Shown here in pieces: positions 1 through 64,000 of a stretch of 64,000 nt of DNA. The stretch covers positions 1,210 through 65,209 of the forward strand of contig CAZHWM010000020.1 in the NCBI GenBank assembly GCA_964535935.1. Reading direction: 5' to 3'. The notes below the pieces were generated by a model. The model made no database searches. It was not told the DNA's origin and saw only the letters and a program-made list of their open reading frames with translations. Within the stretch, counting starts at the first letter, position 1. Every line of letters begins with the position of its first letter. The position numbers and the translations under genes were made by a program. Source of the DNA: an uncultured Planctomycetales bacterium (lineage in GTDB: Bacteria > Omnitrophota > Gorgyraeia > Zapsychrales > Zapsychraceae).

Positions 1-159
1 CGCCTCATATTTAGGGTTATACTGCAGGCCTTCAACTGGCAGATAATCCCCAAGGCTAAAAGAACGGAACAAATCTATACGCATTTGGCATTTAATCCAG
101 TAGGCGGAAATAAAAAAAAGGATAATAACAAGAAAGATGATAATGGGTTTATTTTTCAT
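1..159 (-). CDS. hypothetical signal-anchored protein, N-terminal fragment (ORF runs off the left edge)
   Basis: The minus-strand ATG at 159-157 opens MKNKPIIIFLVIILFFISAYWIKCQ..., a hydrophobic N-terminal anchor. The frame stays open to base 1. No clear RBS and no family recognised. Confidence 0.3.
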   Translation of the reverse strand, partial: MKNKPIIIFLVIILFFISAYWIKCQMRIDLFRSFSLGDYLPVEGLQYNPKYEA

Positions 160-302
160 AAGTTAAGTTCTATAACAAACATTGAATTGGTGCAACAAAC
201 ACTTAAATTACCACAATACCCAACATTGTTGACTTGTATTAACGACATCGGATTGTATTAATTTATAGCCGTTAGCCTAATGCTCATTTTACTAAGATCG
301 AC

Positions 303-1427
303 TTACTTAAGGATACTTTTATATACTTCCTCATATTTCTCCCCTATCCTTTCCCAAGAATATCCTTCCCTAAATTTTTTCATAAGCCTTTCTTTAAACA
401 TTTTAACCATCTCATGATCAGATAAACATCTATCGATGAGCTTTGACCATTTGTTCTTATCAAATTCCTCAATCAAAAAACCATCTTTATTATTATCAAT
501 TAAATCTGCTGTCCCAGCAGTAACTGAGGCTATTATAGGTAACCCAAAAAACATACACTCTAAAACAACCATACCATAAATTTCATAAAATGAAGGCAAC
601 AAAAATATATATGCCTGCTTATATAAGCTTCCTATCATCTCCTGTGGAATATTTTCTACTAATTTTATTTTATGAAACAGTGATTTCTCATAAATTCTCG
701 AAGAAACAGAATTCCTTAAAGGACCATCTCCAACTATAACTAAAACAAAATCCTCTCTACTTAGAGTTTCTATTACATCCATAAGAAAAAAGGGATTTCT
801 TCTTTGTTCTATTTTGCCGACATAAAGCAATATTTTCTTATCATTAGCTATATTTAACCTCTTATACCAATCAATATCCTCCTCCTTAAAAGAAGTTATA
901 TTTAATCCAACACCTAACACTTTTGTATTATAAAACTTCTTTCTCTTCATATATCCCTCAGCAGCGGAAGTCTTACAAATCACTAAGGAAACATTTTTTC
1001 TTAATATAGGTAAAAAAATAACATCAAAAAAATATTGAATTACTCGTTTTATAGGATTTCTGTAATTCTCATACATCCCTTGCCATAAAATTACAGGGAT
1101 ATTATTCCTTCTTGCATAACTTGAAATAAAAACAGACATTATTTGAGAATCCTCTGATACCTGAATAATATCGTACTTATTCTGCCTGAAATAATTAAAT
1201 ATTTGAGGATAAAAACTATTCTGACCAGGGAGAGACGTTCCTTTTAAAAAAAATATCCTTACTTTAGGAGTTAAAACCTCAACATAATCCTTGGTTTGAT
1301 TTCCTTTCATGTAGATATCTACGAAATGCCCTTTATCCTCCAGAGCTTTTGCTAATCCTATCTCCTGACAATTATAAAGATAGGGATTTAAATAATTGGA
1401 GCTATTTCTGATGATTGCGATATGCAT
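303..1427 (-). CDS. glycosyltransferase, GT-B fold, family 4/group 1
   Basis: 374-aa ORF. The C-terminal half carries the E-x7-E motif context PSFYEIYGMVVLECMFFGLPIIAS typical of GT4 enzymes. Confidence 0.85.
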   Translation of the reverse strand: MHIAIIRNSSNYLNPYLYNCQEIGLAKALEDKGHFVDIYMKGNQTKDYVEVLTPKVRIFFLKGTSLPGQNSFYPQIFNYFRQNKYDIIQVSEDSQIMSVFISSYARRNNIPVILWQGMYENYRNPIKRVIQYFFDVIFLPILRKNVSLVICKTSAAEGYMKRKKFYNTKVLGVGLNITSFKEEDIDWYKRLNIANDKKILLYVGKIEQRRNPFFLMDVIETLSREDFVLVIVGDGPLRNSVSSRIYEKSLFHKIKLVENIPQEMIGSLYKQAYIFLLPSFYEIYGMVVLECMFFGLPIIASVTAGTADLIDNNKDGFLIEEFDKNKWSKLIDRCLSDHEMVKMFKERLMKKFREGYSWERIGEKYEEVYKSILK

Positions 1428-1440
1428 ATCTTATTACTCT

Positions 1441-2772
1441 TTACAGGGAAGATTTAAGTTTGTTTACTGATGATAAATTCTTAAAAAAAACATAAACAAC
1501 TATCAAAAGAATATAATTTAATATAGTACTTGCTAACATGATACCATTAATACCAAATTTTCTAACTAAATATGCGTCCAACAGGATATTTAAAATAAAT
1601 TTTATAATCGAAACATAAAGCAAATATCTTGTTGCTTTTAAAGCCAAAAATCCTCTAACAAACACTTGTATTATAATATATGGAATAAATCCTATCATGC
1701 TAATGATATATAATATATCTATACTACGTAAAGCTTCCATAGGAATCCTACCCCCTATACCGAAGCATAAATTTACAATATATTTAGAGAGAAAAATTAA
1801 TACCAATGTTATAGTAGAAACTCCTGCCAAAATAGGACGCAAATAATTATAAAAATTTTTCTTAAATCTCTCAAAGCCATATTTGTATAAATCATCTGAT
1901 AAATGGGACAAAAAAACTGTTAAAAATCCAAAAGTTATAAAATTGTAAGGAATTGCGACCAACTTGTTTGTGTATTCCAATAATGAAATGCTTCCTACAG
2001 GCAACCATGAGGCGAAAGAATTGTCTACAAGGGGATTCATCCCTACTATTAAAGTACTAATCATTAAAAAAGAAACTCTTATAAACACATCTATAATTTC
2101 TTTATCAAATTTAAAATCAAATCGAAATTTAAATAATTTTCTATGTACAATATATAAAATTAACAATAATAACCTTGATAACTCACCTATGTTATAGCCT
2201 ATTATTATTGAATGGACTCCGCAATCATTCTTCAAAATGTAAATAATAATAATGCAAACCACCGCCCTAACAGCCGGAGATAAAGCTGGTACCCAAAATT
2301 TTTTATATGCATTTAATATCCCATTAAGAAAAGATGAGCTACATAAAAAAAAAGTGAAAGGGATGAATTCAAGAAAATATATGTTTAAAATATTTATCTG
2401 GTATGAAGAAAAATTTGTGATTACTGAAAATATCTTTTTACTTAACAAAAAAGTTATAATTAAAACGAATGCCAACCCCCCCAATATAAGAATCATTAAT
2501 CTCCCAATTAGATATTCCAATTTCTCATTACTATAATTATGTTTATGATCTGAGACAATTGGAACAATAATATTCTCCACCGAATTTGAAAATATCATAG
2601 TTAGAAAAAACATTACTCCATAAGAATAAAAAAATACATCAATATTCTCATTTACTCCAAACCACGCTGCAATAAAAAAAGGGATAAGATACCCTACAGC
2701 CTTACCTATGACAGTAAAAATTGTTGTATAGAAAGAATCTTTAATGAAATGATGTTCTCTATATGCTTTCAT
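1441..2772 (-). CDS. MOP-superfamily polysaccharide/lipid-II-type flippase (MurJ/MviN-like)
   Basis: 443-aa polytopic membrane protein. The N-terminus GKAVGYLIPFFIAAWFGVNENIDVFFYSY resembles MurJ/MviN. It overlaps the upstream GT gene by 14 nt. Confidence 0.7.
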   Translation of the reverse strand: MKAYREHHFIKDSFYTTIFTVIGKAVGYLIPFFIAAWFGVNENIDVFFYSYGVMFFLTMIFSNSVENIIVPIVSDHKHNYSNEKLEYLIGRLMILILGGLAFVLIITFLLSKKIFSVITNFSSYQINILNIYFLEFIPFTFFLCSSSFLNGILNAYKKFWVPALSPAVRAVVCIIIIYILKNDCGVHSIIIGYNIGELSRLLLLILYIVHRKLFKFRFDFKFDKEIIDVFIRVSFLMISTLIVGMNPLVDNSFASWLPVGSISLLEYTNKLVAIPYNFITFGFLTVFLSHLSDDLYKYGFERFKKNFYNYLRPILAGVSTITLVLIFLSKYIVNLCFGIGGRIPMEALRSIDILYIISMIGFIPYIIIQVFVRGFLALKATRYLLYVSIIKFILNILLDAYLVRKFGINGIMLASTILNYILLIVVYVFFKNLSSVNKLKSSL

Positions 2773-3874
2773 ATAAATTAATATACTTTTCTACAATTTT
2801 GTAGAGAGCAAAATATTTTTCTACTTTTTCCCTACCCTTAATACCAAATTCTATTCTTTTTATTTCATTATCTAACAAAAAATTAACTGCTTGAGCCAAT
2901 TTTTTAGGATCTCTAGAATGAACTAAAATTCCCGTTCTTCCATCATCAATAACTTCCGATAGCCCCCCCACTGCATATGAAACAACAGGTTTCTTCATTG
3001 CCATAGCCTCTATGGCCGATATTCCAAAAGTTTCAATAGCAGATGGCATAACAATAACGTCTAATTTTGCTAATATACCTGTTACATCTTGTCGCTCTCC
3101 TAAAAAAGAAACATGCTTATCAATTTTCAGCTTTATTGCCAATATCTCCAAACTTTCTCTTAACGGCCCATTACCTACAATAATAAAATGGGTATCAGAG
3201 CGTTCAGATAATATAAAAGAAGCCATTTTAATAAAATGATCAACTCCATGTCGTGGTGTTAACCCTCTAACAGTACCTACCAAATATTTATTATTTTGTA
3301 ATATAATCTTTTCTTTTATTTCTATATTTCTTTTCACATCAAATTTACTTAGATCAATCCCATTTGGGATAATTTTAATTTTATCCTTATCAACAAATCC
3401 ATTTTTTATAAGCTGCATTTTGCTATTTTGAGAAACAGTAGTATAGAAATCCCCGCATTTCCTAGTTAATATCTGAAAAAATTTAAAGATAATCCATCCT
3501 TTTTTCTTTCTATATTCCTCAACACCAACATGTTCCGTAATTATAAGTTTCCTAGCGGAAAGACAAACTACCCATTTCAAAAGAGGAGAAATATAATGTA
3601 AATGAACTATATCAAAATTATTTTTTTTTATATATCTATACACAATAAACGCATTTAATAAATCAAATCCATTTCTCATTTTAAAAAGTTTTATTCGGAC
3701 TCCTTGCTTGACTAAACTTTCAGCAAATAATCCGCCCTCCTTAGCATAACCTACAACTAAAGAATATTTTTTCTTTCTATATAATACTAAAGCTATGTCA
3801 TGAACAATCTTTGACACTCCCCCCGCTCCACCGTGCCAAGTTAATAGTAATAGTTTTTTCTTTTTCTTATCCAT
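2759..3874 (-). CDS. glycosyltransferase, GT4/group 1
   Basis: 371-aa ORF with the E-x7-E context PSAIETFGISAIEAMAMKKPVVS and an N-terminal GGAGGV sugar-donor-domain motif. Confidence 0.85.
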   Translation of the reverse strand: MDKKKKKLLLLTWHGGAGGVSKIVHDIALVLYRKKKYSLVVGYAKEGGLFAESLVKQGVRIKLFKMRNGFDLLNAFIVYRYIKKNNFDIVHLHYISPLLKWVVCLSARKLIITEHVGVEEYRKKKGWIIFKFFQILTRKCGDFYTTVSQNSKMQLIKNGFVDKDKIKIIPNGIDLSKFDVKRNIEIKEKIILQNNKYLVGTVRGLTPRHGVDHFIKMASFILSERSDTHFIIVGNGPLRESLEILAIKLKIDKHVSFLGERQDVTGILAKLDVIVMPSAIETFGISAIEAMAMKKPVVSYAVGGLSEVIDDGRTGILVHSRDPKKLAQAVNFLLDNEIKRIEFGIKGREKVEKYFALYKIVEKYINLYESI

Positions 3875-3927
3875 AATGTTAATTTAACAATTTTATGAAA
3901 ATCTAAACTTAACTTCTTAAATATAAA

Positions 3928-5289
3928 CTAACTGTTATTTTCACAACAATAAAAAGCTCCAACAAAAACACCTAAAATTATCCAAAAAATTTCTATCATA
4001 AAAGCATTCATAGTCAAATTCATTAATATAGTCCCAATAAGGGAGAAAAAAAGACTTCTATAAAGATAATTTTTCTTTAAAAATCTATAATTCCAATATT
4101 TGTTAAAAAATGAAATAAAAAACATCAACCATAATCCAAAACCAAGTAGACCATTTTCCGATAAAAGTTTTAAAAACATATTATGAGAGGTAATAAAAAT
4201 AGTATCTAATCCCGCGGCACTTAACATCTTTCTTAAAATAGTACTATATGCAAAACAACCTGTCCCAATTCCCCAAAGAGGATTAGACTTAAACATTTCT
4301 ATTCCTGATGACCAAATAACTATATGCCAAATATTAGAAGATTCCTCAGCCGAAAAAGTATCTAGAAAACGATATAAAACCCATGGGAAAAATAAAAAAA
4401 TTAAATACACTATCCCAACACTTCCAATAAATCGCAATGGAATATTTTTCTTTTTTAGCCAGATTTCTACGAAATATAAACTGATAAAAAATATCCATGC
4501 CGCTCTAGAGGCAGTCAAAACTAAAACTAAAATTATAAGAAATTTAACTATTAATTTAGTTATTTGCTTTAAAGGACTAATATTTACCATAAAATATTGA
4601 ATCAACAATATATTAGCAGTACCTACTGGTCCCCAAAGGAAAGAATCTGTCCTAAAAAAAACACCAGAAAGAACCTCTCTAGCTGAAAGAGATGTTCTAA
4701 CGAATTGAATTCCATGAAATAAATTTATATGGATAGCCGGAATAAAATCTTTGCCATAAAAAAATTTTAATATTCCATAACTTGAAAACATAATCGAAAC
4801 TATTACAACAAATTTAGAAAAAATTTTTATTTTTTTATAGGTGTTATAATATGATCTATAAAAAACGAAAATAGAATATAAATATATCCATTGTAAGGTT
4901 TCTTTGAAAATGAGTAAATGTTCTTTATATAACAAGGCTTGTATAAAACAAAAAAATATAAAAATTACTATATAAATATCATAATAAAAAAAACGAATAT
5001 TATATAGCTTACGTTTATATAAATTTTCTATAAAATATTTAACTATAACTATACACCATAACAATTGCATTATCCTTATATCGCAAAGTCCTGCATGAAT
5101 TACAACAAGTTGATTAAATGGTGGAAAAACACTTATACATATTAATATAAAATCTGTTTTTTTAATTAATAAAAAGACAAAAAGTATTAATAAAAAAAAA
5201 CAAAAAGCCATACCCCAATTAAAATCAAGCAATATTCCTATAAAACAACTTAATATAATACTAATAAATATATTAATTCTTATTTTCAT
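3928..5289 (-). CDS. O-antigen ligase / Wzy-type polymerase-like membrane protein
   Basis: 453-aa, highly hydrophobic, multi-spanning protein. The loop LTASRAAWIFFISLYF resembles the Wzy_C/O-antigen ligase signature region. It lies in a polysaccharide locus. Confidence 0.65.
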   Translation of the reverse strand: MKIRINIFISIILSCFIGILLDFNWGMAFCFFLLILFVFLLIKKTDFILICISVFPPFNQLVVIHAGLCDIRIMQLLWCIVIVKYFIENLYKRKLYNIRFFYYDIYIVIFIFFCFIQALLYKEHLLIFKETLQWIYLYSIFVFYRSYYNTYKKIKIFSKFVVIVSIMFSSYGILKFFYGKDFIPAIHINLFHGIQFVRTSLSAREVLSGVFFRTDSFLWGPVGTANILLIQYFMVNISPLKQITKLIVKFLIILVLVLTASRAAWIFFISLYFVEIWLKKKNIPLRFIGSVGIVYLIFLFFPWVLYRFLDTFSAEESSNIWHIVIWSSGIEMFKSNPLWGIGTGCFAYSTILRKMLSAAGLDTIFITSHNMFLKLLSENGLLGFGLWLMFFISFFNKYWNYRFLKKNYLYRSLFFSLIGTILMNLTMNAFMIEIFWIILGVFVGAFYCCENNS

Positions 5290-5400
5290 ACCCTTTTGTT
5301 TACTCTTATAAAATCATAAAAATTTTTGACAAAATCAACTATACCGGTACTACTAAATAAGTAGTATAAATTTTAAGACAGCGGTTATTTACCTCTCTGT

Positions 5401-5428
5401 AAAAAAACCCCTGCCCCAAAGCAGAGCG
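5401..5428 (-). terminator. candidate rho-independent terminator (minus strand)
   Basis: The minus strand reads CGCTCTGC-TTTGGG-GCAGGGG followed by TTTTTTT. This gives a 6-bp stem with one G-U pair plus a U7 tail. Confidence 0.4.
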
Positions 5429-5830
5429 TTAAAACATAATAGCATACATAAACTGACAAACCAACCGACACATATTTTACAGGATGTTTCTCTAAGTAAG
5501 CAGAACATGTATAAATTGAGCTGAACCACAAAAATATCCACCTTAAAAGCCTAAAAAACTATATACGCCATCTTTTCATACCAAAATTTATTCTCTATAA
5601 GTAAAAGGATTGTACTACAAATATACTCTTAAATAAGAATTTTTTTAAATATCTTATTTTGATAAGTTGTCTTACTATATATAGATAAAAAATATATACA
5701 ACAAATGGTATTGAAACATCCCATAGAAAAGGATTTATCATTGGCCGAAAAATAAAAAAACATCTTCTTATAAAATCATGGATAACATAACATCCTATAG
5801 TTAATTTCGCAACCTCAGAGATATAAGTAG

Positions 5831-5863
5831 TGCACAAATCAACCTTGTTAAATTGTGCAGAAT
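5831..5863. repeat. 33-bp structured intergenic repeat, copy A
   Basis: TGCACAAATCAAC-CTT-GTTAAATTGTGCAGAAT. The same unit recurs at 14592-14656 and 31962-32032. Confidence 0.75.
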
Positions 5864-5951
5864 GTATTTTTTGAGATTCTTCGCATGCCTGCAGCATACC
5901 CAAAATGACAAACAAGGAAACAGTTGTCTTCCCTTCCCCTCCTTCTTCCTC

Positions 5952-6140
5952 TTACCCGTTGTCCTGAAAAGCTGATGGGACGTATGTTAGCTTTATCCAT
6001 AAACTCTTGGTGGGGGAAAATCGCTCAATTTCATAAAATCCCATTTCAATAAGGTTATGGATAGTTTCAACGTCAGCTTGCATCCTATGAATGCCGCTGA
6101 ATATAGTTTGATGCTTTTGGCCACAGGCAAAGATTCTATG
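5952..6140 (-). pseudogene. possible orphan coding remnant (family and even strand uncertain)
   Basis: This stretch is locally GC-richer. The minus frame is open for 62 codons without a start codon or RBS, ending ...HRMQADVETIHNLIEMGFYEIERFSPTKSLWIKLTYVPSAFQDNG*. Short open frames also exist on the plus strand. Confidence 0.2.
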
Positions 6141-6307
6141 CTAATCCAACGCCAATAATCACTATGGTAAACGTTATGAATATTGTTGAGTTCAAATTCA
6201 TGACATCATTTCCAAAATATTCGATATAAAAACTTGACAAAAATAAGTTTTATATAATAGAATCTTTATAAAAATGAAAACCATTTGCAATAAAGAAGGA
6301 GGGTCGT

Positions 6308-6487
6308 ATGCCAGATAGAGACGGTACTGGTCCAAGAAACATAAGTGGGAATAAAATGGGCAATAAATTAGGTCCGGGTGGAGAATGTGTATGTTTAAAC
6401 TGCGGAGAAAGAATACCTCATCAACAAGGGGTTCCATGCAATACAATTAATTGTCCCAAATGCGGGAATAAAATGACAAGGGCATAA
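6308..6487 (+). CDS. small DUF5320-like zinc-ribbon protein (59 aa, below ORF-track cutoff)
   Basis: A GGAGGG RBS lies 5 nt before the ATG. The translation is MPDRDGTGPRNISGNKMGNKLGPGGECVCLNCGERIPHQQGVPCNTINCPKCGNKMTRA. It has the N-terminal MP-x-RDGTGP motif and a CxCxxC...CxxxxCxxC cysteine pattern. It sits directly upstream of an Mrp-type ATPase, as is typical for this family. Confidence 0.7.
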   Translation: MPDRDGTGPRNISGNKMGNKLGPGGECVCLNCGERIPHQQGVPCNTINCPKCGNKMTRA

Positions 6488-6526
6488 TACAAGAAGCATA
6501 CACTCTTTATATTTTATTAAAAAACC

Positions 6527-6554
6527 TTGCCTCATTTTAGACAATGCGTATAAT
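6527..6554 (+). promoter_or_regulatory. candidate sigma70-type promoter for the mrp/radical-SAM genes
   Basis: TTGCCT, 16-nt spacer, TATAAT, about 75 nt upstream of the ATG at 6629. Confidence 0.4.
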
Positions 6555-6628
6555 AACCTTTTTCTTCTAAAAATCCATCTACTTTAAAAAAGATTACTTA
6601 AAAATATAACTGGGAGGAATGTTATTCT

Positions 6629-7477
6629 ATGGAGAATCTTCAACAAAAAGAAAGAGAACAGGAAGCTCGCCTTAGGGCAAACTTAGCAAAAATAGACAAA
6701 AAATTAATTGTTATAAGTGGTAAAGGTGGAGTAGGGAAAACCACCGTAGCTGTAAATTTAGCATATGAATTAGCTGCAAAAGGGAAAAAGACAGGGATAC
6801 TTGACGTAGATATACACGGCCCTAATGTTGCCAAGATGTTAGGAATCGAGGGGGAAAAACTCTCTAAAAACGACTTTGGAATGATCCCTGTAGAAGTCTT
6901 GCCAAATTTAAAAGTAGTAAGCATGGCACTATTACTTGAAAGCCCTGATACACCTATTATTTGGCGGGGGCCACTTAAAATGGTTACAATAAAACAATTT
7001 TTGTCTGATATTAACTGGGGAGAACTTGATTATCTAATTATTGATTCTCCCCCCGGCACAGGTGATGAGCCTCTAAGTGTTTGTCAGTTAATCCCAAATA
7101 TAGATGGGGCGATAATTGTAACAACTCCTCAAGAGGTAGCTATATTAGACTCAAGAAAAAGTATACAATTTGTAAAACAATTGAAAATACCTGTATTAGG
7201 AATAATTGAAAATATGAGTGGGTTGATATGTCCTTATTGCAAAAATAAGATTGATTTATTTGGACACGGTGGAGGTGAAAAGGCTGCCAATGACTTAAAT
7301 GTTCCTTTTCTGGGAAGGATCTTAATTGAACCAGAAATTGTAAAAGCAGGAGATCTTGGACAACCTTTACTTAGCCCTACAAGGGAAATCTTACCAGAGA
7401 CTGCTGTCAATGAAATGAAGCAAATAATAAAAAAAATAGAAAATGTTATAGAGGTAAATGATAAAGAAAAAGTATAA
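6629..7477 (+). CDS. mrp: Mrp/NBP35/ApbC-family Fe-S cluster carrier ATPase
   Basis: Deviant Walker A GKGGVGKT, a DSPPGTGDE region, and the CPYC motif followed by DLFGHGGGE and VPFLGRI. Confidence 0.9.
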
Positions 7478-8237
7478 ATATATTTACGGACCTGTTTCTT
7501 CTTGGCGATTGGGAAGTTCTTTAGGAATAGATCCTATCTCAAAAAAAAGAAAAATTTGTAGTTTCGATTGTATATATTGTCAAATTGGGAAAACAGGACT
7601 ATTAACAGATAAAAGAGAATGTTTTGTTGATACCAATGATATCATAAGAGAAATAAAGTCACTTCCTTCTTCTTTAACAATTGATTATATAACTTTTTCA
7701 GGCAGAGGAGAACCTACATTATCCGCTAACTTGGGCGAAATGATACAAGCTGTAAAACAGATAACAAAACAAAAAATCGCTGTTATAACTAACTCCTCCC
7801 TATTGTATAAAGAAGAAGTACAAAAAGATTTATTGTTGGCTGATTTTATCATAGCAAAACTTGACGCGCCAAGACAGGATGTATTAGAAACTATTAACCA
7901 TCCTATAAAAAAAATTAATTTTAAATTAATACTTTCAGGGATAAAGGCTTTTAAAGAAATATTCAAATCGAGATTAGCATTACAGATTATGTTTATTGAA
8001 CAAAATAAGGCATATGCAAAAGATATCGCAGAAATTGTAAAAAAAATTTGTCCAGACGAAGTCCAGATTAATACTCCCCTTAGACCGTCTTTGGTATCCC
8101 CTTTATCTAAATCAGAAATTGATTTAATAGAATCTTACTTTGATGGGCTAAAAATCAGTTCTCCTTATAAGGTAAAGAAAAAGAATATCCAACCACTTAG
8201 TGATGAGGATACCCTGAGAAGAAGAGGAAAAATATAA
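7458..8237 (+). CDS. radical SAM protein (COG0731-like, function unknown)
   Basis: A CX3CX2C motif (CSFDCIYC, aa 34-41) is preceded by [16 protein letters not shown]. The gene overlaps mrp by 20 nt. Confidence 0.85.
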
Positions 8238-8276
8238 AATTTGATATACTTTTAAAATTTATCCTTTTATTTTGTA

Positions 8277-9419
8277 TCAATTACATAATTTTTCATATAC
8301 TTTTATAGTCTGAGAGGCAATATTCTCCCAATCAAATCTCTTTCTTACAAAATCAATCTGCTGTAGTCTTTGCTCCTCTGAAAAAGGAAACTGAACTGCA
8401 TAATGAAGTCTTTCACAGATTGCCTTAACATCACCAGGTCTAAAATAACTGTTGCTGTCAAGTTTTACCTCGCGATTGGCAGGGATATCTGAAACCATAC
8501 ATGGCAAACCATAACTCATTGCCTCAAGGAGCGCTATTGGCAGACCTTCGTAATATGAAGGCATTACAAATGTATGGGCATTATAATATAATTCATCAAG
8601 CGCATCTCTTTTAAGTCTCCCTGTAAGGATAACCTCTTTTATCTGGGCTGCTTTCTTCTTTATAGATAGACTATAACTATCCTCATGATCTGATTCACCT
8701 ACAATTACAAGTTTAAAATCACCATATCCATTGCTATGATTATCCCTTTTAAATAAACTAAACGCCTCAATCAAATCAATAAATCCTTTCTCAGGGACAA
8801 ATCTGCCAACGGCTATAAAATATCGATTTTTTTCAAGACCAAATCTCTTAAGAAGGCCTTTTTGTGTTGTATGGCCTGCTATGACAACCCCATTAGGTAT
8901 AACAACAGACTCCCTGCCAAATTTATCTCTAATATTATCGGCTATAGTCTTGGATATACAAATAATTTTATTGGCATATCTACATGCGCACATCTCCCCA
9001 ATTTTAAGAAAAATTTTAGCAACTCTATTCCACTTCTTACGCATATAATCAGGGCCATGATGGGTAACTACCACCTTTAACCCTAATAACCTAGCTAATG
9101 GCACACATAATGATGGTCCTATAGCATGTATATGTAAGATGTCACATCCTATTCTTTTAGTAAACCATATACCTTTAAAAGTGTGAATTATCGCTTCTAA
9201 AAACTTATTTTTAGGACAAGACAACGGAACCAGTTTGACTTTATTATATGCTGTTATAGATGTATCCACATAATTACACCGCGTTAACACTGTTACATCC
9301 CAACCATGCTTTACTATAATAGGATAAAGATTCTCACAATGAGATTCCACTCCTCCTTGAACACCGGGGAAACCTCTAGTACCCAAAACAACTATCTTTG
9401 GTAAAAAGTCTTTGTTCAT
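8277..9419 (-). CDS. glycosyltransferase, GT4/group 1
   Basis: 380 aa with E-x7-E context PSYYEGLPIALLEAMSYGLPCMVSD and N-terminal GTRGFPGVQGGVESH. Its start forms an ATGA overlap with the upstream radical SAM gene. Confidence 0.85.
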   Translation of the reverse strand: MNKDFLPKIVVLGTRGFPGVQGGVESHCENLYPIIVKHGWDVTVLTRCNYVDTSITAYNKVKLVPLSCPKNKFLEAIIHTFKGIWFTKRIGCDILHIHAIGPSLCVPLARLLGLKVVVTHHGPDYMRKKWNRVAKIFLKIGEMCACRYANKIICISKTIADNIRDKFGRESVVIPNGVVIAGHTTQKGLLKRFGLEKNRYFIAVGRFVPEKGFIDLIEAFSLFKRDNHSNGYGDFKLVIVGESDHEDSYSLSIKKKAAQIKEVILTGRLKRDALDELYYNAHTFVMPSYYEGLPIALLEAMSYGLPCMVSDIPANREVKLDSNSYFRPGDVKAICERLHYAVQFPFSEEQRLQQIDFVRKRFDWENIASQTIKVYEKLCN

Positions 9420-10381
9420 TTACGGGGCCTCAACTTTTGGTTTATTACCCATATAATAGGCTTCAAAGGATGATGCCATATGGCTGGTGCAGCGCTACCT
9501 ATCATCCAACAATTTTTCGTACAATTTTTTACCATATTTCTTACTTCATCTGCCCTCTTGCTATACCAGATCTCCTCCCATGATTGTTCCTTCAAATTAC
9601 CCATAGGCTGTTTTTCATCCATCCCATTACACGGCAGCACATCCCCCCAAGGATCGAGGAAGAAACCGTTTCTCCCCATCTCACATGGTAAAAGTCGTTT
9701 ATTGCCTTGAATATAATTAATTAACCCATAATTAAAATAAGCACGAAACCAATCTTTAATCCTCCTCGACCTTAACAACCGTGAAATTAATTTCTCAAAT
9801 TCTGCAATAACCATTGCTTTATCTTGGATAGCATTATCCCATTTATGAAAATAATGTGAATTATGTAAAGTAGCTGTAGCAAACTCATATCCTAAGGCCT
9901 CAGACAGATCATATAAATATACCAAATCCTTCGCATTCATATCCTGAACAGTTATGCCAAATCCTATATCCTTAATACCCATCTCTCTAAGTTTCAACAA
10001 GGTGCGTATTATCCTATCAAATCCATCCGGAATCCCTCTTATAGTATCGTTGGTCTTCTGCAAACCTTCTATACTAATACGTATACCCAGATCAGGATAT
10101 ATTCTACATAAATCAATAATCCTATCAGTAAAATATCCATTAGTACTAATAACTATTCGTTTCGTTTTCTTTCTTAATAAACCAACTATATCTGGTAAAT
10201 CACTACGTACAAAGGGCTCCCCCCCTGTAATATTTGTAAAAAACATCTCTGGCAACTTTTTAAGCACATCAAGACCTATTTCTTCTGAAGCCTTAGACGG
10301 ATAGTGCCATACATCACACATATTACATCTTGCATTACATCTGTAAGTTACAATAATAGAGGCATGTAGTTTGTTTTTCAT
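9416..10381 (-). CDS. radical SAM enzyme with C-terminal twitch/SPASM-like cysteine domain
   Basis: CNARCNMC (CX3CX2C, aa 15-22). The C-terminus has CEMGRNGFFLDPWGDVLPC (CX12GX4C) plus CTKNC. Confidence 0.85.
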   Translation of the reverse strand: MKNKLHASIIVTYRCNARCNMCDVWHYPSKASEEIGLDVLKKLPEMFFTNITGGEPFVRSDLPDIVGLLRKKTKRIVISTNGYFTDRIIDLCRIYPDLGIRISIEGLQKTNDTIRGIPDGFDRIIRTLLKLREMGIKDIGFGITVQDMNAKDLVYLYDLSEALGYEFATATLHNSHYFHKWDNAIQDKAMVIAEFEKLISRLLRSRRIKDWFRAYFNYGLINYIQGNKRLLPCEMGRNGFFLDPWGDVLPCNGMDEKQPMGNLKEQSWEEIWYSKRADEVRNMVKNCTKNCWMIGSAAPAIWHHPLKPIIWVINQKLRPRK

Positions 10382-10451
10382 ATCTATTCTCCCCTAAGGT
10401 TTTCTGTATCCAATTTTAGCTTAAAATTTATTTAACGAATATAAATAGTCT

Positions 10452-11666
10452 TTACATACAACTATTGTATATCTTAATCAACTGGTTATAATGTTTATCC
10501 GAATTCAATTCCTCCTCTACAAATTTTCTTGCATTATGCCCAATCTCTACTCTATTGGAATGATATGATATCATTCTCTCTATCTTCTGGCTTAAATCAT
10601 CGACATTACCCGGTTCAAAACATAGCCCCCTTTCGTTATCCTTTACCAACTCTGGGATACCGCCTATACGTGCCCCTACAACTGGTTTACCCAACGCAAA
10701 TGCCTCTATAACCGTTCTTGGATTATTCTCATACCATTCAGATGGGATGACCAAAAACATAGAACTTTTTATCTCTCCATACAATTCCTCACCCTTTTTA
10801 TATCCTAAGAACTTCACATTACTAATCCCTTCGTGCTCAACCTTTCTATGCAACTCTTCTCTTATAGGCCCATCACCTATTATCTTTAAGATCACATCTT
10901 TTTTTCTTACAGCATTAATCAATGTCTCAATCCCCTTCTCATAAGAGAGGCGGCCTACATAAACAATACTATTCTCATCTGCATCAAAATGTGGTTGAAA
11001 TTTAGTGATATCAACAAAATTAAACAAAAATTCCACACGGCCCTTCAGCCCCATTTCTAATACCTTATCTCTCAAAAATTTGCTCGGAGAAATATATACT
11101 GAAATATTATCATATATCCTTAAAATATTATGATGTAAATACATCTCAATAGTATTAACAAAACTCTTGGCAAGTGAATTTTTCGTACATCTGTTGAGAA
11201 AACAATGATAATATCTCCCGCCACGACAACGCTCACATATCTTCCCTCTAACCAGCATGGTATAACAGGCACATACCATCTTATAATCATGCATAGTAAA
11301 TACTGCAGGAATCTTATATTTTTTAAACACATCTAAAACAGATGGGGAAATCTGATGGGCAAAATTGTTTAGATGAACAATATCAGGCCTAAAATCCCTA
11401 ACAATCTTTTCAACCTTATTCCTGGCCTCAAAAGAATAAAGGATATCAGCCACGCTCTTCATCTTCTGCCTTAATCCAATAGGTTTATTATAATCTATAT
11501 ATGAGACAAAATATTTTTTATATGGGTAATCTGGATTAGATGGATGATCCATCCCCCAAAAAGCAACCTTATGCCCCTTTGACAATAAAAGATTGCCAGT
11601 ATTAATAGTACTAATAGCATCCCCGCCTTTAGGATACAGGAATTTATTTATTAAAAGAACTCTCAT
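10452..11666 (-). CDS. glycosyltransferase, GT4/group 1, with Cys-rich insertion
   Basis: 404 aa with E-x7-E context PSEWYENNPRTVIEAFALGKPVVG and the insertion VCACYTMLVRGKICERCRGGRYYHCFLNRC. Confidence 0.85.
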   Translation of the reverse strand: MRVLLINKFLYPKGGDAISTINTGNLLLSKGHKVAFWGMDHPSNPDYPYKKYFVSYIDYNKPIGLRQKMKSVADILYSFEARNKVEKIVRDFRPDIVHLNNFAHQISPSVLDVFKKYKIPAVFTMHDYKMVCACYTMLVRGKICERCRGGRYYHCFLNRCTKNSLAKSFVNTIEMYLHHNILRIYDNISVYISPSKFLRDKVLEMGLKGRVEFLFNFVDITKFQPHFDADENSIVYVGRLSYEKGIETLINAVRKKDVILKIIGDGPIREELHRKVEHEGISNVKFLGYKKGEELYGEIKSSMFLVIPSEWYENNPRTVIEAFALGKPVVGARIGGIPELVKDNERGLCFEPGNVDDLSQKIERMISYHSNRVEIGHNARKFVEEELNSDKHYNQLIKIYNSCM

Positions 11667-11817
11667 CTAGACTGCCTCTCCCCCAATATAAGACACTATA
11701 CTTACAATCTCAAAATCACACTAAATTATAAAAAAAAATAAATACTTTTGGTAAAAATGTTCTTATAAAAATTTTTTTAACTATATATAAGTCTTACTAT
11801 TATTTTTATATTAATAA

Positions 11818-11858
11818 ATAATATAAAATAGGGGGTAAAGTAAAACTTTACCCCCTAT
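11818..11858 (-). terminator. rho-independent terminator after the membrane-anchored hsp20
   Basis: ATAGGGGGTAAAGT-TTT-ACTTTACCCCCTAT forms a perfect 14-bp stem, followed on the minus strand by a T-rich run. Confidence 0.6.
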
Positions 11859-11895
11859 TAGTTAATTATAACGATTTTAATTACTATATTAAATA

Positions 11896-12645
11896 TTAAT
11901 TTACATTAATTTTAACAGTATCATCCTTTTTCTGACTAATCCCCTGTTTTCGTGCTACTTTTATAGTCAACACTCCCTTTTTATAGTCAGCTTTAATAGA
12001 ATTCAAGTCTGCATCATCTGGCAAAGGAATAGAACGGGCAAAATATCCAAACCTCCTTTCCCGTTTAAAGAAATGATTGCCTTTATTCTCATCAAGTTCA
12101 TTCCTCTGTCCTGAGACAACTAGCATATGCCCCTTTGTTTCTACATTAATATTTTGTTTATCCATGCCGGGGATATCCATTTTTATTATATAACTGTCTT
12201 TAGTAGCTTTTACATCTGTATCCAAATCAAATGGGTTCTTTCTACTAAACCATCCAAAACCATTATACGCCCTTACACGGCCAAAGGCATCTCTGAACAT
12301 ACGATTCATCTGTCTCTGTATACGAACAAGTTCATCTAAGGGATCTGCGCTAACACTTCCGCCAAAACTATCCCAATAATCAGGCTCATTAAATTTAATC
12401 GGCGGAGTGGAAATAACTATGCTCCCTTGAGGCCGTATGTTATTGGACTGAACAGATAATGCCGCTATCTTTTTCTTTAAACTTCCTATCTGCCAGCTAA
12501 AAAAACAAACCACAACTAAAAAAAGGACTATTAGTCCTATAATAATCTTTTTACTATTTTCATCTATAGCAGCAGAACCAGCTTGCGACTGCAATTCATT
12601 TTTATTGTCTGACTGCTCAACATTGGTTTTATTTTCTGTGCCCAT
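11896..12645 (-). CDS. membrane-anchored Hsp20/alpha-crystallin family protein
   Basis: 249 aa. It has a polar N-terminus, one hydrophobic helix (IIIGLIVLFLVVVCFFSWQIG), then an ACD (DSYIIKMDIPGMDKQNINVETKGHMLVVSGQR ... FGYFARSIPLPDDADLNSIKADYKKGVLTIKV). A GAGGAGGGAG RBS precedes the start. Confidence 0.85.
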   Translation of the reverse strand: MGTENKTNVEQSDNKNELQSQAGSAAIDENSKKIIIGLIVLFLVVVCFFSWQIGSLKKKIAALSVQSNNIRPQGSIVISTPPIKFNEPDYWDSFGGSVSADPLDELVRIQRQMNRMFRDAFGRVRAYNGFGWFSRKNPFDLDTDVKATKDSYIIKMDIPGMDKQNINVETKGHMLVVSGQRNELDENKGNHFFKRERRFGYFARSIPLPDDADLNSIKADYKKGVLTIKVARKQGISQKKDDTVKINVN

Positions 12646-12724
12646 ATCGCTCCCTCCTCTTTAGAAATTTTATATTACTCTCACATTAATCAACGCCGCC
12701 ACCTATTCATTATACTTTACTTTT

Positions 12725-12973
12725 TTAAAACAAATCAAACAACTCACTTCTAAATCCATCATAACGTTTTCTAAAACGCCTTAATGCAACTGCAGAACTA
12801 ATAAATACCAAACCGATTACCACAAATATTGAAGCAATCATAGCAACCAACAACTGCGGCACCAAAACAATCAGTACTCCAAATAATATAAACAAAATTC
12901 CCTGTAATAGTTGATGCTTCCATGTCATAGAAAAACCATCAAAAAACACATCAAATACATCTATCTTCTGCAT
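12725..12973 (-). CDS. small two-helix membrane protein (DUF308/HdeD-like repeat)
   Basis: 82 aa. WKHQLLQGILFILFGVLIVLVPQ... followed by a second helix. An AGGGAG RBS precedes the start. Confidence 0.5.
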   Translation of the reverse strand: MQKIDVFDVFFDGFSMTWKHQLLQGILFILFGVLIVLVPQLLVAMIASIFVVIGLVFISSAVALRRFRKRYDGFRSELFDLF

Positions 12974-12993
12974 ATCTCCCTCCTTAATATTAG

Positions 12994-13031
12994 AAATATA
13001 AAAGGGGCATATTCACAAAAAGCTATGCCCC
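12994..13031 (-). terminator. rho-independent terminator after second hsp20
   Basis: GGGGCATA-(12 nt)-TATGCCCC forms a perfect 8-bp stem, followed on the minus strand by TTTTATATTT. Confidence 0.55.
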
Positions 13032-13044
13032 TTTCTCTGTATTC

Positions 13045-13425
13045 TTACGTAGAAATTTCAACCTTCTGAGGCTGTGCTTCTTTAGCTTTAGCAAGAGTAA
13101 TTTTTAATACACCATTCTGATAGTTTGCAGAAATATTCTCCTTGTCTACATCTGTATTTAGCTCAAAAATACGCCTATACTCTAAATCAGCGTATCTTTC
13201 CTGATAAACAGAAGTATATTCTTCCTCAATCTTATCTTTCTTCCTAACTCCTTTCACTATCAACTGATCTCCACACAATTCTACACTTAATGCATCTTTT
13301 TGTACCCCTGGCATATCCATCTCTATTACCACCGCATTTTCTGTCTCTGTTATATCAACAGGCGGCTGAACTACCAGCCTTTCCCCATCTTCTCTATTAC
13401 GTTTAATAAGCCTGTTAAGCCTCAT
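13045..13425 (-). CDS. Hsp20/alpha-crystallin small heat-shock protein
   Basis: ACD motifs AVVIEMDMPGVQKDALSVELCGDQLIVKG and NGVLKITLAKA. The start is set at the ATG 8 nt after GGAGGAGG; the track's GTG start at 13434 sits within the RBS. Confidence 0.9.
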   Translation of the reverse strand: MRLNRLIKRNREDGERLVVQPPVDITETENAVVIEMDMPGVQKDALSVELCGDQLIVKGVRKKDKIEEEYTSVYQERYADLEYRRIFELNTDVDKENISANYQNGVLKITLAKAKEAQPQKVEIST

Positions 13426-13495
13426 AAATATCACCTCCTCCTTTAATTAATCTTATAAAAGAGGATAAATTCTCTCTCCCCTTTACGAGATATAA

Positions 13496-13972
13496 TTAAT
13501 TAACATCAATCTTAATCTGTTTAGGTTTTGCTTCTTCTTTCTTAGGCAAAGTTAATTCTAAAACCCCATCTTTAAATACAGCTTTAACTTTAGAACCATC
13601 CACCTCACTTGGAAGACTTATACTACGGTGGAAACTACCATAAAACCTTTCTGAACGGATATAATCTTCTTCTTTTACTTCTCTCTCTTGTTTTTTCTCG
13701 CCCTTTATGGTAAGGATATTATCCTGAATCAATACCTCTATATCGTCCTTTTTTAGCCCAGGCAGATCTGCTTTTACTACAACATTATCTTTAGAATCAT
13801 AAATATCAATAGCAGGTGCCCACTGTCCGCCTAAAAGAGTAGTATCGGTTTCCCCAAGTCTTGGAAACGTCAAATCAAATAACCTATTCATTTCTCTTTG
13901 AAGATTCTCTAACTCCTGAAAAGGAGATATTACATTCCAATCTTTTGTCCTTTTAGTAGGAACATTTGCCAT
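13496..13972 (-). CDS. Hsp20/alpha-crystallin small heat-shock protein
   Basis: SPFQELENLQREMNRLFD N-terminal motif. ACD motifs NVVVKADLPGLKKDDIEVLIQDNILTIKGEK ... ERFYGSFHRSISLPSEVD ... DGVLELTLPK. The start is set at the ATG after GGAGGAGG; the track's GTG is at 13981. Confidence 0.9.
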   Translation of the reverse strand: MANVPTKRTKDWNVISPFQELENLQREMNRLFDLTFPRLGETDTTLLGGQWAPAIDIYDSKDNVVVKADLPGLKKDDIEVLIQDNILTIKGEKKQEREVKEEDYIRSERFYGSFHRSISLPSEVDGSKVKAVFKDGVLELTLPKKEEAKPKQIKIDVN

Positions 13973-14141
13973 AATTATCACCTCCTCCTTCTTTATTTAT
14001 ACTCTTCTAATAATTATAATTACAAATAAATACATATAAACAAAATCAATTTTCACTACCATACTTCACTTCGAAATAAATCATTTTTATCTCATTTTAC
14101 CACCCCCCTTCTTTAACCAACCTTTATTTTTCATCAAATAA

Positions 14142-14168
14142 TTAGCACTCGATAGGCATGACTGCTAA
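14142..14168. promoter_or_regulatory. CIRCE-like inverted repeat (HrcA-operator-type)
   Basis: TTAGCACTC-GATAGGCAT-GACTGCTAA matches 17 of 18 arm positions of the CIRCE consensus TTAGCACTC-N9-GAGTGCTAA. It lies between the hspR-like stop codon and the first hsp20. Confidence 0.6.
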
Positions 14169-14189
14169 TATTTAAGTAAAAAAAATTTT

Positions 14190-14477
14190 CTATTCTCCCT
14201 CCATCTCCAATATCACCTTCAGCCCGTTAATACATACTCTCTTTTTATTCAAATAATACCAACAACGCTGAATCTTGCTTAGTTCTCGTTTAGAATAATA
14301 TCGTGTATCCCCCTTCCTCTGTCTCTTAGGACTAACAATACCTTTTTCATCTAATTGCTTTAATACCCATACTGGAATATCTAAAATCCTACATATTACA
14401 CCTGTTGTAAACACAGGTTCATCAGGATCGATATATACCTCTTCATAATTATCCTTTGATTTTGCCCCCCCCTTCAT
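14190..14477 (-). CDS. MerR-family HTH regulator, HspR-like
   Basis: 95 aa. FTTGVICRILDIPVWVLKQLDEKGIVSPKRQRKGDTRYYSKRELSKIQ...INGLKVILEME follows the MerR/HspR HTH-wing pattern. It sits at the head of the sHSP locus. Confidence 0.8.
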   Translation of the reverse strand: MKGGAKSKDNYEEVYIDPDEPVFTTGVICRILDIPVWVLKQLDEKGIVSPKRQRKGDTRYYSKRELSKIQRCWYYLNKKRVCINGLKVILEMEGE

Positions 14478-14504
14478 AGCAAACTCCTCTTCTTTTTCAA
14501 CAAC

Positions 14505-14533
14505 AGTCTATCACATATCAAACAATTTGTCAA
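14505..14533 (-). promoter_or_regulatory. candidate sigma70-type promoter of the hspR-like gene
   Basis: The minus strand reads TTGACA, 17-nt spacer, TAGACT, ending about 27 nt before the ATG at 14477. Confidence 0.5.
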
Positions 14534-14591
14534 TACTTATCAAAAAAAATTTTTCGATTATCGAACAAAATCTCATCTATTTTCTAACTTA

Positions 14592-14656
14592 TTTCACAAA
14601 TCAACCTTGTTAAATAGTGAAAAATGCACAAATCAACAAGGTTAAATAGTGCAGAA
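14592..14656. repeat. two tandem copies (B1, B2) of the 33-bp structured repeat
   Basis: B1 is TTCACAAATCAAC-CTT-GTTAAATAGTGAAAAAT. B2 is TGCACAAATCAAC-AAG-GTTAAATAGTGCAGAAT. Both have the same flank orientation but opposite central trinucleotides. Confidence 0.75.
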
Positions 14657-14693
14657 TACACAAATAAAGGAGAAATAAAGGAGAAATAAACTA

Positions 14694-14879
14694 TCAAGAA
14701 ACTATATGATACTTGCGTAATAACCACATCATTGGGCACCAATTAGTAAATGCAGATTGGAGCAAATTTACCCCCACAAATCCTGTAAACCATAGCCATC
14801 TTATATCTATTTTTATAGCTAAAATAAGGCTTAAAAGTATAAAAAAGCCTGCAATACCTCTAAGTATTCGTTCTAACAT
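14694..14879 (-). CDS. DUF2892 (YgaP-like) small membrane protein
   Basis: 61 aa. ERILRGIAGFFILLSLILA...FTGFVGVNLLQSAFTNWCPMMWLL matches the two-helix, conserved-CP pattern of the family. Confidence 0.7.
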   Translation of the reverse strand: MLERILRGIAGFFILLSLILAIKIDIRWLWFTGFVGVNLLQSAFTNWCPMMWLLRKYHIVS

Positions 14880-14907
14880 CTTAGAGCCCCCTTTCTCTAC
14901 AAAAAAT

Positions 14908-16191
14908 TCAAAAATTATATCTTATTCTTATATATACGTTTTTATTTCGTTTCATCTGGCCAAATTCTGTAATATCGTCTTCTCCCCATGGTAAATTGGC
15001 CCCAAGAGTGGCTTTCAAATGGTCATTAACATCATAGCTTACAGATGGCCTGCAATAACCATCTTTATCTGAAGGAGAATAGAAGGTGAATAAAGATAGG
15101 GTTACTGTCTGGTGTTTAAATTGTTTGGTAATACGGTTTGTTAGCAAATGCCTAAACTCATCCCAAAAATAATCGTTTGGCAGGAGATTGTCTCTATAAT
15201 TATCATAATCAAGCCGTTGTTCATACATATATTGAAAACCTATTTTAAAGTCATTTCCCATATCTTTTGAATAGCCAAGCATGGCCTTAAACATGGAATT
15301 TTCTATCATTCTATTACTGCCATCACTGTCCTCTCTTGAATTATAATATCCAGTTTCAATGTTTCCTATTCCACCTAAAATACTACCCCGCAAACTTACT
15401 CCATATGCATCAAGTCTCTCATAGTATAATTGTTTAGATGATTCGTCTTTATAACTACGCGGATTCTTATCATATCCGTGGAAAAAGTATATGGCAAATT
15501 CGGTACCATTTATATTTTTATATATCCTTAAGGCATATTCATTATTAGAAAATTGATGCGGTGGGGATATAATATGTCTGTCAGAATCAATCCCTGCAAT
15601 ACCAGAACGAAAACTATCAAAAAACGAAAGTCTATCTCCTTTCGCTATAGTATTAGGGGTAAAATAAGGCATAATAATAAAATCTATACTTGCAAAATCA
15701 GGATAAAATGACATCTTTACAGCAGGCGTAGGTTTCTTCAGGTATTCGTCATCTCTGCCAATAAAAAATGATACATAGTCTTTTGGGAACAGGTCATTAA
15801 TAAACAAATAATCCCCTGTTCCCCATGTTAAGACCTGCTGACCTATTTTCAAATCCATAAATTCAAAAGGGGTCAAAGATAAACTCATTTCTCTTAATTC
15901 AAAATCCGTCTTACCGTCATAATATTCGTCAATAATAAAATCTCCCCTGAAGTTTAATATGGCCCCTTTATCAGCTAAATAGTTATTTCCTTCAAAAAAA
16001 TATGTTGTTTTAAGCTGGAGTCTTTGTTCTAATAAATTGAATGTGTCTTGTTTGGTGTTATCATCACTAACTTTCACTCCTATATCTGTCTCTAAAAAAC
16101 CGTGGAAATCAGGCAACGATGCACATGCCAATCGCACATCTAAAACATAAAAAAACAGTATAATATATTGTAAAATCTTTATCTTATCCAT
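14908..16191 (-). CDS. putative outer-membrane beta-barrel protein (family not recognised)
   Basis: It has a signal-peptide-like N-terminus (...VRLACAS). Composition is Y/G/D/N-rich with an alternating pattern. The C-terminus is ...YIRIRYNF with a terminal Phe. It overlaps the LolA-like gene by 13 nt. Confidence 0.5.
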   Translation of the reverse strand: MDKIKILQYIILFFYVLDVRLACASLPDFHGFLETDIGVKVSDDNTKQDTFNLLEQRLQLKTTYFFEGNNYLADKGAILNFRGDFIIDEYYDGKTDFELREMSLSLTPFEFMDLKIGQQVLTWGTGDYLFINDLFPKDYVSFFIGRDDEYLKKPTPAVKMSFYPDFASIDFIIMPYFTPNTIAKGDRLSFFDSFRSGIAGIDSDRHIISPPHQFSNNEYALRIYKNINGTEFAIYFFHGYDKNPRSYKDESSKQLYYERLDAYGVSLRGSILGGIGNIETGYYNSREDSDGSNRMIENSMFKAMLGYSKDMGNDFKIGFQYMYEQRLDYDNYRDNLLPNDYFWDEFRHLLTNRITKQFKHQTVTLSLFTFYSPSDKDGYCRPSVSYDVNDHLKATLGANLPWGEDDITEFGQMKRNKNVYIRIRYNF

Positions 16192-16976
16192 TTAACAGGA
16201 GGCCTTCTTAAATATCGTTCTGTAAATATATCTTCTGTTAATCCAACATTATATTTAACATTGGAAAACTCCATAAGCGTATTTCCACCCCTTACCATAT
16301 CCCTTACCTCTGACTTGACTACCGTGGGATATCCGTCTATATTCTTTACCTCTAATGCGCGTATGACTTTTATAAGTTTATTTTCTTTGTCATAATACTC
16401 AGCCTTCATAGGCAGAAATGTTTTCTTATCTATATAAACTATATAATAGGCAAATTCCACTCCTTTGGTATCTTTAGGGATATTCTTTATTTTATAATAT
16501 TTTTCATCGGCCCCTATTAGTTTGTGTGTATCTTCATCTATTCCCCTACCAGAAACATCCTCATAGACAAAGTGAGAGCCTACAAAACTGGACCTTTTAT
16601 CGCTGGCTGCAATGCGCCTTACCAAATCCAATGCTGGCAAATAAAGCCATCTATCATCATCTCTACCTAAATGCTTCCAGACCATAAACACCATCTTAGC
16701 TACATCCGCAGGTTTTTTGAAATAAACATAAAACTTCTGCTCTCCTCCTTGCTGTATATTAAGCCGCAATATCCTAAATTCTCGTATCCTCTGCCTGCCT
16801 TGAGAATCAGTAATAATCATTTTTACATCAGCGCTGCCGTCTTTACCTGAATAATAGGAGGCTATATTAGCCTTTTTTATAATATCATCCGCGGAGAGTT
16901 GTTCTGCATAAATTGCAGCTTTATTTAAAAACATTATAAATAAAATATAAATCATTCCCAAGATTAATCGTTTCAT
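16179..16976 (-). CDS. LolA-like outer-membrane lipoprotein-sorting protein
   Basis: DDRWLYLPALDLVRRIAASDKRSSFVGSHFVYEDV is the hallmark stretch of the LolA_like family. The start is set at the ATG after AAAGGAGGGG, which forms an ATGA overlap with the RND gene's stop codon. Confidence 0.8.
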   Translation of the reverse strand: MKRLILGMIYILFIMFLNKAAIYAEQLSADDIIKKANIASYYSGKDGSADVKMIITDSQGRQRIREFRILRLNIQQGGEQKFYVYFKKPADVAKMVFMVWKHLGRDDDRWLYLPALDLVRRIAASDKRSSFVGSHFVYEDVSGRGIDEDTHKLIGADEKYYKIKNIPKDTKGVEFAYYIVYIDKKTFLPMKAEYYDKENKLIKVIRALEVKNIDGYPTVVKSEVRDMVRGGNTLMEFSNVKYNVGLTEDIFTERYLRRPPVKWIR

Positions 16977-19492
16977 TTGCCCCTCCTTTGATTTAGGCAT
17001 ATCTTATGTCTTGATATAAAATTACATACACCAGCAGTAATAACAATAATAGCAATAACTACAAATGTTATAGGCCTCCATCCTACAGCAGTATATCCAG
17101 CTAACACATACGCCACTGCAAAAGCTACGAATAATGAGGTTAACATACAATTACTACATCTACATACTATGGCCTCTTTTGTGTCATCCAAAATAACAGA
17201 TGGCTTTAATGATATAATAGCTGGCAAGATAAATAGTGTAGCAAGACTTGATACAGCCATAATAGAAAACATAAAGAATCCAACTGTCTTATATGGGACA
17301 AGCGGAGCAGCTAATAACGGCAGAAACCCTATGGCTACCACTAATGCATTGCGTATGATAGCTCTTCCCGGACCTGAAAACATTTCCTCAGCTGTAGCCT
17401 GCCAAGTTCCTTTTTCTCTATTAACTTCTATAGCCCGCTGGATAAAATGTATGGCAAAATCTATGGATAGGCCTAATGTAAGCGCAGATAATACAGCCAC
17501 CGGCATATCATAATCTTTGCCAAAAAATCCTAATAGGCTATATATAAAGATTATCGTTACAGTTAAAGGAATCATGGAAATCAACGCCCTTACAGGTGAC
17601 CTAAATAAAAATAACATCATAAATAATACAATTACAAAACTCCCTATAAAATTCTTTAGCATCCCTACTACCATATTATTCTGCCATATCACATTAATAT
17701 ATGTGAGCCCGGACCAATAATATGTGATAGGCATCGGAGGGGGATTATTTTTAATATAGTTGTCAACATATTTTACAACCTTATCCATATCTTTGTTATC
17801 ACCACTCTTTAATTGTAGCCATATGTTAAGTTTGGAATAATCAGGAGTCACCATATGCCATAGGTCATCTGGCTTATGTGAATTTTCAAAGGATATAAGA
17901 GATTGTGCTATGGCTGCTTTTGTCTTAGGAATAACATTGTTAATCTTATCTCCACCTAACAGTTCATAATAAATCTTTTTTACAATATCTACAAGGGATG
18001 TTGTCTTACCAACAAGACCGCTTTTCATCAAATGTTTCTGAAGTGCCTCTATATATTTAAGCATTTCTGGCCTCATAAAGGCTTCTGCTTTCTTATCCTT
18101 TGCTGTGATGATAAGATACGCCTCATACGTTCCTGCAAAATGTTTATTAAGTATCCTGTCTGCTATACGAATAGGATGTTTTTTAGTAAACCATCTTACA
18201 GGATTATCATTGACTTGAATACGTGTAATTCCATATATGGAGATAACCACAAGTATTACAGTTATTGTCAATACCGTCTTAAAATGCCGGGTTGAAACAC
18301 GTTTTATAACATTGAGTATCCTATTTAATATAACTGTCTCGAGGCTCTTCTCTGATGATGAGAAAGACTTGAATCTGTCAGGGTTAACCAACATAACATA
18401 AGCAGGAATAAATGATATAGTAAGCACCCAAGCAATAAGGACACCTATAGCGACAAAGATACCAAACACCTGCACAGGCGGTATAGGTGAAAAGGCTAAT
18501 GAGAAAAATCCTACTGCTGATGTAAGGGATGTAAAAAGCATTGGACTAAATAGTTCGTCAAGTACAAAGGTTATGGTCTTACTTCTATCTTTATAGATAT
18601 GATATTTATCAAAAAATTCACTTAGAATGTGAATAGAGTCCAATACCGCTATTGGCATCAAAAATATAGGTATCATAGAACTCATAATATGGACAGGGAA
18701 ACCAAATCCGATAAGCAGTCCCATAGTGATAATTACAGTGGCTATCGCAACCAACATTGGGGCTATTATTAAATTTAGAGACCTGAAAAAAAACCACATT
18801 AATAAAAATATAACAACCCCTGCTAAAGGAGCAGAGATAGCCATCTGTTTAAACATCTCTGCCCCAAATTGGTCGTTAGCTATTGGTAAACCAGTAAAAT
18901 AGTATTTATCATCCGATGGATATTTTTTTATTATCTTCTTAATCTTATTAGCAATTTCATAACTTAAATCCTTCGACTTTATAGGCACATAAATCGCCAT
19001 TGCCTTTCCATCTTCTGATACCATTGTTCCATAAAACATAGGATTATTTTCTGCTTCATCACGAATATGCAATGCCTCTTGTTGTGTCTTGGGAGGCCTT
19101 TCCATAAGCCAATTAAACCGCAATGTCCCTAACCCCGCCTGCTCTATATTATCTTTGGTAGAAGGGGCTATTATCTCATTTGAGATTACCCCATCTATCT
19201 TCTTTATCTCATCTGTAATATGATATATATTTGTTAGAGTTTTAACATTAAAAACGCCATTGGGGTTATTTTGGTTGACAATCCCTATTACTATTAGGTC
19301 ATAAATAGAAAACTCTTTCTTCATCTTGCGACTGTCAACCCTTACAGGAGCATTATAAGGCAGCATATTTTCAGGGTCTGTATCAACCTTAATCTTAGGT
19401 ATCTGAGAAAGAGCCAAGGTAACAAAAACAAATGTGGTTACCATTATTATTTTAGGCCGACTTATTGCATATTGAATAAATTTAGCAAACAT
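16973..19492 (-). CDS. RND-superfamily exporter, MMPL/COG1033 type
   Basis: About 840 aa with two blocks of about six TM helices separated by large soluble loops. The start is set at MFAKFIQYAISRPKI after a GAGGAG RBS. The track's longer N-terminus overlaps the upstream small ORF. Confidence 0.85.
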   Translation of the reverse strand: MFAKFIQYAISRPKIIMVTTFVFVTLALSQIPKIKVDTDPENMLPYNAPVRVDSRKMKKEFSIYDLIVIGIVNQNNPNGVFNVKTLTNIYHITDEIKKIDGVISNEIIAPSTKDNIEQAGLGTLRFNWLMERPPKTQQEALHIRDEAENNPMFYGTMVSEDGKAMAIYVPIKSKDLSYEIANKIKKIIKKYPSDDKYYFTGLPIANDQFGAEMFKQMAISAPLAGVVIFLLMWFFFRSLNLIIAPMLVAIATVIITMGLLIGFGFPVHIMSSMIPIFLMPIAVLDSIHILSEFFDKYHIYKDRSKTITFVLDELFSPMLFTSLTSAVGFFSLAFSPIPPVQVFGIFVAIGVLIAWVLTISFIPAYVMLVNPDRFKSFSSSEKSLETVILNRILNVIKRVSTRHFKTVLTITVILVVISIYGITRIQVNDNPVRWFTKKHPIRIADRILNKHFAGTYEAYLIITAKDKKAEAFMRPEMLKYIEALQKHLMKSGLVGKTTSLVDIVKKIYYELLGGDKINNVIPKTKAAIAQSLISFENSHKPDDLWHMVTPDYSKLNIWLQLKSGDNKDMDKVVKYVDNYIKNNPPPMPITYYWSGLTYINVIWQNNMVVGMLKNFIGSFVIVLFMMLFLFRSPVRALISMIPLTVTIIFIYSLLGFFGKDYDMPVAVLSALTLGLSIDFAIHFIQRAIEVNREKGTWQATAEEMFSGPGRAIIRNALVVAIGFLPLLAAPLVPYKTVGFFMFSIMAVSSLATLFILPAIISLKPSVILDDTKEAIVCRCSNCMLTSLFVAFAVAYVLAGYTAVGWRPITFVVIAIIVITAGVCNFISRHKICLNQRRGK

Positions 19493-19512
19493 AAATCTCC
19501 TCACAGTTTTTA

Positions 19513-19668
19513 TTACAAAACAGCAAACATAAAACCTAAAAATGCCCCATATATAGCACCTCTTAACGGGGTACTTGTCAGTGGACACAGACCACTTGAA
19601 CACTTACCATAATATCCCATAAGCCCTCCAATTATTGCACCTATGACTACAGAAATTAATATCTTCAT
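19513..19668 (-). CDS. small two-Cys membrane protein, DUF6132-like (51 aa, below ORF-track cutoff)
   Basis: An AGGGAG RBS precedes the start. The translation is MKILISVVIGAIIGGLMGYYGKCSSGLCPLTSTPLRGAIYGAFLGFMFAVL, with a C-x5-C motif between two glycine-rich helices. Confidence 0.6.
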   Translation of the reverse strand: MKILISVVIGAIIGGLMGYYGKCSSGLCPLTSTPLRGAIYGAFLGFMFAVL

Positions 19669-19756
19669 TACTCCCTCTTTTAACTATTCTTCACAAAAAA
19701 TGCCAAGACTCACAAACCGACAAGCTTGCCCCCTCACCGTTACCGTAAAAATAAAT

Positions 19757-21430
19757 TTATCCTTCCAACTTATCATAAGGCCACATAACCATACCACCAT
19801 CCATGACTTTCACATCTTTAAACCCAGCTGCCTGCAGCGTTAATGCAGCCTCATATCCTCTGAGCGATATCTTACAAAAAACTATAACTTCTTTCTCAGA
19901 TGGCAGTTCATTTATCCTATTACGTAATTCTCCCAGAGGAATTAAAAGGGTATCTTTTATATGAACTGTTTTATATTCTTCTTTTGTCCGTACATCCAAA
20001 AATATAAAGTCATCACCTCTATCTATTTTTTCTTTCACTTGCATAGGAGTAACAGATTTAAATATACCATCCAATTTATTTCTCGCTATATTAGCAGCAG
20101 TAATGATATTATCCATTGCAGGAGAATATGGTGGGGCATAAGAAAGGTCTGCATTAGCAATATCATCCACTGTCATTTTAGCAGTAATTGCCATAGCTGC
20201 TACATCCACCCTCTTATCCACAACACCTAACCCTACCGCTTGCATACCTAACAATCGCCTTGTTTTTTTATCAACAATCAACTTGATACTAATAGGTTTA
20301 GCTGATGGATAGAAATGGGCTTTATCTGGAGCAGGACTCAAGACTGTCTCCACATCAAATCCTTCATCTTTAGCCTGTTTCTCTCCTAATCCTGTTCTCC
20401 CAACATTAAGTTCAAAAACTTTACATATAGTAGAACCAATTACGCCAGGGAAAGAATCGCCTCTTCCGCAGATACTATTAGCAGCAACCCTTCCCTGCTT
20501 ATTAGCTGTGGAACCTAATGGGACAAAACATGGCTTAGCTGTTATAAGATTTACAGACTCAACACAATCGCCGGCAGCAAATATATCCTCATCACTGGTC
20601 TGCATCTTGGCATTAACCTTAATCCCACCTGTCTGACCTATCTCAAGACCTGCCTTTCTTGCCAACTCCACATTTGGCCTTACACCTACGGATACTATAA
20701 CAAAATCACATGGGATATCTCCCTTATCAGTAACTACTATCTCTGCCCTCCCCTCTCCTTTAATAGATAACAAAGAAGTAGAAGTTTTTACCTTAACACA
20801 CTTAGACTCTAAATGCTGAGTTACCTGATAAGCCATCTCCCAATCAAGCATAGGCAAAATCTGAGGTAATTTTTCTACAATAGTAACTCTACACCCCTTA
20901 CTGGCCAGTGCCTCTGTCATCTCAATCCCAATAAGCCCCCCTCCTATAATAACAACATCCTTTGCCTTCTGTTCTGAAAGAACACTCTTTATGGCCTCTG
21001 AATCTTCTATCTTTTGAAGAGTAAAAACATTCTTTAAATTCATACCTTCTAAAGGAGGGATGATAGGGTTAGCACCTGTTGCAAGTACTAATTTATCGTA
21101 TGATATCTTCTTTTCTTGCCCTGATTTAAGATCCTTTACCAGAACTTCCTTTGAAGCACGATCAATATTAACTGCCTCAGTACGATTTAGCACCTGGATA
21201 TTTTTTGCGTTTCTAAAAAATACCGGATCCCGGACTACACCTAAAGCAGTACTCATAAGTTCTTTCTGTTCCTTAACCACACCTGATACATAATAAGGAA
21301 GCCCACATCCTGCATATGATAAAAATTCTCCCTTCTCAATAAGGATTATCTCTGCATCTGGGCACAATCTATGTATACGTGACCCTACCTTAGGGCCTGC
21401 GGCCACGCCTCCAATAATAACTACCTTCAT
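19757..21430 (-). CDS. CoA-disulfide/persulfide reductase-type FAD oxidoreductase fused to a C-terminal rhodanese domain
   Basis: GGVAAG FAD motif, redox Cys in SYAGCGLPYY, second GGGLIG dinucleotide motif, and a C-terminal rhodanese with the active-site loop CKISLRG. Confidence 0.9.
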   Translation of the reverse strand: MKVVIIGGVAAGPKVGSRIHRLCPDAEIILIEKGEFLSYAGCGLPYYVSGVVKEQKELMSTALGVVRDPVFFRNAKNIQVLNRTEAVNIDRASKEVLVKDLKSGQEKKISYDKLVLATGANPIIPPLEGMNLKNVFTLQKIEDSEAIKSVLSEQKAKDVVIIGGGLIGIEMTEALASKGCRVTIVEKLPQILPMLDWEMAYQVTQHLESKCVKVKTSTSLLSIKGEGRAEIVVTDKGDIPCDFVIVSVGVRPNVELARKAGLEIGQTGGIKVNAKMQTSDEDIFAAGDCVESVNLITAKPCFVPLGSTANKQGRVAANSICGRGDSFPGVIGSTICKVFELNVGRTGLGEKQAKDEGFDVETVLSPAPDKAHFYPSAKPISIKLIVDKKTRRLLGMQAVGLGVVDKRVDVAAMAITAKMTVDDIANADLSYAPPYSPAMDNIITAANIARNKLDGIFKSVTPMQVKEKIDRGDDFIFLDVRTKEEYKTVHIKDTLLIPLGELRNRINELPSEKEVIVFCKISLRGYEAALTLQAAGFKDVKVMDGGMVMWPYDKLEG

Positions 21431-21485
21431 AATTTTCCTCCTCCTTTTTCACAATTAACCAAAATAACATTAGTTATACTTATCT

Positions 21486-21749
21486 CTATTGTTGTTTCAA
21501 AATAGAAATAATCTTTTTGGCCTTATCATTAACTACCCTATAACATGTCTTTACACCCTCCTTCTCAGGAACAATAATCCCATGAATACGTAGTATACTC
21601 AAATGTTGAGATACTGTTGACTGAGGAAGATTTAATTTGCTTACTATAGCATTTACATTACACCTGTCACGCATCAGTCCATCCACCATTTTTAATCTTA
21701 CAGGATGCCCCAAGGCCTTCAAAAAGTCGCTTTCCTTACTATAATCCAT
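21486..21749 (-). CDS. ArsR/SmtB-family transcriptional regulator
   Basis: 87 aa. FLKALGHPVRLKMVDGL...CNVNAIVSKLNLPQSTVSQHLSILR is a winged-HTH pattern. Confidence 0.85.
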   Translation of the reverse strand: MDYSKESDFLKALGHPVRLKMVDGLMRDRCNVNAIVSKLNLPQSTVSQHLSILRIHGIIVPEKEGVKTCYRVVNDKAKKIISILKQQ

Positions 21750-21840
21750 GTATCTCTCCTATTCTCTCTAAAAAAACTAAAAAATCTAAAAATACCTATT
21801 TAATCTAATTAAATTAAACTAAACTTAATAACACGCCCTA

Positions 21841-22200
21841 CTAAAACTGTCCTGTCCGCAACATAACTAAACTACAGGCATTTACACAACAAATCCCTTT
21901 TTCAACCGCCATCCTCTCCAAATAGGGATTCTCGGCCCCAGGATTAAAAATAATCCTCGAAGGCTGTTTTTGTATAATATCTAAAGCTATCTTAGTTGAT
22001 ACATCAGCACCTACATATAAAGTTACTGTATCTATCTGAGTATCTATATCTAATATAGAAGGATATACTTTTAATCCCTCTATATTTTTTACTCTTTTAT
22101 GTACAGGATATACCTCATGGCCTTTTTCCTTTAATAAGACAACAGCCTTGTAAGAATAACGATGTGGTTTATCAGACGCACCAATTACAGCTACTCTCAT
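21841..22200 (-). CDS. CoA-binding domain protein (YccU-like)
   Basis: 119 aa. MRVAVIGASDKPHRYSYKAV...GHEVYPVH... resembles the CoA_binding_2 pattern. Confidence 0.75.
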   Translation of the reverse strand: MRVAVIGASDKPHRYSYKAVVLLKEKGHEVYPVHKRVKNIEGLKVYPSILDIDTQIDTVTLYVGADVSTKIALDIIQKQPSRIIFNPGAENPYLERMAVEKGICCVNACSLVMLRTGQF

Positions 22201-22280
22201 TTACATTTTTACCTAGCTTTTTTAAATCTACTATAGTCTAAGGTAAAAAAATACTGTCTTAATGTAACTATAGTAAAGAC

Positions 22281-22820
22281 TTAAATATGTTTTTTAAATT
22301 CTTTAAATGTCTTATAAAAATATCCCTTATGCAATTCTATAATATTTACATCTTTCCAAAAAACAGGATGATGACTCGCTGCTATAATCTGGCAACCTTT
22401 ACGGACTATCTTATCTAATCCTTTCCTTATCCTCAACACCCACCATAAATCATGTCCTGTTTCAGGTTCATCCAGGAGCAAACAATCACCACTATGAAAA
22501 CTTAACGACGCTAAAACATCACGCATAGTCTCACCATGCGATGAAAACATAGCCCTTACTCTAATAATAGAAGGGGACATTTTCATTATATTATTATATG
22601 GTAAATGAGGATTCATTGTTTCACTATTAAAATAACTGTATTTTGTATCTTTATCTGCTGAAATATTACAATCACTGCAGGTATAAATAGCCTCTAAAAG
22701 AGAACTCTTACCCGAGCCATTAGGCCCTACTAAAACATTAATTGCTGAACTGAAACTAAATCTCACCCCCTCATTTATCCTGGCCCTGTGTTTGGGACAA
22801 ATCGTGATACTATAAATCAT
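22281..22820 (-). CDS. minimal ABC/SMC-type P-loop ATPase (179 aa)
   Basis: Walker A GPNGSGKS, signature-like SSHGE, Walker B LLLDEPETG and an ASHH H-loop-like motif. No transmembrane or substrate-binding partner is adjacent. Confidence 0.6.
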   Translation of the reverse strand: MIYSITICPKHRARINEGVRFSFSSAINVLVGPNGSGKSSLLEAIYTCSDCNISADKDTKYSYFNSETMNPHLPYNNIMKMSPSIIRVRAMFSSHGETMRDVLASLSFHSGDCLLLDEPETGHDLWWVLRIRKGLDKIVRKGCQIIAASHHPVFWKDVNIIELHKGYFYKTFKEFKKHI

Positions 22821-22852
22821 AAAAATAAACTTTAAAATAAATATCCAGAAAC

Positions 22853-23170
22853 TTATAATACGTTATTAATCCTGTTCTCTATTTCCTGCTGTGGAACTGC
22901 TCCTACTACTGTATCAATTACATCACCATTTTTAAAAATCGATATTGTAGGAATACTCATAATCCCATAACGTGAAGCTATACCCGGAGCCTCGTCAACA
23001 TTCAATTTGCCCACCTTGAGTTTACCTTGATATTTCTCTGCTATAGCCTCAATTACTGGTCCCATCATACGGCAAGGACCACACCACGGTGCCCAAAAAT
23101 CTACTAAAGCAGGTAAATCAGATTGGATGATTTCTTGGTCAAAATTTTGTTCTGTTAATGTGATTTCCAT
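22853..23170 (-). CDS. trxA: thioredoxin
   Basis: 105 aa with the WCGPC active site and a GGAGGGG RBS. Confidence 0.95.
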
Positions 23171-23228
23171 AAACTTCCCCTCCTTAAAAAGTTATAAAAT
23201 AAGTTGCACAACTACGATTCATAATATC

Positions 23229-23256
23229 ATTATATCAATATAATTGGATAAATCAA
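23229..23256 (-). promoter_or_regulatory. candidate sigma70-type promoter of trxA
   Basis: The minus strand reads TTGATT, 16-nt spacer, TATAAT, about 59 nt upstream of the trxA ATG. Confidence 0.4.
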
Positions 23257-23303
23257 TAAAAATATAAAAAATTTATAAAAAACAATTACTATAAAATGCG
23301 ATA

Positions 23304-24980
23304 TCAGACTGCCGGTGCAAGTTTCTCTCTGCCCTTGGAATACTCGGAATCTAACTCATTTTGCCGTTCAAATAACTTTCTATTTATCGTCTTTAACAAA
23401 GGCTGATATTCCACAATACCTACTACCTTCTTAGAATCGTTATTTTCAACTACAGGTAAATAATCCACCTCTCTTTTATCAAAAATAGAAATCGCCTCTT
23501 TAAGAGGCTGATCTTGATATAAAACATTTTCTATTGGCTCTGCCACATCCCTTGCAAGAATAATTTGATTCAGCTGTTCCTCCATGAAAGTGTCCCTTAA
23601 GCTACCCAATGATATAACACCCACTAACTCGCCATATTTATTAACCACAGGAAAATGATAAGATTCTTTTTCCTTAATAGTTTGTATAATTTTATCCAAA
23701 GTAACATCTTGCCGGATAGCAGCAAAGTCCTTTTCCATCACATCTGATACCTTTAATGAATTAATGACATCTTCCTCTGTAATATTCCTCCATAATTCAT
23801 CTGCCTTGGTTGCCCCAAATTTTACAAGCAATGGACCTATCAATTGAACAATAAATGTAGTAGCAGCTACCACGCTTACTACTATATTTCCTGTAGTCAT
23901 ACCAGCGTCATTTATATAACTCAGATTATGCTTAATAGACATAGCAAGGCCCATAGCAACACCGCCTTGAGTCATAAGGCAAACTCCTGTATAACGCACA
24001 ACTGTCTTTTTTGCCTTAGATAAAATAGCACCTAACGTTGCTCCTATAATCTTTCCCAGACTACGCGCAATAAGGTATGCTATAACAATTAATGCCAAAG
24101 AAATTTTTAAAAAGATGTGTATATCCAATGACGCACCAACAACTACAAAAAATAAAATATATAAAGGAGTGGTCATCTCTTTGACTGATTTAAATAATTT
24201 CTCGCTTGTTTCAGGCATAATATTTACGACTACTGCACCTAATACCATACTTGATAAAATTAAATCAAGATGCAAATACATGGATATCCCGACAACTATA
24301 GTCGCAGCACCTATTGAAAGAGACATTGCTATCTCGTTCTCTTTAATTTTAGAAATAATCTTAACCAAGAAGAATCCAACTATGCCCCCTAACAAAACAC
24401 ATTGCATTATCTCAAGTATAGGATCACCTATAGAATGCCATAATGAAAAATGCTGCTTGGCTATTAACGCCTTAGAAAAAACGCTCACCAAGCCATATAT
24501 CACTAGTGCTAATCCATCGTCAAGAGCAACTATTGAGGTTAACGTGGTAGTTAATGGCCCTTTTGTTTTATATTCCCATAAAACATTAGTAGTGGATGCA
24601 GGATCAGTAGCAGAAGCTATTGCCCCCAAAAGTAATCCTAAATACAATTTACCTGTTACAATAGTAACTGCTATTGTAACCGCAATAAAAGCAACAACAC
24701 CTTCTCCTATTAAAATAGAATAAATAGATGCGCCATATCTTCCAAATACTTCACCCTTCAATTCTGCGCCTATCATAAAACCTATTATCCCAAGAATTAA
24801 ATTAATAAGGGGGGATAATGCCTGCACAGTAGTATCATCACATATATTAAAAACTGACTTTCCCAATAATACTCCTATTAAAATGTAGCCTACCACTTGT
24901 GGTATCTTAAGCCTTTGAAATATCCTCCCGCCAAAAGTTCCAAAAGATATAGCAATCCCAATTAACAAAACTATATTCAT
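23304..24980 (-). CDS. CPA2-type cation:proton antiporter with C-terminal CBS-domain pair
   Basis: About 390 aa of Kef/NapA-like TM domain (...GAELKGE..., ATDPAST). It is followed by a tandem CBS region (VSDVMEKDFAAIRQ ... HFPVVNKYGELVGVISL ... DYLPVVENNDSKKVVGIV). Confidence 0.85.
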   Translation of the reverse strand: MNIVLLIGIAISFGTFGGRIFQRLKIPQVVGYILIGVLLGKSVFNICDDTTVQALSPLINLILGIIGFMIGAELKGEVFGRYGASIYSILIGEGVVAFIAVTIAVTIVTGKLYLGLLLGAIASATDPASTTNVLWEYKTKGPLTTTLTSIVALDDGLALVIYGLVSVFSKALIAKQHFSLWHSIGDPILEIMQCVLLGGIVGFFLVKIISKIKENEIAMSLSIGAATIVVGISMYLHLDLILSSMVLGAVVVNIMPETSEKLFKSVKEMTTPLYILFFVVVGASLDIHIFLKISLALIVIAYLIARSLGKIIGATLGAILSKAKKTVVRYTGVCLMTQGGVAMGLAMSIKHNLSYINDAGMTTGNIVVSVVAATTFIVQLIGPLLVKFGATKADELWRNITEEDVINSLKVSDVMEKDFAAIRQDVTLDKIIQTIKEKESYHFPVVNKYGELVGVISLGSLRDTFMEEQLNQIILARDVAEPIENVLYQDQPLKEAISIFDKREVDYLPVVENNDSKKVVGIVEYQPLLKTINRKLFERQNELDSEYSKGREKLAPAV

Positions 24981-24991
24981 TTCAATCCCTC

Positions 24992-26209
24992 CTAATTTTT
25001 TGTGTCTTTTTCATTTTTAGATAATATATTATACACATATTTAGGCTCTACTTTAATTGCAAGATTCATATGAGGAAACATAGCCTTAAATTTTATACGA
25101 ATAGAACGAATAATGTCATAAACCTCAGCTTCATTTGCATCTGCTTCCAGAGCTATATCAAAAATTACATTACATTTATCTCTATTCTTTCCAACTATCC
25201 TTAATTCATGAAAAGAATTAACCCTTCTATCTTCAGAAATAATTTTTGTTACTGCATTAAAAATTTCTGCATATCTAGGATGATCTTTATTTATAGGATC
25301 AATATGCACAACTACCATACCATTCATCTCTTTACTTATATCTTCCTCTATCTCCTCTGAAACCTGATGCAACTTAGATAAATCTTCTTTATCTGAAACT
25401 TCTATATGAAGAGAAATAATATTCATCTGTCCATATCTATGAAAGATAATATCATGCACCCCTAACACCTCTTTATATCTTGAAGCAAGTTTCTCCACTT
25501 TTCTTATATCTTCCTTTGAAGGGGGTTCTCCTAACAAGGGGTCAATTGCATCCTTGCCTATTTTATATGCAGAATAAAAAATAATACCTGATACAATAAT
25601 TCCTGTAATACCATCAACACGAGATACCCCCAACCTTGCCGCTATCAATGCAATAACTACCAATAAAGTAGCAACTACGTCTGTCCGGTGATGTAAAGCA
25701 TCTGCCTTCAATGTAGTTGATTCTATCATCTCTCCCAACTCACAAGAAAACCTCGATATTACCTCCTTAACCAACGCAGTAAAAAAGATAAGAATAATCA
25801 CATATATAGATACTACTATTTGTTGCGGGTGAACTACAGAATATATAGAACGTTTCATCAATTCTGTCCCAGCAAAAAATAGTAACACAGACACTATAAG
25901 TGTGGCTATAGGCTCCATCCTCTCATGCCCAAATGGATGCTCCTTATCTGCTGGTTTCTTAGCAAATCTAAAACCTAATATCACAACTATAGAAGTTACA
26001 CAATCTGATAGTGTATGCACCGCATCCGCTATCAAGGAAATACTTCCAATTGATATTCCTATTACAATTTTTATAAAAAAAAGAAGTAAATTACCAATAA
26101 TACTTACCCATCCCTCAAGATAGCCATACCCTGCTCTAACCTTAACATCATATTTTCTTTTGTAGTTTTTTATGAATCGCTTAACTATCCAATGGGTTAA
26201 TCGTCTCAT
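24992..26209 (-). CDS. cation diffusion facilitator (CDF) transporter with duplicated cytoplasmic domain
   Basis: SLIADAVHTLSDC and DALHHRTDV metal-site motifs. It is 405 aa, with two consecutive ZT_dimer-like C-terminal modules. Confidence 0.85.
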   Translation of the reverse strand: MRRLTHWIVKRFIKNYKRKYDVKVRAGYGYLEGWVSIIGNLLLFFIKIVIGISIGSISLIADAVHTLSDCVTSIVVILGFRFAKKPADKEHPFGHERMEPIATLIVSVLLFFAGTELMKRSIYSVVHPQQIVVSIYVIILIFFTALVKEVISRFSCELGEMIESTTLKADALHHRTDVVATLLVVIALIAARLGVSRVDGITGIIVSGIIFYSAYKIGKDAIDPLLGEPPSKEDIRKVEKLASRYKEVLGVHDIIFHRYGQMNIISLHIEVSDKEDLSKLHQVSEEIEEDISKEMNGMVVVHIDPINKDHPRYAEIFNAVTKIISEDRRVNSFHELRIVGKNRDKCNVIFDIALEADANEAEVYDIIRSIRIKFKAMFPHMNLAIKVEPKYVYNILSKNEKDTKN

Positions 26210-26248
26210 TTTCTACTCTTATAAGCAACAATATATAATCATTCCGCT

Positions 26249-27217
26249 TTATATTATCTCAAACGCATCTATTGCGGCCTTGTATCCTATATCAATAGCC
26301 TCATAACCACGATGAAATTCTAAAGAAGATATTTTTCGTGTATCAGGACTTATTGCCAAATCTGCCTGCTGTATATTTGATTTTGCAATTTCATACTCCA
26401 TAATATAAATTGCATTAATTATGGTATCAAATACATTTGGCATATCCAAATCAATCACAATATCTGATTTTATAAATCTGTTTTTAAATATGCCAATAAC
26501 TCTATTAAAATCCCTCAGCTTATTCTTATTTTCATGCAAAAGCCATTCTATCTTATCATTTAACGCCTTAGAAGAGGCATGATACTTCCATCTTGAAGTA
26601 GGCTTATGGAGCATATGTTTAGGAAGTGGACGTCTTTCACGTAAACTATGTATAACATTACATGCGATAACAAAGTCTGCTCCCATATCCCTCACTACTG
26701 AAACAGGCACAGGAATAACTATCCCCCCATCTACTAAAAAACGATCTCCCATTTTTACTGGAGTAAATATAGCAGGTATAGAGATACTTGCCCTTACCGC
26801 CTCTATAACAGAACCCTCTCGTATTACAACTTCATCTCCTGTGTTAATATCCGTAGCGACAACAGCCAATGGTATCTTTAAGTCTTTAAATTTAACATCT
26901 CCTATAATAGTTTTCAACAATTCTTTTACTTTATGCCCATGGATAAATCCCTTAAACATAAACGCCAAGTTAGGATCCGCTAATTTAATAAGTTGCATCC
27001 AGTCAGTTCTAAGGGCTAACTCCTCCAATTCTGATATATCACCTTTCCTAGCAAAACAAGCACCTACCAATGCCCCCATACTTGAACCACTGATTAAATT
27101 TATACGTATGCCCTTATCCTGTAATGCCTTCAATACTCCTATATGGGCCAACCCTCTAGCAGATCCACTACCCAAGGCAAGTCCAACATTATTTGCTTCC
27201 GACAAAATTGCAGTCAT
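26249..27217 (-). CDS. patatin-like phospholipase
   Basis: GSGSARG oxyanion motif, GSSMG nucleophile elbow (GxSxG) and a VDGG catalytic Asp motif. Confidence 0.85.
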   Translation of the reverse strand: MTAILSEANNVGLALGSGSARGLAHIGVLKALQDKGIRINLISGSSMGALVGACFARKGDISELEELALRTDWMQLIKLADPNLAFMFKGFIHGHKVKELLKTIIGDVKFKDLKIPLAVVATDINTGDEVVIREGSVIEAVRASISIPAIFTPVKMGDRFLVDGGIVIPVPVSVVRDMGADFVIACNVIHSLRERRPLPKHMLHKPTSRWKYHASSKALNDKIEWLLHENKNKLRDFNRVIGIFKNRFIKSDIVIDLDMPNVFDTIINAIYIMEYEIAKSNIQQADLAISPDTRKISSLEFHRGYEAIDIGYKAAIDAFEII

Positions 27218-27435
27218 CTTTTATCCTTTAACAAAAATCATTTCTATAAATAATATACCTAAACTTGACTAAGACTCAATATAAATTAAATATAAAATAT
27301 CCTAAGAAATATATTTAATGAAGCTTTAAACTTAGTGATAATTTTTATAATAAAGATAAAATATTATAAAGAGATATCGTATCAACCCATATAAATACAT
27401 GTCAACAAATTTTTAAACTAAACCAAGAAACAATC

Positions 27436-28860
27436 TCAATAAATAGAACTGGTATCGGCAAGAGAGATAAGGCGTGTCTTACGAAGTCGAGCAGCAAGCT
27501 CATGTGCAATTCTACTTATATCTCCTGCACCCATAGCAAGCACTATATCCCCCTCTCTTGTAATCTCAGAAAGGACATCCACAATAGTCTCTTTTGGGAT
27601 ATAACAAGAGTTTCTACCAGTAAGCATCCGTATCTTTTCATTTAAAGCCTTTGCGGTTACGCCATCTATACATGGTTCGCTTGCTGCATATACATCCGTG
27701 ACAATGGGATAATCACTTGCACCTAAACTTTTAGCAAATTCCTCCATAAGAAAATTAAGCCGAGAATATCTATGTGGCTCAAAAACTGTAATAAGACGAC
27801 CCTTTTTAACACGTCTGGCCGTCTGTATGGTCATATCTATTTCTGTAGGATGATGTGCATAATCATCTATCACCATTATCCCTGCGCAATCTAATAAAAT
27901 CTGGAAACGCCGCCCTACTCCTTGATACATAGCCAATGCCTTTGCTATAGCATTAAAATCCACAGACAATTGACTACAAAGACCAACTGCCGCCATTGCA
28001 TTAACCACATTATGCATACCCGGGATATTCAGTTTAATATGCCCCAAACGTTCTCGTCTAAAAAAGCAATCAAATTCAGAAGAAAAATCATTAAACACAA
28101 TATCTTTTGCATAAAAATCTGCTTTATCATCCAGCCCATATGTCTTATAATTCCGCCCGCTTTGCTCCAAAAGAGAGATTAGCCTCTCATCAGAAGCACA
28201 TGCAAAAATAATCCCAATTTCCTTGGTCATAGATATAAACTTACGATATGAAGAAAGAATATTTTGCCAACTTTTATAATAATCTATATGTTCAAAATCA
28301 ATATTTGTAATAACAGAAAACATAGGAGAAAAATATAAAAACGACCCGTCACTCTCATCTAACTCAGCGACAAAATACCTACCAGTTCCCTGAAATGCAT
28401 TAGAGGGAACACCATTTACAACTCCCCCAATAGCAGAACTCGGACTAAATCCAGCATAAGACAATATACGTTCTATCATAGCTGCTGTGGTAGTCTTGCC
28501 ATGTGCGCCTGCAACAGTTATACCCTCATAACCTTTCATTAACTCTGCTAACATCTGTGCACGCTTCAAAACAGGTATATTTTCTCTCCTTGCGGCTGCA
28601 AGCTCAGGATTAGCCTCTGTAACCGCCGCAGAAAAAATTACAACATCGGCACCAAATATATTACTTGCATGATGACCTTTAAATATATGAGCGCCTTTCT
28701 GTTTCAATCTTGCAGTAACCTTATTTTCAACCACATCAGAACCACTTACTCTACCCCCCCTAGCAATCAACAATTCTGCAATCGCCCCCATTCCTATACC
28801 ACCTATACCTATCAAATGATAGTGTTTACCTTTTTTAATAATGTTATCTCGCGTATCCAT
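27436..28860 (-). CDS. murC: UDP-N-acetylmuramate--L-alanine ligase
   Basis: HLIGIGGIGMGAIAELL N-terminal Rossmann motif, GAHGKTTT P-loop, Mur ligase middle and C-terminal domains, in dcw context. Confidence 0.95.
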   Translation of the reverse strand: MDTRDNIIKKGKHYHLIGIGGIGMGAIAELLIARGGRVSGSDVVENKVTARLKQKGAHIFKGHHASNIFGADVVIFSAAVTEANPELAAARRENIPVLKRAQMLAELMKGYEGITVAGAHGKTTTAAMIERILSYAGFSPSSAIGGVVNGVPSNAFQGTGRYFVAELDESDGSFLYFSPMFSVITNIDFEHIDYYKSWQNILSSYRKFISMTKEIGIIFACASDERLISLLEQSGRNYKTYGLDDKADFYAKDIVFNDFSSEFDCFFRRERLGHIKLNIPGMHNVVNAMAAVGLCSQLSVDFNAIAKALAMYQGVGRRFQILLDCAGIMVIDDYAHHPTEIDMTIQTARRVKKGRLITVFEPHRYSRLNFLMEEFAKSLGASDYPIVTDVYAASEPCIDGVTAKALNEKIRMLTGRNSCYIPKETIVDVLSEITREGDIVLAMGAGDISRIAHELAARLRKTRLISLADTSSIY

Positions 28861-28890
28861 ATCAAAATCAAAAAATAATTATAATTTTAA

Positions 28891-29673
28891 TTAATATTCA
28901 TTACTTTTAACATAATTAATCCATGCCTCATTCAATCTCCGAAGGCTATTATATTTACCATACACCTCTTTTAAAGCCTGTTCAAAAGGAATTCCATTTT
29001 TTAATTTTTGACACAACCTTACAAAACGATATCTTCCAAATTTCTTAATCATAAAATTAATAAAACTAGCAGATTCAGAATAAAATATCTGCAACATTTC
29101 TTTCGATGTATCCTTTCCTAATCTAACATAATTCAGTTTATCTATAGGGATAAAACTCCCGCCTTTCATTGCCTCCCTAACTATTCTATTAGCTCCCCAT
29201 CGTCTTGCCTTTTCCTGATGCATTGCAACCCCTTCCTCAAACCAAACAGGCACTTTAGCATGAAATCCTATAAATTCTCGAAATATAATATGCCCAAGTT
29301 CATGAGGTAAGGTAGAATCAAAAAAACCATAGGCCAAGGGAAATGTTCGAATAGTCTTGGTCCTTGCAGAAACCACCCCATTAGACCAATCTGCATATTT
29401 ACCTGACCGCATATAATCCTGATGGTCATCATATATATAAATTTTAGCACGCTTATCAAAACTCCATGTATCATACCTAACAAATCCTAAATTGCGAGTT
29501 ATATTATCATAATAATCTTCAGCGGATTCTTCGACAGCTGTAACAAAATCGCGCGGAGCAGACTTATAAAAAATTATAAAATGCCTACTTCTATCTTTCT
29601 TCCATGTTTCTGCATAGGCAAATACACATACAAAAAAAATAAAAAAGGTTGCTGTAATATATCTTATCCTCAT
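28891..29673 (-). CDS. secreted gluzincin-type metallopeptidase (peptidase-MA-like)
   Basis: Signal-peptide-like N-terminus (...CVFAYAE), HELGH zinc motif followed by WFEEG. It lies 1 nt after the murG stop codon and 30 nt before the murC start. Confidence 0.6.
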   Translation of the reverse strand: MRIRYITATFFIFFVCVFAYAETWKKDRSRHFIIFYKSAPRDFVTAVEESAEDYYDNITRNLGFVRYDTWSFDKRAKIYIYDDHQDYMRSGKYADWSNGVVSARTKTIRTFPLAYGFFDSTLPHELGHIIFREFIGFHAKVPVWFEEGVAMHQEKARRWGANRIVREAMKGGSFIPIDKLNYVRLGKDTSKEMLQIFYSESASFINFMIKKFGRYRFVRLCQKLKNGIPFEQALKEVYGKYNSLRRLNEAWINYVKSNEY

Positions 29674-29674
29674 C

Positions 29675-30745
29675 TCAGCTATCCCCTACAAAAGATAAAG
29701 CCTCATCAGCTATACGCCTAGCCGCATCGGGTATACACAGCTCTCTAAAACGACGTTCCATTTCCATAGCATTACCCCTATAAATAAGCAACTTAAGTAT
29801 TGTATCCTTTAATAATTCAGGAGATAATCTTTCTTCAAAGATCACCTCAGTAGATCCCAGCTCTCTTAAAACAGCAGCATTTTTATCCTGATGAGCCTTA
29901 ACCGCATAAGGATATGGAATTAACACTGCAGGGAGCCTTGCTCCTGCTATCTCAAATATAGTTGCCGCACCAGCACGAGAGACCACAATGTCAGCTACAA
30001 GATATGCGTAGCAGATCTCATCCAAAAAAGAAAACAATCTAACTGGTATCTCCAATCTAGTATATGCCCCTTTTAAATATTCATAATCATTTTTGCCCGA
30101 GATATGAATAACCTGAATATCTACCTGCTTCTTCAACAATGCAGCGGACAAAACAAAATCTTTATTAATACGACTACTCCCCTGACTCCCCCCTATCACC
30201 AATAAGGTTACCTTTTTTTCTAAACTCAGGCCTAAAACCTTAAATGCCTCTTGACGGCTAAGATTCTCTGGAATTATATGATAAGGACACCCTGTTAACA
30301 CCCTCTTTCTCTCTGGAAAATATTCCAAAGAATCTTTAAAACTAACGGCAATCCTTTTAACAAATTTTGCCATTAAAGCATTAGCCCTACCGACAATAAC
30401 ATTCTGTTCATGTATCAAACATGGACAACCAGATAAAAACGCAGCCGTAACTATTGGAAACGTTCCATAGCCTCCAAAACCTATTACAACATGTGGAACA
30501 AACCTCTTTAAAATATTTTTAGACATACTAACAGCTTTGCCCATAGACATCACTGAAAAAATCCCTGTAACCGGCCTTGAAGGTATCTCCTCAAACCTGA
30601 AACCAGCAGTCCTAATCCATCTAGCCCCAAATCCAAAGGTTCCAGCAAAAAGGACCTCATGCCCCATCCTGCGCAACTCTTCAGCCACCATAAGTGAAGG
30701 AAACAAATGCCCTCCACTTGGAGTTGATGAGATTATAACCCGCAT
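29675..30745 (-). CDS. murG: undecaprenyldiphospho-muramoylpentapeptide beta-N-acetylglucosaminyltransferase
   Basis: 356 aa with TPSGGHLFPSL (GGH motif), a GGSQG motif, in dcw context. Confidence 0.95.
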   Translation of the reverse strand: MRVIISSTPSGGHLFPSLMVAEELRRMGHEVLFAGTFGFGARWIRTAGFRFEEIPSRPVTGIFSVMSMGKAVSMSKNILKRFVPHVVIGFGGYGTFPIVTAAFLSGCPCLIHEQNVIVGRANALMAKFVKRIAVSFKDSLEYFPERKRVLTGCPYHIIPENLSRQEAFKVLGLSLEKKVTLLVIGGSQGSSRINKDFVLSAALLKKQVDIQVIHISGKNDYEYLKGAYTRLEIPVRLFSFLDEICYAYLVADIVVSRAGAATIFEIAGARLPAVLIPYPYAVKAHQDKNAAVLRELGSTEVIFEERLSPELLKDTILKLLIYRGNAMEMERRFRELCIPDAARRIADEALSFVGDS

Positions 30746-30853
30746 ACCATACTCACTCCTTTTACAGGTATTAAATTCAATATCCCTTTCTAATATAGTA
30801 TAATTTAAATACCACCATATAAATCTAAGTTAACAAAATTCATAAAACCCTTA

Positions 30854-31948
30854 TTATCTATATAATTCCTCTGTACGGGATATATTCAACAACAATCCTA
30901 CAGAAATCATATTAAATATCAACGCAGAGCCTCCATAACTTATAAAAGGAAGGGGTAACCCTTTTGTGGGTAAGGCCCCTATACTGACCCCAATATTGAC
31001 AAGTGCCTGCATCCCCAACATTACAACAATCCCTACACTCAAAAAATATCCGAATGGATCCAATGTCCTTTTTGCTATCCTCGCCCCCTGCCATATGAAA
31101 GCTATAAATAAAAAAATAACTACAAGCGTCCCAACTAGACCCGTTTCCTCCCCAATAATCGACAATATAAAATCTGTATGAGCAGCTGGTAAATAAAAAA
31201 GTTTTTGCATACTTTTGCCCAAACCAACACCGAATATACCTCCAGAACCTAATGCTATCTGAGACTGAGATAATTGAAATCCGATACCATTACAATCTTT
31301 CCATGGATCAATAAAAGCAAGTATTCTCTGCATTCTATAAGGCACCTTTACAACTAAAAAATACAAAAACGGTGAAACTGCAACTCCTACTATAAATATA
31401 TGTTTCAACTTGGCACCTGCTATAAACAACATAACCAAACTAATACAAGCGACAAGTACCGCATTCCCCAAATCCGGCTGTTTGACAATTAATACACTAA
31501 TAATTCCCATAATTATTATAACCGGCAAAAACCCCTCAAAAAAATTCCCTACCCTATTTTGCTTTCTTGCAAGAAAATCAGATATATAAATCATAAGCGC
31601 CAATTTTGCAAACTCAGACGGCTGAAAACTAAAAAATCCTATCTTAAACCACCGTCGTGCACCAGAACTTGCCTTTCCTATATGCGGGATAAGCACTAAT
31701 ATCAACAAAAAAATAGTAAACAAAATCAACGGCTTTGCTATATACTGCAACCTGCGGTAATCCATAGCCATAACAGCAAAAGTCAAAATAAAACCTATGC
31801 CAAGAAACAACACATGTCTTTTTAAAAAATATGCCGGATCCCCTAACTCCTGCAAAGCATAAATACCACTGGAACTAAATATCCAAATCACTCCAATAGA
31901 AATCAAACTAGAGACAATTACTGCTATTGATATACGTATCCTTCGCAT
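30854..31948 (-). CDS. ftsW: SEDS-family peptidoglycan glycosyltransferase / cell-division protein FtsW
   Basis: Polytopic protein with SEFAK, PDLG and HTDFI motifs. The start is set at MRRIRISIAV (ATG 31948, AAGGGA RBS). The 20 extra N-terminal residues in the track are translated from the intergenic repeat. Confidence 0.9.
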   Translation of the reverse strand: MRRIRISIAVIVSSLISIGVIWIFSSSGIYALQELGDPAYFLKRHVLFLGIGFILTFAVMAMDYRRLQYIAKPLILFTIFLLILVLIPHIGKASSGARRWFKIGFFSFQPSEFAKLALMIYISDFLARKQNRVGNFFEGFLPVIIIMGIISVLIVKQPDLGNAVLVACISLVMLFIAGAKLKHIFIVGVAVSPFLYFLVVKVPYRMQRILAFIDPWKDCNGIGFQLSQSQIALGSGGIFGVGLGKSMQKLFYLPAAHTDFILSIIGEETGLVGTLVVIFLFIAFIWQGARIAKRTLDPFGYFLSVGIVVMLGMQALVNIGVSIGALPTKGLPLPFISYGGSALIFNMISVGLLLNISRTEELYR

Positions 31949-31961
31949 ATATATTCCCTTA

Positions 31962-32032
31962 CTGCAAAAATCAACAAGGTTGATTTTTGCAGAATACGAA
32001 TTCTGCACTATTTAACAAGGTTGATTTTTGCA
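31962..32032. repeat. two inverted copies (C1, C2) of the 33-bp structured repeat, forming strong hairpins
   Basis: CTGCAAAAATCAAC-AAG-GTTGATTTTTGCAG forms a perfect 14-bp stem. GCAGAAT-ACGA-ATTCTGC follows. Then comes the reverse-orientation unit ATTCTGCACTATTTAACAAGGTTGATTTTTGCA. Confidence 0.8.
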
Positions 32033-32048
32033 ATATGTAAAATTTCAT

Positions 32049-33398
32049 TCAATTACTATTTACAAGTTCCTTAAAAACCCTACCACGTTCTTCAAAGTTT
32101 GAAAACATATCGAAACTAGAACACATAGGACTTAACAGGACCACATCACCTTCTTTAGCAACAGACTTGGCTTTAAATACAGCATCCTCAAAACTATCAC
32201 AAGATATAATATCAACTATTTTATTAAAAACATATTGCAATCTATCTTTTGCCTCTCCAAAAACTATCATCTTCTTAACCTTTTCTGCCACCAAAGAGGC
32301 AATTGCCCTAAACTCAGCACCTTTGTCTCGTCCCCCACAAAGCATAATAACCGGTTTATTTAAACAAGATAATGCCCAACCGGCTGATTCTGCAGTAGTA
32401 GATTTCGAATCATTAACAAACTCAACTCCATTAATACAGCCAACTAATTCCATACGATGTTCTAACCCTTGAAATTTACTAAAAACCTCATAACAAATAT
32501 CCTTATTTATCCCTAAAATCTGCCCGACCACTCTAACAGCAGAATAATTAGGATTGTTTATTACAGAATTATCTACAGTAAAATTATTGCCAGAAGAAAA
32601 AACCTTCGAAGCTATATTCGGAACATTAAAATATGTCACAGTAGCACCTATCTGAGAAGCAAGCTCTTTTATACTTCCATCTGCAAAATTTAGTACAGCA
32701 TAATCTTGTTTTTGTTGATTAAAAAAAATATTCTTTTTAGCCTCAAAATATTCTTTCATATCCTTATGTCTATCAAGATGATTTTTATAAAAATTTAAAA
32801 ATATTGATATGTACGGTCTGAACCCTCTTATAGAAAACCTATCCTGCTGTTGTTTATCTGTGACTATAGACTCCAATTGAAAAGAACTTACCTCTACAAC
32901 AAAAAAATCCCTGTCATTTTCAGTTGCATATAAAGAAAATGGTTCTCCTATATTTCCACATAAATACGAAGTATATCCGCTATTTTTAAGAAGACTATGA
33001 ATGAGCGTAGAAACCGTTGTCTTTCCACTTGTACCTGTAACCGCTATAATTGGTTTATTACAAAACTGATAGGCAAATTCTATTTCTCCTAATACAATTA
33101 TATCTCTGGAACGCGCCCATTTTACTACATCAGAAAAAATACTAACAGACGGACTCAAAATAATTATATCGCTATCCTCAATAAACTCGCGTGTGTGCCC
33201 TCCGAACTCAAAAGCAAAACAATTATTCTTAATCCATTTCATATCATCTTCTGGTATTCTACTGCTTACAGCTGCTTCTGAAACCTTCAACACGGCAGCT
33301 CTGTCTTTAGCTAACTTTAAAACTGCCATACCACTTTTTCTTGCACCAATAACCGTGACCTTTTTATTGAATAAATCCATCTCAACTGTCTTTATCAT
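32049..33398 (-). CDS. murD: UDP-N-acetylmuramoylalanine--D-glutamate ligase
   Basis: GTSGKTT P-loop and Mur ligase domains. Its start forms an ATGA overlap with the mraY stop codon. Confidence 0.95.
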   Translation of the reverse strand: MIKTVEMDLFNKKVTVIGARKSGMAVLKLAKDRAAVLKVSEAAVSSRIPEDDMKWIKNNCFAFEFGGHTREFIEDSDIIILSPSVSIFSDVVKWARSRDIIVLGEIEFAYQFCNKPIIAVTGTSGKTTVSTLIHSLLKNSGYTSYLCGNIGEPFSLYATENDRDFFVVEVSSFQLESIVTDKQQQDRFSIRGFRPYISIFLNFYKNHLDRHKDMKEYFEAKKNIFFNQQKQDYAVLNFADGSIKELASQIGATVTYFNVPNIASKVFSSGNNFTVDNSVINNPNYSAVRVVGQILGINKDICYEVFSKFQGLEHRMELVGCINGVEFVNDSKSTTAESAGWALSCLNKPVIMLCGGRDKGAEFRAIASLVAEKVKKMIVFGEAKDRLQYVFNKIVDIISCDSFEDAVFKAKSVAKEGDVVLLSPMCSSFDMFSNFEERGRVFKELVNSN

Positions 33399-34483
33399 CT
33401 TATCTTTAAAGTAGTCAATGTAATAAGGGCAAAAATGATTGCCAGTATCCAGAAACGTATTATTATCTTGGATTCCTTCCAGCCTGACAACTGCAAGTGA
33501 TGATGTAACGGGGACATTTTAAATAGCCGTTTGCCACGCAGTTTAACTGACAATACCTGTAATATTACAGAAAATGCCTCTATAACAAAAACACCTCCTA
33601 ACAAAACTAATAGTATTTCTTGCTTTATTAAAACAGCTATCGTCCCTATACTCCCACCTAAAGCCAGTGCTCCTGTATCTCCCATAAATATATCCGCTGG
33701 ATAACAGTTAAACCATAAAAAACCAAGACTTGCCCCTACTATTGCCGCACAAAATATAGATAACTCTCCAGCATCTGAAACAAATGGTAAAAAAAGGTAT
33801 TTACTAAAAGAAATATGGCCAGTAACATAACTCAAAATAGCCAATGCCATACTTACTATAAGCACACAACCTATAGCCAACCCATCTAGACCATCAGTCA
33901 AATTAACTGCATTAGATGTCCCTATAATAACAAGGGCAACAAAAGGAATATAAAATAGCCCCATATCAATTACTAATTTTTTAAAAAAAGGAAAGGTTAA
34001 AGTGGAAGGAGTATCAGGATTGAAATACACATATGATCCTACAAAACAGCCTATTAAAATCTGCCATATCAACTTTGTACGTTTGCTTAACCCACGGCGA
34101 CCTCCTATACATTTTAACTTTACATAATCATCTACGAAGCCTAAAACTGCCAGCCATAAACAAGTAAAAAGAGTCAGTAATATATATTTATTTGATAATC
34201 TCGCCCATAATAGCACAGAGATAACAATACTTCCTATAATAAATATCCCGCCCATGGTAGGTGTCCCTTCCTTGCTATTATGGAATTTATCCAAATCAGG
34301 ACAGTCTTTTCTTCTGGCAACTTCTCCTATCTTCATCTGCCTCAATTTCCTGATAAAAAACGGACCTAATAAAACACATAAAGCAAATGTGGTTACCGCT
34401 GCCATCCCTGCTCGAAAGGTGATATACTTAAATATATTAAATCCAAAAAATATATCCCGGAAATCCGAAAGATTATAAAGCAT
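33395..34483 (-). CDS. mraY: phospho-N-acetylmuramoyl-pentapeptide transferase
   Basis: 362-aa polytopic protein with the motifs KEGTPTMGG, NAVNLTDGLDGLA and PLHHH. Confidence 0.95.
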   Translation of the reverse strand: MLYNLSDFRDIFFGFNIFKYITFRAGMAAVTTFALCVLLGPFFIRKLRQMKIGEVARRKDCPDLDKFHNSKEGTPTMGGIFIIGSIVISVLLWARLSNKYILLTLFTCLWLAVLGFVDDYVKLKCIGGRRGLSKRTKLIWQILIGCFVGSYVYFNPDTPSTLTFPFFKKLVIDMGLFYIPFVALVIIGTSNAVNLTDGLDGLAIGCVLIVSMALAILSYVTGHISFSKYLFLPFVSDAGELSIFCAAIVGASLGFLWFNCYPADIFMGDTGALALGGSIGTIAVLIKQEILLVLLGGVFVIEAFSVILQVLSVKLRGKRLFKMSPLHHHLQLSGWKESKIIIRFWILAIIFALITLTTLKIR

Positions 34484-35876
34484 AGTCTACCTCTTTTTCG
34501 TCTTTAAATATCCGTATTCTCTCTATATCCTCAATCACTCTTTCCATATGCATACCACGCGAACCTTTCACAAGCAAAACATCACCTTCTTTACAATATG
34601 CATTAAGCTCATAAATAAATTCCTGAAGATTATCCGTATAAAATGTATTAATAGTCGTATTCTCTCTGATGATAGTATCAATAATATATTTAGAATGCTC
34701 GCCTATAGCAAAAACTGCATCAATAGAAGAGATTGCGACCTGCCTCCCTGCCTGTATATGAAAGTATTTGGATTGTTCTCCTAACTCAAGCATATCAGCA
34801 CAAGCAAGTATCTTACGACCAGTGACATCCAATTCATCAAGGGTCTTAACTGCTACTAAAAAGGAAACAGGATTTGAATTATATGTATCATCGATAACCG
34901 TAACTCCACCTATTTCTTTAACAAACTGTCTGCCCGATAATGGTCTAAACTTACTGATAGCATCTGCCACTAAATTCTGATCTATCCCAAATATCTTCCC
35001 ACAACATATAGCAGCTAAACTGTTGTACACATTATGTATGCCTATCTTAGGGATAAAAAATTCTCTTCCCCCCACTCTAAAAACAATACCGGAAGCCATA
35101 TCTGTTCTAATATCATCTGCTTTAATAACAGCAGAGGCATTGCATGCATAACTCAACTTACATTGAGATATCCTTATATCTCCTATTTTTCTCAAATAAA
35201 AATCGTCATTATTAAAAATCACATATCCATATGGATTCATGTTAGATATAAGAGAAAATTTCTCTCTAAAAACACCCTCCGGGGTGGACAAACCTTCAAG
35301 ATGAGACGCCCCTATATTAGTAAACACTACAATATCTGGAATGGCCACACTACTAAGCCAATCTATCTCTCCCACAGAACTTGTAGCTAATTCCAACACC
35401 GCTACATCATAAGATGCATTAAGCCTCAATAAAGTAAGCGCCACCCCATATTGATTATTCTCTGTATTTATATTTTTTAATACCTTAACTGCCCTAGACA
35501 AAACAGAAGATATCATCTCTTTGGTGGTAGTCTTTCCAGCACTGCCTGTAACAGCTATTACTGGAATATCAAAACGCATCCTATGAAAACGAGCAATCTG
35601 TCCTAAGGCCTTTGTTGTGTCTTTAACACGTATAACTGTAACATCTTTAGGAATAATAGGGACATCTCTTGATATGATAAGAGCTGAAGCCCCGTTTTTT
35701 ACCGCATCAATTACAAAATCATGGCCATCAAAACGTTTACCTTCAATAGCGATAAATAATCCGTTCTTTTGTAGTTTACGTGAATCAATATAAACATTAT
35801 CAACAAAAGATGATGGAGTTAATCTATCTACCCTCCCTGATACAGCCTCAATTATCTCAACCAAATTAAACCTCAT
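34473..35876 (-). CDS. murF: UDP-N-acetylmuramoyl-tripeptide--D-alanyl-D-alanine ligase
   Basis: GSAGKTTTKE P-loop and Mur ligase domains. The start is uncertain. ATG 35876 (MRFNLVEI) follows a GAGGAAGG RBS; the track's ATG 35897 is the alternative. Confidence 0.9.
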   Translation of the reverse strand: MRFNLVEIIEAVSGRVDRLTPSSFVDNVYIDSRKLQKNGLFIAIEGKRFDGHDFVIDAVKNGASALIISRDVPIIPKDVTVIRVKDTTKALGQIARFHRMRFDIPVIAVTGSAGKTTTKEMISSVLSRAVKVLKNINTENNQYGVALTLLRLNASYDVAVLELATSSVGEIDWLSSVAIPDIVVFTNIGASHLEGLSTPEGVFREKFSLISNMNPYGYVIFNNDDFYLRKIGDIRISQCKLSYACNASAVIKADDIRTDMASGIVFRVGGREFFIPKIGIHNVYNSLAAICCGKIFGIDQNLVADAISKFRPLSGRQFVKEIGGVTVIDDTYNSNPVSFLVAVKTLDELDVTGRKILACADMLELGEQSKYFHIQAGRQVAISSIDAVFAIGEHSKYIIDTIIRENTTINTFYTDNLQEFIYELNAYCKEGDVLLVKGSRGMHMERVIEDIERIRIFKDEKEVDYAL

Positions 35877-37353
35877 CTGCCCCTTCCTCTTTTTCATTCA
35901 CACATCCAAAATACTCTCTTATTATCTTACGTTCATCAAATTCAATGGTTTTATCATTAAATACCTGATAACATTCATGGCCTTTGCCTGCAATAAGAAC
36001 AATAGTCCCATAACTTGCCATGTTAAGCGCCTCATATATCGCCTCTGTTCTGTTCACCACTATCTTATAATTCTCACGTTCAAAACCAGCTGTTATATCA
36101 TTAATTATAGTTATAGGGTCCTCGTTGCGAGGATTGTCAGTGGTAATAATAGTAAAGTCAGCTAACTTAGAGGCAACCTTGCCCATAAGAGGCCGTTTAC
36201 TTTTATCCCTATCACCACCACAACCAAATACTAAAATTATCTTTGCAGTAGTTACATTTCTTAATGCTACTAATACATTATGTAAGGCATCCTGTGTATG
36301 TGCATAATCTATAAATATGGCAAAATCCTGACCACAATCAACTGCCTCCAGTCTGCCGGGGACAATTGGAACGCACGCTATACCTCTTTTTATTTTATCT
36401 ATATCAATACCTTCATTAAGACATACAGCAGCTGCAGCAAGTATATTATATACATTATAAATACCAACAAGCCTTGTCTGAATAGTCTCGTGTCTATCCC
36501 CATATACTAACTGAAACTCAGTCCCTGCTATATTAAGATGTATTGCAAGAGCCATCACATCGGCCTCATTATCAATACCATAAGTTACATTCCTTCCTTT
36601 AGACAAAGACAAAAGTTGCCTGCCATAAAAATCATCCACGTTAATTACAGCTACTGAATCATTCTTAAGCCCTTCAAACAACCTGGCCTTAGCAAGAAAA
36701 TAATCCTTCCTATTTTTATGATAATCCAGATGATCACTTGTAAGATTTGTAAACACAGCACTATTAAAATTTATAAGTTCCACCCTCCCCTGAACCAAAG
36801 CATGAGAAGAGACTTCCATCACATTATACTCAACACCAGATGCTACCATCTTCGCTAACAAAGACTGAGTATCTACAAAAGAAGGGGTGGTCATCTCCGA
36901 AGGAATTATTTCCGCCCCGATCCTATAATTCACAGTCCCCAAGACACCACAACTCCTACCATCTTGTTTGAGAATAGCTTCAATAAGATAAGAGACGGTG
37001 GTCTTCCCATTTGTGCCTGTTATACCTATGGATTTTAACTTATTAGAAGGAAGCCCATAAAAACGAGTTACTATCTCCTTTAAAAAAGACTCAACATCAT
37101 CAACTTTTAAAAAACACACATCTTTTTCTAATCCAAAACCCAACTGTCTGTCACATACCACAACTGAGGCCCCATTGGCAACTGCCTCTAAAACAAAATC
37201 AGCTCCATCATATCTACTGCCCCGCAGTGCCACAAATATATTGCCAGAACGAACTCTGCGTGAATCAGTAGAGATACCGCTTATATCCTTACGGCAAATA
37301 CGCTCATCCAGCTGATAAGGATACAATCCTTCTATAAGTCTAGCTAAAAGCAT
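35866..37353 (-). CDS. murE: UDP-N-acetylmuramoyl-L-alanyl-D-glutamate--2,6-diaminopimelate (or L-lysine) ligase
   Basis: GTNGKTT P-loop, TTDNPR motif and Mur ligase domains, in dcw context. Confidence 0.95.
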   Translation of the reverse strand: MLLARLIEGLYPYQLDERICRKDISGISTDSRRVRSGNIFVALRGSRYDGADFVLEAVANGASVVVCDRQLGFGLEKDVCFLKVDDVESFLKEIVTRFYGLPSNKLKSIGITGTNGKTTVSYLIEAILKQDGRSCGVLGTVNYRIGAEIIPSEMTTPSFVDTQSLLAKMVASGVEYNVMEVSSHALVQGRVELINFNSAVFTNLTSDHLDYHKNRKDYFLAKARLFEGLKNDSVAVINVDDFYGRQLLSLSKGRNVTYGIDNEADVMALAIHLNIAGTEFQLVYGDRHETIQTRLVGIYNVYNILAAAAVCLNEGIDIDKIKRGIACVPIVPGRLEAVDCGQDFAIFIDYAHTQDALHNVLVALRNVTTAKIILVFGCGGDRDKSKRPLMGKVASKLADFTIITTDNPRNEDPITIINDITAGFERENYKIVVNRTEAIYEALNMASYGTIVLIAGKGHECYQVFNDKTIEFDERKIIREYFGCVNEKEEGADEV

Positions 37354-37432
37354 AAAACATATCTACCTTTTTAAAGCATGATTAAAAATACATAACTTTG
37401 TCAATATATTATCCTTAACATAATAGGATATA

Positions 37433-39118
37433 CTATATTCCTCCATCTCTTACGGTAAGATAGCGTAGCGTATTCTCGACTATCTCTTTAAATACAGGTG
37501 CGGCAACCGTTCCTCCGAAATGATCGGGATGCGGTTCGTCAAAAACAACTACAGCTGCTATGCGGGGATTATCTGCTGGAGCGAACCCCACAAACGTTGC
37601 ACAAAACTTAGTATGCGAATATCTCCCATTTACGACCTTCTGGGCGGTCCCTGTCTTACCTGCTACTTTTATTCCCTTTATCCTTGCCTTCTTACCAGTA
37701 CCTTCCTCTACCACATCCACCAATATATCTGTTACTTTTTTGGCTGTACTTCTACTTATTACCCTATCTATTCTTTTAGGCGAAAATTTCTTTATAATAT
37801 GACCAGTATGATCTTTTATGTATTTTACCACAAACGGCCGCATATAAACCCCTTTATTCGCAATTGTTGAAATCATACACAAAACTTGAATGGGAGTAAC
37901 CATAACCTCCTGGCCTATAGGTATCGCCGATATAGAAAGCTTAGACCATTTATCCGGAGGACGCAATATCCCATTCTCTTCACCTTTAAGATCTATCCCT
38001 GTCTTTTCCCCCACCCTAAACCTTTTGCAATACTTATAAATAATATCTGGCCCTAATTTTTGAGCTATCTTTGTAACACCTATATTGCTAGAAAATGCAA
38101 ATACCTCTTTAAAAGTCAATACCCCATAAGGTTTATGATCATGCAATATATGATTGGCAACACGATATGCTCCGTTTTCACAAAAAATCTTGTCATCCTC
38201 AGAAAATTTTCCCTCCTCCAATGCTGCTGAAAGAGTTATTATCTTAAACACTGAACCCGGTTCATATCCATAACTAATAGCCCTATTCGTCCGACTCTCA
38301 AGACTACTGGATGAAACACTATCTAAATCATAAGATGGCCTATTAGCCAATGCTAATATTTCTCCCGTGTTTACATCTGAAACAATAACTGTAGCTGCTT
38401 TGGCATTACTCTTACCAAAGGCCTTGTCAAGGGCTTGTTCAACAATATATTGAATAGTTTCATCAATCGTTAAGACAAGGTCAAACCCATCCCGCGGAGG
38501 AGAAAGATAATCATCAAGCATTAACTCACGCTGCCTAGCATCCCTTACTATCCTTGCCTTACCCGGACGGCCTCTAAGTTCCTTATCATAATATAACTCA
38601 ACACCTTCAAGCCCCTTATTATCAACCCCCGTAAATCCAATGACATGGGATGCTAACCTATGATCAGGATAATAACGTTTACTCTCCCTTCTAAAACCTA
38701 AACCATTAATATGCAACCTCCTGACTCTATCCGCATCGTCTGCTGTCAACCTACGCTTAATCCAAACAAAATATTTATCTTTTGACAATCGCCTTTTTAG
38801 AACACTTTCATCTATTTTTAGCAGATCAGCTAACATATTTATAGCCTTTAATTTATCATCCTCAGACATAACCATAGGATTTGCAAACAAAGAATATACA
38901 GGTATGTTAAAAGCCAATGGCCGCATATTTCTATCATAAATACTTCCTCGTATAGGCTCTATTTCAATAAAATGTTTATGCTCTTTCTGTGCAAGGTCCG
39001 AAAGATGAGAATAACTAAATACCTGAATCAACACTAACTTAACTGCAAAAAAAATAAGGCAGGCAATAATAGAAAAAAAAGTCAATACAAATCGAAGGGT
39101 ATATTTTTTACTATACAC
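37433..39118 (-). CDS. ftsI: penicillin-binding protein 3-type transpeptidase (FtsI)
   Basis: N-terminal TM anchor, a PBP dimerisation domain, and the transpeptidase motifs SVFK (SxxK), SSN and KTGT. It has a GTG start. Confidence 0.9.
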   Translation of the reverse strand: MYSKKYTLRFVLTFFSIIACLIFFAVKLVLIQVFSYSHLSDLAQKEHKHFIEIEPIRGSIYDRNMRPLAFNIPVYSLFANPMVMSEDDKLKAINMLADLLKIDESVLKRRLSKDKYFVWIKRRLTADDADRVRRLHINGLGFRRESKRYYPDHRLASHVIGFTGVDNKGLEGVELYYDKELRGRPGKARIVRDARQRELMLDDYLSPPRDGFDLVLTIDETIQYIVEQALDKAFGKSNAKAATVIVSDVNTGEILALANRPSYDLDSVSSSSLESRTNRAISYGYEPGSVFKIITLSAALEEGKFSEDDKIFCENGAYRVANHILHDHKPYGVLTFKEVFAFSSNIGVTKIAQKLGPDIIYKYCKRFRVGEKTGIDLKGEENGILRPPDKWSKLSISAIPIGQEVMVTPIQVLCMISTIANKGVYMRPFVVKYIKDHTGHIIKKFSPKRIDRVISRSTAKKVTDILVDVVEEGTGKKARIKGIKVAGKTGTAQKVVNGRYSHTKFCATFVGFAPADNPRIAAVVVFDEPHPDHFGGTVAAPVFKEIVENTLRYLTVRDGGI

Positions 39119-39156
39119 TTTACAGCATCTTCTTTACTATAATCCTTCAACAGGAA

Positions 39157-39546
39157 CTATTCCTCTGCCATAGCCTCTGTCTGAGAAACCAACGACAACA
39201 ATTTAGCAAACAAACTCGTATCTCTTCTTACACTAGCTGTCCTACGGATATAGCTATCATTAAAGGATGGGTTATAGACCGCAACTCTAAATACCTTATC
39301 ACAATCCACAAATTGCATCTGAGAATCTTTTGTAAGCATAACATGACCAAGATGACTGGCCGACTTTAACCGAGCAATAGTATAAACTATATGATTATTC
39401 TGTTCTCTTAACTTACCAATATGCTCCTGCCTACTCCTCTGTTTATACCCCAAATCAATTATGCGCATCTGCATATATATATATATAACTGCCACTATAG
39501 TGACAATACATAACAAACCAACTATCTTTTCCAATCTAAGATACAT
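39157..39546 (-). CDS. ftsL: FtsL-like cell-division protein
   Basis: 129 aa with a single N-terminal TM helix followed by a short helical or coiled region. It lies between rsmH and ftsI. Confidence 0.6.
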   Translation of the reverse strand: MYLRLEKIVGLLCIVTIVAVIYIYMQMRIIDLGYKQRSRQEHIGKLREQNNHIVYTIARLKSASHLGHVMLTKDSQMQFVDCDKVFRVAVYNPSFNDSYIRRTASVRRDTSLFAKLLSLVSQTEAMAEE

Positions 39547-39623
39547 AAACGCCCCACTGGTTAGATATCAATAATACTAATCATTACCTCGCAAGCGAAT
39601 AAAATAAACCTAGAGCTAAAAAC

Positions 39624-40511
39624 CTAAATCCTTTCAAACACCCTCAAACGGGCACTTCTTGCCCTTGGATTATGTGTAACCTCTTGCTCAGAAGGCCTAA
39701 GAGGCTTCTTAACAATAATCTTTCCCTTCCCTGCCTTCTCGAATGCCTTAAAACTCTGTTTCACAATCCTATCCTCTAGGGAATGAAAAGATATAACAAC
39801 AATACGGCCAGATACTCTAAGCCTATCAATACAGTTAATAAGACCTATTTCCAAACTCTCAAGTTCTCTATTAACAGCTATTCTAAATGCCTGAAATGTC
39901 CTAGTTGCAGGATGTATACGTTTCCTCCCCTTTCTTCGGAAAGGTATCGATTTTAATACTATTCTGGCGAGTTCTCCTGTAGTCTCTATGGGTTTAAATT
40001 TTCGTTCGGTGACCAGCCTGCGTGCTATTCTATTATGCCAGCGTTCCTGACCAAAATCTTTAAGTATATTTGATATCTCTTTCTCTGAAAGAGAATTAAT
40101 CAAATCATAAGCCGAAATATGCCCTTCTCTATCCATCCGCATATCTAGAGGCCCATCCTCTTTAAAACTAAACCCCCGCTGCGGACTATCTATCTGAAGA
40201 CTTGAAATACCAAGATCAAACAATATGCCATCTATCTTATCTATTTTAAATCTATCAAGGATCTTATCTATATTTCTGAAATCGTCATGAACAAACTCAC
40301 ATTGTGCTATATAATCACTAAGCCTTGCTTTTGCTAGATTAATCGCCCCCGTATCTCTATCTATCCCTATCAACTTTCCATCTTTACCTATTAACTCAAG
40401 GATACCTTTTGCATGTCCACCAAGACCTAACGTCGCATCTACAAAAATTCCTCCTTCCCGCGGGCTAAGATATCTAACTACCTCAGATGCCATTACAGCA
40501 ACATGCTGCAT
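39624..40511 (-). CDS. rsmH: 16S rRNA (cytosine1402-N4)-methyltransferase
   Basis: HVAVM...DATLGLGGH, DLGISS and SFHSLEDR motifs. Confidence 0.95.
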   Translation of the reverse strand: MQHVAVMASEVVRYLSPREGGIFVDATLGLGGHAKGILELIGKDGKLIGIDRDTGAINLAKARLSDYIAQCEFVHDDFRNIDKILDRFKIDKIDGILFDLGISSLQIDSPQRGFSFKEDGPLDMRMDREGHISAYDLINSLSEKEISNILKDFGQERWHNRIARRLVTERKFKPIETTGELARIVLKSIPFRRKGRKRIHPATRTFQAFRIAVNRELESLEIGLINCIDRLRVSGRIVVISFHSLEDRIVKQSFKAFEKAGKGKIIVKKPLRPSEQEVTHNPRARSARLRVFERI

Positions 40512-40540
40512 GTGAGATAATTCCTTCCTTTTACTAACTT

Positions 40541-40978
40541 CTATAAATCAAGCATATTCTCTGCTATCTGCTCAAAGGACGCACCTGATTCCTCTGCAAA
40601 TTGTTCCCATCTCATCCTATCCCATATCTCTATTCTATTAGATACCCCAATTATCACCGTCTCTCTATTAATACCAGCATACTCCTTTAAATATTGCGGA
40701 AGGACAAATCTACCCTGTCTGTCTGGTATCACATCTATTGCCCCGGAGAAAAAAATCCTGTTAAACCTTCTTGCCTCCTGTTTTGTAAACGGCATTCCCC
40801 TAAATTTCCTCTCCTGCAGTCTCCATTCATCCTCACTAAACATAAATATACATTTATCTAGTCCGCGTGTTAAAAAAAACCTATCTATCCCACACTCCTT
40901 ACATACTTCACGAAATCTTGATGGAAGAATTAATCTACCTTTTGCATCAAGGCTATGCCTGTATTCACCGTAAAACAT
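40541..40978 (-). CDS. mraZ: transcriptional regulator MraZ
   Basis: 145 aa with two SpoVT/AbrB-like halves, each carrying a DxxGR motif (LDAKGRLILP and PDRQGRFVLP). Confidence 0.95.
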   Translation of the reverse strand: MFYGEYRHSLDAKGRLILPSRFREVCKECGIDRFFLTRGLDKCIFMFSEDEWRLQERKFRGMPFTKQEARRFNRIFFSGAIDVIPDRQGRFVLPQYLKEYAGINRETVIIGVSNRIEIWDRMRWEQFAEESGASFEQIAENMLDL

Positions 40979-41050
40979 AACATCCTTTATAAGGGTTATC
41001 CCGATTCTATTCCAAGTCTAATTTCTGCAATCTTACTAAATCCAAATTTA

Positions 41051-41076
41051 CGCCACATCACTCCACTTTCCTCCAC
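41051..41076 (-). promoter_or_regulatory. three phased MraZ-box-like direct repeats
   Basis: The minus strand reads GTGGAGgaaaGTGGAGtgatGTGGCG, with an exact 10-bp period. The repeats start 8 nt after the candidate -10 and end 73 nt before the mraZ ATG. Confidence 0.6.
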
Positions 41077-41084
41077 TGAGAGTT

Positions 41085-41113
41085 AATATACAGCAAGATA
41101 AAGATATTGTCAA
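41085..41113 (-). promoter_or_regulatory. candidate dcw (Pmra) sigma70-type promoter
   Basis: The minus strand reads TTGACA, 17-nt spacer, TATATT. Confidence 0.55.
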
Positions 41114-41293
41114 TACCTATTTATATTTATCTTATTGATATACAATAAGTTGTATAACAACAAACTACAAATACAATATATTGTATAAATTTAAAGTAAT
41201 TAAACAAATATCTGACAAAAATAAAAATTGATTCTGCCGATAACCTAAGGAATATTAAGAAAGTATAAAATGGAAGGATTTTAGGGAAATTAA

Positions 41294-42241
41294 CTACTTA
41301 TTATACCCCCTACGACGCAAAACCATCTTTGTCTGGGCTAAGTCCTTAGTTAATTGTTCAGCAAGTGCTGCAGGAGAAGAAAATCTTTTCTCATCTCGAA
41401 TTTTTTCTATAAACTCAACAATTATTTCTTTACCATACAACTCTTGCCTGAGGTCAAATATATACACCTCTATTCTTACTCTATTTCTCAAAGAAAAAGT
41501 AGGTTTGGTTCCTATATAACTCATAGCACCAAATTTTTCATTTCCTATAATTACCCTTGAGGCATAAACACCCACTGGGGGAAGTACCTCGTCATCGGGG
41601 ATAATATTTGCTGTTGGAAAGCCTAATCTTCTTCCTTGCCTATCGCCTTTTGATACCTTTCCCATAATGGAAACAGGTCTGCCAAGAAGAATCGATGCCT
41701 GTTTAAGTTGACCAACAGCTATCATCTTTCTAATATCATTACTACCTATCTTATGTCCTCCTAAAGTGATGAAACTAACCACATTTACCTTTATTCCAAA
41801 GGGAGCCACACGTTCTTGTAAATAGTCTGCGTCTGCCATCCTATCTCGACCAAACCTAAAATCAGTGCCGATAAAAATCTCAGCAGGGGCAATTGTTTTT
41901 ATTATATAACGCCTAATAAAGTTGTCCGGCAACATAGATGCAAATCGTTTAGTAAATCTAACTACCACACAAACATCTACACCTAAAGAAGCTATTAACT
42001 TTAACCTATAGGGTAAGGATACTATTGCTGGTAAATATATATCTGGATTAAGAATATTTACTGGGTGAGGATAAAATGTCATCACAATAGATATGACTTC
42101 TCTCTTACGAGCCTGTCTTACAGCTTTCTCTATCAACCTTTTGTGCCCACGATGCAAGCCATCAAAAACACCTATGGCTAAAACACCTCCCGTATCTGAT
42201 AACTGTTGTTTAACCCTGCCAATCCCGTATATGACTTTCAT
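41294..42241 (-). CDS. ribF: bifunctional riboflavin kinase / FMN adenylyltransferase
   Basis: GVFDGLHRGH nucleotidyltransferase motif and a C-terminal riboflavin kinase domain (LGFPTAN). Confidence 0.95.
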   Translation of the reverse strand: MKVIYGIGRVKQQLSDTGGVLAIGVFDGLHRGHKRLIEKAVRQARKREVISIVMTFYPHPVNILNPDIYLPAIVSLPYRLKLIASLGVDVCVVVRFTKRFASMLPDNFIRRYIIKTIAPAEIFIGTDFRFGRDRMADADYLQERVAPFGIKVNVVSFITLGGHKIGSNDIRKMIAVGQLKQASILLGRPVSIMGKVSKGDRQGRRLGFPTANIIPDDEVLPPVGVYASRVIIGNEKFGAMSYIGTKPTFSLRNRVRIEVYIFDLRQELYGKEIIVEFIEKIRDEKRFSSPAALAEQLTKDLAQTKMVLRRRGYNK

Positions 42242-42872
42242 TCAACTCCTCTAAAGATTTAGCATCTTCTATGGTAAATGGACCTACCTTAGTACGTTCT
42301 ATTTGACAGATACATGCCCCACATCCCAATAAATTACCAACATCTTCTACAAGTTGACGTACATACGTACCTTTAGAACACTCCATATAAAATCTAACCT
42401 TTGGAGGAGACATCTCCTCCAAACGAATACAATCTATCCTTATTCTACGAGCAGGCCTATCCATTACAATACCTTTCCTTGCCATTTCATACAATTTCTT
42501 ACCTTTAATTTTAACAGCAGAAACCATAGGCGGAACCTGCTGGGTCTCACCTATAAACTTAGCAAATATATCTTCTACCTGCTCTTTTGTGATACCATCA
42601 TAAGGTCTTTCTTCTATAATCTCTCCCTGTATATCAGCAGAAGAGGTTCTAATCCCCAGCATCATAGTAGCCCTGTATGCCTTATCAAAGGCAACGAATT
42701 TATCAAAAAGTTTAGTAGACCTGCCAAGTAATATTAATAACACACCCGTTGCCATAGGATCCAATGTCCCTGCATGACCAACACGTTGCATACGAAACCT
42801 TTTACGTATTTTTAAGACCACGTCATGTGATGTAATCCCATAAGGTTTATTGACTATCAAAATACCATCCAT
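42210..42872 (-). CDS. truB: tRNA pseudouridine(55) synthase
   Basis: GILIVNKPYGITSHDVV and GHAGTLDPMATGVL (catalytic Asp motif). Confidence 0.95.
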   Translation of the reverse strand: MDGILIVNKPYGITSHDVVLKIRKRFRMQRVGHAGTLDPMATGVLLILLGRSTKLFDKFVAFDKAYRATMMLGIRTSSADIQGEIIEERPYDGITKEQVEDIFAKFIGETQQVPPMVSAVKIKGKKLYEMARKGIVMDRPARRIRIDCIRLEEMSPPKVRFYMECSKGTYVRQLVEDVGNLLGCGACICQIERTKVGPFTIEDAKSLEELNESHIRDWQG

Positions 42873-42940
42873 CTCTTATCTCCTAAAAACACTTAGATGA
42901 AAATCTGTTTCATATATTGATAATTTTATATTACCTAAAA

Positions 42941-43900
42941 CTACAATACCTTTTCTATTTGTTCTAACATTAATCTACGAGCCTCTTTTATACCAGTATA
43001 AATAGTACAACCACTTGCCTTACGATGACCACCCCCCTTAAAATAACAAGCCAATCTAGCCACATTTACCCTACCTGTAGACCTTAAATTTACACGTGTT
43101 CTAGCCCTTGCCTGTTCTGTAAAGACAACAAAAACTTCCACACCTGCAATAGCTCTCAAAAATCTAAAAATAGCATTTCTAATATCAAAATCCTTAGAGA
43201 AATGCGCCAAAACAGTTTTACGTAAATCTAAACAAATTAGCTTCCCTGAAAACAATACATCAAACCTGCTCACTAACCTAGCAAATGCCCTTAAATCATC
43301 TATAGACACACACTCATAAAACCTCCTATAAAGTTCGTCTACTGAGAAATCAAACGACAATAACTCAGCAGCTATCTTATGTGTTGCAGCCGTAGTGTTA
43401 TCAAAGCGAAAAGAACCTGTATCAGTCATGATACCAGCATAAAGATACATAGCAAGCCGTTTGTTAAGAGGATGATGTGCCTCTTTTAAAAGCTGATATA
43501 TAAGCTCTGCTGTAGAAGATGCCTCCGGTCTAATAAGATTTATCCCCCCGAAAGAGTCATTGGTTATATGGTGATCAATATTAATTAAAATCTTTTCCTC
43601 CTTTATAAGCGCATTAACCCTTCCTATCCGTAAAGAGTCCCCACAATCCAAGATAATAGCTGCATCATAATCTATCTTCATCCCCTCTTTATAACTCTTT
43701 ATCCGTGTAGCTCCCGGTAAGAATCTATACCTCTGTGGCAACTCCTCCTCATTAACCACCACAACACCCTTGCCCAATGAGCGCAGATACTCTGCCATAG
43801 CTAATTCAGAACATATTCCATCTGCATCAGGATTAACATGCGTAGTAATCAAAAACCTATGTTTTTCATTCAATATCCGTATAATCTTCCTGAAGGCCAT
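42941..43900 (-). CDS. nrnA: DHH/DHHA1 phosphoesterase (NrnA-like oligoribonuclease/pAp phosphatase)
   Basis: HVNPDADG, the DHH motif (NIDHHITN) and DHHA1 GGGH. It lies between rbfA and truB. Confidence 0.8.
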   Translation of the reverse strand: MAFRKIIRILNEKHRFLITTHVNPDADGICSELAMAEYLRSLGKGVVVVNEEELPQRYRFLPGATRIKSYKEGMKIDYDAAIILDCGDSLRIGRVNALIKEEKILINIDHHITNDSFGGINLIRPEASSTAELIYQLLKEAHHPLNKRLAMYLYAGIMTDTGSFRFDNTTAATHKIAAELLSFDFSVDELYRRFYECVSIDDLRAFARLVSRFDVLFSGKLICLDLRKTVLAHFSKDFDIRNAIFRFLRAIAGVEVFVVFTEQARARTRVNLRSTGRVNVARLACYFKGGGHRKASGCTIYTGIKEARRLMLEQIEKVL

Positions 43901-44231
43901 TTTGTATCTCCTTCAATGTCGCATCTATCTTAGAGCTGAATTCTATGGACTCATCATAAAAAAAAGACAATTGCGGAGTATATCTCATACGTATTCTTTG
44001 CCCAATATATTTACGTATAAGACCACTAGCGTTATCAAGTGCCCGTTGAGCCCCTGCCTGCCTCTCTTCTCCGCCAAAAACACTAAAATAAATCCGAGCA
44101 TGTCTTAAATCACGGCTCACTCTAACATAAGTTATACTTACAAATTCCAACCTTGGATCCCCTAATTCCCGTTGCAGTATACCACTTATCTCTCTCTTTA
44201 GCTGCTGATTGACTCTCTCAATCCTTCCCAT
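43866..44231 (-). CDS. rbfA: ribosome-binding factor A
   Basis: 121 aa. RIERVNQQLKREISGILQRELGDPRL...VSRDLRHARIYF. Confidence 0.9.
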   Translation of the reverse strand: MGRIERVNQQLKREISGILQRELGDPRLEFVSITYVRVSRDLRHARIYFSVFGGEERQAGAQRALDNASGLIRKYIGQRIRMRYTPQLSFFYDESIEFSSKIDATLKEIQNGLQEDYTDIE

Positions 44232-44291
44232 AATAACCCCTCATATATAAAAGAATATTACTTTCTTAAACCCCAAGCCTATATTCTTTCT

Positions 44292-45563
44292 TCAAATACC
44301 TTTATTCTTCACACAACTAATCATAGCCCTTATCTCATCATATTTAGTCCGCAAATTATAGTCTATTTTCTTAAACAATACCTCATCTAACATCCTACCC
44401 ACCTCTCTCCCCGAAAGGCCAGCTATCTTCGACACATCTTCTCCTCTAATTTTAAGAGAAACAAATCTATCTTGTTCTAAAAATCTGTCGATACGCCTTA
44501 TCAACTCTTTAGAAGAAGTCCTTACCCTAAAATAAAACACAACAGCTATATGCAAACCTGACAATATTTTATACACCTGACTCGGCCTTAAAGATGGATA
44601 AGCTAATTTTTTTATCATATCCAAAGATTGCCTACTTTGCAAGAGGACTTTTTTCTCTTCCCTTGTAAAGTGGAATTTATTCTTAATACGAACAAAAACT
44701 TCTTCTTCTATTCGTTCTAAAATAGCCATTAAATATATCAATGGCAATTTACATGCAAACTCATCCTTCAATTTACATCTATTACGATAACAAATAATAT
44801 TTTTATGAATACGATTTATGTGCCTTATATCAACCGTAAAATTATGGTCCATAAACCGAAAAGCGTTTAATTTATATAAACGTTTAATACACTTTGCAGG
44901 ATCTTCTTCCTTAAAAAATTTTTTAAATTCCGCAAAAAGTCTATGCCTTATCCCATCATCACGGTTTTTATCCAACTCCATCTTTATTAAATAAAGCGTT
45001 TTACGTTCTATCCTGAAAGAGAACCTCTGTTCAAAACGTACTGCTCTAATTATCCTAGTAGGGTCATCTATAAAACTCATATCATGAAGAACCCGTATCC
45101 TCCCTGCCCGAAGATCCTCCATACCACCGAACAAATCAATCAACTCCCCATATGTGGAACCATTTATAGAAAGAGCCATAGCATTAATTGTAAAATCCCT
45201 TCGAAAAAGATCATCCTTTATCCTGCCCGGACTTACAGTAGGCAATGCCCCGGGGTAAGGATAATATTCCTTACGTGCTATTGCAAAATCAATCCTACAA
45301 ACTCCTTTAATATATAAAGTAGCGGTTCCAAATTTTCTATGAACAACAACCTCCGCATTAAATATTTTAGCTAATCTATGCACAAAAAATACAATATCCC
45401 CTTCTAAGACTATATCTAAATCAAAAATTTCCCTATCTAAAATAATATCTCTTACAATACCTCCTACAAGATATGCCTTAACCTTAAACCTATCCGCCTG
45501 CTCCACAATCTTTTTTAATATCTTTAATAACTGAGTATCCAGCCGCAACAAATAGTTATTCAT
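44292..45563 (-). CDS. tRNA nucleotidyltransferase/poly(A) polymerase family protein (CCA-adding type)
   Basis: YLVGGIVRDIILDREIFDLDIV head-domain motif (GG..RD ... DxD) and RRDFTINAM. Confidence 0.8.
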   Translation of the reverse strand: MNNYLLRLDTQLLKILKKIVEQADRFKVKAYLVGGIVRDIILDREIFDLDIVLEGDIVFFVHRLAKIFNAEVVVHRKFGTATLYIKGVCRIDFAIARKEYYPYPGALPTVSPGRIKDDLFRRDFTINAMALSINGSTYGELIDLFGGMEDLRAGRIRVLHDMSFIDDPTRIIRAVRFEQRFSFRIERKTLYLIKMELDKNRDDGIRHRLFAEFKKFFKEEDPAKCIKRLYKLNAFRFMDHNFTVDIRHINRIHKNIICYRNRCKLKDEFACKLPLIYLMAILERIEEEVFVRIKNKFHFTREEKKVLLQSRQSLDMIKKLAYPSLRPSQVYKILSGLHIAVVFYFRVRTSSKELIRRIDRFLEQDRFVSLKIRGEDVSKIAGLSGREVGRMLDEVLFKKIDYNLRTKYDEIRAMISCVKNKGI

Positions 45564-45569
45564 AATAAA

Positions 45570-46454
45570 CTATGCCCTAGGGTGAAAATGTTTATGCACT
45601 GATTTCAACCGTTCTCTATCAATATGCGTATAAATTTGCGTGGTAGAAATATCCGAATGCCCCAACATCTCTTGTACTGAACGTAAATCAGCTCCACCTT
45701 CTAATAAATGAGTTGCAAATGAATGTCTTAATGTATGAGGTTTAATCTCCCTATTAATGCCTGCTATTCTGGCATAATGCTTTATAAGTTTCCATATACT
45801 TTGTCTACTTAATCTTTTTCCAAGGCGGCTCAAGAATAAAATTGTTGTATTATCCTTAAGTAACTTGGGACGAACAATATCACAATATCTGTTAACTGCA
45901 TTAATTGCCTTTTTCCCTACAGGAATAATCCTTTCCTTACTACCTTTTCCTATACATCTTATATAACCTATATCAAAATTAACATCTTCTACCCTAAGAT
46001 TAATTAATTCAGACACCCTCATCCCACTTGCATAAAACAACTCAAGAATAGCATTATCCCTGATTGACTGCCAATCTTCTCCCAAGGAGGCATGTATTAT
46101 TGCATCAATCTCATATACTGATAAAGTCTCAGGGACCTTTTTCCATAGTTTAGGAGTATCTATAAGAATTGTAGGATCACAGTCGATAATCCTTTCTCTA
46201 ACAAGAAACCTATGAAACATGCGTATACATGAAAGGCTTCTACATATAGAATTAGCAGCCAAGCCCGCTTTCTTCTGAAAATGCATGAAGGCAGTAATAT
46301 GTTCTTTTTCTATATCCTCTATCTTATTAATCCCTATATCTGTTAGATAATCAAAATAATGTAATAAATCTCTACGATACGCCAAAAGAGTATTATAAGC
46401 CAACCCCCGTTCAACAGACAAATAATTAATAAACTCCTCAATATATTTATACAT
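45570..46454 (-). CDS. xerD: site-specific tyrosine recombinase XerD
   Basis: N-terminal ERGLAYNTLLAYRRDL (XerD-like). The catalytic region is GMRVSEL ... HTLRHSFATHLLEGGADLRSVQEMLGHSDISTTQIYTH. Confidence 0.8.
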   Translation of the reverse strand: MYKYIEEFINYLSVERGLAYNTLLAYRRDLLHYFDYLTDIGINKIEDIEKEHITAFMHFQKKAGLAANSICRSLSCIRMFHRFLVRERIIDCDPTILIDTPKLWKKVPETLSVYEIDAIIHASLGEDWQSIRDNAILELFYASGMRVSELINLRVEDVNFDIGYIRCIGKGSKERIIPVGKKAINAVNRYCDIVRPKLLKDNTTILFLSRLGKRLSRQSIWKLIKHYARIAGINREIKPHTLRHSFATHLLEGGADLRSVQEMLGHSDISTTQIYTHIDRERLKSVHKHFHPRA

Positions 46455-46530
46455 CTACTATATTATATCCTAACTCAAGACGGTATTCTTCTAAAAAAAT
46501 CGAATAGTTGCTCTACCAAATATAAAAAGG

Positions 46531-47043
46531 TTACCGAATAAAAGTAATCACTAAATTTGGTCTAAAATTATCATGGACCTTTTTTGCAATATTCCTAAGT
46601 CTCTTTTTTATAACAAATATATTCCTCAACTTAGCAGGCCTCTGAATCTGTTTTATCAATCCCCGTAAATCTTTTATAATAGGAGCGAGTAGTTCTTTTT
46701 TTTCTTCAGCTAACAACTCTGACATTTTCTCCAGCTGTTTTAGTTCCTGATTCAGCAAATATATCTGTCTCTTCTCACTACTGTTCTCATCTATTGCCTG
46801 TATAAGATCCCTATACCATACCCTCCATAAAGAATAAGAGTATCTATACTGGTCCTCCACGCTCATAGATTTAACAGGATATTCTTTCGGTTCTAATACA
46901 GGAACAATCTCCTGAGATTGACTATCCTTGTTCTTTTCCCTTATAAACTTCTTACGTAGTGGTTCACATCCCAATATACAAAAAACAATAAAAAAACAAA
47001 CAGAAACTAAACCGAAGATATTAAAAAAATATTTTCTATGCAT
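46531..47043 (-). CDS. hypothetical lipoprotein with helical/coiled C-terminal region
   Basis: The start is set at MHRKYFF after an AAAGGAG RBS. It has the lipobox-like sequence ILGC. No family recognised. Confidence 0.45.
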   Translation of the reverse strand: MHRKYFFNIFGLVSVCFFIVFCILGCEPLRKKFIREKNKDSQSQEIVPVLEPKEYPVKSMSVEDQYRYSYSLWRVWYRDLIQAIDENSSEKRQIYLLNQELKQLEKMSELLAEEKKELLAPIIKDLRGLIKQIQRPAKLRNIFVIKKRLRNIAKKVHDNFRPNLVITFIR

Positions 47044-47112
47044 AAAATCTCCTTTGTTTATGACCACAAGTTAGAATATAATTAAACTCTAAAAACTACT
47101 ATATCAAATCTC

Positions 47113-49203
<2,091 letters not shown>

Positions 49204-49229
49204 CTAACAAATAATTCCGCAACCATATC

Positions 49230-49952
49230 TTATCCAGAAGCTAGACGATACGCAAGGACTTCTGGTAGTCCTGCCTCTATAATCTTTCTCTGTGCAGACT
49301 TTATATCATATGCAACTCTCTTTACCTCTATCATATTCAAATCTGTATCATATATACAATAACATGCCATTGGATTACTATCACGCGGCTGGCCAACACT
49401 ACCTACATTAACTATATATTTACACCCAGTTGATAACTCGATAGAAAGCTCATTAGAAAAAAATAAACGACCATTTTTTTGAATAAAAATTTGGGGTCTA
49501 TGCGTATGACCTATAAAACAAACTGCCCGATCCATAAGATAAAATGTATCCGTAGCATTTATAATATCGTAAAGATACTTAAATCGTTCTGGATGATTAA
49601 GGCTGGCATGAACTATGATAAGATAATTATTTTTTAAAACTAATGGTAGGGCATTAAGAAAATCAAAATCCTCAAAAGATAAAAGCTTTCTACACCACGC
49701 AATAGCAGCCTTCCCCTCTGGGATAAAATACGAGGCGTCAATTTTCCCCGCAACAGCCAAATCATGATTACCTGCTACAGAGATAACCCTATGCTCTCTT
49801 ATAATATCCAGACACTCTCGTGGATTAGCACCATATCCTACTATATCCCCCGCACATATAAAGGAATCAACTCCAGACCTATGACATGACTCTATAACTG
49901 AGTTCAATGCCTCCAAATTCCCATGAATATCAGATATAACAGCATATCGCAT
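49230..49952 (-). CDS. metallophosphoesterase (calcineurin-like, YfcE/MJ0936-type)
   Basis: ISDIHGN, GDIVGYG, GNHD and GHTH motifs. Confidence 0.85.
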   Translation of the reverse strand: MRYAVISDIHGNLEALNSVIESCHRSGVDSFICAGDIVGYGANPRECLDIIREHRVISVAGNHDLAVAGKIDASYFIPEGKAAIAWCRKLLSFEDFDFLNALPLVLKNNYLIIVHASLNHPERFKYLYDIINATDTFYLMDRAVCFIGHTHRPQIFIQKNGRLFFSNELSIELSTGCKYIVNVGSVGQPRDSNPMACYCIYDTDLNMIEVKRVAYDIKSAQRKIIEAGLPEVLAYRLASG

Positions 49953-50059
49953 ACTTTTTTAGTATACCCAGACACATTCCCACTACGTCACATAAATCTT
50001 ATAGGGGACAATTAAAAACTATTATAGTTTATGATATACAAAAAAACTAGACATCATTC

Positions 50060-50338
50060 CTAAGTCTTTATAAAAAAACGAGGAGGGAAACTTTCATCTG
50101 TTTTATGAAAACTTATCTTTTTGTCTACTATATATCCCTTAAAATAATCTTCTATTAAAAAACAAAGCTGTTCTATTTTCCCTCTTTCTGCCTCAGCGCG
50201 TATCTCAACCGAACCGTCTGAAAGATTTCTAACCCAACCACTTATCCCTAAAGAAGAGGCATATCTTTGCACCGCATACCTGAATCCTACCCCCTGAACA
50301 TGACCATAAAATAATATATGTGCCTGAACAACCTCCAT
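50060..50338 (-). CDS. acyP: acylphosphatase
   Basis: 92 aa with [11 protein letters not shown] and [12 protein letters not shown] motifs. Confidence 0.9.
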
Positions 50339-50355
50339 AACATTAAAACTAAAAT

Positions 50356-51654
50356 CTATTTTTTCTTAGGTATCGTTATAATCAGCTCATCACCTTGAGT
50401 GGTTGTTGTCAATTTATCTGTATCCGCATCTTCTGGCAGAGATACAGATTTCAAAAATGAACCATAGGTATGCGAACGCACTGATGAATTTTTCGTAGTC
50501 TCTTCTGTCTGCTCAGAATATTCTCCTGATATGGACAATGAATGCTGATGTATTTCTATATCTATCTTATTCTTATTAAGACCCTTTGTATTAATCTTCA
50601 TCTCATATTTATCACCCAAATCCTTTAATTCAAAATCAGTATCATAAAACAAATCAGTATCAAACATCCCTGGCATACCTCCTTTAGAAGTTATACCAGA
50701 AAAACTATCTTCAAATATTCTACGCATACTCTCACGCATACGTTCCATCTCAGCAAACGGATCCCACCGTCTTCCCACAGAAGAGAAGGAAGGAGACAAA
50801 CTCTGAGATTTCATACTACTCGTATTATTAGAAGAAATATTACGTTTCACAGAGACACTTTTATTTCTTCTATACTCGTCCAATGCCTTTTTAACCTTCT
50901 CTATGGGTATAGCAAAACCTATACTCTGAGAATTCTGAACCACTGCCACATTAATACCAACCAACTCCCCATTCAAATTAAGCAATGCACCGCCACTATT
51001 ACCAGGATTAATCGGTGCATCTATTTGCAAAAGGCCATCAAATACGATCCTACCATTACTAGCCTCTATCTTTCTATCCTTCCCACTTATAACTCCCACA
51101 GTAACCGAATTTTCAAGCCCTAAAGGATTTCCTATCGCCACAACTGTCTCTCCTATCATAACATCTCCTGGCTTGCCCAATTTAGCTGCATGCAAGGGCT
51201 CAGGGGGAGTTATTTTTACAATTGCAATATCATCTTTAGGGTCTTCATACATCACCTTCCCCTCTACTGACTTACCATCCCTTAATATGACCACCACATT
51301 ACTAGCCATATTCACAACATGTGCATTAGTTACTATAATCCCATTCGTATCTAAAATTACACCTGACCCCACACTATGTAACTTCAATGCCCGCCTTGGA
51401 GTATAATAACCAAAGAATTTTTCAAAAAGCATATCGAATTCACTGCCATAACGTCCCCAAAATGGATTCTCACTAAGATAAATCAACCGCTCAGTACTTA
51501 TATTCACAACTGCAGAGGCATTTTCCCTTACTACCTTCACCACTGGTGTTTCTCTAGGATTATCCTTAGAGGCAAAAGCAGATCTCACGCATACACAAAT
51601 AACCGCTATCGACATAAAAACAATAGACCTTCTATAGGACGACCATCTCCTCAT
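50356..51654 (-). CDS. HtrA/DegP-type serine protease fused to a C-terminal Hsp20 alpha-crystallin domain (no PDZ evident)
   Basis: Signal-peptide-like N-terminus. The S1C triad contexts are TNAHV (His112), DDIAIV (Asp141/142) and GNSGGAL (Ser220). A Ser/Asn-rich linker is followed by [18 protein letters not shown] ... [29 protein letters not shown] ... [15 protein letters not shown] ... ELIITIPKK. Confidence 0.85.
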
Positions 51655-51761
51655 AGCTCATCCCTCCTTTCCAACAAATCTACTCCTATATATATTCATA
51701 TAAAAATTTTAAATTAAAAATTTCTATCCACATTAAATTCTTTGCATAAATTAAATAAAAT

Positions 51762-52016
51762 TTATCCTAATTCAACGACAATATTAGGATCATACTTTTC
51801 CCTTAAAACATTTTGAATTGCATTAAGGGTTCCTATTGCCCCATGCGGACAGCATCCACATGCACCTTGATATCGTATAGTCAACACATTATCTTCATAT
51901 CCCAGCACCTCTAAGTCTCCCCCATCTCGTTGCAACACCGGTCGAATAAATTGTTCTATAATTTCATTTATTCTATCTAACCCTTCACTTCTATCTACTG
52001 GTTGTTCTTCAGTCAT
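51762..52016 (-). CDS. NifU C-terminal-domain (Nfu-type) Fe-S scaffold protein
   Basis: 84 aa. IRPVLQRDGGDLEVLGYEDNVLTIRYQGACGCCPH. Confidence 0.85.
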   Translation of the reverse strand: MTEEQPVDRSEGLDRINEIIEQFIRPVLQRDGGDLEVLGYEDNVLTIRYQGACGCCPHGAIGTLNAIQNVLREKYDPNIVVELG

Positions 52017-52114
52017 ATTCCCCTCCTTCGAATTATTATAAATATATCTCCTAACTTAACTATCCAATCTCAACTTCCAGATACTTTTTCTATAAATATA
52101 TTACGCTGTTTATC

Positions 52115-52747
52115 CTACTTTTCAAGCAAAAAAAGCCCCCAACTTGCCAAAAGATTATGAAATACAAAAATTATTCTACCGCCTAATATACCTATTTCTT
52201 TTAGAATTCTAATAGAGTTCTCTTTACAAAATATCCTAAAATCTTTAAGGCTCAAAAACCTCAAATTAGGCGTATCATACCACTGATAAGGCAGACCTTT
52301 TATTACAGGCACCTTACCCAAAAATGCCACCTGAAATCTGGCCTTATAATGACAAAAATTGGGTATGCCTACAATAACCTTTTTACCAACTCTAAGTGCC
52401 TCGAGTATGACCCTGCGTGCATTAACCACCTCCTGAAGGCTGCCATTCAATACCACATAATCAAATCGCTTATCAGAATAATCCAGCAGTCCTGTATCTA
52501 TATCCCCATGAGAGACACTTACCCCCCTAGCAACACATTTATAAATGGCCTTCTCGTTAATTTCAATACCCGTCCCATGACAGCCTTTTCTCTCTATCAA
52601 AAGAGAAAGTAACTCACCATCTCCACACCCTAAATCCAGAACCTTAGACTTAGACTCTACCCAGTCAAGGATAATCTTATAATCCAATCGAATATCATTT
52701 AATGGATTACTAAAAATAGCATCTTCCTCTTCTTTATTCATTGTCAT
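52115..52747 (-). CDS. metW: methionine biosynthesis protein MetW
   Basis: [15 protein letters not shown]-fold motif and [19 protein letters not shown]. It overlaps metX by 14 nt. Confidence 0.85.
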
Positions 52748-53876
52748 TCTGCCTTTGAATACGCCGTAAAAAATGAGATATAATATTAGTCTGATCCTCC
52801 GCCTCTATAAGAAAGGCATCATGACCATACGTCGAATTTATCTCAATATCAGAGACATCAAGATCATTAGCCTTTAAAGCCCTCACTATCTCTTTTGATT
52901 GATACGTAGGATACAACCAATCGGATGTAAAAGATATTATTAAAAACTTTGCCTTTGCACTGGAGAACACATCCTTAAGCTTCCCATCTTCAGCAAGATT
53001 AAAGTAATCAAGTGCCTTTGATAAATAAAGCCATGAATTAGCATCAAACCTCTGGACAAAACTGTCGCCTCTATACCTAAGATATCCTTCCACCTCAAAC
53101 TCAGTAGAAAAATCATATCCAAGCCTTTCCTTGCTTATAAGCTTACGACCAAATTTTTCTTCCATAGACTTCTCACTCATATAAGTAATATGCCCTACCA
53201 TACGTGCAACTGCTAACCCTCTTGCCGGGATAGCCTTACCATAGTAATCCCCGTCCATCCAATCGGGGTCAGCCATAATGGCCTGCCTTGCTACCTCGTT
53301 AAAGGCTATCTGCTGGGCAGTATGCCTGCTACTTGCACTAATAACAATAGCTGACAGAAGATTATCCGGATAAAGTATCGACCATTTGAGTGCCTGAAAC
53401 CCTCCCATAGAACCACCAGCAACACTTAACAATTTTTCTATCCCCAAAAAATCGATAAGTTTTTTCTGCGCATTGACCATATCCCGTATAGTTATAACAG
53501 GAAAACTTAACCCATACGGACGGCCTGTTTTAGGATTAATAGAAGACGGTCCTGTACTCCCCTTACACCCCCCTAATACATTAGAGCATATAACAAAATA
53601 TCTATCCGTATCAAATGCCTTACCAGGACCTATCATCATATCCCACCAGCCAGGCTTTTTATCTCCCTTATGAAATCCTGCTGCATGGGCATCCCCAGTC
53701 AATGGATGAAGAATCAATATAGCATTAGACCTATCTTTATTAAGACTACCATAAGTCTCATATGCCAATGTAATAGGTCCCAATTTCTCTCCACTTTTAA
53801 GCTCTAACTCATTAGGGGGTTCACAAAAAGTAACATATTCAGTTTCTACTATACCTACACTATTATTATCAACCAT
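52734..53876 (-). CDS. metX: homoserine O-acetyltransferase
   Basis: 380-aa alpha/beta hydrolase with GGSMGG nucleophile elbow, [14 protein letters not shown] and SDWLYP motifs. Confidence 0.95.
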
Positions 53877-53964
53877 TGTATATCTATCCCCAACACAACA
53901 ATATTAAAAAAACATTTTAACATAAACATAAAATGTGACAAGCCCAGTATAACTTCCCTTCCAC

Positions 53965-54885
53965 CTATTCTCTCTTCCTAACAACTCTGCTAGCCGCTGT
54001 CCTTAACATAGGGATGTATTCTTTTTTTGCTATCTCTATACCCTTATATATCTGCAAACTATCTTTATCTACCACACCAACTGCTCCCAATTCCATAGCC
54101 TTTTTAGCTATAGCAGAATTATCTTTAGCTATAGTAGACACAATAACAATGGGTTTGGGAAAATGTCGCATAATCTTATCAAGAAATTTCAAACCATCCA
54201 ATTTTGGCATTATTATATCTAAACTAATAACATCAGGATCCGTAGAGAGAATAAGATCCCGTGCCTCAAATGCGTCCTTAGCTTGTCCACATACCTCCAT
54301 ACCAGGAGTATCATTTATTATTCTTGATAGGATATTACGTACTATAGTAGAATCATCAACAACAAGAACACGTATATTCTTACTACGAAAATCCTTGCGT
54401 TCCTCCCCTGTGGGACGCACTATAACAGAGAAATCAGAAGTGTTAAAATATATCTTTCTCCCTCTAGTCCCGCCTACATCGCTTTCTACAATTGGTATCC
54501 TATACTCTAACAAAACCTCTTTTGCCATAGCAATATTCTCTTCTCCTATTCGCACACCAGAACCCAGATGGCTTACAACATTTCCCCCACCATATATCTT
54601 AGCTTTATAATTACCCACTGTTGGATCCAAAGTCAACAGTTTGTCTATAATATTCCTAGTGGACAAATCCCCAAAACGACCTATGTCTGTTTCATTAGGA
54701 TTAGTGGCACGATCCCTTACGAAATGATTCATAGCGGCTGATCCATTCTTTACATTATATACACATACCGCTACACAGGAACCAAGTAAAGTTGCAATAT
54801 ATTTCGGCTTTTTTGTAATGTGATATTCTCCTGGTAATAAAAAAACTCTTTCTAAATCTGAAGGCGCGACAGGTTCTGAATTCAT
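53965..54885 (-). CDS. cheD: CheD chemoreceptor glutamine deamidase fused to a CheB-type receiver domain
   Basis: Residues 1-160 carry LLGSCVAVCV...AMNHF...KIYGGGNV...IGEENI...DVGGTRGRKIYF (CheD). Residues 171-275 carry IRVLVVDDSTIVRNIL...DVISLDIIMPKLDG...IVIVST...VVDK (REC). Confidence 0.85.
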   Translation of the reverse strand: MNSEPVAPSDLERVFLLPGEYHITKKPKYIATLLGSCVAVCVYNVKNGSAAMNHFVRDRATNPNETDIGRFGDLSTRNIIDKLLTLDPTVGNYKAKIYGGGNVVSHLGSGVRIGEENIAMAKEVLLEYRIPIVESDVGGTRGRKIYFNTSDFSVIVRPTGEERKDFRSKNIRVLVVDDSTIVRNILSRIINDTPGMEVCGQAKDAFEARDLILSTDPDVISLDIIMPKLDGLKFLDKIMRHFPKPIVIVSTIAKDNSAIAKKAMELGAVGVVDKDSLQIYKGIEIAKKEYIPMLRTAASRVVRKRE

Positions 54886-54953
54886 TTGTTCCCTCCGTTA
54901 AATTTATCTAAAAATACCATAAATATTTAACCTAAATTATATACTTTCAATAA

Positions 54954-55352
54954 TTATTGTTTTAGTTTCGCCGTTCTATCAATAAAATCAACATATTCTC
55001 TATCATTTCCCTCTGACATACTCTCGCGTATATCACCAAACATCCTTATCATAAGATCACTCCCCTTAATAAACACATCCAAAAAACGATCATCTATTAC
55101 CCTACTTCCTGAACGAATAGATTCAATAGATTCCTCTAATATATGTGCTATCTCTTTTACCTTTAAAAATCCCAAAACAGCTGCATTACCTTTAATTGTA
55201 TGAAGAATTCTAAATATATAATCTATTTCTTCCCTATTGTCAGAAGAAGAATTTAAGGATATAGCAAGATTGGTGACCTCATTTAATGATTCCTCAGACT
55301 CATCTACAAATTGTATGACAACATCATGTATATCAGCATACGGATCAGACAT
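54954..55352 (-). CDS. stand-alone Hpt protein, paralogue of the CheA P1 domain
   Basis: 132 aa. FVDESEESLNEV...IDYIFRILHTIKGNAAVLGFLKVKEIAHILE aligns by eye along its length with CheA residues 1-110. Confidence 0.8.
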   Translation of the reverse strand: MSDPYADIHDVVIQFVDESEESLNEVTNLAISLNSSSDNREEIDYIFRILHTIKGNAAVLGFLKVKEIAHILEESIESIRSGSRVIDDRFLDVFIKGSDLMIRMFGDIRESMSEGNDREYVDFIDRTAKLKQ

Positions 55353-55497
55353 AACATCTACCCTATTAAGAATATATACTATTTAGGGGGACATAATAAT
55401 TACGTCGTGATAGTAATATATGGGATGGATAATCTACAACAACTTTATTAAAATTACTGTCTAATATTTCCCCTTAGAATATTTCTTATATTGTTTA

Positions 55498-57612
55498 TCA
55501 TAAAACATTTTCTAAATTTAACACAATAGCTACCCGTTCATCGCCTAAGATAGCCCCACCTGATATCAAATCAGAACGTGCGCCCAATCCTTCTATATCC
55601 TTTATAACCACCTGCTGCGTCCCAAGGACATCATCTACTAAAAGCACAAAATCTCTTTGACCTGCTGTTATAATTACTCCCACATACTCTGTCCTTTGAT
55701 CATCTTTATCCCTCTTTAATTCAAGCAGACGATCTAAGCGAATAACAGGAAACACCTTCTTATGATGAAGCAGGCACTCTCCTTCCTCTATAGTAGTTGT
55801 AATTTTGTCAGAATCAACCATAAATGACTCCCCAACACCTGCCATAGGAAGAACGAACCTATTATCACAAGAAGAAACAAGAAACCCTGCCATAATACGT
55901 ACTGCCACAGCCTTAGGTGCTTCTATAGTAAATGTAGAGCCCTCATCAAGAACACTTGATATATGTATCTGTCCACCCATCGCGTCTACATTCTTTTTAA
56001 CCACATCCATCCCAACACCTCTCCCGGAAATGTCTGTAATCTCTTTAGCAGTTGAAAAACCCGGAGCAAACAACAGATGATACACTTCTTGTTCAGAAAG
56101 TGTAGCTGCTCTCTCTTTTGTTAGGAGCCCTTTAGATATTGCATTCTCTATTACAACATCCCTGTTTATACCACCTCCATCGTCTTTAATAGATATAAAA
56201 AGGGAGTTTTCATTCTCTGTTATCTCTATGGTTATACTACCTTCCTCTGGCTTGCCTTTTGCCTTTCGTTCTTCAGGAGGTTCTATTCCATGATCCGCTG
56301 CATTCCTAACCATATGAACAAACGGTCCTTCCAAACTCTCCAAAAGACTCTTGTCTATTAAGGTCCCCTCTCCTATAATATGTACCTTTATCTTTTTCTT
56401 CTTTGCAACAGCGACATCATGGACTATACGGGGAGCTCTCTGCACCAATGTCTTGATAGGCACCCGACGTATATCCAATACGCTCTTCTGAAGCGCTGTA
56501 GACAGGTCATTAAACGTCTCATTATTCTTCTTAAGATTTATAACGTCCTTATTCAGTCCTAATTTCTCTGCAAATCGTTTTTGTATATGATCATACATCT
56601 CCCCCACAACAACTAACTCTCCTACAAAATCAAGGAACCTGTCTATACTAGATTCATACACTCTCATTGTCTTCTTGGATTTTACTGTGGCATCTTTATC
56701 TTTAACAGATACTGTCTTTTGTTTCTCTTCTCCCTTATCTGCTTCTTCTTTTATCTTAACGTTATTTACCTTACTTAAAATAACTTCTGCAAGAAAAGGA
56801 GTAAAACCTTCAGTAGAAATCGTTTTATTATAAGCATCTATAGCCTCATCTACGAATGAAACAGTATCTTCTGTAGCCTGCTTTTTCAACTCCTCCAAGG
56901 CTGAAAAAATTTTCTTCGAATTTTCATCATCAAGAATATCTCCAAAATCAGCGGACAAAATCTCTTTTACCATCCCTATCACATCTTTGTGTCCCGAAAC
57001 AGATAGTCCTTCTTCCCCCGTATCTGTTGAAGAACTACTTTCATCTGATGCACCATTAGCAATAGGAGAAACCAATTCCAGATTCTGTAAGATCCTCTTC
57101 CATATACTATTTAAAGAAGAATCATCCAAGACCAACTTCTCTTTAAACTGCAGTAAATCCTTTTTTATGAGCTTCCATATAGCAATAGGGTCTTTCTTCT
57201 TTCCGCCTTCAACATGAGATGTTATCTCATTAATAAGTCCATTATATTCAGAATCATCTTCCAACTCAGGTTTACCGGCCCTGACGTTTTCTAACATATC
57301 CTTCAAAAAATCTATACCACGTATAAGCACCCCTGATATAGTTTCACTGAATTTCATTGAACCTTCCCGCACCAGATTCATCAAATCTTCCATAATATGA
57401 GCAAGAGATTTTACCTTCATCAAATTAAAAAATGCAGAATTCCCCTTTATCGTATGAACTGTTCTAAAAATCTTATCAATTGCCTCTTTATTAGAAGGGT
57501 CAGATTCCAAAGTAATAAACATATTCGCCACTTCACTCAACATTTCCTGAGATTCGTCAACGAATTCCATAACCAACTCAGGATCAACTCCATAGTCTAT
57601 ATTTTCAGACAT
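55498..57612 (-). CDS. cheA: chemotaxis histidine kinase CheA
   Basis: P1 Hpt (FRTVHTIKGNSAFF), dimerisation region, HATPase N/G1/G2 boxes (HMVRNAADHGIE, DDGGGI, GRGVGMD) and a C-terminal CheW-like domain. Confidence 0.95.
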   Translation of the reverse strand: MSENIDYGVDPELVMEFVDESQEMLSEVANMFITLESDPSNKEAIDKIFRTVHTIKGNSAFFNLMKVKSLAHIMEDLMNLVREGSMKFSETISGVLIRGIDFLKDMLENVRAGKPELEDDSEYNGLINEITSHVEGGKKKDPIAIWKLIKKDLLQFKEKLVLDDSSLNSIWKRILQNLELVSPIANGASDESSSSTDTGEEGLSVSGHKDVIGMVKEILSADFGDILDDENSKKIFSALEELKKQATEDTVSFVDEAIDAYNKTISTEGFTPFLAEVILSKVNNVKIKEEADKGEEKQKTVSVKDKDATVKSKKTMRVYESSIDRFLDFVGELVVVGEMYDHIQKRFAEKLGLNKDVINLKKNNETFNDLSTALQKSVLDIRRVPIKTLVQRAPRIVHDVAVAKKKKIKVHIIGEGTLIDKSLLESLEGPFVHMVRNAADHGIEPPEERKAKGKPEEGSITIEITENENSLFISIKDDGGGINRDVVIENAISKGLLTKERAATLSEQEVYHLLFAPGFSTAKEITDISGRGVGMDVVKKNVDAMGGQIHISSVLDEGSTFTIEAPKAVAVRIMAGFLVSSCDNRFVLPMAGVGESFMVDSDKITTTIEEGECLLHHKKVFPVIRLDRLLELKRDKDDQRTEYVGVIITAGQRDFVLLVDDVLGTQQVVIKDIEGLGARSDLISGGAILGDERVAIVLNLENVL

Positions 57613-57733
57613 GTTACCTTCCTTTCAATAGGTCCTATATTAACACTCCCCTAAGAAGGAATTCGATTAAATCTAAAATATATATTTTAAAATACAAAAC
57701 ATGCAATACTCAAACTTGCATAAAATATACCTA

Positions 57734-58177
57734 CTATTCTGGTTTCATTCTTATCAATGTCTTAAGTTTCATCTGCCAATGTTTTAAATGATCAACCGCT
57801 GCCTTCACTGCATCCTCTAACTCTGCCATATCTTCTAATGGTTTAAATACACATGTATCAGCCCCTAAACGCATACAAGATAGAACATTATCCATAGTAA
57901 CATACCCTGTTATCATAATACAATGTGTCATAGGCGCACTATTCTTTATAGCCCGTAACAATTCTATCCCATCCATATCAGGCATATTAATATCAGATAT
58001 AACAACCTCAAAACGCTTCTTATTCATTATCTCAAGAGCCTCTTTCCCATTAGATGCACATTCTACTTCATATCCTATAAAACGAAAATGTCGTTTTAGC
58101 ATATCCCGTATATTTTCTTCATCATCGACAACCAAAATACGAGGCTTGGCATCTATTTCTTCTTGATTTTCCTTCAT
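57734..58177 (-). CDS. single-domain response regulator (receiver only)
   Basis: RILVVDDEENIRDML ... VVISDINMPDMDG ... IMITG ... KP. Confidence 0.85.
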   Translation of the reverse strand: MKENQEEIDAKPRILVVDDEENIRDMLKRHFRFIGYEVECASNGKEALEIMNKKRFEVVISDINMPDMDGIELLRAIKNSAPMTHCIMITGYVTMDNVLSCMRLGADTCVFKPLEDMAELEDAVKAAVDHLKHWQMKLKTLIRMKPE

Positions 58178-58198
58178 TTTATCACTCCTGATCTTTGA

Positions 58199-59392
58199 TT
58201 AATGGCTCCATAAAGGTAACTCTATTTTAAAACGAAGGCCACCATTTCCTGCCCTCTCCACATCTATAATTCCTCCATGCCCTTCAATAATAGAACGGCA
58301 AATAGGCAACCCTAACCCAGTTCCTTTCCCTGCTGGTTTTGTTGTAAAAAATGGCTCCCATATCTTTTCTAATTTATCATCTTCAAGCCCAGGGCCATTA
58401 TCCTCTACTATAATAAAAACACTATCATCTGAGTTACTTACATCTATCAGTAACCTTGCATCTTTCATCCCCTCCATCGCATCTGCTGCATTTATAAATA
58501 AGTTTATCAAAACCTGCTCTATCTGCTGAGGATCACCTTTCACAATTAATTCCTTTTCAGGCAATCTTTTTTCTACAAGCACGCGATTCTTTAATGCCTT
58601 ATGACAAAGGGTAAGTGCTGTTTCTATCCTATCAGCTATAGAAAAAGGTATCTTTTCCGTAGTTTCTTTTCTTGAAAAGGCCTTTAGACTATCAACGACC
58701 TTTCTTATCCTAACTACACCATCTTTTATCCCAGCAATAAGAGATGGCATTTCCTCATAAATAAATTTCAATCTTTCATCATCTCCGCAGTTACAACCTT
58801 TCTCTTCCATTGCCTTACTTAATACCGCCCAGAACTTCTCTAACGTCTGAACATTCCCACTTATGAAGGTAGTAGGATTTTTTATCTCATGGGCCAGCCC
58901 AGCAGATAATGTCCCAATGGTGGCAAGTCTATCAGCATGAACCAATTGTCTTGCCCGTTCTTCTGCTAATTTCTCCATATCACGAGCAAACTCTTCTATT
59001 TTTTTCTTAGCAAAATATAATCCTAAATGAGTCTTTACTCGCACAGAAAGCTCTTCCATAACAATTGGCTTAATCAGATAATCAACAGCCCCTGCCTTAA
59101 ACGCATCAACTATTTCTCTAGTATCTGTAGACCCTGTTAGAAAAATAATCGGAACATCATTTCCTATCTTAGTTTGTTTTATCTTCCTACATAACTCAAT
59201 GCCGTTCATCTCAGGCATATTATAATCTAATATAAACATATCAGCAGACAATCCCTCTTCTATCTTCTGTAATGCCTCTAGCCCACTATGTATAGCTACC
59301 ATCTCATATCCTGACATCAACTCACTAGAACCAACTATTTCAGGCAATGTTACATCATCATCTACCATGACAATCTTTGGCTTCAATGACAA
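58199..59392 (-). CDS. receiver-histidine kinase hybrid (REC-HisKA-HATPase, no sensor domain)
   Basis: N-terminal REC (IVMVDDD ... FILDYNMPEMNG ... LIKP), H-box GLAHEIKNPTT, N box LINLFINAADA, G boxes DNGPGL and GTGLGL. It has a TTG start after AGGAGGG. Confidence 0.9.
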   Translation of the reverse strand: MSLKPKIVMVDDDVTLPEIVGSSELMSGYEMVAIHSGLEALQKIEEGLSADMFILDYNMPEMNGIELCRKIKQTKIGNDVPIIFLTGSTDTREIVDAFKAGAVDYLIKPIVMEELSVRVKTHLGLYFAKKKIEEFARDMEKLAEERARQLVHADRLATIGTLSAGLAHEIKNPTTFISGNVQTLEKFWAVLSKAMEEKGCNCGDDERLKFIYEEMPSLIAGIKDGVVRIRKVVDSLKAFSRKETTEKIPFSIADRIETALTLCHKALKNRVLVEKRLPEKELIVKGDPQQIEQVLINLFINAADAMEGMKDARLLIDVSNSDDSVFIIVEDNGPGLEDDKLEKIWEPFFTTKPAGKGTGLGLPICRSIIEGHGGIIDVERAGNGGLRFKIELPLWSH

Positions 59393-59420
59393 TCGTCCCT
59401 CCTATCACAAACTACAAATA

Positions 59421-59813
59421 TTACTTAGGATCACCTAATTTCTCCTTAATCTTAGAGATTAACTTGTCTGGATCTATCGGTTTTACAATATAATCATCAC
59501 ATCCTATTGAGAAGGCCTCATTCACAGGCTCTTTAAACGCGGTAACCATAATAATCGGCAACCCCTCCCCCAAAGGGATCCCAGCCTTCTTTTCGTTTTC
59601 TCTAACCAACTTAAGGAACTCGACTCCATCCATATCAGGCATAGCCACATCTAACAAAACAAGGTCATATCCCCCTTTCTTCAATGACTGATTATATGCC
59701 TCAATAGCCTCTCTACCATTTGCTGCAACATCACAAACAGCAAAATCTCTTAAAATCTCCAAAATCAGTTGTCTATTAGTAAAATTATCATCTACTACTA
59801 AGATCTTCCACAT
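59421..59813 (-). CDS. single-domain response regulator (receiver only)
   Basis: KILVVDDNFTNRQL ... LVLLDVAMPDMDG ... IMVTA ... IVKP. Confidence 0.85.
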   Translation of the reverse strand: MWKILVVDDNFTNRQLILEILRDFAVCDVAANGREAIEAYNQSLKKGGYDLVLLDVAMPDMDGVEFLKLVRENEKKAGIPLGEGLPIIMVTAFKEPVNEAFSIGCDDYIVKPIDPDKLISKIKEKLGDPK

Positions 59814-59880
59814 ACCTATGCCTCCAAATTATTTATAATTGATCACAAAAGACACCTTCTCCTAAAATAAAAATACAACA

Positions 59881-60240
59881 TCAGGCTACAACATTCATTC
59901 TCAATTCTTCAAATGCCTTTTTAAATAAAACAAACTGTTCTCTTATTCTCTCTATATCCCTATGTTCTTTAGCAAAACTATCTATAGCCTCTGCTGTTTT
60001 ATATAATGCCTCCAATCTGAGATTGCCATATACACCTTTCAACCTATGTGCTAAAGGTTGAATTAAAGAAAAATTTTCTGAACCTATCGCAGATTCAAGT
60101 TCCTTAATATCTTTTTCTCCCTGGTTTATAGAAGAAGATAAAATTTTTAAATATACTTCCGGAGCAATATGTAATGTCCGACTATTTTCTTTTATAAGAG
60201 ATTCCCAATCACTTCTAGGGGAAAAGATACCTTCATCCAT
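59881..60240 (-). CDS. stand-alone Hpt phosphotransfer protein
   Basis: 119 aa, all-helical composition, with AHRLKGVYGNLRL (HxxKG Hpt motif). Confidence 0.7.
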   Translation of the reverse strand: MDEGIFSPRSDWESLIKENSRTLHIAPEVYLKILSSSINQGEKDIKELESAIGSENFSLIQPLAHRLKGVYGNLRLEALYKTAEAIDSFAKEHRDIERIREQFVLFKKAFEELRMNVVA

Positions 60241-60263
60241 CCTATCTCACCACCCTCCTCGAA

Positions 60264-60848
60264 TTATTCCGAATTAATATTATTATCATCTTTCCTTGAC
60301 TGCTCAACCAACTGGCTTAACTTATCAAAGGCACTAACCGAAGCCTCCTTTTGTGCATCAACCGTACTATTTCCACCAACCTGATGTAGCCGATATGCAA
60401 ATTTCAATTGAAAACAAATATCTTTCTCACAACAATATGCCTGCGTAAATTCTAACGTCTTATCAGATTTAACAGACTCAATATTATCTCCTTTAACTGT
60501 AGTGGGTATACTTATATCAAATTTATATTCCGTAGAATCCATCTTCATTTTAACCCCACCAGCTATCATATTTATTATCTCTCCTACACCATCCATAACA
60601 TCAGGAGAATCTGGTTCTATTTCTATCCCCAACATTTTAGATACAATATCCGCTGCTATGTCAACAGTAATCCATAACGAAATATTACCTTCAATAGCTC
60701 CAGCAAGACCAATAGAACTTATAATCATATTCTCCTGTAATGAAAAAGACATATTAGTATTTAATTCAGGAGAAAGAGACAGCGTAACACTAAAAGTATC
60801 CGCTACTGCTCTCTTTAGTGCATCCTCTAATTGTTGTTGTAATTCCAC
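60264..60848 (-). CDS. cheX: CheX-type CheY-P phosphatase
   Basis: IISSIGLAGAIEGNISL ... VMDGVGEIINMIAGGVK ... ISIPTTVKG matches the CheX layout (E-x2-N motif). It has an extra C-terminal segment of about 50 aa. Confidence 0.8.
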   Translation of the reverse strand: MELQQQLEDALKRAVADTFSVTLSLSPELNTNMSFSLQENMIISSIGLAGAIEGNISLWITVDIAADIVSKMLGIEIEPDSPDVMDGVGEIINMIAGGVKMKMDSTEYKFDISIPTTVKGDNIESVKSDKTLEFTQAYCCEKDICFQLKFAYRLHQVGGNSTVDAQKEASVSAFDKLSQLVEQSRKDDNNINSE

Positions 60849-60955
60849 GATAATCCTCTCTCTTTAAATAAAATATATCCTATATATCTTTATACAGAGC
60901 AAACTGATACCCCATGCCCTATCCTAATAAAAACCTAAAAAAGGTATATATTCAT

Positions 60956-61333
60956 TTACAATATAGACTGTATTGTCTCTTTTAGTTTTTCAGGAGTAAA
61001 AGGTTTAGGAATATACCCAGCCAAATTAGGATTTGCTGCCTTAGCCTCGTTTATTTTCTCTTCTGTTCCCTCTGTAGTCACCATAACAACAGGGATATTA
61101 GCGACTGCCGGAACCTTTGCAACCGCCTGTATAAACTCTAACCCAGACATATTTGGCATGTTCCAGTCACATAAAACAAGCCCCACATCCTGATAATTAG
61201 CAGCTAATACCTCTATTGCCTGATTTCCATCTCCTGCCTCTAGCACCTCATTTTCATAGCCTGCCTTACGAATAATAGATATTATCATTTTTCTTTGAAC
61301 ACCAGAGTCATCTACCACCAAAATTTTTTTCAT
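60956..61333 (-). CDS. cheY: chemotaxis response regulator CheY
   Basis: 125 aa. KILVVDDSGVQRKM ... LVLCDWNMPNMSG ... VVMVTTEG ... YIPKPFT. Confidence 0.9.
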   Translation of the reverse strand: MKKILVVDDSGVQRKMIISIIRKAGYENEVLEAGDGNQAIEVLAANYQDVGLVLCDWNMPNMSGLEFIQAVAKVPAVANIPVVMVTTEGTEEKINEAKAANPNLAGYIPKPFTPEKLKETIQSIL

Positions 61334-61387
61334 TATAAACCTCCTCTTCTTTTATCTTACTTTTTATAAAACTATGCTTTAAATTCA

Positions 61388-61966
61388 CTATAAATGCTCC
61401 ACAGGTGCCATAGTTATACTAATCACCATAGTCTTCTCCTTCCAGAGATAAAAAGTTAATTCATAAAGCTTATATTCGTTATAATTAAACTCAACACCCC
61501 CAGGGATATCATTTTTTGCTTTAATAGGAGCAGAAATCGTCAAATCTTTATACCCTAATGAGGTTAACTCATTCTTAAATTGGCCAGTAATAATATTTGC
61601 GAGCTCTCCACAACAATCCAATATTATCTCTTCATCTTCTTCATCAGCATCCTCAAACCCAAGCGCCTTCAAAAAACGGACCGCAAGGTCTTCTCTTATA
61701 TAAATCACTATAGCGCCAACAGGATCATGTTCCTCTAAATGTCTTGGCGATAAATAAAAATTAATTGCAGATACATAACAAGGACCATTAAACTTTTCTA
61801 ACCCAAAGGTCTGCATCCTGCTTGCATACTCTATAATCTCCTTCTCCTCAAACTCAGGATCCTGAGACAACTTAAGCTTATACATCTCTTCTAATGTATT
61901 TTGTACACATCCCATCAATGTTGTCGCAATTACCTGAGGGTCAAACTCTCTATCTTTAGCCACCAT
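61388..61966 (-). CDS. CheX/CheC-like protein (divergent)
   Basis: ILDCCGELANIITGQFK (E-x2-N-x3-G) and TISAPIKAKN in a CheX-like arrangement. The start is set at the ATG (MVAKDREF) after an AAGGGGA RBS; the track uses an upstream GTG. Confidence 0.5.
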   Translation of the reverse strand: MVAKDREFDPQVIATTLMGCVQNTLEEMYKLKLSQDPEFEEKEIIEYASRMQTFGLEKFNGPCYVSAINFYLSPRHLEEHDPVGAIVIYIREDLAVRFLKALGFEDADEEDEEIILDCCGELANIITGQFKNELTSLGYKDLTISAPIKAKNDIPGGVEFNYNEYKLYELTFYLWKEKTMVISITMAPVEHL

Positions 61967-62009
61967 ACAAGATCCCCTTACTATCACCTAGCCTTCTATA
62001 AATTTCTCA

Positions 62010-62423
62010 TTATTCCTTACTATCCCTTGCTTCAGATACATTCTTTCTCATAGATAGGATAAGTTTAATTATATCGTGACGACTTACAATACCTACTAAC
62101 TTCCCATCATTTATAATAGGAACCCTACGTTTATTACTATTCTTAAAAAAATCACATACATCAATAGCACTATCATCTTCTTTAAAACTAATAACATCTC
62201 GTGTCATATAATCACCAACCGTTGCACTCTTATTCACCTCTGCATCTGTCAATAAATGCAAAACATCCCACTCACTAACAAGCCCTACCAACCTATTTTC
62301 TTTATCTACAACTGGCAAACCACTTATTCTATATGTCGCAAGTAACTCTATCGCATCATATATAGACGTATGTTCCTCTACTGTGATAGGATTTCTTGTC
62401 ATAAAATCTTTAACAGGAAACAT
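62010..62423 (-). CDS. CBS-domain pair protein
   Basis: Two CBS motifs (VKDFMTRNPITV ... ISGLPVVDKENRLVGLVS and VGDYMTRDVISF ... RRVPIINDGKLVGIVS). The start is set at the ATG after a GGGAGG RBS; the track uses an upstream TTG. Confidence 0.85.
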   Translation of the reverse strand: MFPVKDFMTRNPITVEEHTSIYDAIELLATYRISGLPVVDKENRLVGLVSEWDVLHLLTDAEVNKSATVGDYMTRDVISFKEDDSAIDVCDFFKNSNKRRVPIINDGKLVGIVSRHDIIKLILSMRKNVSEARDSKE

Positions 62424-62451
62424 TATATTCCTCCCTTTACGCAAAAAACTA

Positions 62452-63519
62452 TTAAACAGGTTTTCTCGTAGATACTAACCTTATAAGTTCTGCAGATATA
62501 TCTTTTAATGATTTAACCTTTTCTACTGCTCCTATCTCATAAGCAACCTTGGGCATGCCATATACTATACAACTCCTCTCATCCTGGCCTATTGTTCTAG
62601 CCCCTGCCTGTCTCATTTTCAACAAACCATCTGCCCCATCTCTACCCATTCCTGTTAATATTACTCCTATAGCATTAGAGCCTGCATACTTTGCAACAGA
62701 TGCAAACAATACATCCACTGCTGGTCTCTGATGATGGACCATAGGACCATCCTGAATACGCACATAATATCTGGCCCCACTCCTACGCAATATCATATGA
62801 AAATTCCCAGGGGCAAGTAATGCTAAACCTGGTCGCACAGTATCGTTATCCTCCGCCTCTTTTACTTCTAAGGCAGTTATCCTATCCAAACTATTTGCAA
62901 AGGATTTTGTAAAATTAGCAGGCATATGCTGCGCCATTACTATTCCGGGGAAATTAGCTGGTAATGCAGGTAAAATCTCACGTATCGCCTCTGTTCCACC
63001 TGTAGATGCACCAATTGCCACCACAATATCTGTCGTCTTTATCATCGCTGCAGTTGCTGGCGAAGGTGGTTTAGATATGGAAGGTCTTGGCCGTAGTGTT
63101 GTAATTTTTCCCTTTGCCATTGCAGCAGCAGTAATTTTATCTACAAGATAAGTTATCATCTCATTAAGTTTATAAGAAACATCTAACTCTGGCTTCTGAA
63201 TAACCTCAATAGCACCTAATTCCATAGCACGCATAGCGGTCTCACAACCAGCTGGAGTTAACGAACTTAATATAATCACAGGCATAGGATGTGCCTTCAT
63301 AAGTTTCTCAAGAAAAGTTATGCCGTCCATTCTCGGCATTTCAACATCTAAGGTGATAACATCTGGCTTATCTCGAACAATTCTATCCCTTGCAAAATAT
63401 GGGTCAGGCACAGCTCCTATCACTTCTATATTAGGATACTTACTAAGTTCTCTAGTTAGAATATTTCTAACTACAGCAGAATCATCAACAATTAATACCT
63501 TTATCTTTTTGTTTTCCAT
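62452..63519 (-). CDS. cheB: chemotaxis protein-glutamate methylesterase CheB
   Basis: N-terminal REC (IKVLIVDDSAVVRNIL ... ITLDVEMPRMDG) and a C-terminal methylesterase domain (IGASTGG, HMP, GMGRDGA). Confidence 0.95.
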   Translation of the reverse strand: MENKKIKVLIVDDSAVVRNILTRELSKYPNIEVIGAVPDPYFARDRIVRDKPDVITLDVEMPRMDGITFLEKLMKAHPMPVIILSSLTPAGCETAMRAMELGAIEVIQKPELDVSYKLNEMITYLVDKITAAAMAKGKITTLRPRPSISKPPSPATAAMIKTTDIVVAIGASTGGTEAIREILPALPANFPGIVMAQHMPANFTKSFANSLDRITALEVKEAEDNDTVRPGLALLAPGNFHMILRRSGARYYVRIQDGPMVHHQRPAVDVLFASVAKYAGSNAIGVILTGMGRDGADGLLKMRQAGARTIGQDERSCIVYGMPKVAYEIGAVEKVKSLKDISAELIRLVSTRKPV

Positions 63520-63584
63520 AACTCTTATAGTTTATCTCTTTAATTAAAAATCCTCAAGGATAATACCCAAAATTTCAAAACAAG

Positions 63585-64000
63585 TTATGCTATCCTTTGA
63601 AAAAGTGCCGGCCCCACCACACGTACACGATTTTTTACAGAGCCAACCAATGTCTCAGAATGGCCAATAAACAGATAACCTCCTATCTCTAAAAAATTTA
63701 ATAATTTATGCACAAGGCTCTGCTGAGTAGCCTGATCAAAATAAATCATTACATTCCTACAAAAAATAAAATCAAACCTACCCTTAAACGGAAACTGTGG
63801 CCGCATAAGATTAAATCTCCTAAACACAATAAAAGACTTAAGTTCTGGTTTCACCTTGTAAAATTTCTCTCCTGCAACATCTTCTCTATCGAAATATTTA
63901 CTTATAATTAAAGGAGATACTCCCTTAAACTGATTAGCCCTATACCTTCCTTCTATCGCCTTAGCAAGGGCCTTTGTAGATATATCAGTAGCAAGCATCT
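63585..64000 (-). CDS. cheR: chemotaxis protein methyltransferase CheR (C-terminal part; start lies beyond the window)
   Basis: The frame is open to the right edge. ...ATDISTKALAKAIEGRY ... FDFIFCRNVMIYFD ... GGYLFIGHSE is a CheR SAM-dependent methyltransferase domain. Confidence 0.9.
   Translation of the reverse strand, partial: MLATDISTKALAKAIEGRYRANQFKGVSPLIISKYFDREDVAGEKFYKVKPELKSFIVFRRFNLMRPQFPFKGRFDFIFCRNVMIYFDQATQQSLVHKLLNFLEIGGYLFIGHSETLVGSVKNRVRVVGPALFQRIA

Follow-up and report, generated by a model that had tools for sequence, protein, structure and literature searches.

Bacterial small heat shock proteins (sHSPs) count as cytosolic first responders that need DnaK and ClpB for the release of their clients. 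The window analysed here, a 64-kb stretch of DNA taken as a whole, contains an ORF (11896-12645, minus strand) for a 249-aa protein in which an sHSP is joined to a hydrophobic N-terminal segment (hereafter TM-sHSP). The locus raises the question of whether this segment is a genuine membrane anchor, and on which side of the membrane the chaperone unit is held.

Protein architecture

The gene and the parts of its product, from N- to C-terminus, are as follows.

11896..12645, minus strand: TM-sHSP gene, 249-aa membrane-anchored sHSP (ORF list, sequence, Pfam HSP20 E=3.4e-24)
12651..12660, minus strand: Shine-Dalgarno sequence AGAGGAGGGA, 5-6 nt 5' of the ATG (read from sequence)
12547..12645, minus strand: N-tail, codons 1-33, polar, net-acidic (4 K, 6 D/E), probably cytoplasmic (sequence)
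12478..12546, minus strand: transmembrane helix, codons 34-56, IIIGLIVLFLVVVCFFSWQIGSL (hydropathy, AF2 helix, dN/dS)
12445..12477, minus strand: basic juxtamembrane helix KKKIAALSVQS, codons 57-67 (AF2 helix reaches residue 67)
12343..12444, minus strand: flexible linker, codons 68-101, about 35 residues (pLDDT 52-55, without secondary structure in AF2)
12265..12342, minus strand: sHSP N-terminal motif helix, codons 102-127, PLDELVRIQRQMNRMFRDAFGR (AF2 helix, family consensus)
11950..12219, minus strand: alpha-crystallin domain (ACD) beta-sandwich, codons 143-232 (Pfam HSP20; AF2 strands, pLDDT about 95)
11902..11910, minus strand: C-terminal I-N-V, the I/V-x-I/V oligomerisation motif, codons 246-248 (family consensus KIxV; AF2 strand 244-246)
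11827..11859, minus strand: intrinsic terminator 3' of the gene (15-bp stem and T-run; dG -25 kcal/mol, z -4.2)

TM-sHSP is a full sHSP unit, with N-terminal motif helix, ACD and I-x-V tail, to which a single transmembrane (TM) helix is added. The polar N-terminus of about 33 aa and the one strongly hydrophobic helix described in the original prediction correspond to residues 1-33 and 34-56. On the Kyte-Doolittle scale its 19-mer maximum reaches 2.71, whereas the two neighbouring sHSPs peak at 0.54 and 0.59. Residues 34-56 form a bilayer-spanning run of 23 uncharged residues with a 15-mer value of 3.59 and no A-x-A cleavage site, which are the properties of a signal-anchor. The AF2 model contains a single unbroken helix from residue 29 to 67 (pLDDT 94-98), and the N-tail is unstructured with low pLDDT. 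A lipoprotein reading was rejected, as no lipobox precedes C47. The soluble cytosolic location that is typical of bacterial sHSPs, if not strictly defining for them, does not describe a protein with a conserved TM segment.

The expected complete unit of N-terminal motif and ACD is present: the motif helix at 102-127 reads PLDELVRIQRQMNRMFRDAF, against a family consensus of WDPFxEMxxMQxxMNRMF, and Pfam HSP20 (PF00011) spans residues 144-247. The linker, earlier estimated at about 60 aa, is shorter, the distance from the helix to the LDELV motif being about 45-48 aa. Relatives match PF27746 'Small_heat_shock_put'. The top Foldseek matches of the AF2 model are all sHSP ACDs (3GLA, 1GME), and sequence matches in the PDB are 1GME and 2BYU. 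The protein ends in …VKINVN, with KIxV kept over 102 aligned members.

Gene start and conservation of the anchor

The ATG at 12645 lies 6 nt downstream of AGAGGAGGGAG, and an exact copy of the 249-aa protein is called on public Omnitrophota contigs. An orthologue (L092), 79% identical, has the same start and retains the Shine-Dalgarno sequence as AAAGAGGAGG. Comparison of the two yields dN/dS of 0.14 for the N-tail, 0.053 for residues 34-67 (TM and juxtamembrane helix), 0.29 for linker codons 68-101, 0.06 for the N-terminal motif helix and 0.081 for the ACD; over codons 1-67 dS is 1.0-1.6 and dN/dS 0.05-0.14. Conservation of the ribosome-binding site and ATG in L092, together with a dN/dS of 0.05 for the TM segment, shows that the anchor is translated and under purifying selection. 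This agrees with the designation of the protein as a membrane-anchored Hsp20.

One rival idea takes the first 60-100 codons for a mis-called extension and the true product for an ordinary cytosolic sHSP with a downstream start; it is left with next to no probability. The general risk of over-extended ORFs is all that speaks for it, whereas the strong Shine-Dalgarno sequence and the selection on codons 1-67 speak against it, the next in-frame methionine (M112) sits within the conserved motif helix, and 140 of 151 sequences examined share a hydrophobic N-terminus. A mis-called start, which had been named as a finding that would overturn the anchor, is thus effectively refuted.

Family of anchored and signal-peptide-bearing relatives

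A profile search returned 617 relatives of TM-sHSP at E<1e-30, and N-termini were examined in 151 sequences, the window protein and the 150 best profile matches among the 617. An N-terminal hydrophobic segment is found in 140. By simple motif rules, about a third of these (about 40-51) carry canonical SPase-I signal peptides (…VWA|DD…), and the rest are assigned as uncleaved anchors like that of TM-sHSP. In the 40-51 members the A-x-A site is followed by acidic residues, and in 30 of these a coiled-coil heptad motif is found; about 70-100 relatives have an uncleavable E/Q-x-x-Y-L motif with a variable -1 residue (V, I, F, L). The two types are indistinguishable in the K+R content of the n-region (2.27 vs 2.31), and K/R is present in the N-tail of all 99 anchored members. 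L56 of TM-sHSP falls in an invariant alignment column (alignment A1). The pattern LKxx(I/V)xxL after the hydrophobic segment is common to TM-sHSP and two signal-peptide relatives (P0007 and P0008), and the LKKKIAAL of TM-sHSP aligns with the first coiled-coil heptad of these relatives. In a distance-based, bootstrapped neighbour-joining (NJ) tree, cleaved and anchored members are interspersed. The genome scan also returned many Acidobacteriota loci; their products are ordinary cytosolic sHSPs of 150 aa, and these loci were excluded.

Judged from these similarities, TM-sHSP is a member of a large family, as yet without a name, in which signal peptides and anchors interchange; its sHSPs are predicted to be exported or anchored, and it is centred on Omnitrophota and MAGs of PVC type. 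The classic export signals of the other family members make it probable that these bacteria deploy, outside the cytoplasm, a type of chaperone that is normally cytoplasmic.

The HtrA fusion and ACD relationships

The window also contains a fusion of an ACD to a protease:

50356..51654, minus strand: HtrA-like exported protease, PDZ replaced by an ACD at the C-terminus (Trypsin_2 and HSP20, no PDZ match)

Its signal peptide ends in …RSAFA|SK, and it is predicted to be the second extracytoplasmic ACD protein of the same genome. HtrA-ACD fusions without PDZ form more than 90 clusters and are widespread in Omnitrophota. The four ACDs reported for the window were all recovered as ORFs. The TM-sHSP ACD had been thought nearer to the HtrA-fused ACD than to either of the neighbouring sHSPs. 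Pairwise comparison does not bear this out: the ACD scores 84 bits (32% identity) with sHSP161, 76 bits (30%) with the HtrA ACD and 51 bits (33%) with sHSP129. At the family level the claim is weakly supported, in that an NJ tree with homologues splits exported and HtrA ACDs from cytosolic ones at 52% bootstrap; the exported family alone forms no supported clade in this poorly resolved tree. The broader proposal of an envelope-directed branch of the ACD family is upheld by the 140 of 151 hydrophobic N-termini, by signal-peptide equivalents in two further genomes (below) and by the widespread HtrA-ACD fusions.

Gene cassette and probable heat-shock control

TM-sHSP ends a cassette with the following features.

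14142..14168, minus strand: CIRCE element TTAGCAGTC-N9-GAGTGCTAA (operator of HrcA), placed upstream of the sHSP cassette (1 mismatch to consensus)
14190..14477, minus strand: MerR/HspR-like regulator gene, cassette head (Pfam MerR_1 E=2.8e-6)
13496..13972, minus strand: sHSP161, cytosolic-type, 158 aa, or 161 aa from an upstream GTG (Pfam HSP20 E=1.7e-27)
13045..13425, minus strand: sHSP129, cytosolic-type, 126 aa, or 129 aa from an upstream GTG, without N-terminal motif (Pfam HSP20 E=2.4e-19)
13000..13035, minus strand: terminator-like hairpin after sHSP129 (dG -19.1 kcal/mol, z -3.7, then UUUUAUAUUU)
12725..12973, minus strand: m82, 82-aa two-TM hairpin membrane protein, conserved upstream partner of TM-sHSP (Kyte-Doolittle maximum 2.91)

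The order is MerR-like gene, sHSP, sHSP, 82-aa membrane protein and a last slot, X. The cassette is conserved in relatives. In L090 and L091, two Omnitrophota genomes, its last slot holds an ACD protein with a signal peptide, cleavable at VPSFA|EED and VAFA|QED, respectively. Colinear alignment of both proteins with TM-sHSP extends from the hydrophobic segment across the ACD, and they share 40-45% identity with the HtrA-fused ACD. Among the upstream genes, sHSP129 has a 126-aa call on public contigs and groups with its L004 and L009 orthologues in a clade of 100% bootstrap; sHSP161 is called as 158 aa and likewise falls in a 100% clade. The regulator gene is kept in L004, L090, L091 and L092.

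The small two-helix membrane protein noted upstream is real and conserved: a word-index search found 12 homologues, each of 82 aa and 61-100% identical. It lies in the equivalent position in L009, L090, L091 and L092 and is absent from L004, L005 and L007; with tblastn across 80 related loci, L009 and copies of the window gave the sole matches. This distribution marks m82 as a lineage-restricted partner. Its supposed DUF308-like nature is not sustained, the match to PF03729 being sub-threshold (E=0.02, 15.6 bits, cutoff 25), as is that to DUF7670 (22.5 bits, cutoff 29).

The CIRCE consensus searched, TTAGCACTC-N9-GAGTGCTAA, is expected to match by chance 0.01 times in the window. The element also occurs upstream of homologous cassettes in L004, L005, L009, L012, L090 and L091, and in L012 it immediately precedes an anchored sHSP. 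The 64-kb window contains no hrcA, which is present in the related loci L005 and L009; neighbours of the relatives include ClpB, GroES/EL and HrcA-GrpE-DnaK. HspR-type control was considered and dropped because the HAIR operator (CTTGAGT-N7-ACTCAAG) has only one match in the window, a 3-mismatch site at 63538 that is at chance level and far from the sHSP locus. The regulator scores 39.7 bits against NCBIfam HspR (cutoff 105), and CIRCE is preferred. TM-sHSP may be co-transcribed from the CIRCE promoter. The terminator-like hairpin after sHSP129 makes CIRCE control of the gene less certain, and may act as an attenuator separating m82 and TM-sHSP from the two cytosolic sHSP genes.

Membrane topology

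We consider it probable that TM-sHSP is a bona fide sHSP whose uncleaved N-terminal signal-anchor fixes it in the inner membrane, with N-in/C-out orientation, a periplasmic sHSP unit and a CIRCE/HrcA-type cassette. The charges flanking the helix do not settle the orientation, as was stated at the outset: the N-flank carries +2/-2 and the C-flank +4/0, the helix being preceded by 2 K and followed by 15 residues that include 4 K/R. The opposite orientation, N-out/C-in, would place the sHSP unit on the cytoplasmic membrane face, where it would catch unfolding membrane-protein domains for DnaK/ClpB. The conserved basic cluster right after the helix (KKK in TM-sHSP; a mean of 3.12 K+R after the helix vs 2.28 before it in anchored relatives) favours such an arrangement, as does the net-acidic N-tail, which in principle permits N-tail translocation. 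The cytosolic sHSP partners in the operon and the ClpB, GroEL and DnaK genes adjoining relatives are just as compatible with a chaperone that faces the cytoplasm; the products of the latter genes supply the ATP-driven client release on which sHSPs ordinarily depend. We nevertheless regard N-out/C-in as unlikely. Every anchored relative has K/R in a short N-tail (MKNxK), as in the cleaved signal-peptide n-regions of the same family, and long N-tails are K/R-rich, with up to 11 such residues. The post-TM motif is homologous to the periplasmic coiled coil. Anchored and cleaved forms are mixed in the tree and occupy the same cassette slot, and N-out/C-in would therefore need repeated compartment flips. 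It is from this family comparison that the N-in/C-out orientation is derived.

A further reading accepts export but takes the hydrophobic segment as a long atypical signal peptide, so that the mature protein would be a soluble periplasmic sHSP. Many relatives are clearly cleaved, and a weak I-G-S|L site is found at residues 53-56. A polar n-region of 33 residues and an uncharged h-region of 23 are, however, unusual in SPase-I substrates; an A-x-A site is lacking, KKK directly follows the sole candidate site, and the many relatives with the uncleavable E/Q-x-x-Y-L motif and its variable -1 residue weigh against processing. Cleavage of TM-sHSP is accordingly very improbable, well below even the reversed orientation.

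Comparison with known systems

TM-sHSP shares with the canonical cytosolic sHSPs (the IbpA/IbpB class, Xanthomonas HspA 3GLA, wheat Hsp16.9 1GME) the ACD beta-sandwich, the N-terminal hydrophobic motif helix and the I/V-x-I/V tail, along with a monomer size of 12-43 kDa and a heat-shock operon context. It differs from them by a conserved TM helix and a probably cytoplasmic tail, and elsewhere in its family Sec signal peptides occur. Neither a TM helix nor a Sec signal peptide was present in any of the solved or characterised sHSPs of bacteria found in this analysis. Our search for bacterial periplasmic, secreted or transmembrane sHSPs, or for HtrA-Hsp20 fusions, found no relevant literature; it was run mostly without subscription journals, and absence there is not proof. 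The sHSPs of plant organelles and the ER lumen cross a membrane by an N-terminal targeting sequence and act away from the cytosolic Hsp70/Hsp100 pool. They are eukaryotic, soluble and have cleaved signals, whereas TM-sHSP is bacterial and stays anchored; shared ancestry is evidenced for the ACD alone. Synechocystis Hsp17, Oenococcus Lo18 and M. tuberculosis Hsp16.3 act at membranes in heat stress by peripheral lipid binding from the cytoplasm, without a TM segment or signal peptide. Action at membranes would be common to these proteins and TM-sHSP.

ATP-independent holdases of the envelope include Spy, Skp and HdeA/B and the membrane-anchored PpiD/YfgM and LipH types (PMC8144458; PMC13381987). 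All of these offer an analogy in the way they work, and PpiD and LipH resemble TM-sHSP in its predicted layout, with a single N-terminal anchor followed by a periplasmic chaperone domain; the folds of all these proteins are unrelated to that of TM-sHSP. A 2021 review of stress-responsive periplasmic chaperones names sHSPs only as the cytoplasmic IbpA/IbpB. The companion protease at 50356-51654 has the signal peptide and trypsin-like HtrA core of DegP/HtrA proteases, with an ACD in place of PDZ. In the tLST/locus of heat resistance of Proteobacteria, cytosolic sHSPs are combined with an envelope module of HdeD-GI (DUF308), periplasmic chaperones, which are YfdX proteins, and DegP (PMC8290217). 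The combination of cytosolic sHSPs with a small integral membrane protein recurs at the TM-sHSP locus, but m82 matches DUF308 only below threshold.

Proposed mechanism and significance

In the mechanism that we propose, the acidic 33-residue tail would lie in the cytoplasm and helix 34-56 would cross the inner membrane, the basic juxtamembrane helix and the flexible linker of about 35 residues presenting the sHSP unit at the periplasmic face. The protein would be expressed from the CIRCE/HrcA-type heat-shock cassette with the two cytosolic sHSPs and the 82-aa membrane protein. Upon heat or envelope stress it would oligomerise via ACD and I-x-V contacts and may serve, close to the membrane and independently of ATP, as a holdase for periplasmic and membrane proteins that unfold. 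Clients might later be let go for refolding or handed to the HtrA protease with an ACD that the same genome encodes. Functional coupling of this protease with TM-sHSP is speculative, the common trait being an ACD outside the cytoplasm. A wider scheme, which we put forward tentatively and as less likely than not, is that Omnitrophota and related PVC-type bacteria possess an ATP-independent sHSP system of the envelope, in which anchored and soluble exported sHSPs are induced by one CIRCE circuit with the cytosolic chaperones and catch envelope proteins as these unfold, and I-x-V tails dock into the ACD of the periplasmic HtrA, as the PDZ replacement, to feed substrates.

TM-sHSP offers structural biologists a naturally membrane-tethered sHSP, and recognition of its subfamily, now annotated merely as 'Hsp20 family protein', would be a gain for annotation pipelines. 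Hundreds of signal-peptide or anchored sHSPs, tied to the heat-shock regulon and found beside an HtrA with an ACD for PDZ, would carry the sHSP concept into a compartment that lacks ATP. They raise the question of how clients are released there, for which spontaneous refolding, hand-off to a protease and return across the membrane are candidates. The envelope sHSP network, if true, would be the first periplasmic one, and would bring with it a new substrate-recognition module of HtrA.

Architecture of the anchored sHSP

The gene of the anchored small heat shock protein (sHSP) closes a minus-strand cassette, which proceeds from a MerR/HspR-like gene and CIRCE through two cytosolic-type sHSPs and an 82-aa membrane protein (m82) to the anchored sHSP and a terminator.

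14190-14477 (-), MerR/HspR-like gene
14142-14168, CIRCE (HrcA operator), TTAGCAGTC-N9-GAGTGCTAA, one mismatch to consensus, between the MerR/HspR-like and first sHSP genes
13496..13972 (-), 158-aa sHSP
13045..13425 (-), 126-aa sHSP
13000-13035 (-), terminator-like hairpin and U-run directly 3' of the 126-aa sHSP gene (dG -19 kcal/mol, z -3.7)
12725-12973 (-), m82
11896..12645 (-), anchored sHSP, 249 aa, ATG 6 nt 3' of AGAGGAGGGAG
11827-11859 (-), strong terminator 3' of the anchored sHSP gene

On every sequence criterion tested, the anchored protein belongs to the sHSP family. Its Hsp20/alpha-crystallin domain (ACD) occupies residues 144-247 (Pfam, E=3.4e-24), and its PDB matches in Foldseek and sequence searches are exclusively sHSP alpha-crystallin domains (Xanthomonas HspA, 3GLA; wheat Hsp16.9, 1GME). 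The N-terminal motif, ACD and C-terminal I-x-V tail, used by canonical sHSPs for oligomerisation and client binding, are all conserved. Residues 34-56 (IIIGLIVLFLVVVCFFSWQIGSL) form an uncharged stretch of 23 residues, and the top Kyte-Doolittle (KD) 19-mer reaches 2.71, where the two sHSPs next to it score 0.54 and 0.59. The helix, linker and sHSP unit of the original prediction are real, as seen from the KD profile, Pfam, the PDB matches and an AlphaFold2 model built with 102 family members as input (mean pLDDT 79.5); the linker, taken there as about 60 residues, measures nearer 45-48.

Segments of the anchored sHSP in the AlphaFold2 model
Residues 29-67, single long helix (pLDDT 94-98)
Residues 68-101, disordered stretch
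Residues 102-127, helix
Residues 143-232, beta-sandwich
Residues 244-246, short C-terminal strand

An anchor of this kind might arise from a mis-called start lying upstream of the true one. The closest orthologue (P0002, locus L092; 79% identity) keeps the start codon and Shine-Dalgarno sequence, and the hydrophobic segment evolves under strong constraint; dS between the two genes is high, about 1.0. M112, the first in-frame Met after the start, falls within the conserved motif helix. Together with the low dN/dS over residues 1-67, these observations rule out a mis-called start, and the anchor stands.

Nei-Gojobori dN/dS by region, anchored sHSP gene against the P0002 gene
N-tail (1-33), 0.14
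TM and juxtamembrane (34-67), 0.053
N-terminal motif, 0.061
ACD, 0.081

A family of anchored and exported sHSPs

The anchored sHSP belongs to a family and is no oddity. A word-index search returned ten relatives, and a profile of eight of them gave 617 matches at E<1e-30 among 1.84 billion cluster representatives. The best 150 of the 617 are nearly all 205-245 aa long and align from their first residues; with the window protein, 140 of these 151 sequences have, among residues 1-80, a hydrophobic 15-mer (KD>=2.0). Two types of N-terminus are seen, their counts given as ranges set by two motif rules. Type A (about 70-110 members) begins with MKNxK and some 15-23 hydrophobic residues without a plausible SPase-I site; many members also have E/Q-x-x-Y-L and a cluster of basic residues. 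Type B (about 40-51 members) has textbook signal peptides with an A-x-A end followed by acidic residues (…PQVWA|DDT, …VSVYA|ADD, …LISWA|ADE), succeeded in 30 cases by the coiled-coil heptad pattern QLKEQVxxLQxRVxxLE.

Among species-representative genomes, the hosts are Omnitrophota MAGs, Planctomycetia/Planctomycetales-labelled MAGs, a Luteolibacter and a few unclassified bacteria. The genome scan also matched many Acidobacteriota proteins, excluded as ordinary cytosolic sHSPs of 150 aa. Where named in databases, family members are called only 'Hsp20/alpha crystallin family protein'. Three related proteins of 360-394 aa (P0146, P0168, P0262) each contain two stretches matching the family profile and may be tandem-ACD proteins; the N-terminus is hydrophobic in P0168 and, just below the cutoff, in P0146, and not in P0262.

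Membrane orientation

As originally noted, flanking charges leave the topology ambiguous: two K precede the helix and four K/R fall within 15 residues after it, and in anchored relatives the K+R means are 2.28 on the N-terminal side of the helix and 3.12 on the C-terminal side. The protein could be a cytoplasm-facing tether cooperating with DnaK and ClpB, the main rival, which we consider unlikely in the light of family-level observations favouring N-in/C-out. K+R content does not separate type A n-regions from those of type B (2.27 against 2.31). None of the 99 non-cleaved members has an N-tail free of K/R, and long N-tails are rich in lysine, with as many as 11 K/R, which fits a retained cytoplasmic N-terminus and not a translocated one. 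Types A and B are interspersed in a neighbour-joining tree of N-motif and ACD; such mixing favours N-in/C-out, because cleavage sites are easily gained or lost and repeated compartment inversion is not easy. Two related loci carry, in the slot after m82, proteins of 204 and 212 aa with cleavable signal peptides (VPSFA|EED and VAFA|QED) and a coiled coil, colinear with the anchored sHSP from hydrophobic segment through ACD.

L090:5408-6022, slot protein
L091:5300-5938, slot protein

The post-TM S-L-K-K-K-I-A-A-L of the anchored sHSP lines up with heptad 1 of the type B periplasmic coiled coil, and its L56 is an invariant column (alignment A1). Exposure of the ACD to the periplasm thus appears likely.

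The HtrA-ACD protease

50356-51654 (-), HtrA-ACD protease: signal peptide, trypsin-like HtrA core, C-terminal ACD

This protein has an ACD instead of a PDZ domain, of which none was found, an architecture recurring in >90 database clusters, mostly from Omnitrophota. The proposal that the anchored ACD is nearer to the HtrA ACD than to its neighbours proved wrong as stated in pairwise comparison (76 bits, against 84 with the 158-aa sHSP). Across the family the result differs: the neighbour-joining tree unites the HtrA-fused ACDs in a clade (88% bootstrap), and 52% of bootstraps place this clade with the exported sHSPs, apart from those of the cytosol. Identity to the HtrA ACD is 40-45% for the slot proteins of L090 and L091, which nevertheless have the exported-family signal peptide and coiled coil; they lack the C-terminal I-x-I tail and look like a bridge between exported sHSPs and HtrA-ACD. 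This grouping, from a tree weak in itself, and the slot proteins support the predicted envelope-directed sHSP branch. Since the HtrA ACD ends directly after beta9 (…ITIPKKK) without its own I-x-I tail and the anchored sHSP ends in …KINVN, docking of this tail into the HtrA ACD groove is conceivable.

Cassette, partner and regulation

The CIRCE is the sole such site in 64 kb (chance expectation 0.01). A search for the HAIR (HspR) operator found none at the locus, and hrcA is absent from the window; the locus has an operator of the HrcA type and a regulator gene of the MerR type. Two tandem 32-nt repeats (14595-14658; 81% identical; palindromic cores AACCTTGTT and AACAAGGTT) lie upstream of the MerR-like gene's promoter-like site and may be where a regulator binds. 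The gene order recurs in L092, L009, L004, L090 and L091, with CIRCE at the equivalent position in the last four, and in L012 CIRCE directly precedes an anchored sHSP. Exported/anchored sHSPs are flanked by ClpB and HrcA-GrpE-DnaK-DnaJ in L005, lie upstream of GroES-GroEL in L004 and of ClpB in L009, and adjoin a MoxR/BatA-type operon in L007. In some relatives (L007:2884-9573, L004:13781-15655), a MoxR-DUF58-BatA/BatD-VWA-TPR operon (Bacteroides aerotolerance-like) lies beside or a few kb from the anchored sHSP, which in L007 is also downstream of a two-component system; this neighbourhood suggests envelope-stress wiring unlike the CIRCE cassette.

The hairpin at 13000-13035 may terminate or attenuate transcription internally and so divide the cassette into two units. 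Because it follows the 126-aa sHSP gene, it is no more than plausible that m82 and the anchored sHSP are transcribed from the CIRCE promoter. As predicted, m82 is a small two-TM protein, a hairpin whose two ends are probably cytoplasmic, judging by its basic C-tail. Its N-terminus (MQKIDVFDVFFDGF) includes K-I-D-V, which also forms the I-x-V motif at the C-terminus of the 158-aa sHSP (…QIKIDVN), and could serve to dock cytosolic sHSPs at the membrane; in L009, the homologue retains only the aromatic/acidic pattern. Directly downstream of the locus (8277-11666, -), two GT4 glycosyltransferases flank a radical-SAM/SPASM enzyme and look unrelated to the cassette.

Proposed function

Both location and activity are what we infer from these features. 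In the most economical reading, suggested by the conserved sHSP elements, the protein would be an ATP-independent holdase made under heat shock and tethered to the inner membrane, on its periplasmic side, by a flexible leash of ~35 residues. In this ATP-free compartment, clients could leave spontaneously once the stress has passed or be handed over to the HtrA-ACD protease.

A conceptual precedent for exported sHSPs comes from plants, in the sHSPs of the ER and organelles. As an integral membrane or exported protein, the anchored sHSP differs from all characterised bacterial sHSPs. Periplasmic holdases (Spy, Skp, HdeA/B), PpiD- and LipH-type anchored chaperones and, in Proteobacteria, the envelope module of the heat-resistance island tLST are functional analogues with unrelated folds; in tLST, cytosolic sHSPs occur alongside DegP and a small membrane protein (PMC8290217). 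A 2021 review of periplasmic stress chaperones names sHSPs as cytoplasmic only. Full-text literature searches of incomplete coverage yielded no account of bacterial sHSPs that are periplasmic, secreted or TM-anchored, nor of HtrA-ACD fusions, and because of this coverage we do not call the anchored sHSP categorically new. An anchored sHSP would surprise a chaperone specialist, and the hypothesis is directly testable.

Follow-up and report, generated by a model that had tools for sequence, protein, structure and literature searches.

A conserved CIRCE element without a promoter of its own lies behind an HspR-like regulator gene in Omnitrophota and may act as a repressor-operated terminator

The pairing of HrcA with its operator CIRCE is among the most widespread of bacterial stress circuits and is taken to act by promoter occlusion. 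We asked which protein reads the CIRCE at positions 14142..14168 of a 64-kb window (the whole stretch of DNA analysed here), where the element lies between the gene for an HspR-like MerR-family regulator and a group of hsp20 genes, and how a repressor could act from such a place. The initial annotation had described the element as matching the CIRCE consensus at 17 of 18 arm positions with the exact 9-nt spacer, and this was borne out. The plus strand reads TTAGCACTC GATAGGCAT GACTGCTAA, with one mismatch to the consensus TTAGCACTC-N9-GAGTGCTAA, and the minus strand, on which the regulator, the hsp20 genes and the associated genes all lie, reads TTAGCAGTC-ATGCCTATC-GAGTGCTAA. It was the sole match in the 64 kb with up to three mismatches allowed, shuffled sequences giving an expectation of 0.01. 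The reported distances also held: the element starts exactly 21 nt (14189..14169) past the TAG stop codon of the regulator gene (14192..14190), and the ∼170 nt to the first hsp20 gene are 169 nt if translation starts, as is most likely, at the ATG at 13972.

The regulator gene (14190..14477, minus strand) encodes a small MerR-family protein of 95 aa, which scored 27.8 bits against Pfam MerR_1 (cut-off 21.6). It was not recovered as an HspR equivalog, since it scored 39.7 bits against the NCBIfam HspR model NF047375, under the cut-off of 105. In its AF2 model (pLDDT 85) a winged helix-turn-helix is followed by a short C-terminal helix, without an effector domain, and the nearest folds found with Foldseek were GlnR/TnrA, TipAN, NmlR and CbpM. 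GlnR needs a partner protein for DNA binding, as HspR needs DnaK. GlnR and TnrA are the closest solved relatives (PDB 4r4e, 7tea, 7tec; profile E = 9e-8, fold TM 0.65-0.84) and are likewise short winged-HTH MerR proteins lacking an effector domain, at an identity of ∼20-24%; their operator, TGTNA-N7-TNACA, and their nitrogen regulon differ from those of the regulator described here. There are at least 123 homologues of the regulator, the named ones from Omnitrophota/Omnitrophica, and in nearly all loci the gene is linked to hsp20, clpB, dnaK or groESL.

Two tandem hsp20 genes had been annotated downstream of the element; we found three, all on the minus strand. The first (13496..13972) encodes 158 aa (Pfam HSP20, E = 1.7e-27), the second (13045..13425) 126 aa (E = 2.4e-19) and the third (11896..12645) 249 aa, with an N-terminal membrane segment and the HSP20 match (E = 3.4e-24) at residues 144-247. 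Ahead of the third lies a gene for a membrane protein of 82 aa (12725..12973, minus strand) that is conserved in such clusters and occurs also at loci L007, L013, L016 and L071. A strong intrinsic terminator on the same strand (11827..11859), a 15-bp stem followed by a T-rich tail, ends the unit. From the regulator gene to the third hsp20 gene no other terminator-like site was found on the minus strand except a weak one inside that third gene.

The arrangement recurs in relatives. In 27 of the 43 related genome loci CIRCE stood at exactly the same position, behind the regulator gene, and in as many a MerR-like gene was followed by CIRCE and then by hsp20, clpB, groESL or hrcA-grpE-dnaK; dnaJ was also among the genes found downstream in relatives, where the window has its three hsp20 genes. 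The closest match of the window among the genome representatives had 63% identity. A metagenome scan added 41 loci with the same layout, mostly from Candidatus Omnitrophota. Across 28 loci the arm columns of the element carried 1-2 bits, against 0.03-0.29 bits for those of the spacer, which shows conserved arms around a free spacer. At arm position 3 the two halves vary independently (pairs AT 6, GC 8, AC 7 and GT 7), which fits a dimer reading DNA half-sites and not selection for an RNA hairpin.

The window itself encodes no hrcA, as had been noted and as a phmmer search over the 64 kb confirmed, and the same search found no dnaK or groEL there. However, hrcA lay on the same contig at two of the genome loci (L023 and L036; HrcA scores of 230.7 and 226.9 bits against the NCBIfam cut-off of 197.2), and phmmer detected hrcA-like open reading frames on 18 metagenome loci. 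In those 20 loci hrcA usually has a classical promoter and a CIRCE of its own. In relatives the gene heads a grpE-dnaK(-dnaJ) operon, behind a promoter of the form TTGACA-17-TGnTAAAAT with CIRCE a few nucleotides downstream. ClpB and GroES of relatives likewise exceeded curated cut-offs. Because the layout is recurrent and relatives carry hrcA on the same contigs, the ordinary reading, in which HrcA binds CIRCE, holds, and 14142..14168, listed here as a predicted HrcA operator on the strength of its consensus match and its conservation, is very probably a site for HrcA rather than for the MerR-like protein. Many relatives encode HrcA within the cluster, and in the window's genome it is presumed to be encoded elsewhere.

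A different candidate target of the regulator lies in front of its own gene. The promoter P_merR (14505..14545, minus strand), a strong sigma-70 promoter of consensus type, has a TTGACA -35 element (14533..14528), a 17-nt spacer and an extended -10 element, TGaTAGACT (14513..14505), and scored 10/12 plus the TG in a promoter scan. Degenerate boxes of the TTTCGAAA type immediately precede the -35 element (14545..14536) and also occur within the spacer (14522..14515); in ∼20 relatives the arrangement is the same and the TTTCGAAA boxes are clean. A perfect palindrome, TTCGA-TTA-TCGAA (14553..14565), lies ∼20 nt before the -35 element and is a candidate high-affinity operator of the regulator. It was the sole match in the window, in which no TTCGA boxes occurred elsewhere, and none were found at groESL promoters. 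Of the 43 genome loci, 19 had the exact form TTCGA-N3-TCGAA at this same place before the regulator gene, only two exact matches occurred elsewhere in these loci, and other loci had variants with one or two mismatches. Operator-like boxes overlap the regulator's promoter, and the MerR-like protein is a putative autoregulator that most likely represses its own promoter through TTCGA-N3-TCGAA and the flanking TTTCGAAA boxes. The conserved motif is neither HAIR nor CIRCE. The protein belongs to an uncharacterised HspR-like family for which a probable operator is now defined.

These results bear on the two readings left open by the initial annotation. The first, that HrcA from elsewhere controls the small heat-shock protein (sHSP) genes while the HspR-like protein has another target, is supported by the positional conservation of CIRCE, by hrcA in relatives and by the regulator's own palindrome. 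The second, that the MerR-type protein has been recruited to a CIRCE-like site at which HrcA is irrelevant, could appeal to the regulator gene adjoining CIRCE in 68 loci, to the lack of hrcA in the window and to the lack of a HAIR at the locus, which we confirmed (the best HAIR match in the window, at 63538, had three mismatches, and such matches were fewer than expected by chance). Against it stand the unrelated palindrome conserved in the regulator's promoter, the 17/18 match to the universal HrcA consensus, and clusters of the same kind that encode HrcA and have CIRCE in the promoter of hrcA, at a distance from the regulator gene. Moreover, a clade without CIRCE retains the regulator, the TTCGA palindrome and the hsp20 genes. 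We regard recruitment as highly improbable. In several loci of that clade the gap between the regulator gene and hsp20 is down to 13-35 nt, which indicates that the two are co-transcribed there.

What could HrcA do at this place? The CIRCEs at hrcA and groESL genes are accompanied by sigma-70 promoters; by contrast, none was found overlapping or directly before a regulator-linked CIRCE in any of 69 sequences. The best -35 match in this class was at most 4/6 in 69/69 sequences and the likeness to a -10 element was that of the shuffle null, compared with a 6/6 -35 element in 29/29 and a 6/6 -10 element in 27/29 of the stand-alone groESL promoters. The promoter nearest to the window's CIRCE lies ∼340 nt upstream. 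Reading the left arm of CIRCE, or the TTGnCn of the T-run that precedes it, as a -35 element was rejected because the implied -10 element falls in the variable spacer or in CCAR. Likewise rejected was a sigma-54 reading of the TGGCAC within TTGGCACTC, whose -12 TTGC would sit in the variable spacer and is unconserved. On the other side of the element, the leader between CIRCE and hsp20 (13973..14141, minus strand, 169 nt) contains a 10/12 promoter-like match (14040..14013) that is at chance level, with seven sites in the region against 9.4 expected; given this match and the length of the leader, a local promoter downstream of CIRCE is conceivable in the window. The leader also holds a decayed small open reading frame, a Shine-Dalgarno sequence (14108..14100) followed by ATG-AGA-TAA (14095..14087), and ten relatives have an intact, basic one of ∼25 aa in this position.

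A second property sets the regulator-linked CIRCE apart. It is preceded by AAATTTTTTT in a fixed register, -19 to -10, which begins at or just past the regulator's stop codon. In the window this is an A4T8 tract (14178..14189, minus strand) directly after the stop, at -21 to -10 when counted from the first base of CIRCE. Positions -12, -11 and -10 were T in 28/28 unbiased loci and positions -19 to -17 were A in 23-25 of the 28, and the register stayed constant even in GC-rich genomes. The T-run was absent from the 16 regulator loci without CIRCE, and also from 19 CIRCEs before hrcA, most of these in regulator clusters of the window's kind. CIRCE belongs to a conserved three-part module comprising the stop codon of the HspR-like gene, AAATTTTTTT, and, after 9 nt, CIRCE itself. 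The missing promoter and the fixed A3T7 tract at this CIRCE had both been overlooked in the initial annotation. An intrinsic terminator of the regulator gene was considered and rejected, there being no hairpin upstream of the T-run; the U-tract precedes the hairpin instead. A terminator for the opposite strand was rejected as well, since the A-run would come after the hairpin.

The A3T7 tract also occurs as the spacer between the -35 and -10 elements of stand-alone groESL promoters, with a perfect TTGACA on one side and, on the other, a TATAAT sharing the first T of CIRCE. There it is not transcribed from that promoter and so might contribute to promoter function, to DNA bending or to the binding of HrcA. 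At the groESL promoters bearing a T-run the upstream gene was co-directional in 26/26 and ended 17-61 nt before CIRCE in 24, counts that give no T-run frequency at groESL promoters since the metagenome loci were chosen by the presence of a T-run. In a small lineage (L084, L092, L115 and L138) T-run and CIRCE occur together and the orientation of the upstream gene is uncertain. Among the scan's remaining hits, which include unrelated phyla and are uninformative on conservation, the T-run was a promoter spacer, a real terminator tail (L066) or an A-rich ribosome-binding region in the opposite orientation.

The groESL arrangement means that the module could be the remnant of a promoter, and classical occlusion would then apply: hsp20 would be driven by a weak internal promoter that lacks a -35 element and is made of the T-run and an A/T-rich stretch resembling a -10 element, and HrcA would block it as it does at groESL or dnaK promoters. 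T-rich tracts can replace the -35 element in Campylobacter and Helicobacter, and the 8-9 nt before CIRCE are A/T-rich in AT-rich genomes (for example TAAAAT or TATAAA). However, neither the -35 matches nor the -10 likeness in the 69 sequences bear this out, and in the GC-rich loci L026, L033, L036 and L037 no sequence resembles a -10 element while the T-run is retained. Other promoters of these loci have canonical TTGACA, and in at least six loci the module is followed, ∼50-340 nt further on, by an hrcA promoter that is complete and has a CIRCE to itself. We consider occlusion of this kind unlikely.

The explanation we favour, and think on the whole probable, is that the CIRCE is an HrcA operator inside a unit transcribed from P_merR, where HrcA would act as a roadblock together with the U-tract. 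One transcription unit would run from P_merR (14533..14505) through the regulator gene, CIRCE (14168..14142) and the three hsp20 genes to the terminator at 11859..11827; CIRCE lies downstream of P_merR with no terminator-like site between them. HrcA bound at CIRCE would halt RNA polymerase arriving from P_merR, a step that we propose tentatively and put at slightly less than even odds. We know of no demonstrated elongation roadblock by HrcA. The 3' end of the RNA in a polymerase stalled at an obstacle reportedly lies ∼11-17 nt before it (Pavco and Steege, 1990). At this CIRCE the RNA:DNA hybrid of the stalled polymerase would lie over the U-tract, which would favour release of the transcript. 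As the stop codon is already transcribed at the stall, the ribosome could finish the regulator. With two repressors in series, the chaperone genes would be made only when both are inactive, and the regulator would still be expressible.

More tentatively still, A3T7-N9-CIRCE as a whole is possibly a conditional terminator operated by a repressor, in which HrcA takes the place of the hairpin, the weak rU:dA hybrid allows release just past the stop codon and heat opens the gate. Omnitrophota might use it both to split the expression of regulator and chaperones from one promoter and, more generally, to shield chaperone operons under HrcA control against read-through where genomes are compact. Should this be true, the conserved promoterless CIRCE would show HrcA acting on elongating polymerase, and the module, at ∼50 bp a compact one, would be a natural terminator of protein plus U-tract, of a design familiar chiefly from roadblock experiments in vitro. 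The regulator family and its probable operator also give a first picture of heat-shock control in the Omnitrophota, a phylum known almost wholly from metagenomes, in which the sHSP and ClpB disaggregation genes would be on only with two chaperone-sensing repressors off.

We know of no roadblock by CodY, CcpA, PurR, GalR or LacI that has a dedicated U-tract at the stall position. Repressors bound within transcription units do block elongation, release of the stalled polymerase being rate limiting (half-life ∼11 s) and dependent on Mfd, and strong promoters push past such roadblocks (PMC10310618, PMC4132739). Ribosomes are trapped when polymerase is blocked ahead of a stop codon (PMC13584721). 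The operators of CodY, CcpA, PurR, GalR and LacI that act in this way lie, as here, downstream of the promoter and have none of their own; there, release relies mainly on Mfd (PMC10310618, PMC4132739).

The constant register of tract and CIRCE in two different promoter contexts would also suit a cooperative operator, in which A3T7 offers the MerR-like protein a low-affinity site, or HrcA an extended or bent-DNA contact, and stabilises HrcA on CIRCE. The precedent is Campylobacter jejuni, where HspR contacts HrcA directly, the two occupy co-regulated promoters in a cooperative manner, and HspR has multiple sites of high and low affinity (PMC7464140). The TTTCGAAA boxes, in which the left side is T-rich and the right side A-rich, loosely resemble AAATTTTTTT. 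However, every TTCGA box has a conserved CG core, which the tract lacks, stand-alone groESL promoters bearing the tract have no TTCGA boxes nearby, and the hrcA promoters in the same clusters presumably bind HrcA without a T-run. A cooperative role for the tract is, in our view, quite unlikely.

Would the module act as RNA on a regulator-hsp20 transcript, with the U-run and the CIRCE hairpin forming a fourU-like thermometer paired to the Shine-Dalgarno sequence, an element that stabilises the mRNA, or an RNase site at which the regulator and chaperone mRNAs are uncoupled? The dnaK operon of Bacillus subtilis is said to be processed after hrcA, and CIRCE to affect mRNA stability (Homuth, 1999; Yuan and Wong, 1995). 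The predicted ensembles of ∼10 of 26 loci show the U-run paired with the A-rich Shine-Dalgarno region at the foot of the CIRCE hairpin, and AAAUUU is compatible with a single-stranded A/U site of the RNase E type. However, the distance from CIRCE to the Shine-Dalgarno sequence ranges from 6 to 50 nt, and the pairing is absent in many loci, including the window, where no U-run/Shine-Dalgarno pairing of a ROSE, fourU or hsp17-type thermometer was found. AC and GG mismatches are frequent between the arms, which give no sign of compensatory change, and an Rfam search returned no known RNA family and no thermometer. Nor do such models require a fixed 9-nt register to CIRCE. We judge an RNA-level element very unlikely.

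Class I control in B. subtilis, where HrcA and CIRCE govern groESL and hrcA-grpE-dnaK-dnaJ, resembles the window in the repeat, the 9-nt spacer and the chaperone targets. It differs in that the window's CIRCE is promoterless, follows another gene's stop codon and is tied to A3T7, and in that hsp20 and clpB, not groESL or dnaK, come first among its targets. The dual control by HspR and HrcA in Helicobacter pylori and C. jejuni likewise puts a MerR-family repressor and HrcA on the same chaperone operons; HspR is autoregulated there and has sites of varied quality, and HrcA binds a compact CIRCE (PMC6032397, PMC6102357, PMC7464140). In those bacteria, however, a single promoter region contains the two operators and the sequence read by HspR is HAIR, whereas the candidate operators described here are arranged in series along one predicted transcription unit, first at the promoter and then between genes, and the regulator's putative motif is TTCGA-N3-TCGAA with TTTCGAAA boxes. 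That CIRCE can precede an sHSP gene under dual repressor control has a precedent in hsp1 of Lactobacillus plantarum, where the partner is CtsR, in place of the regulator found here, and both elements lie in the promoter region (PMC3842655).

The CIRCE-like operator reported in the initial annotation at 14142-14168 held up on closer analysis: on the plus strand the site reads TTAGCACTC-GATAGGCAT-GACTGCTAA, departs from the CIRCE consensus at 1 position and has a spacer of exactly 9 nt, and nothing else in the 64-kb window matches with ≤3 mismatches (0.01 expected from shuffles). Every relevant gene lies on the minus strand, beginning with a YgaP-like membrane protein gene (14879..14694), followed by the gene for the 95-aa MerR_1 protein, the regulator (14477..14190), whose TAG stop codon ends 21 nt before CIRCE, the distance originally given. 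Two tandem hsp20 genes had been described, but we found three (13972..13496, 13425..13045 and 12645..11896), the second and third separated by a gene for an 82-aa membrane protein, with an intrinsic terminator (15-bp stem) 3' of the third. There are no terminator-like sites between the regulator gene and hsp20. As previously stated, the locus has no HAIR, the operator of HspR, and the 64-kb window no hrcA; dnaK and groEL are likewise missing from it.

At least 123 homologues of the regulator were found (48-91% identity), those with a source name being Candidatus Omnitrophica or Omnitrophota, and 12 columns of their well-conserved alignment are invariant. Scanning species-representative genomes, we obtained 43 regulator loci (related loci are designated L plus a number). 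A CIRCE with ≤4 mismatches follows the regulator in 27 of them, starting 33-68 nt beyond the protein match, or a few tens of nt beyond the stop codon, and further CIRCEs in these 27 loci occur only in front of hrcA. The gene behind CIRCE is usually hsp20, then often more hsp20, clpB, dnaJ or groES-groEL, while in L035 groES lies directly behind CIRCE; the relatives' ClpB and GroES exceed curated NCBIfam cut-offs. Searching metagenomes for T-run-N10-CIRCE gave 119 loci, a set biased by this search pattern, 41 of which have a MerR-like ORF before CIRCE, ending 17-28 nt from it in 39 cases and 72-80 nt in 2; at some loci, raw ORFs were the sole basis for gene orientation.

These relatives point to HrcA as the likely ligand of CIRCE. 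L023 and L036 carry an hrcA-grpE-dnaK operon on the same contig, ∼6.5 kb downstream, the HrcA proteins scoring 230.7 and 226.9 bits against a curated cut-off of 197.2 and the hrcA genes having classical promoters with CIRCE 1-4 nt past the -10 element. An hrcA-like ORF (phmmer), usually with grpE and dnaK, shares the contig in 18 of the 41 regulator metagenome loci, either directly behind the module (regulator stop codon, A3T7 tract, 9 nt and CIRCE) or behind hsp20 and/or clpB, and 16 hrcA genes in metagenome loci have their own promoter, consisting of TTGACA, 16-17 nt, TGTTAAAAT, ∼6 nt and a second CIRCE. Since hrcA promoters in relatives carry their own CIRCE, ordinary HrcA-CIRCE use appears also to be present in this lineage, and the arm conservation of the window CIRCE is best explained by HrcA binding. 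In the 28 unbiased sequences (the 27 genome loci plus the window, anchored on CIRCE) the half-sites vary independently, arm position 3 pairing as AT in 6, GC in 8, AC in 7 and GT in 7, while arm position 7 shows some GG or CC mismatches. Such variation would be predicted for a dimer reading DNA half-sites, not for selection on an RNA hairpin.

The regulator itself is HspR-like only loosely (39.7 bits against the HspR model; cut-off 105), and its closest solved relatives are GlnR and TnrA, small MerR proteins that lack an effector domain. In a promoter scan its promoter, P_merR (14533..14505), is near consensus (TTGACA, 17 nt, TGaTAGACT), and a perfect palindrome, TTCGATTATCGAA, lies upstream of the gene at 14553-14565. 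The exact palindrome stands at the equivalent place in 19 of the 43 loci, which elsewhere hold only 2 exact matches, and most other regulator loci have variants with 1-2 mismatches. About 20 promoters aligned on the -35 element have a common layout, with the palindrome spanning about -64 to -50, one TTTCGAAA box abutting the -35, a second within the spacer, and TGnTATATT as the -10 element. Because the boxes cover the consensus promoter of the regulator gene, this layout points to a repressor. The regulator is retained, with the palindrome or a close variant, in a clade that bears the label Melainabacteria or Caenarcanales (L003, L004, L011, L012, L017, L019-L021, L024, L039, L045), where hsp20 adjoins it in all but L024, with a gap of only 13-35 nt in several loci, yet none of these loci has a CIRCE; the regulator thus seems to work without one. 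The suggestion that the MerR-type protein was recruited to the CIRCE-like site is therefore very unlikely, given its own conserved palindrome, this clade, and the HrcA encoded by relatives that use CIRCE at hrcA promoters. A third arrangement of regulator with chaperone gene occurs in L030, L032 and L034, where clpB is directly followed by the MerR-like gene, with no CIRCE or T-run behind it.

Relative to CIRCE, AAATTTTTTT occupies -19 to -10 in 28/28 unbiased sequences, with T invariant at -12, -11 and -10, GC-rich genomes included; the first A's usually come from the regulator stop codon. Neither the 16 regulator loci lacking CIRCE nor any of the 19 CIRCEs at hrcA promoters has this tract. 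No promoter was found at the module in 69 sequences, where the best -35 match is ≤4/6 and -10 likeness is the same as in shuffles, and a weak internal promoter dispensing with a -35 element is an unlikely explanation of the module. In at least 6 loci what lies behind the module is not an ORF but an entire hrcA promoter that itself carries a CIRCE. In the window, a local hsp20 promoter may exist within the 169-nt leader from CIRCE to hsp20, since it holds a promoter-like match, at chance level in the promoter scan. Slightly less likely still, in our view, is that the MerR-like protein binds the tract cooperatively with HrcA, as HspR and HrcA bind cooperatively in C. jejuni (PMC7464140), or that the tract is a bend helping HrcA. 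About as unlikely is a role in the RNA (processing, stability or a fourU-like thermometer): pairing of the U-run with the Shine-Dalgarno sequence is predicted in ∼10 of 26 loci but not in the window, and there is no Rfam match.

The tract also serves as the spacer of ∼30 Omnitrophota-like stand-alone groESL promoters, in the same register to CIRCE (L046, L049, L059, L081, L086, L098, L110-L112, L119, L120, L122, L125, L127, L129, L147, L152, L154-L156, L159, L163 and others); having been picked by the tract itself, these loci give no measure of its frequency at groESL promoters. Their strikingly fixed design is an A-run, TC, TTGACA, 2 nt, AAATTTTTTT, 4 nt and TATAAT, the last T of which is the first base of CIRCE. 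Their GroEL shares ∼73-82% identity with that of Omnitrophota, compared with 60-68% for the E. coli protein. In 26/26 loci the gene upstream runs co-directionally; it ends 17-61 nt before CIRCE in 24, inside or just before the promoter, and is often CoaX-like (C-terminal sequence, by eye). No TTCGA boxes, the regulator's candidate operator motif, occur at these promoters. In a small lineage (L084, L092, L115, L138), GATTTTTTTT-GCAAACTnT-CIRCE precedes groES, with a conserved CIRCE spacer (nCCnnCGTA), an upstream gene of uncertain orientation and no recognisable promoter upstream; this case fits none of the proposed models.

The simplest account covering all classes, which we advance tentatively, is an HrcA roadblock, because the module lacks its own promoter, would be read from P_merR and has a fixed distance from U-tract to repressor site. 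HrcA on CIRCE would block polymerase elongating from the regulator promoter. Pavco and Steege (1990) reportedly placed the 3' end about 11-17 nt short of the obstacle when a site-specific protein halts polymerase; here that end would fall in the T-run, where the rU:dA hybrid should speed release. Roadblocked polymerase is otherwise released slowly, in an Mfd-dependent manner, and roadblocks are pushed through by strong promoters (PMC4132739, PMC10310618). The stop codon just 5' of the tract would let the ribosome terminate and avoid trapped complexes, which have been described (PMC13584721). A T-run would be required only at a CIRCE reached by transcription outside HrcA control, from P_merR or from a housekeeping gene upstream of groESL, and hrcA promoters behind an already gated region would need none; this rule, formulated post hoc, agrees with every scorable case. 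The result would be an AND gate in which hsp20, clpB and genes behind them require both the HspR-like repressor and HrcA to be inactive, the regulator gene itself staying expressible.

H. pylori and C. jejuni provide established cases of dual control by HspR and HrcA (PMC6032397, PMC6102357, PMC7464140), and one precedent for CIRCE before an sHSP gene under two repressors is L. plantarum hsp1, which carries elements for both CtsR and HrcA (PMC3842655). What is new here is the serial layout of two repressor sites, the TTCGA-type motif of the regulator, and a promoterless CIRCE coupled to an A3T7 tract and a stop codon; our literature search turned up no publication on how Omnitrophota regulate heat shock.

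Between 6 and 50 nt separate CIRCE from the next Shine-Dalgarno sequence, depending on the locus. Between CIRCE and hsp20, ten relatives (L007, L009, L010, L013, L015, L016, L018, L022, L038, L040) keep intact a small ORF of ∼23-28 basic amphipathic residues (for example MKLLERFIVTITDLRDFIRKRFKTK), with its own Shine-Dalgarno sequence directly 3' of CIRCE; the window copy (about 14087-14108, minus strand) has decayed to ATG-AGA-TAA. Two 25-nt direct repeats of period 32 (14595-14651, minus strand), with inverted cores CCTTG and CAAGG forming a 9-bp inverted repeat (AACCTTGTT/AACAAGGTT), sit between the ygaP-like gene and the regulator promoter and may be a terminator or another operator. The 82-aa two-helix membrane protein (12725-12973, minus strand; weak DUF7670 match) is kept inside hsp20 clusters in the window, L007, L013, L016 and L071, and its gene adjoins an hsp20 paralogue whose product has an N-terminal membrane segment too, suggesting a membrane-associated sHSP pair. 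Further away, with no CIRCE or TTCGA box upstream, a gene at 50356-51654 (minus strand), preceded by a small NifU-like ORF, encodes a 432-aa trypsin/HtrA-like protease whose C-terminal Hsp20/alpha-crystallin-like domain matches the window's Hsp20 proteins in phmmer (E = 1e-13 to 1e-18).

Follow-up and report, generated by a model that had tools for sequence, protein, structure and literature searches.

What fills the 100 nt between murD and ftsW in the dcw operon of this bacterium, and how did it come to lie there? The window, by which the whole 64-kb stretch of DNA analysed here is meant, has 35% GC and a strongly negative GC skew, and carries nearly every gene on the minus strand. A sequence-only reading of this DNA had described the dcw junctions as mostly overlaps or gaps of at most 40 nt, with the exception of the longer ftsW-murG and murE-ftsI gaps, and had singled out the murD-ftsW spacer as being occupied by two units of a repeat. 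The length of this spacer follows from the stop codon of murD (32049-32051) and the ATG of ftsW (31946-31948) and is indeed 100 nt, while the list of longer gaps turned out to be incomplete, as the mraW-ftsL gap amounts to 77 nt. In the other long dcw gaps a looser scan for the repeat core detected no decayed copies, and reading through the ftsW-murG and murE-ftsI gaps by eye likewise revealed none. Scanning the sense strand of the murD-ftsW spacer uncovered neither promoter-like nor terminator-like sites, and the whole window contains no match to Rfam at the gathering thresholds and no tRNAs. The features discussed in the following are compiled in Table 1.

Table 1. Position and strand of the features discussed in the text; coordinates refer to the window unless a contig is named.
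Feature	Coordinates	Strand	Remarks
ftsW, 364 aa	30854..31948	(-)	start ATG 31948
ftsW ribosome-binding site AAGGGA	31955..31960	(-)	6 nt upstream of ATG
murD-ftsW spacer, whole 100 nt	31949..32048	(-)	as RNA (folded within 31930-32060) -35.4 kcal/mol, z -5.0
REP unit C1, ftsW side	31962..31992	(-)	CTGCAAAAATCAAC-AAG-GTTGATTTTTGCAG on the forward strand; sense TGCAAAAATCAAC-CTT-GTTGATTTTTGCA
Unit junction GCAGAAT-ACGA-ATTCTGC	31989..32006	(-)	outer flanks GRAT/ATYC of both units, tail to tail
REP unit C2, murD side	32000..32036	(-)	sense ATAT-TGCAAAAATCAAC-CTT-GTTAAATAGTGCA-GAAT
murD, 449 aa	32049..33398	(-)	
Canonical doublet	14588..14662	(+)	32-nt spacing; central triplets CTT then AAG; AAAAA linker
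Single unit, long non-coding stretch	5826..5864	(+)	unit 5831-5863
Y1/HUH transposase gene, 306 aa	L026 (VAPK010939693.1) 9468-10388		doublets at 9355-9415 and 10368-10428

The individual structures that had been claimed for the spacer, namely the C1 stem-loop, the hairpin at the unit junction and the unit C2 at 32000-32032, are all present at these positions. C1 is a perfect-palindrome variant of the repeat unit, in which a 14-bp stem without any mismatch encloses a loop of 3 nt. Moreover, the right arm of C1 and the left arm of C2 pair perfectly, and the junction between both units constitutes the apical 8-bp helix of a composite hairpin. Three of the four arms of the murD-ftsW copy feature the non-consensus sequence TGCAA/TTGCA instead of TGCAC/GTGCA, and since this base is shared the outer 13-bp helix stays perfect. 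The folding of the minus-strand transcript, which had been suggested as a check, bears out the structure: the RNA of 31930-32060 forms one composite long hairpin of -35.4 kcal/mol (z -5.0), the base of which is located 12 nt past the murD stop and 1 nt ahead of the ftsW ribosome-binding site. When the core (31955-32040) is folded as single-stranded DNA, the sense strand gives -18.6 kcal/mol and its complement -19.2 kcal/mol. The two units had further been described as inverted. That they form a pair holds true, while their relative orientation is ambiguous, since C1 and C2 are quasi-palindromes: aligned directly they share 87% identity, and aligned in inverted orientation they reach 78% complementarity.

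Altogether five repeat units at three sites were detected in the window, and the looser core scan returned these five and no others. A 19-nt core yields seven matches in the window, a count in which palindromic copies score twice, as compared with 0.03 expected, and none of 100 shuffles reached seven. Besides the pair in the spacer, the further copies that had been reported before were recovered at 5831-5863, 14593-14625 and 14625-14657. The latter two make up a canonical doublet, with a 427-aa gene on one side and a gene of the MerR family on the other, while the first is a single unit overlapped by ORF 5595-5915, which lacks any Pfam match and is likely to be spurious.

A determination of copy number had been proposed as well, and it shows that the family extends beyond the window. 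Scanning metagenomes with a 23-nt pattern yielded 36 loci, nearly all of them from sample Ga0256914, in addition to contigs of VAPK01, and the family comprises at least 53 non-redundant sites in the source population, mostly after stop codons inside operons. The same pattern retrieved merely four single matches from 185,579 species genomes, all in unrelated MAGs and at chance level, so that the source species is not represented in this GTDB set. The repeat-bearing loci resemble the window in composition, with a GC content of 0.32-0.36 and tetranucleotide correlations (r) of 0.93-0.99. Contigs with the repeat are in many cases no longer than 1-3 kb; hence, the repeats probably break up metagenome assemblies of this lineage. 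With respect to genes, two of the 53 sites fall within ORFs of 100 aa or longer, which are short and unsupported, and the remaining 51 lie outside such ORFs. The family is thus both dispersed and intergenic.

Among the distinct elements of the re-scanned loci, doublets prevail over singlets (37 versus 14). The usual element measures about 71 nt and is a doublet, comprising two 29-nt frames of the form TGCAC-N5-AAC-N3-GTT-N5-GTGCA with 3 nt between them, and its consensus reads (C)TATYC-TGCAC-WAWTY-AAC-NNN-GTT-RAWTW-GTGCA-3-nt linker-second frame-GRATA(G), where the outer flanks (C)TATYC and GRATA(G) are complementary to each other. In the second frame, the central triplet of the first recurs as its reverse complement (CTT/AAG or CTG/CAG), whereby the whole doublet becomes one long imperfect palindrome. 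The notion of a structured, dispersed repeat is thereby upheld, although its natural unit is this doublet of about 71 nt, folding into one long hairpin, and not the 33-bp unit originally proposed. Two subfamilies can be distinguished by their central triplets. Members of the CTG/CAG subfamily (linker TAA/TTA) form a perfect 33-bp hairpin of -57 kcal/mol (z -15), while the copies in the window are members of the CTT/AAG subfamily (linker TTTTT/AAAAA), in which the WAWTY arms are mismatched and the folding energies range from -20 to -26 kcal/mol (z -4 to -7). Across the family as a whole, values of -20 to -57 kcal/mol and z scores of -4 to -17 were obtained. As a doublet, the murD-ftsW copy is atypical, consisting of two singlets, each with flanks of its own, which are linked by TCGT at a spacing of 41 nt.

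Whether the long hairpin or a structure of two small hairpins better describes the doublet was addressed by a covariation test on an alignment of 35 doublets. Under the long-hairpin model 88.9% of the cells are paired and 12 pairs are changed on both sides; the covariation score of 0.150, compared with 0.086 in shuffles, was reached by none of 500 shuffles, and all slid controls scored far lower. On the contrary, two independent small hairpins per doublet were rejected, given that their covariation falls below that of their own shuffles. The variation from copy to copy supports the doublet as the evolving unit, with the proviso that the copies are kin by descent, so that covariation can arise without selection.

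The repeats are associated with a gene for a Y1/HUH transposase. In the contig L026, six doublets are situated at successive gene junctions, and the transposase gene has a doublet on either side and terminates inside one of them; in two further loci (L009 and L048) the transposase gene is likewise flanked by repeats. The protein matches Pfam Y1_Tnp with 36 bits (cut-off 23), and its best NCBIfam model is REP_Tyr_transpos with 70.8 bits (E 1e-19), a score below the equivalog cut-off of 80. Among 33 homologs, the HUH histidines, the catalytic tyrosine within YIHLNP and a WSS motif are invariant or nearly so. Residues 265-299 give weak matches to HTH_23, HTH_11 and GerE, and the corresponding C-terminal block is conserved in the 33 homologs and helical in the model. 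Searches of the PDB by sequence only, with the single protein or a profile, gave no significant match (4ER8, E 0.15). On the level of predicted structure, the AlphaFold2 model (pLDDT 81.5) has its best fold match in the same entry (E 6e-5, TM 0.72, rmsd 2.3 A), which is the E. coli REP-associated tyrosine transposase (RAYT) bound to a REP hairpin; TnpA of IS608 and of ISDra2 follow, ranks 2-23 sharing the catalytic fold.

Two RAYT variants with 78% identity occur in the metagenome, the second of which (L009) is flanked by the CTG/CAG subfamily. The 64-kb window itself contains no RAYT gene, and the promoter-like repeat that adjoins REPs near the RAYT gene is also absent from it. The RAYT most likely belongs with the repeats of the window, as judged by the shared repeat, the metagenome assemblies, the composition and a related MAG, a link that is drawn across these sources and not within a single closed genome. 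Concerning this MAG, the closest named relatives of the MurD protein are all Candidatus Omnitrophota with about 46-54% identity, and one further relative shows 88%; the exact MurD was found in GCA_006243085.1, a metagenome assembly, and also in two assemblies derived from SRA data. The MAG GCA_054039975.1 carries both the 88% MurD ortholog and an ortholog of the transposase with 84% identity. In this relative the transposase ortholog is syntenic, the shared neighbourhood encompassing GGDEF/EAL, AAA_22, secretin, TPR protein, histidine kinase and response regulator genes next to the Y1 gene. Owing to this synteny, the transposase gene appears to be a settled part of the chromosome, in the manner of RAYTs (PMC5581495), and not a hopping insertion sequence.

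Taken together, the murD-ftsW spacer can with good confidence be regarded as a REPIN/BIME-like pair of REP units, belonging to a genome-wide family in an uncultured member of the Omnitrophota, whose spread and homogenisation are most likely due to a chromosomal RAYT with a C-terminal HTH. The sequence family is new, as is its occurrence in this phylum, while its kind, REP/REPIN-RAYT, is well known. The earlier suggestion of a REP/BIME-like element or miniature mobile-element remnant is thereby substantiated by at least 53 sites and by a RAYT-type Y1 gene flanked in a REPtron arrangement. In common with the REP, BIME and REPIN sequences and RAYTs of Enterobacteria and Pseudomonas (PMC3116915, PMC3337134, PMC5581495, PMC3479197), the family consists of short, dispersed, extragenic imperfect palindromes, most of which are inverted doublets that form one long hairpin. 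As in REPtrons, a chromosomal Y1/HUH gene resides between the same repeats and keeps its position in a related species; separate repeat subfamilies accompany the individual RAYT variants, and the repeats are located near upstream stop codons or supply them. Several differences are equally apparent. Most described REPs bear a GT[AG]G or CGTC tag, whereas neither GTAG, GTGG nor CGTC is present at either end of this family; REPs without a tag are, however, on record for subclass 2.6 and for class 3 of TnpAY1. In Pseudomonas REPINs the spacer is longer, whereas the Omnitrophota units are merely 3 nt apart, and E. coli TnpA-REP measures about 165 aa as opposed to about 300 aa plus a C-terminal HTH in the Omnitrophota transposase. 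REPs are by definition imperfect palindromes of about 20-65 nt that can fold into a stem-loop. Of the defining REP/REPIN features, such a palindrome, the many lineage-specific copies, the extragenic location, the doublets and the flanked Y1 gene were all found, and the tag was not.

Other classes of repeat were rejected. A CRISPR array does not agree with units that are 3 nt apart (or 4 nt plus flanks), number at most two per site and lack spacers. An intrinsic terminator is contradicted by the AT-rich stems, the missing T-run behind them and the lack of a terminator-like site on the sense strand. The ends of IS200/IS605 elements such as IS608 and ISDra2 share the catalytic fold of the cognate enzyme and, presumably, the recognition of hairpins in single-stranded DNA; here, however, the gene does not appear to be a multicopy mobile one, has no tnpB neighbour and coexists with hairpins that are dispersed alone. 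An identity with IS200/IS605 was accordingly dismissed, considering the 16.6 bits obtained with the IS200 model (cut-off 55), the syntenic locus and the missing tnpB. For integron attC sites, the loci contain no integrase, AAC/GTT is located centrally and the neighbours are operon and housekeeping genes.

These observations also weigh upon the more general proposal that the element is a MITE or the solo end of a conventional insertion sequence, either of the DDE type or IS200/IS605 proper, or else an attC-like cassette site. It is indeed short, palindromic and dispersed, its GTTAAAT and ATTTAAC conform to GTTRRRY/RYYYAAC, the consensus of attC cores, and several sites follow each other in a row between successive genes of L026. 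Yet neither target-site duplications nor any conserved sequence outside the palindrome were found in the re-scanned loci, and AAC/GTT does not occupy the stem foot, which is its place in attC. Furthermore, DDE transposase, TnpB and integrase are all absent from the loci, the genes between the sites encode products such as a secretin, a histidine kinase and a response regulator, and the associated protein fails the IS200 model while its gene keeps its place between species. Such an origin is therefore extremely unlikely.

The C-terminal HTH of the Y1 protein, conserved as it is, calls for consideration of another possibility, in which the repeats serve as operator sites for a dimeric DNA-binding protein that reads TGCAC-N5-AAC/GTT-N5-GTGCA in double-stranded DNA. 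Such a protein could be a global regulator or nucleoid-associated, and one candidate is this HTH, acting in regulation instead of transposition. In keeping with it, the frame is dyad-symmetric, its TGCAC/AAC half-site blocks being invariant while the WAWTY positions are degenerate, and a single 29-nt unit of the commonest form folds into a poor hairpin on its own. On the other hand, the sites are located after stop codons within operons instead of at promoters, with no promoter-like sites nearby, and about 71 nt including linker and flanks are conserved over unrelated junctions, which is far beyond the usual size of operators. In addition, the hairpin-like covariation spans both units and each RAYT variant is flanked by versions specific to its family. 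An operator function is thus very unlikely to account for the family, and the REPIN-RAYT interpretation is retained.

The history of the spacer can be traced by comparing orthologous junctions, a comparison that had been recommended as an indicator of mobility. In the 88% relative the murD-ftsW junction is occupied: one intact unit extends over the murD stop, rendering MurD 4 residues longer there, while the ftsW-side unit, which is orthologous to C1, has decayed. The junction is empty in three more distant Omnitrophota, where murD and ftsW are separated by 3 nt or overlap by 8 and 4 nt. Because of these abutting or overlapping arrangements, the 100-nt spacer is read as a lineage-specific insertion, an overlapping or abutting junction being the presumed ancestral state. 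Near the RAYT gene, orthologous junctions are occupied in both species, although by different versions, that is, by CTGCAC-stem doublets in the population of the window versus mostly TGTCAC-stem singlets in the relative. Sequence comparison of these shared junctions points to replacement or homogenisation since the two species split, going beyond point mutation. A clean insertion polymorphism marking recent transposition was not detected between the two species, the occupied sites being conserved.

By analogy with E. coli TnpA-REP and with IS200/IS608 (PMC3479197, PMC6006769), the RAYT would bind the element as a folded hairpin of single-stranded DNA, for instance at the replication fork, and would cut and rejoin the DNA through a 5'-phosphotyrosine intermediate, and this cutting and rejoining would in turn move, copy or replace elements. 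At the locus under consideration, the insertion would have broken the translational coupling of murD and ftsW, leaving ftsW with a ribosome-binding site of its own just 3' of a hairpin of about -35 kcal/mol. Passages in PMC6006769 and PMC12306157 state that E. coli REPs in such a position shield the upstream mRNA against 3'-5' exonucleases, and work cited in PMC12306157 ascribes to E. coli REPs at most 15 nt from a stop codon a decrease in the translation of the upstream gene. In an analogous manner, the hairpin could stabilise the murD mRNA upstream of it and, since it begins less than 15 nt from the murD stop, may lower murD translation. As a result, the element may shift the ratio of murD to ftsW expression. 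From the same E. coli precedents, RNA-level roles as mRNA stabiliser, processing site or in the translational control of ftsW, as envisaged by the sequence-only reading, are plausible. Nevertheless, we infer that the element is primarily a selfish or commensal repeat.

A stronger version of this idea would make RNA function the cause of the dispersal: the repeat would be a host-selected cis-acting RNA element, for instance an intercistronic stabiliser, an RNase processing site or a translational insulator, which spread through selection for that function. The placement of the family is regular enough to lend it some credit. Of the 53 sites, 31 are bordered on either side by an ORF of 100 aa or longer, and all of these are located between co-directional genes, with the element starting a median of 7 nt past the upstream stop and ending a median of 23 nt ahead of the next start. 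Some elements even overlap the last codons of the upstream gene or provide its stop codon, and repeat-derived last codons together with the stop were observed for MurD, for the response regulator and for the RAYT itself (in the relative and in the RAYT contig). Moreover, the hairpins are stable as RNA, occupied sites are kept in two species, and the effect on translation attributed to stop-proximal E. coli REPs in PMC12306157 conforms to such a role. However, a co-directional context is to be expected where nearly all genes of the genome are co-directional, and both orientations of the element relative to transcription occur (13 versus 7). Neither an Rfam match nor a U-tract or terminator is present, and selection for an RNA function leaves both the flanked RAYT gene and the concerted change of the outer stem across sites unexplained. 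As the driving force of the spread it is therefore unlikely, while an RNA role remains compatible with a REPIN-RAYT system as a secondary, exapted one.

The Omnitrophota RAYT is reminiscent of the TIRYT proteins of TIRtrons (PMC3733652) and of TnpAY1 subclass 2.1 (PMC6006769), with which it has in common the long Y1 protein and the C-terminal HTH, a likeness by domain architecture alone. In these groups the C-terminal HTH is of the Bac_DnaA_C, HTH_23 or HTH_28 type (PMC3733652, PMC6006769). Di Nocera et al. (2013) described terminal inverted repeats around TIRYT genes, some of which are self-complementary, form moderately abundant dispersed families and are often dimers (PMC3733652), while Quentin et al. 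(2018) did not find REP-like sequences beside subclass 2.1 genes (PMC6006769). The flanks of TIRYT genes carry the motif GGGGWSAS, whereas those of the Omnitrophota gene are AT-rich palindromes devoid of this motif that belong to a clear dispersed family. A further parallel is offered by the GTAG-17/19 REP dimers of Opitutus terrae (Verrucomicrobia), whose partners are 1-2 bp apart (PMC3733652): host affiliation with the PVC group and close-set partners are shared, but the Opitutus repeats are GTAG-tagged and unrelated in sequence to the Omnitrophota family.

Within the library searched, Omnitrophota are not connected to REP, RAYT or REPIN by any paper. Long-RAYT homologs with palindromes of their own were encountered in another member of the Omnitrophota (L052), flanked by a 40-nt palindrome present in five copies within 16.6 kb, and in a member of the Elusimicrobia (L053), with 46-nt palindromes on either side. 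On this basis a wider, tentative proposal can be put forward, for which the odds are somewhat less than even: the system described here would be the first REPIN-RAYT system in Omnitrophota, driven by a long HTH-bearing Y1 class (subclass 2.1/TIRYT-like) that had been surveyed as REP-less; given the flanking palindromes of the two homologs, the whole clade, which is widespread in candidate phyla, may mobilise REPs; and the untagged nested-palindrome doublets between stop codon and next ribosome-binding site may represent co-opted intercistronic punctuation that uncouples genes such as murD and ftsW. REP/RAYT systems now take in an uncultured phylum related to the PVC group as well as a transposase type whose C-terminus bears an HTH, and the family provides a test case for whether the large and poorly understood HTH-bearing Y1 class mobilises hairpins. 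In addition, the split murD-ftsW junction within the cell-wall/division cluster constitutes a natural experiment on the tolerance of an operon towards REP insertion.

The insertion also affects the annotation of ftsW. A 384-aa ORF starts within the repeat, in agreement with the earlier claim that the N-terminus of the long FtsW is translated repeat, and the 364-aa form starting at ATG 31948, which the same reading had favoured as the true start, is better supported. A ribosome-binding site precedes this ATG within the stretch GTAAGGGAATATATATG, which is identical in the 88% relative; the N-terminus MRRIRISIA corresponds to MRKIRISIA in that relative and is kept as MR.IRISIA in Ca. Zapsychrus as well; two out of three public gene calls give the 364-aa protein; and the Pfam match to FTSW_RODA_SPOVE begins at its residue 10. 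Judged by these sequence features, ftsW begins at ATG 31948. The FtsW calls in a Logan assembly contig (L043) and in the NCBI MAG of the relative (L044) contain 18-20 extra residues that consist of repeat sequence only, and their starts inside the repeat are the same artefact as the 384-aa ORF, so that repeat-derived FtsW extensions occur in public gene calls.

Several genes read into the REP, among them those for a response regulator, for the RAYT itself and for MurD of the 88% relative (MAG GCA_054039975.1; loci L044 and L048). The repeat supplies the last residues of these genes, e.g. ...CTNQPC, while their stop codon is the TAA within its GTTAAAT. In addition to the first RAYT variant, a second one, which is 78% identical to it, is located on the metagenome contig L009. 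The REPs flanking this variant belong to the CTG/CAG-loop, TAA-linker subfamily and constitute perfect 33-bp hairpins, and one CTT unit as well as one CTG unit are found together on contig L035.

Some REPs are directly adjoined by a second repeat, GATTTGACAAAAAATTGACAAAATTTTGAG...TATGACAACT. At least three copies of it are present across two species, and both L048 copies are followed by GATATAAT. By its sequence, TTGACA ... TATAAT, this element looks like a sigma-70-type promoter module; no copy of it was found in the window.

Coordinates of repeats, genes and compared stretches
Feature	Locus	Positions
Genes running into the repeat	L026 (VAPK010939693.1)	8620-9375, 9468-10388
	L044	10001-11362
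Second RAYT variant	L009	82-1008
REPs around second RAYT variant	L009	21-49, 994-1054, 1181-1241
REP-adjoining second repeat	L026	10432-10500
	L048	8925-8990, 12525-12600
	L013	flanks of 119 and 867
dcw cluster stretch compared	window	24992-29673
	L044	13667-20039
Stretch without supported gene	window	5290-6628
Single REP unit	window	5831-5859
RAYT homolog, Omnitrophota	L052	5720-6637
Palindrome	L052	13534-13576
GIY-YIG ORF	L052	9148-9441
Region with inverted repeats	L052	9072-9503
Palindromes, Elusimicrobia	L053	9941-9986, 10914-10961

The single REP unit of the window falls within about 1.3 kb devoid of any supported gene, where ORFs 5595-5915 and 6198-6446 gave no Pfam match; this stretch lies on the upstream side of an ATPase gene of the ParA/NUBPL type, which is divergently oriented. 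The dcw order is mraZ-mraW-ftsL-ftsI-murE-murF-mraY-murD-ftsW-murG, a Peptidase_MA_2 gene and murC, with patatin, cation-efflux and Na/H-exchanger genes past murC; judged by synteny with the annotated L044, ddl, ftsQ, ftsA and ftsZ do not follow the cluster within the window.

RAYT homologs were also encountered in another member of the Omnitrophota (L052), within the ATP synthase operon, and in an Elusimicrobia (L053), where palindromes CTTAACTTTACATTT...AAATGTAAAGTTAAG flank the gene. A palindrome of L052, CTTAACTTCACATTTTTAACA/TGCTAAAAATGTGAAGTTAAG, is similar to these L053 palindromes, a possible REP type common to both phyla. In the ATP synthase operon of L052, the genes for the alpha and gamma subunits have a small GIY-YIG ORF between them, with perfect 26-nt inverted repeats, TGTCATTCCCGCGAAAGCGGGAATCC, on either side of this ORF; ORF and repeats together look like a separate mobile insertion.

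Follow-up and report, generated by a model that had tools for sequence, protein, structure and literature searches.

The window, by which we mean the whole stretch of 64,000 nucleotides that was analysed, encodes a protein in which an HtrA-like protease is joined to a small heat shock protein (sHSP) module. The preliminary description of this DNA had claimed a single uninterrupted reading frame of 432 residues, and indeed an ATG-initiated frame fills positions 50356..51654 exactly, with the correction that it lies on the minus strand; the plus-strand translation of the same positions is riddled with stops. Read along the minus strand, a NifU-like gene comes first, then the fusion gene, an acylphosphatase gene (17 nt downstream), a metallophosphoesterase gene and the gene for LigA. 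The features of the fusion gene are the following:

50356..51654, minus strand: complete open reading frame for the HtrA-like protease with sHSP module, 432 aa, ATG at 51654-51652 and stop at 50358-50356
51662..51669, minus strand: Shine-Dalgarno-like stretch AAGGAGGG, read from the sequence, with AAGGAGG 8 nt 5' of the ATG
51571..51654, minus strand: predicted Sec-type signal peptide, residues 1-28, assigned heuristically (n-region with 4 Arg, h-region, c-region RSAFA, cut between AFA and S)
50854..51555, minus strand: S1C (HtrA-type) chymotrypsin-fold domain, residues 34-267, based on Trypsin_2, TIGR02037, 1l1j and Foldseek
51379..51489, minus strand: aromatic-rich, family-specific insertion at the position of the LA loop, residues 56-92, NPxWGxYGSEFDxxFxxFFG
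50770..50853, minus strand: Ser/Asn-rich disordered linker, residues 268-295, with a pLDDT below 50 over 275-295
50641..50769, minus strand: N-terminal arm of the sHSP module, residues 296-338, with WDPF motif, amphipathic helix and flexible Gly-rich stretch
50359..50640, minus strand: alpha-crystallin domain (ACD), residues 339-432, with a beta-sandwich at 342-430 and the GxFx[RK]xxxLP signature kept, ending at beta9

Pfam assigns the first half of the 432-aa product to Trypsin_2 (residues 96-234, E 3.3e-32), with Trypsin also matched (E 2.9e-17), and the C-terminal region to HSP20 (PF00011, residues 345-432, E 2.9e-13, 50.2 bits vs. a cutoff of 20.8), and no PDZ family is found in the product at E ≤ 1. 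The NCBIfam models for the Do family, HhoA, DegS, DegQ and DegP have matches that are confined to the protease half and are all far under the curated cutoffs; TIGR02037 reaches 226 bits vs. a cutoff of 416, and the matched profile positions 3-234 cover the protease half only. Because a PDZ domain is absent and the Do, DegP, DegQ and DegS models stay below their cutoffs, the gene product is an HtrA-lineage (MEROPS S1C) protease of non-canonical architecture, and not an orthologue of DegP, DegQ or DegS. The motifs that the preliminary description had quoted are all found, namely TNAHV (with H112), DDIAIV (D142), GNSGGAL (S220), WDPF (297-300) and LPEDAD (406-411), and its central proposal, a putative signal peptide followed by an S1C protease with intact triad and an sHSP module but no PDZ domain, was confirmed by Pfam, NCBIfam, the family alignment, the PDB profile and Foldseek. 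Both the profile HMMs (Trypsin_2 and HSP20 found, PDZ absent) and a model of residues 296-432, whose best 50 PDB matches listed are sHSP alpha-crystallin domains and not a PDZ or an unrelated fold, bear out its assignment of the two halves. We therefore regard it as practically certain that an HtrA-type protease with an sHSP module at the position of the PDZ domain is real. An AlphaFold2 monomer model of the complete product has a pLDDT of 76 overall and above 85 in the protease core; disorder is seen in this model for the linker and for residues 317-338, and there is no confident contact between the protease and the sHSP module. No solved structure spans both domains in Foldseek, where the alignments extend over at most 247 columns with a TMq of at most 0.43.

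The protease half resembles HtrA, DegP, DegQ and DegS (S1C) in the chymotrypsin fold, the His-Asp-Ser triad, the GNSGG oxyanion loop, the predicted N-terminal leader and an extended loop where the LA loop is placed. These proteases are exported and ATP-independent, and the same is predicted for the fusion protein, which differs from them in that the C-terminal PDZ is missing and the sHSP module is found instead. The closest solved sequence is the protease domain of T. maritima HtrA (1L1J, E 3.5e-48, 41% identity over 235 columns), and cyanobacterial HhoA and E. coli DegS are also close. Foldseek retrieves 1l1j and DegS with prob 1.00 for the model, whose protease part superposes on 1L1J, DegS-deltaPDZ and HtrA1. 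The catalytic triad consists of H112, D142 and S220 and is, together with the oxyanion GNSGG, invariant in an alignment of 42 family members, which argues for active proteases rather than pseudo-enzymes; catalytic competence is in this way established at the level of the sequence. In the same alignment, P64, W66, G67, Y69, G70, F77 and F80 of the insertion at residues 56-92 are nearly invariant. This insertion has a pLDDT below 50 over 56-70 and 82-92 and one short helix at 72-81, and it may serve as a lid or regulatory loop.

The linker at residues 268-295 varies in length and sequence among the family, and its alignment is gappy and unconserved. In the module that follows, which amounts to an almost entire sHSP, a helix at 299-322 is present in both models, i.e. 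that of the full-length protein and that of residues 296-432, and the N-terminal arm aligns with the arms of chloroplast Hsp21 and a Xylella sHSP in a profile comparison with PDB sequences. The WDPF arm is missing from one subclade with members of ~385 aa, which indicates that the ACD can fulfil its role without the arm. A profile built from the C-termini of 27 family members matches the PDB sequences of Hsp21, pea Hsp18.1, the Xylella sHSP and wheat Hsp16.9 with E values of 3e-16 to 1e-14, and when the separate model of residues 296-432 is compared with the PDB by Foldseek, the best 50 matches listed are all sHSP/alpha-crystallin folds with prob 1.00. These PDB matches and the ACD fold, together with the HSP20 match in Pfam, uphold the Hsp20 identity that had been proposed for the C-terminal region. 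The module shares with the non-metazoan sHSPs (wheat Hsp16.9 1GME, pea Hsp18.1, chloroplast Hsp21, Xanthomonas/Xylella HspA) the WDPF-type arm, the alpha-crystallin beta-sandwich with GxFxRxxxLP and a full-length beta5-beta7 (beta6) loop. In non-metazoan sHSPs, this loop mediates the formation of beta6-swapped dimers. In the fusion it comprises 32 residues from SGE to LP, which is the length in the plant class I sHSP P0260, and the retained length is compatible with beta6-swap dimers, which the fusion may thus form. The non-metazoan sHSPs are free proteins of 12-43 kDa, whereas the module is the C-terminal part of a protease, and they carry a C-terminal extension with I-x-I motif, whereas the module lacks it and is predicted to be extracytoplasmic. 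The fusion protein ends 3 residues past beta9, and its Pfam match covers positions 4-89 of the 102 positions of the HSP20 profile, while the three other Hsp20 proteins of the window match positions 1-101/102. Among 88 members of the fused family, none carries [IV]x[IV] in the tail.

It had been stated that the C-terminal region aligns with these three Hsp20 genes. This holds for the membrane-anchored 249-aa Hsp20 (11896-12645; 30% identity, 75.9 bits) and the 161-aa Hsp20 (13496-13981; 62 bits), but the similarity to the 129-aa Hsp20 (13045-13434) is marginal at 21 bits and E 0.003; the membrane-anchored protein is the best of the three, as had been noted. The topology of this 249-aa protein is ambiguous, and as the C-flank of its hydrophobic anchor is more positive than the N-flank, its ACD may be cytoplasmic.

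The fusion is found far beyond the window. An identical 432-aa protein with the same neighbours occurs on three independent contigs from NCBI, JGI and ENA assemblies, and a word-indexed search of 5.8 billion proteins yielded ~95 cluster representatives with this architecture, which show 45-81% identity, comprise 334-449 aa and all contain PF13365 and PF00011. This recurrence excludes a fusion made by assembly. An artefact, be it the joining of two genes by misassembly or frameshift, or a C-terminal region that is in truth a PDZ domain or an unrelated beta-sandwich, is refuted for all practical purposes: metagenome assemblies are sometimes chimeric, and one such case, P0123, was met among the relatives, but the identical protein stands on three contigs, 95 related clusters have the same architecture, HSP20 is matched at E 3e-13 with PDZ absent, and the best 50 Foldseek matches listed are all ACD folds. 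With regard to the taxonomic spread, for which a query of protease and HSP20 combinations had been proposed, nearly all named representatives among the ~95 belong to Candidatus Omnitrophica/Omnitrophota; ‘Ca. Makaraimicrobium’, a label among the fused members, also belongs to Omnitrophota, and the exceptions in the labels are one Deltaproteobacteria and one ‘Planctomycetia’, the latter in a profile search of genome contigs. The architecture is thus a conserved trait of the Omnitrophota, an uncultivated phylum to which it so far appears confined. The search of genome contigs with the family alignment gave at least 600 matches, mostly ordinary HtrAs that were hit via generic motifs, and L002 (identical to P0062) is the only true fusion among the contig matches listed. 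A seemingly full-length match in Acidobacteriota, L012, is an ordinary HtrA-PDZ gene beside ClpB, whose seeming full length is an artefact of tblastn pieces having been joined. An apparent full-length match of the same kind in Thermoanaerobaculia, L008, adjoins ClpB and has no open reading frame of at least 200 aa listed there. L009, also from Thermoanaerobaculia, is a further apparent full-length match of the same kind as L012.

The leader had been described as an Arg-rich n-region and a hydrophobic core followed by AFA-S, and this layout is seen, with an h-region of 13-14 residues in the window protein; by the heuristic applied, the same n/h/c arrangement stands directly before a conserved RETPVVKVV in 88 of 92 full-length relatives, whose leaders have uncharged runs with a median of 16 residues. 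Net charges average +3.2 for the N-flank and 0.0 for the C-flank of the leaders. The N-terminus is most likely a Sec leader, the least favourable alternative being an N-in signal anchor. It could thus remain uncleaved, and both domains would be outward-facing in either case. As the leaders are conserved family-wide and the sHSP module has its closest relatives among sHSPs that bear signal peptides, an extracytoplasmic location is predicted and supported, and we infer that the fusion protein is exported.

These relatives were collected by an exhaustive HMMER search with residues 296-432 against 1.84 billion representatives, which returned 5644 relatives. A word-indexed search that used the last 159 residues gave 16 candidates, none of which scored, a result that reflects a limit of the index and not the biology. 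The best 149 of the 5644 relatives include 135 stand-alone sHSPs with lengths of 170-270 aa; an N-terminal hydrophobic segment is present in 132 of these 135. They fall into two types. In the top-ranked type (a), this segment is a signal-peptide-like leader (N-flank +2.9, C-flank -1.3), after which follow WDPF and an ACD that ends in ...IPKK and lacks the I-x-I tail, as in the fusion; a coiled-coil segment, LKAQIEALQKRVEELE, is found in 37 of 53 short-tail stand-alone sHSPs. In type (b), a hydrophobic anchor is combined with a C-terminal tail that ends in K[IV]x[IV], and the 249-aa Hsp20 of the window is of this type, as its tail ends in KINVN. Organism names were looked up for ten relatives, and all five named ones are Candidatus Omnitrophota. 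The stand-alone and likewise uncharacterised Omnitrophota sHSPs P0126 (MGE0268587.1), P0127 and P0139 have an ACD of the same subfamily as the fusion, with 40-48% identity and E down to 1e-34, and share with it the LPxDAD motif, the ...IPKK end without I-x-I tail and the Sec-type leader; unlike the fusion, they possess the coiled coil LKAQIEALQKRVEELE between leader and WDPF and have no protease domain. The fused module is hence a member of an sHSP lineage that already bears predicted export signals, which gives independent support for an extracytoplasmic role. An 887-aa exported protein with an Omnitrophota name, P0254, carries the same ACD at its C-terminus.

The origin of the fusion can be approached from the protease side with a neighbour-joining tree of the protease domains of 120 relatives. 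In this tree, the 95 fused proteins all fall into a single clade, for which HtrA-like proteins of 256-301 aa that consist of the protease alone and lack PDZ (P0098-P0120) are the outgroups or sisters. These belong to the same protease lineage as the fusion, have no PDZ and no C-terminal domain whatsoever; a PDZ-less HtrA-like protease is also known from plants as Deg5. P0084 and P0087, both of them protease-only, are nested within the fused clade. Of these, P0087 comes from a genuine gene for 295 aa with the next gene on the opposite strand, and its nested position thus points to a secondary loss of the sHSP module. The simplest reading is one fusion event in Candidatus Omnitrophota with rare loss, in which a PDZ-less HtrA-like protease would have joined a member of the Omnitrophota signal-peptide sHSP clade and the union would have been kept since, apart from rare losses. 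The statement that the PDZ region is replaced stands architecturally, since the sHSP module sits at the PDZ position, but may not hold in the evolutionary sense: the nearest non-fused proteases are PDZ-less proteins of 256-301 aa, so that the tree favours a gain of the module by an enzyme that had no PDZ beforehand over the direct replacement of a PDZ domain.

There is no conserved operon partner, and the neighbours differ at every other locus examined. At L087, two Hsp20 genes, a small open reading frame and GroES come after the fusion gene, and at L090 a type (a) exported sHSP closes a MerR-Hsp20-Hsp20 cluster with a layout as in the window cluster at 11.9-14.5 kb. These two loci suggest a link to stress genes. 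An adjacent pair of a stand-alone exported sHSP and a protease-only relative, i.e. a ‘Rosetta-stone’ arrangement, was not present at the loci examined. A CIRCE element is absent upstream of the fusion gene, and the single CIRCE of the window (14142-14168) lies upstream of the Hsp20 operon. A heat-shock operator shared with that operon was therefore rejected, and stress regulation of the fusion gene is unsupported in this window. A scan for promoters and terminators performed no better than on shuffled sequences, and tblastn did not reveal a second HtrA paralogue in the window.

The periplasm contains no ATP. sHSPs hold unfolding clients via their N-terminal arms and ACD grooves, and in the cytoplasm these clients are handed over to DnaK and ClpB, a route that is closed to sHSP-bound clients in the periplasm because ATP is missing there. 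HtrA proteases are trimers with PDZ domains at the C-terminus, which act as sensors of hydrophobic peptide ends and join the trimers into cages; in DegP and DegQ, PDZ-PDZ contacts make this link. Free sHSPs build large oligomers via the I-x-I tail. We think it fairly probable that the fusion protein is, taken as a whole, a periplasmic ATP-independent ‘hold-and-degrade’ protease, in which a holdase would be wired directly onto an ATP-independent protease in one chain. The hydrophobic N-terminal arm would capture unfolded envelope proteins together with the beta4/beta8 groove of the ACD, which would be unoccupied since the fusion has no I-x-I tail of its own, and the protease trimer would then receive the captured proteins. 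Two-fold ACD dimers between three-fold HtrA trimers could moreover give rise to larger, possibly cage-like assemblies, and thereby take the role that PDZ-PDZ contacts have in DegP and DegQ. Holdase activity, oligomer geometry and the coupling of holding to degradation are all predicted properties.

As alternative to the proposed holding and degrading of clients, the ACD could be a regulatory or assembly domain without any holdase function, which would gate the protease, for example through a cis-inhibition that is relieved by a peptide in the beta4/beta8 groove, or would merely link trimers. In PDZ-containing HtrAs such as DegS and DegP, the C-terminal domain is, as generally known, mainly a peptide sensor and assembly module, and the PDZ domain of DegS senses the C-termini of outer membrane proteins (OMPs). 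The free groove of the fusion with its missing tail (0/88) would suit such a role, and so would the subclade that has lost the client-binding-type WDPF arm and kept the ACD. However, most members retain a full sHSP N-terminal arm that can be aligned with bona fide chaperone sHSPs, and the nearest kin of the module are free-standing exported sHSPs that have no protease to regulate, so that we judge a purely regulatory ACD to be rather unlikely. It has also to be considered that the ACD might be a docking module, which either forms heterodimers with the free exported Omnitrophota sHSPs or accepts the I-x-I tails of anchored ones, such as the 249-aa Hsp20 (11896-12645), and in this way recruits the protease to the client complexes that these sHSPs form. 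Free signal-peptide sHSPs from the subfamily of the fused module are encoded in the same lineage, and so are anchored sHSPs with K[IV]x[IV] tails, including the window protein with its KINVN end; the ACD of the fusion has no such tail itself. The ambiguous topology of the anchored Hsp20 in the window, whose ACD may be cytoplasmic, speaks against docking, which we consider unlikely. Finally, the protein could be a precursor, from which a cut in the Ser/Asn linker by the protease itself or by another one would set an sHSP free in the periplasm along with a PDZ-less protease, or the ACD could be a folding or secretion aid that is later discarded. The long disordered linker and the existence of protease-only relatives, some of them nested in the fused clade, would fit; but the linkage in one open reading frame has been kept in ~95 lineages at 45-81% identity although separate genes are common in the phylum, which indicates that the physical linkage matters and makes a precursor improbable.

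The hold-and-degrade proposal can be extended to a hitherto unrecognised extracytoplasmic sHSP system of the Omnitrophota, a picture that we put forward as tentative and on the doubtful side. It would comprise free coiled-coil signal-peptide sHSPs, ACDs on other exported proteins, and the HtrA-ACD fusion as a self-contained ATP-independent ‘hold-and-degrade’ machine, in which ACD dimers would tie the trimers into cages and capture by arm and groove would replace PDZ sensing.

HtrA is the textbook case of ‘protease plus PDZ’, with the PDZ domain being credited with substrate sensing and cage assembly. A conserved natural lineage with an sHSP module at the PDZ position tests which of these PDZ roles are generic, and peptide capture and symmetric bridging may be so rather than specific to PDZ. 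For the sHSP field, the fusion points to bacterial alpha-crystallin chaperones outside the cytoplasm that have no ATP-dependent refolding partner, which brings the fate of the clients there into question. Joining three-fold trimers to two-fold dimers is the classic recipe for self-assembling cages, and the trimer-dimer linkage in the proposed assembly of the fusion would follow this recipe, which is of relevance for protein design. The family also provides a handle on the envelope proteostasis of a little-known, uncultivated phylum.

The preliminary description had not recognised the architecture as characterised. Indeed, neither HtrA-ACD fusions nor exported bacterial sHSPs were found to be described in the full-text literature searched, and to this extent the claim holds; with ~95 cluster representatives, however, the architecture is not rare, and several members have been auto-annotated by JGI as ‘S1-C subfamily serine protease/HSP20 family molecular chaperone IbpA’. 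It is thus conserved and uncharacterised, yet already visible in automatic annotations, and the function proposed here is wholly inferred. The only related remark that was found in the literature concerns an hsp20 gene located near htrA in acidophiles (PMC10490939).

The alpha-crystallin domain (ACD) of the protease-sHSP fusion is also found on a second protein of the phylum, the 887-aa Omnitrophota relative P0254 (MDD5281466.1), which begins with a hydrophobic leader and has, at the very C-terminal end (residues 772-879), an ACD of the same subfamily. In the Omnitrophota, therefore, this ACD has become joined to no fewer than two different, putatively exported proteins. Besides these, a clade of Omnitrophota sHSPs of roughly 200 aa each (P0122 and P0126-P0139, among others, and the gene at 5001-5618 of locus L090) combines a signal peptide that looks cleavable with a coiled-coil segment (LKAQIEALQKRVEELE), the WDPF motif and an ACD that lacks the I-x-I tail. 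These proteins are candidate periplasmic sHSPs, and a literature search found nothing published on them.

The fusion itself varies among its relatives. In the alignment of the fusion family (A1), the subclade P0068-P0078 (about 385-394 aa) has lost the WDPF/helix N-terminal arm together with most of the linker, so that the protease domain is followed by the ACD with almost nothing in between. In another Omnitrophota genome (L087, 5001-8088) the fusion gene has two Hsp20 genes directly after it, then a 97-aa ORF and the gene for GroES (Cpn10); together these genes form a heat-shock-like cluster. A 125-aa cyclophilin-like gene (PF04126) lies shortly upstream of the fused member P0076 (L086, 3502-3879) and likewise of P0098, the closest protease-only outgroup (L091, 4592-4969); it is absent from the window.

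The 362-aa P0123 has the look of a chimera made in assembly or gene calling: a pyridine-nucleotide-disulphide-oxidoreductase-like N-terminus meets, in mid-strand, the final portion of the protease domain and the sHSP module. The full-length matches in a Thermoanaerobaculia MAG (L008) and an Acidobacteriota MAG (L012) were mere products of joined tblastn pieces: the L012 match is a canonical HtrA-PDZ gene and was ruled out as a fusion, and in L008 none of the listed ORFs of at least 200 aa covers the HtrA match. In both loci clpB is located directly upstream of this match.

Within the window, the Hsp20 region has the following features.

11896-12645, minus strand: Hsp20, 249 aa, with the N-terminal transmembrane segment IIIGLIVLFLVVVCFFSWQIGSL
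12725-12973, minus strand: two-TM-like membrane protein, 82 aa, with a weak DUF7670 match below the cutoff
14142-14168: near-perfect CIRCE operator, TTAGCACTC-N9-GAcTGCTAA, with 1 mismatch
14190-14477, minus strand: MerR-family gene

The CIRCE element, the only one in the whole window, is situated between the MerR-family gene and the Hsp20 operon (13981 downward) and implies that the operon would be under HrcA-type control. The 249-aa Hsp20, whose C-terminal tail finishes with K-I-N-V-N (an I-x-V motif), belongs to a large group of N-terminally anchored sHSPs that seems not to have been described. The topology of this protein is ambiguous: the transmembrane segment has a charge of +4 on its C-terminal flank and about 0 on its N-terminal flank, a hint that the ACD may be cytoplasmic. 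The gene for the 82-aa protein has the cytoplasmic Hsp20 genes on one side and the anchored one on the other, a position similar to that of the small ORF after the Hsp20 pair in L087.
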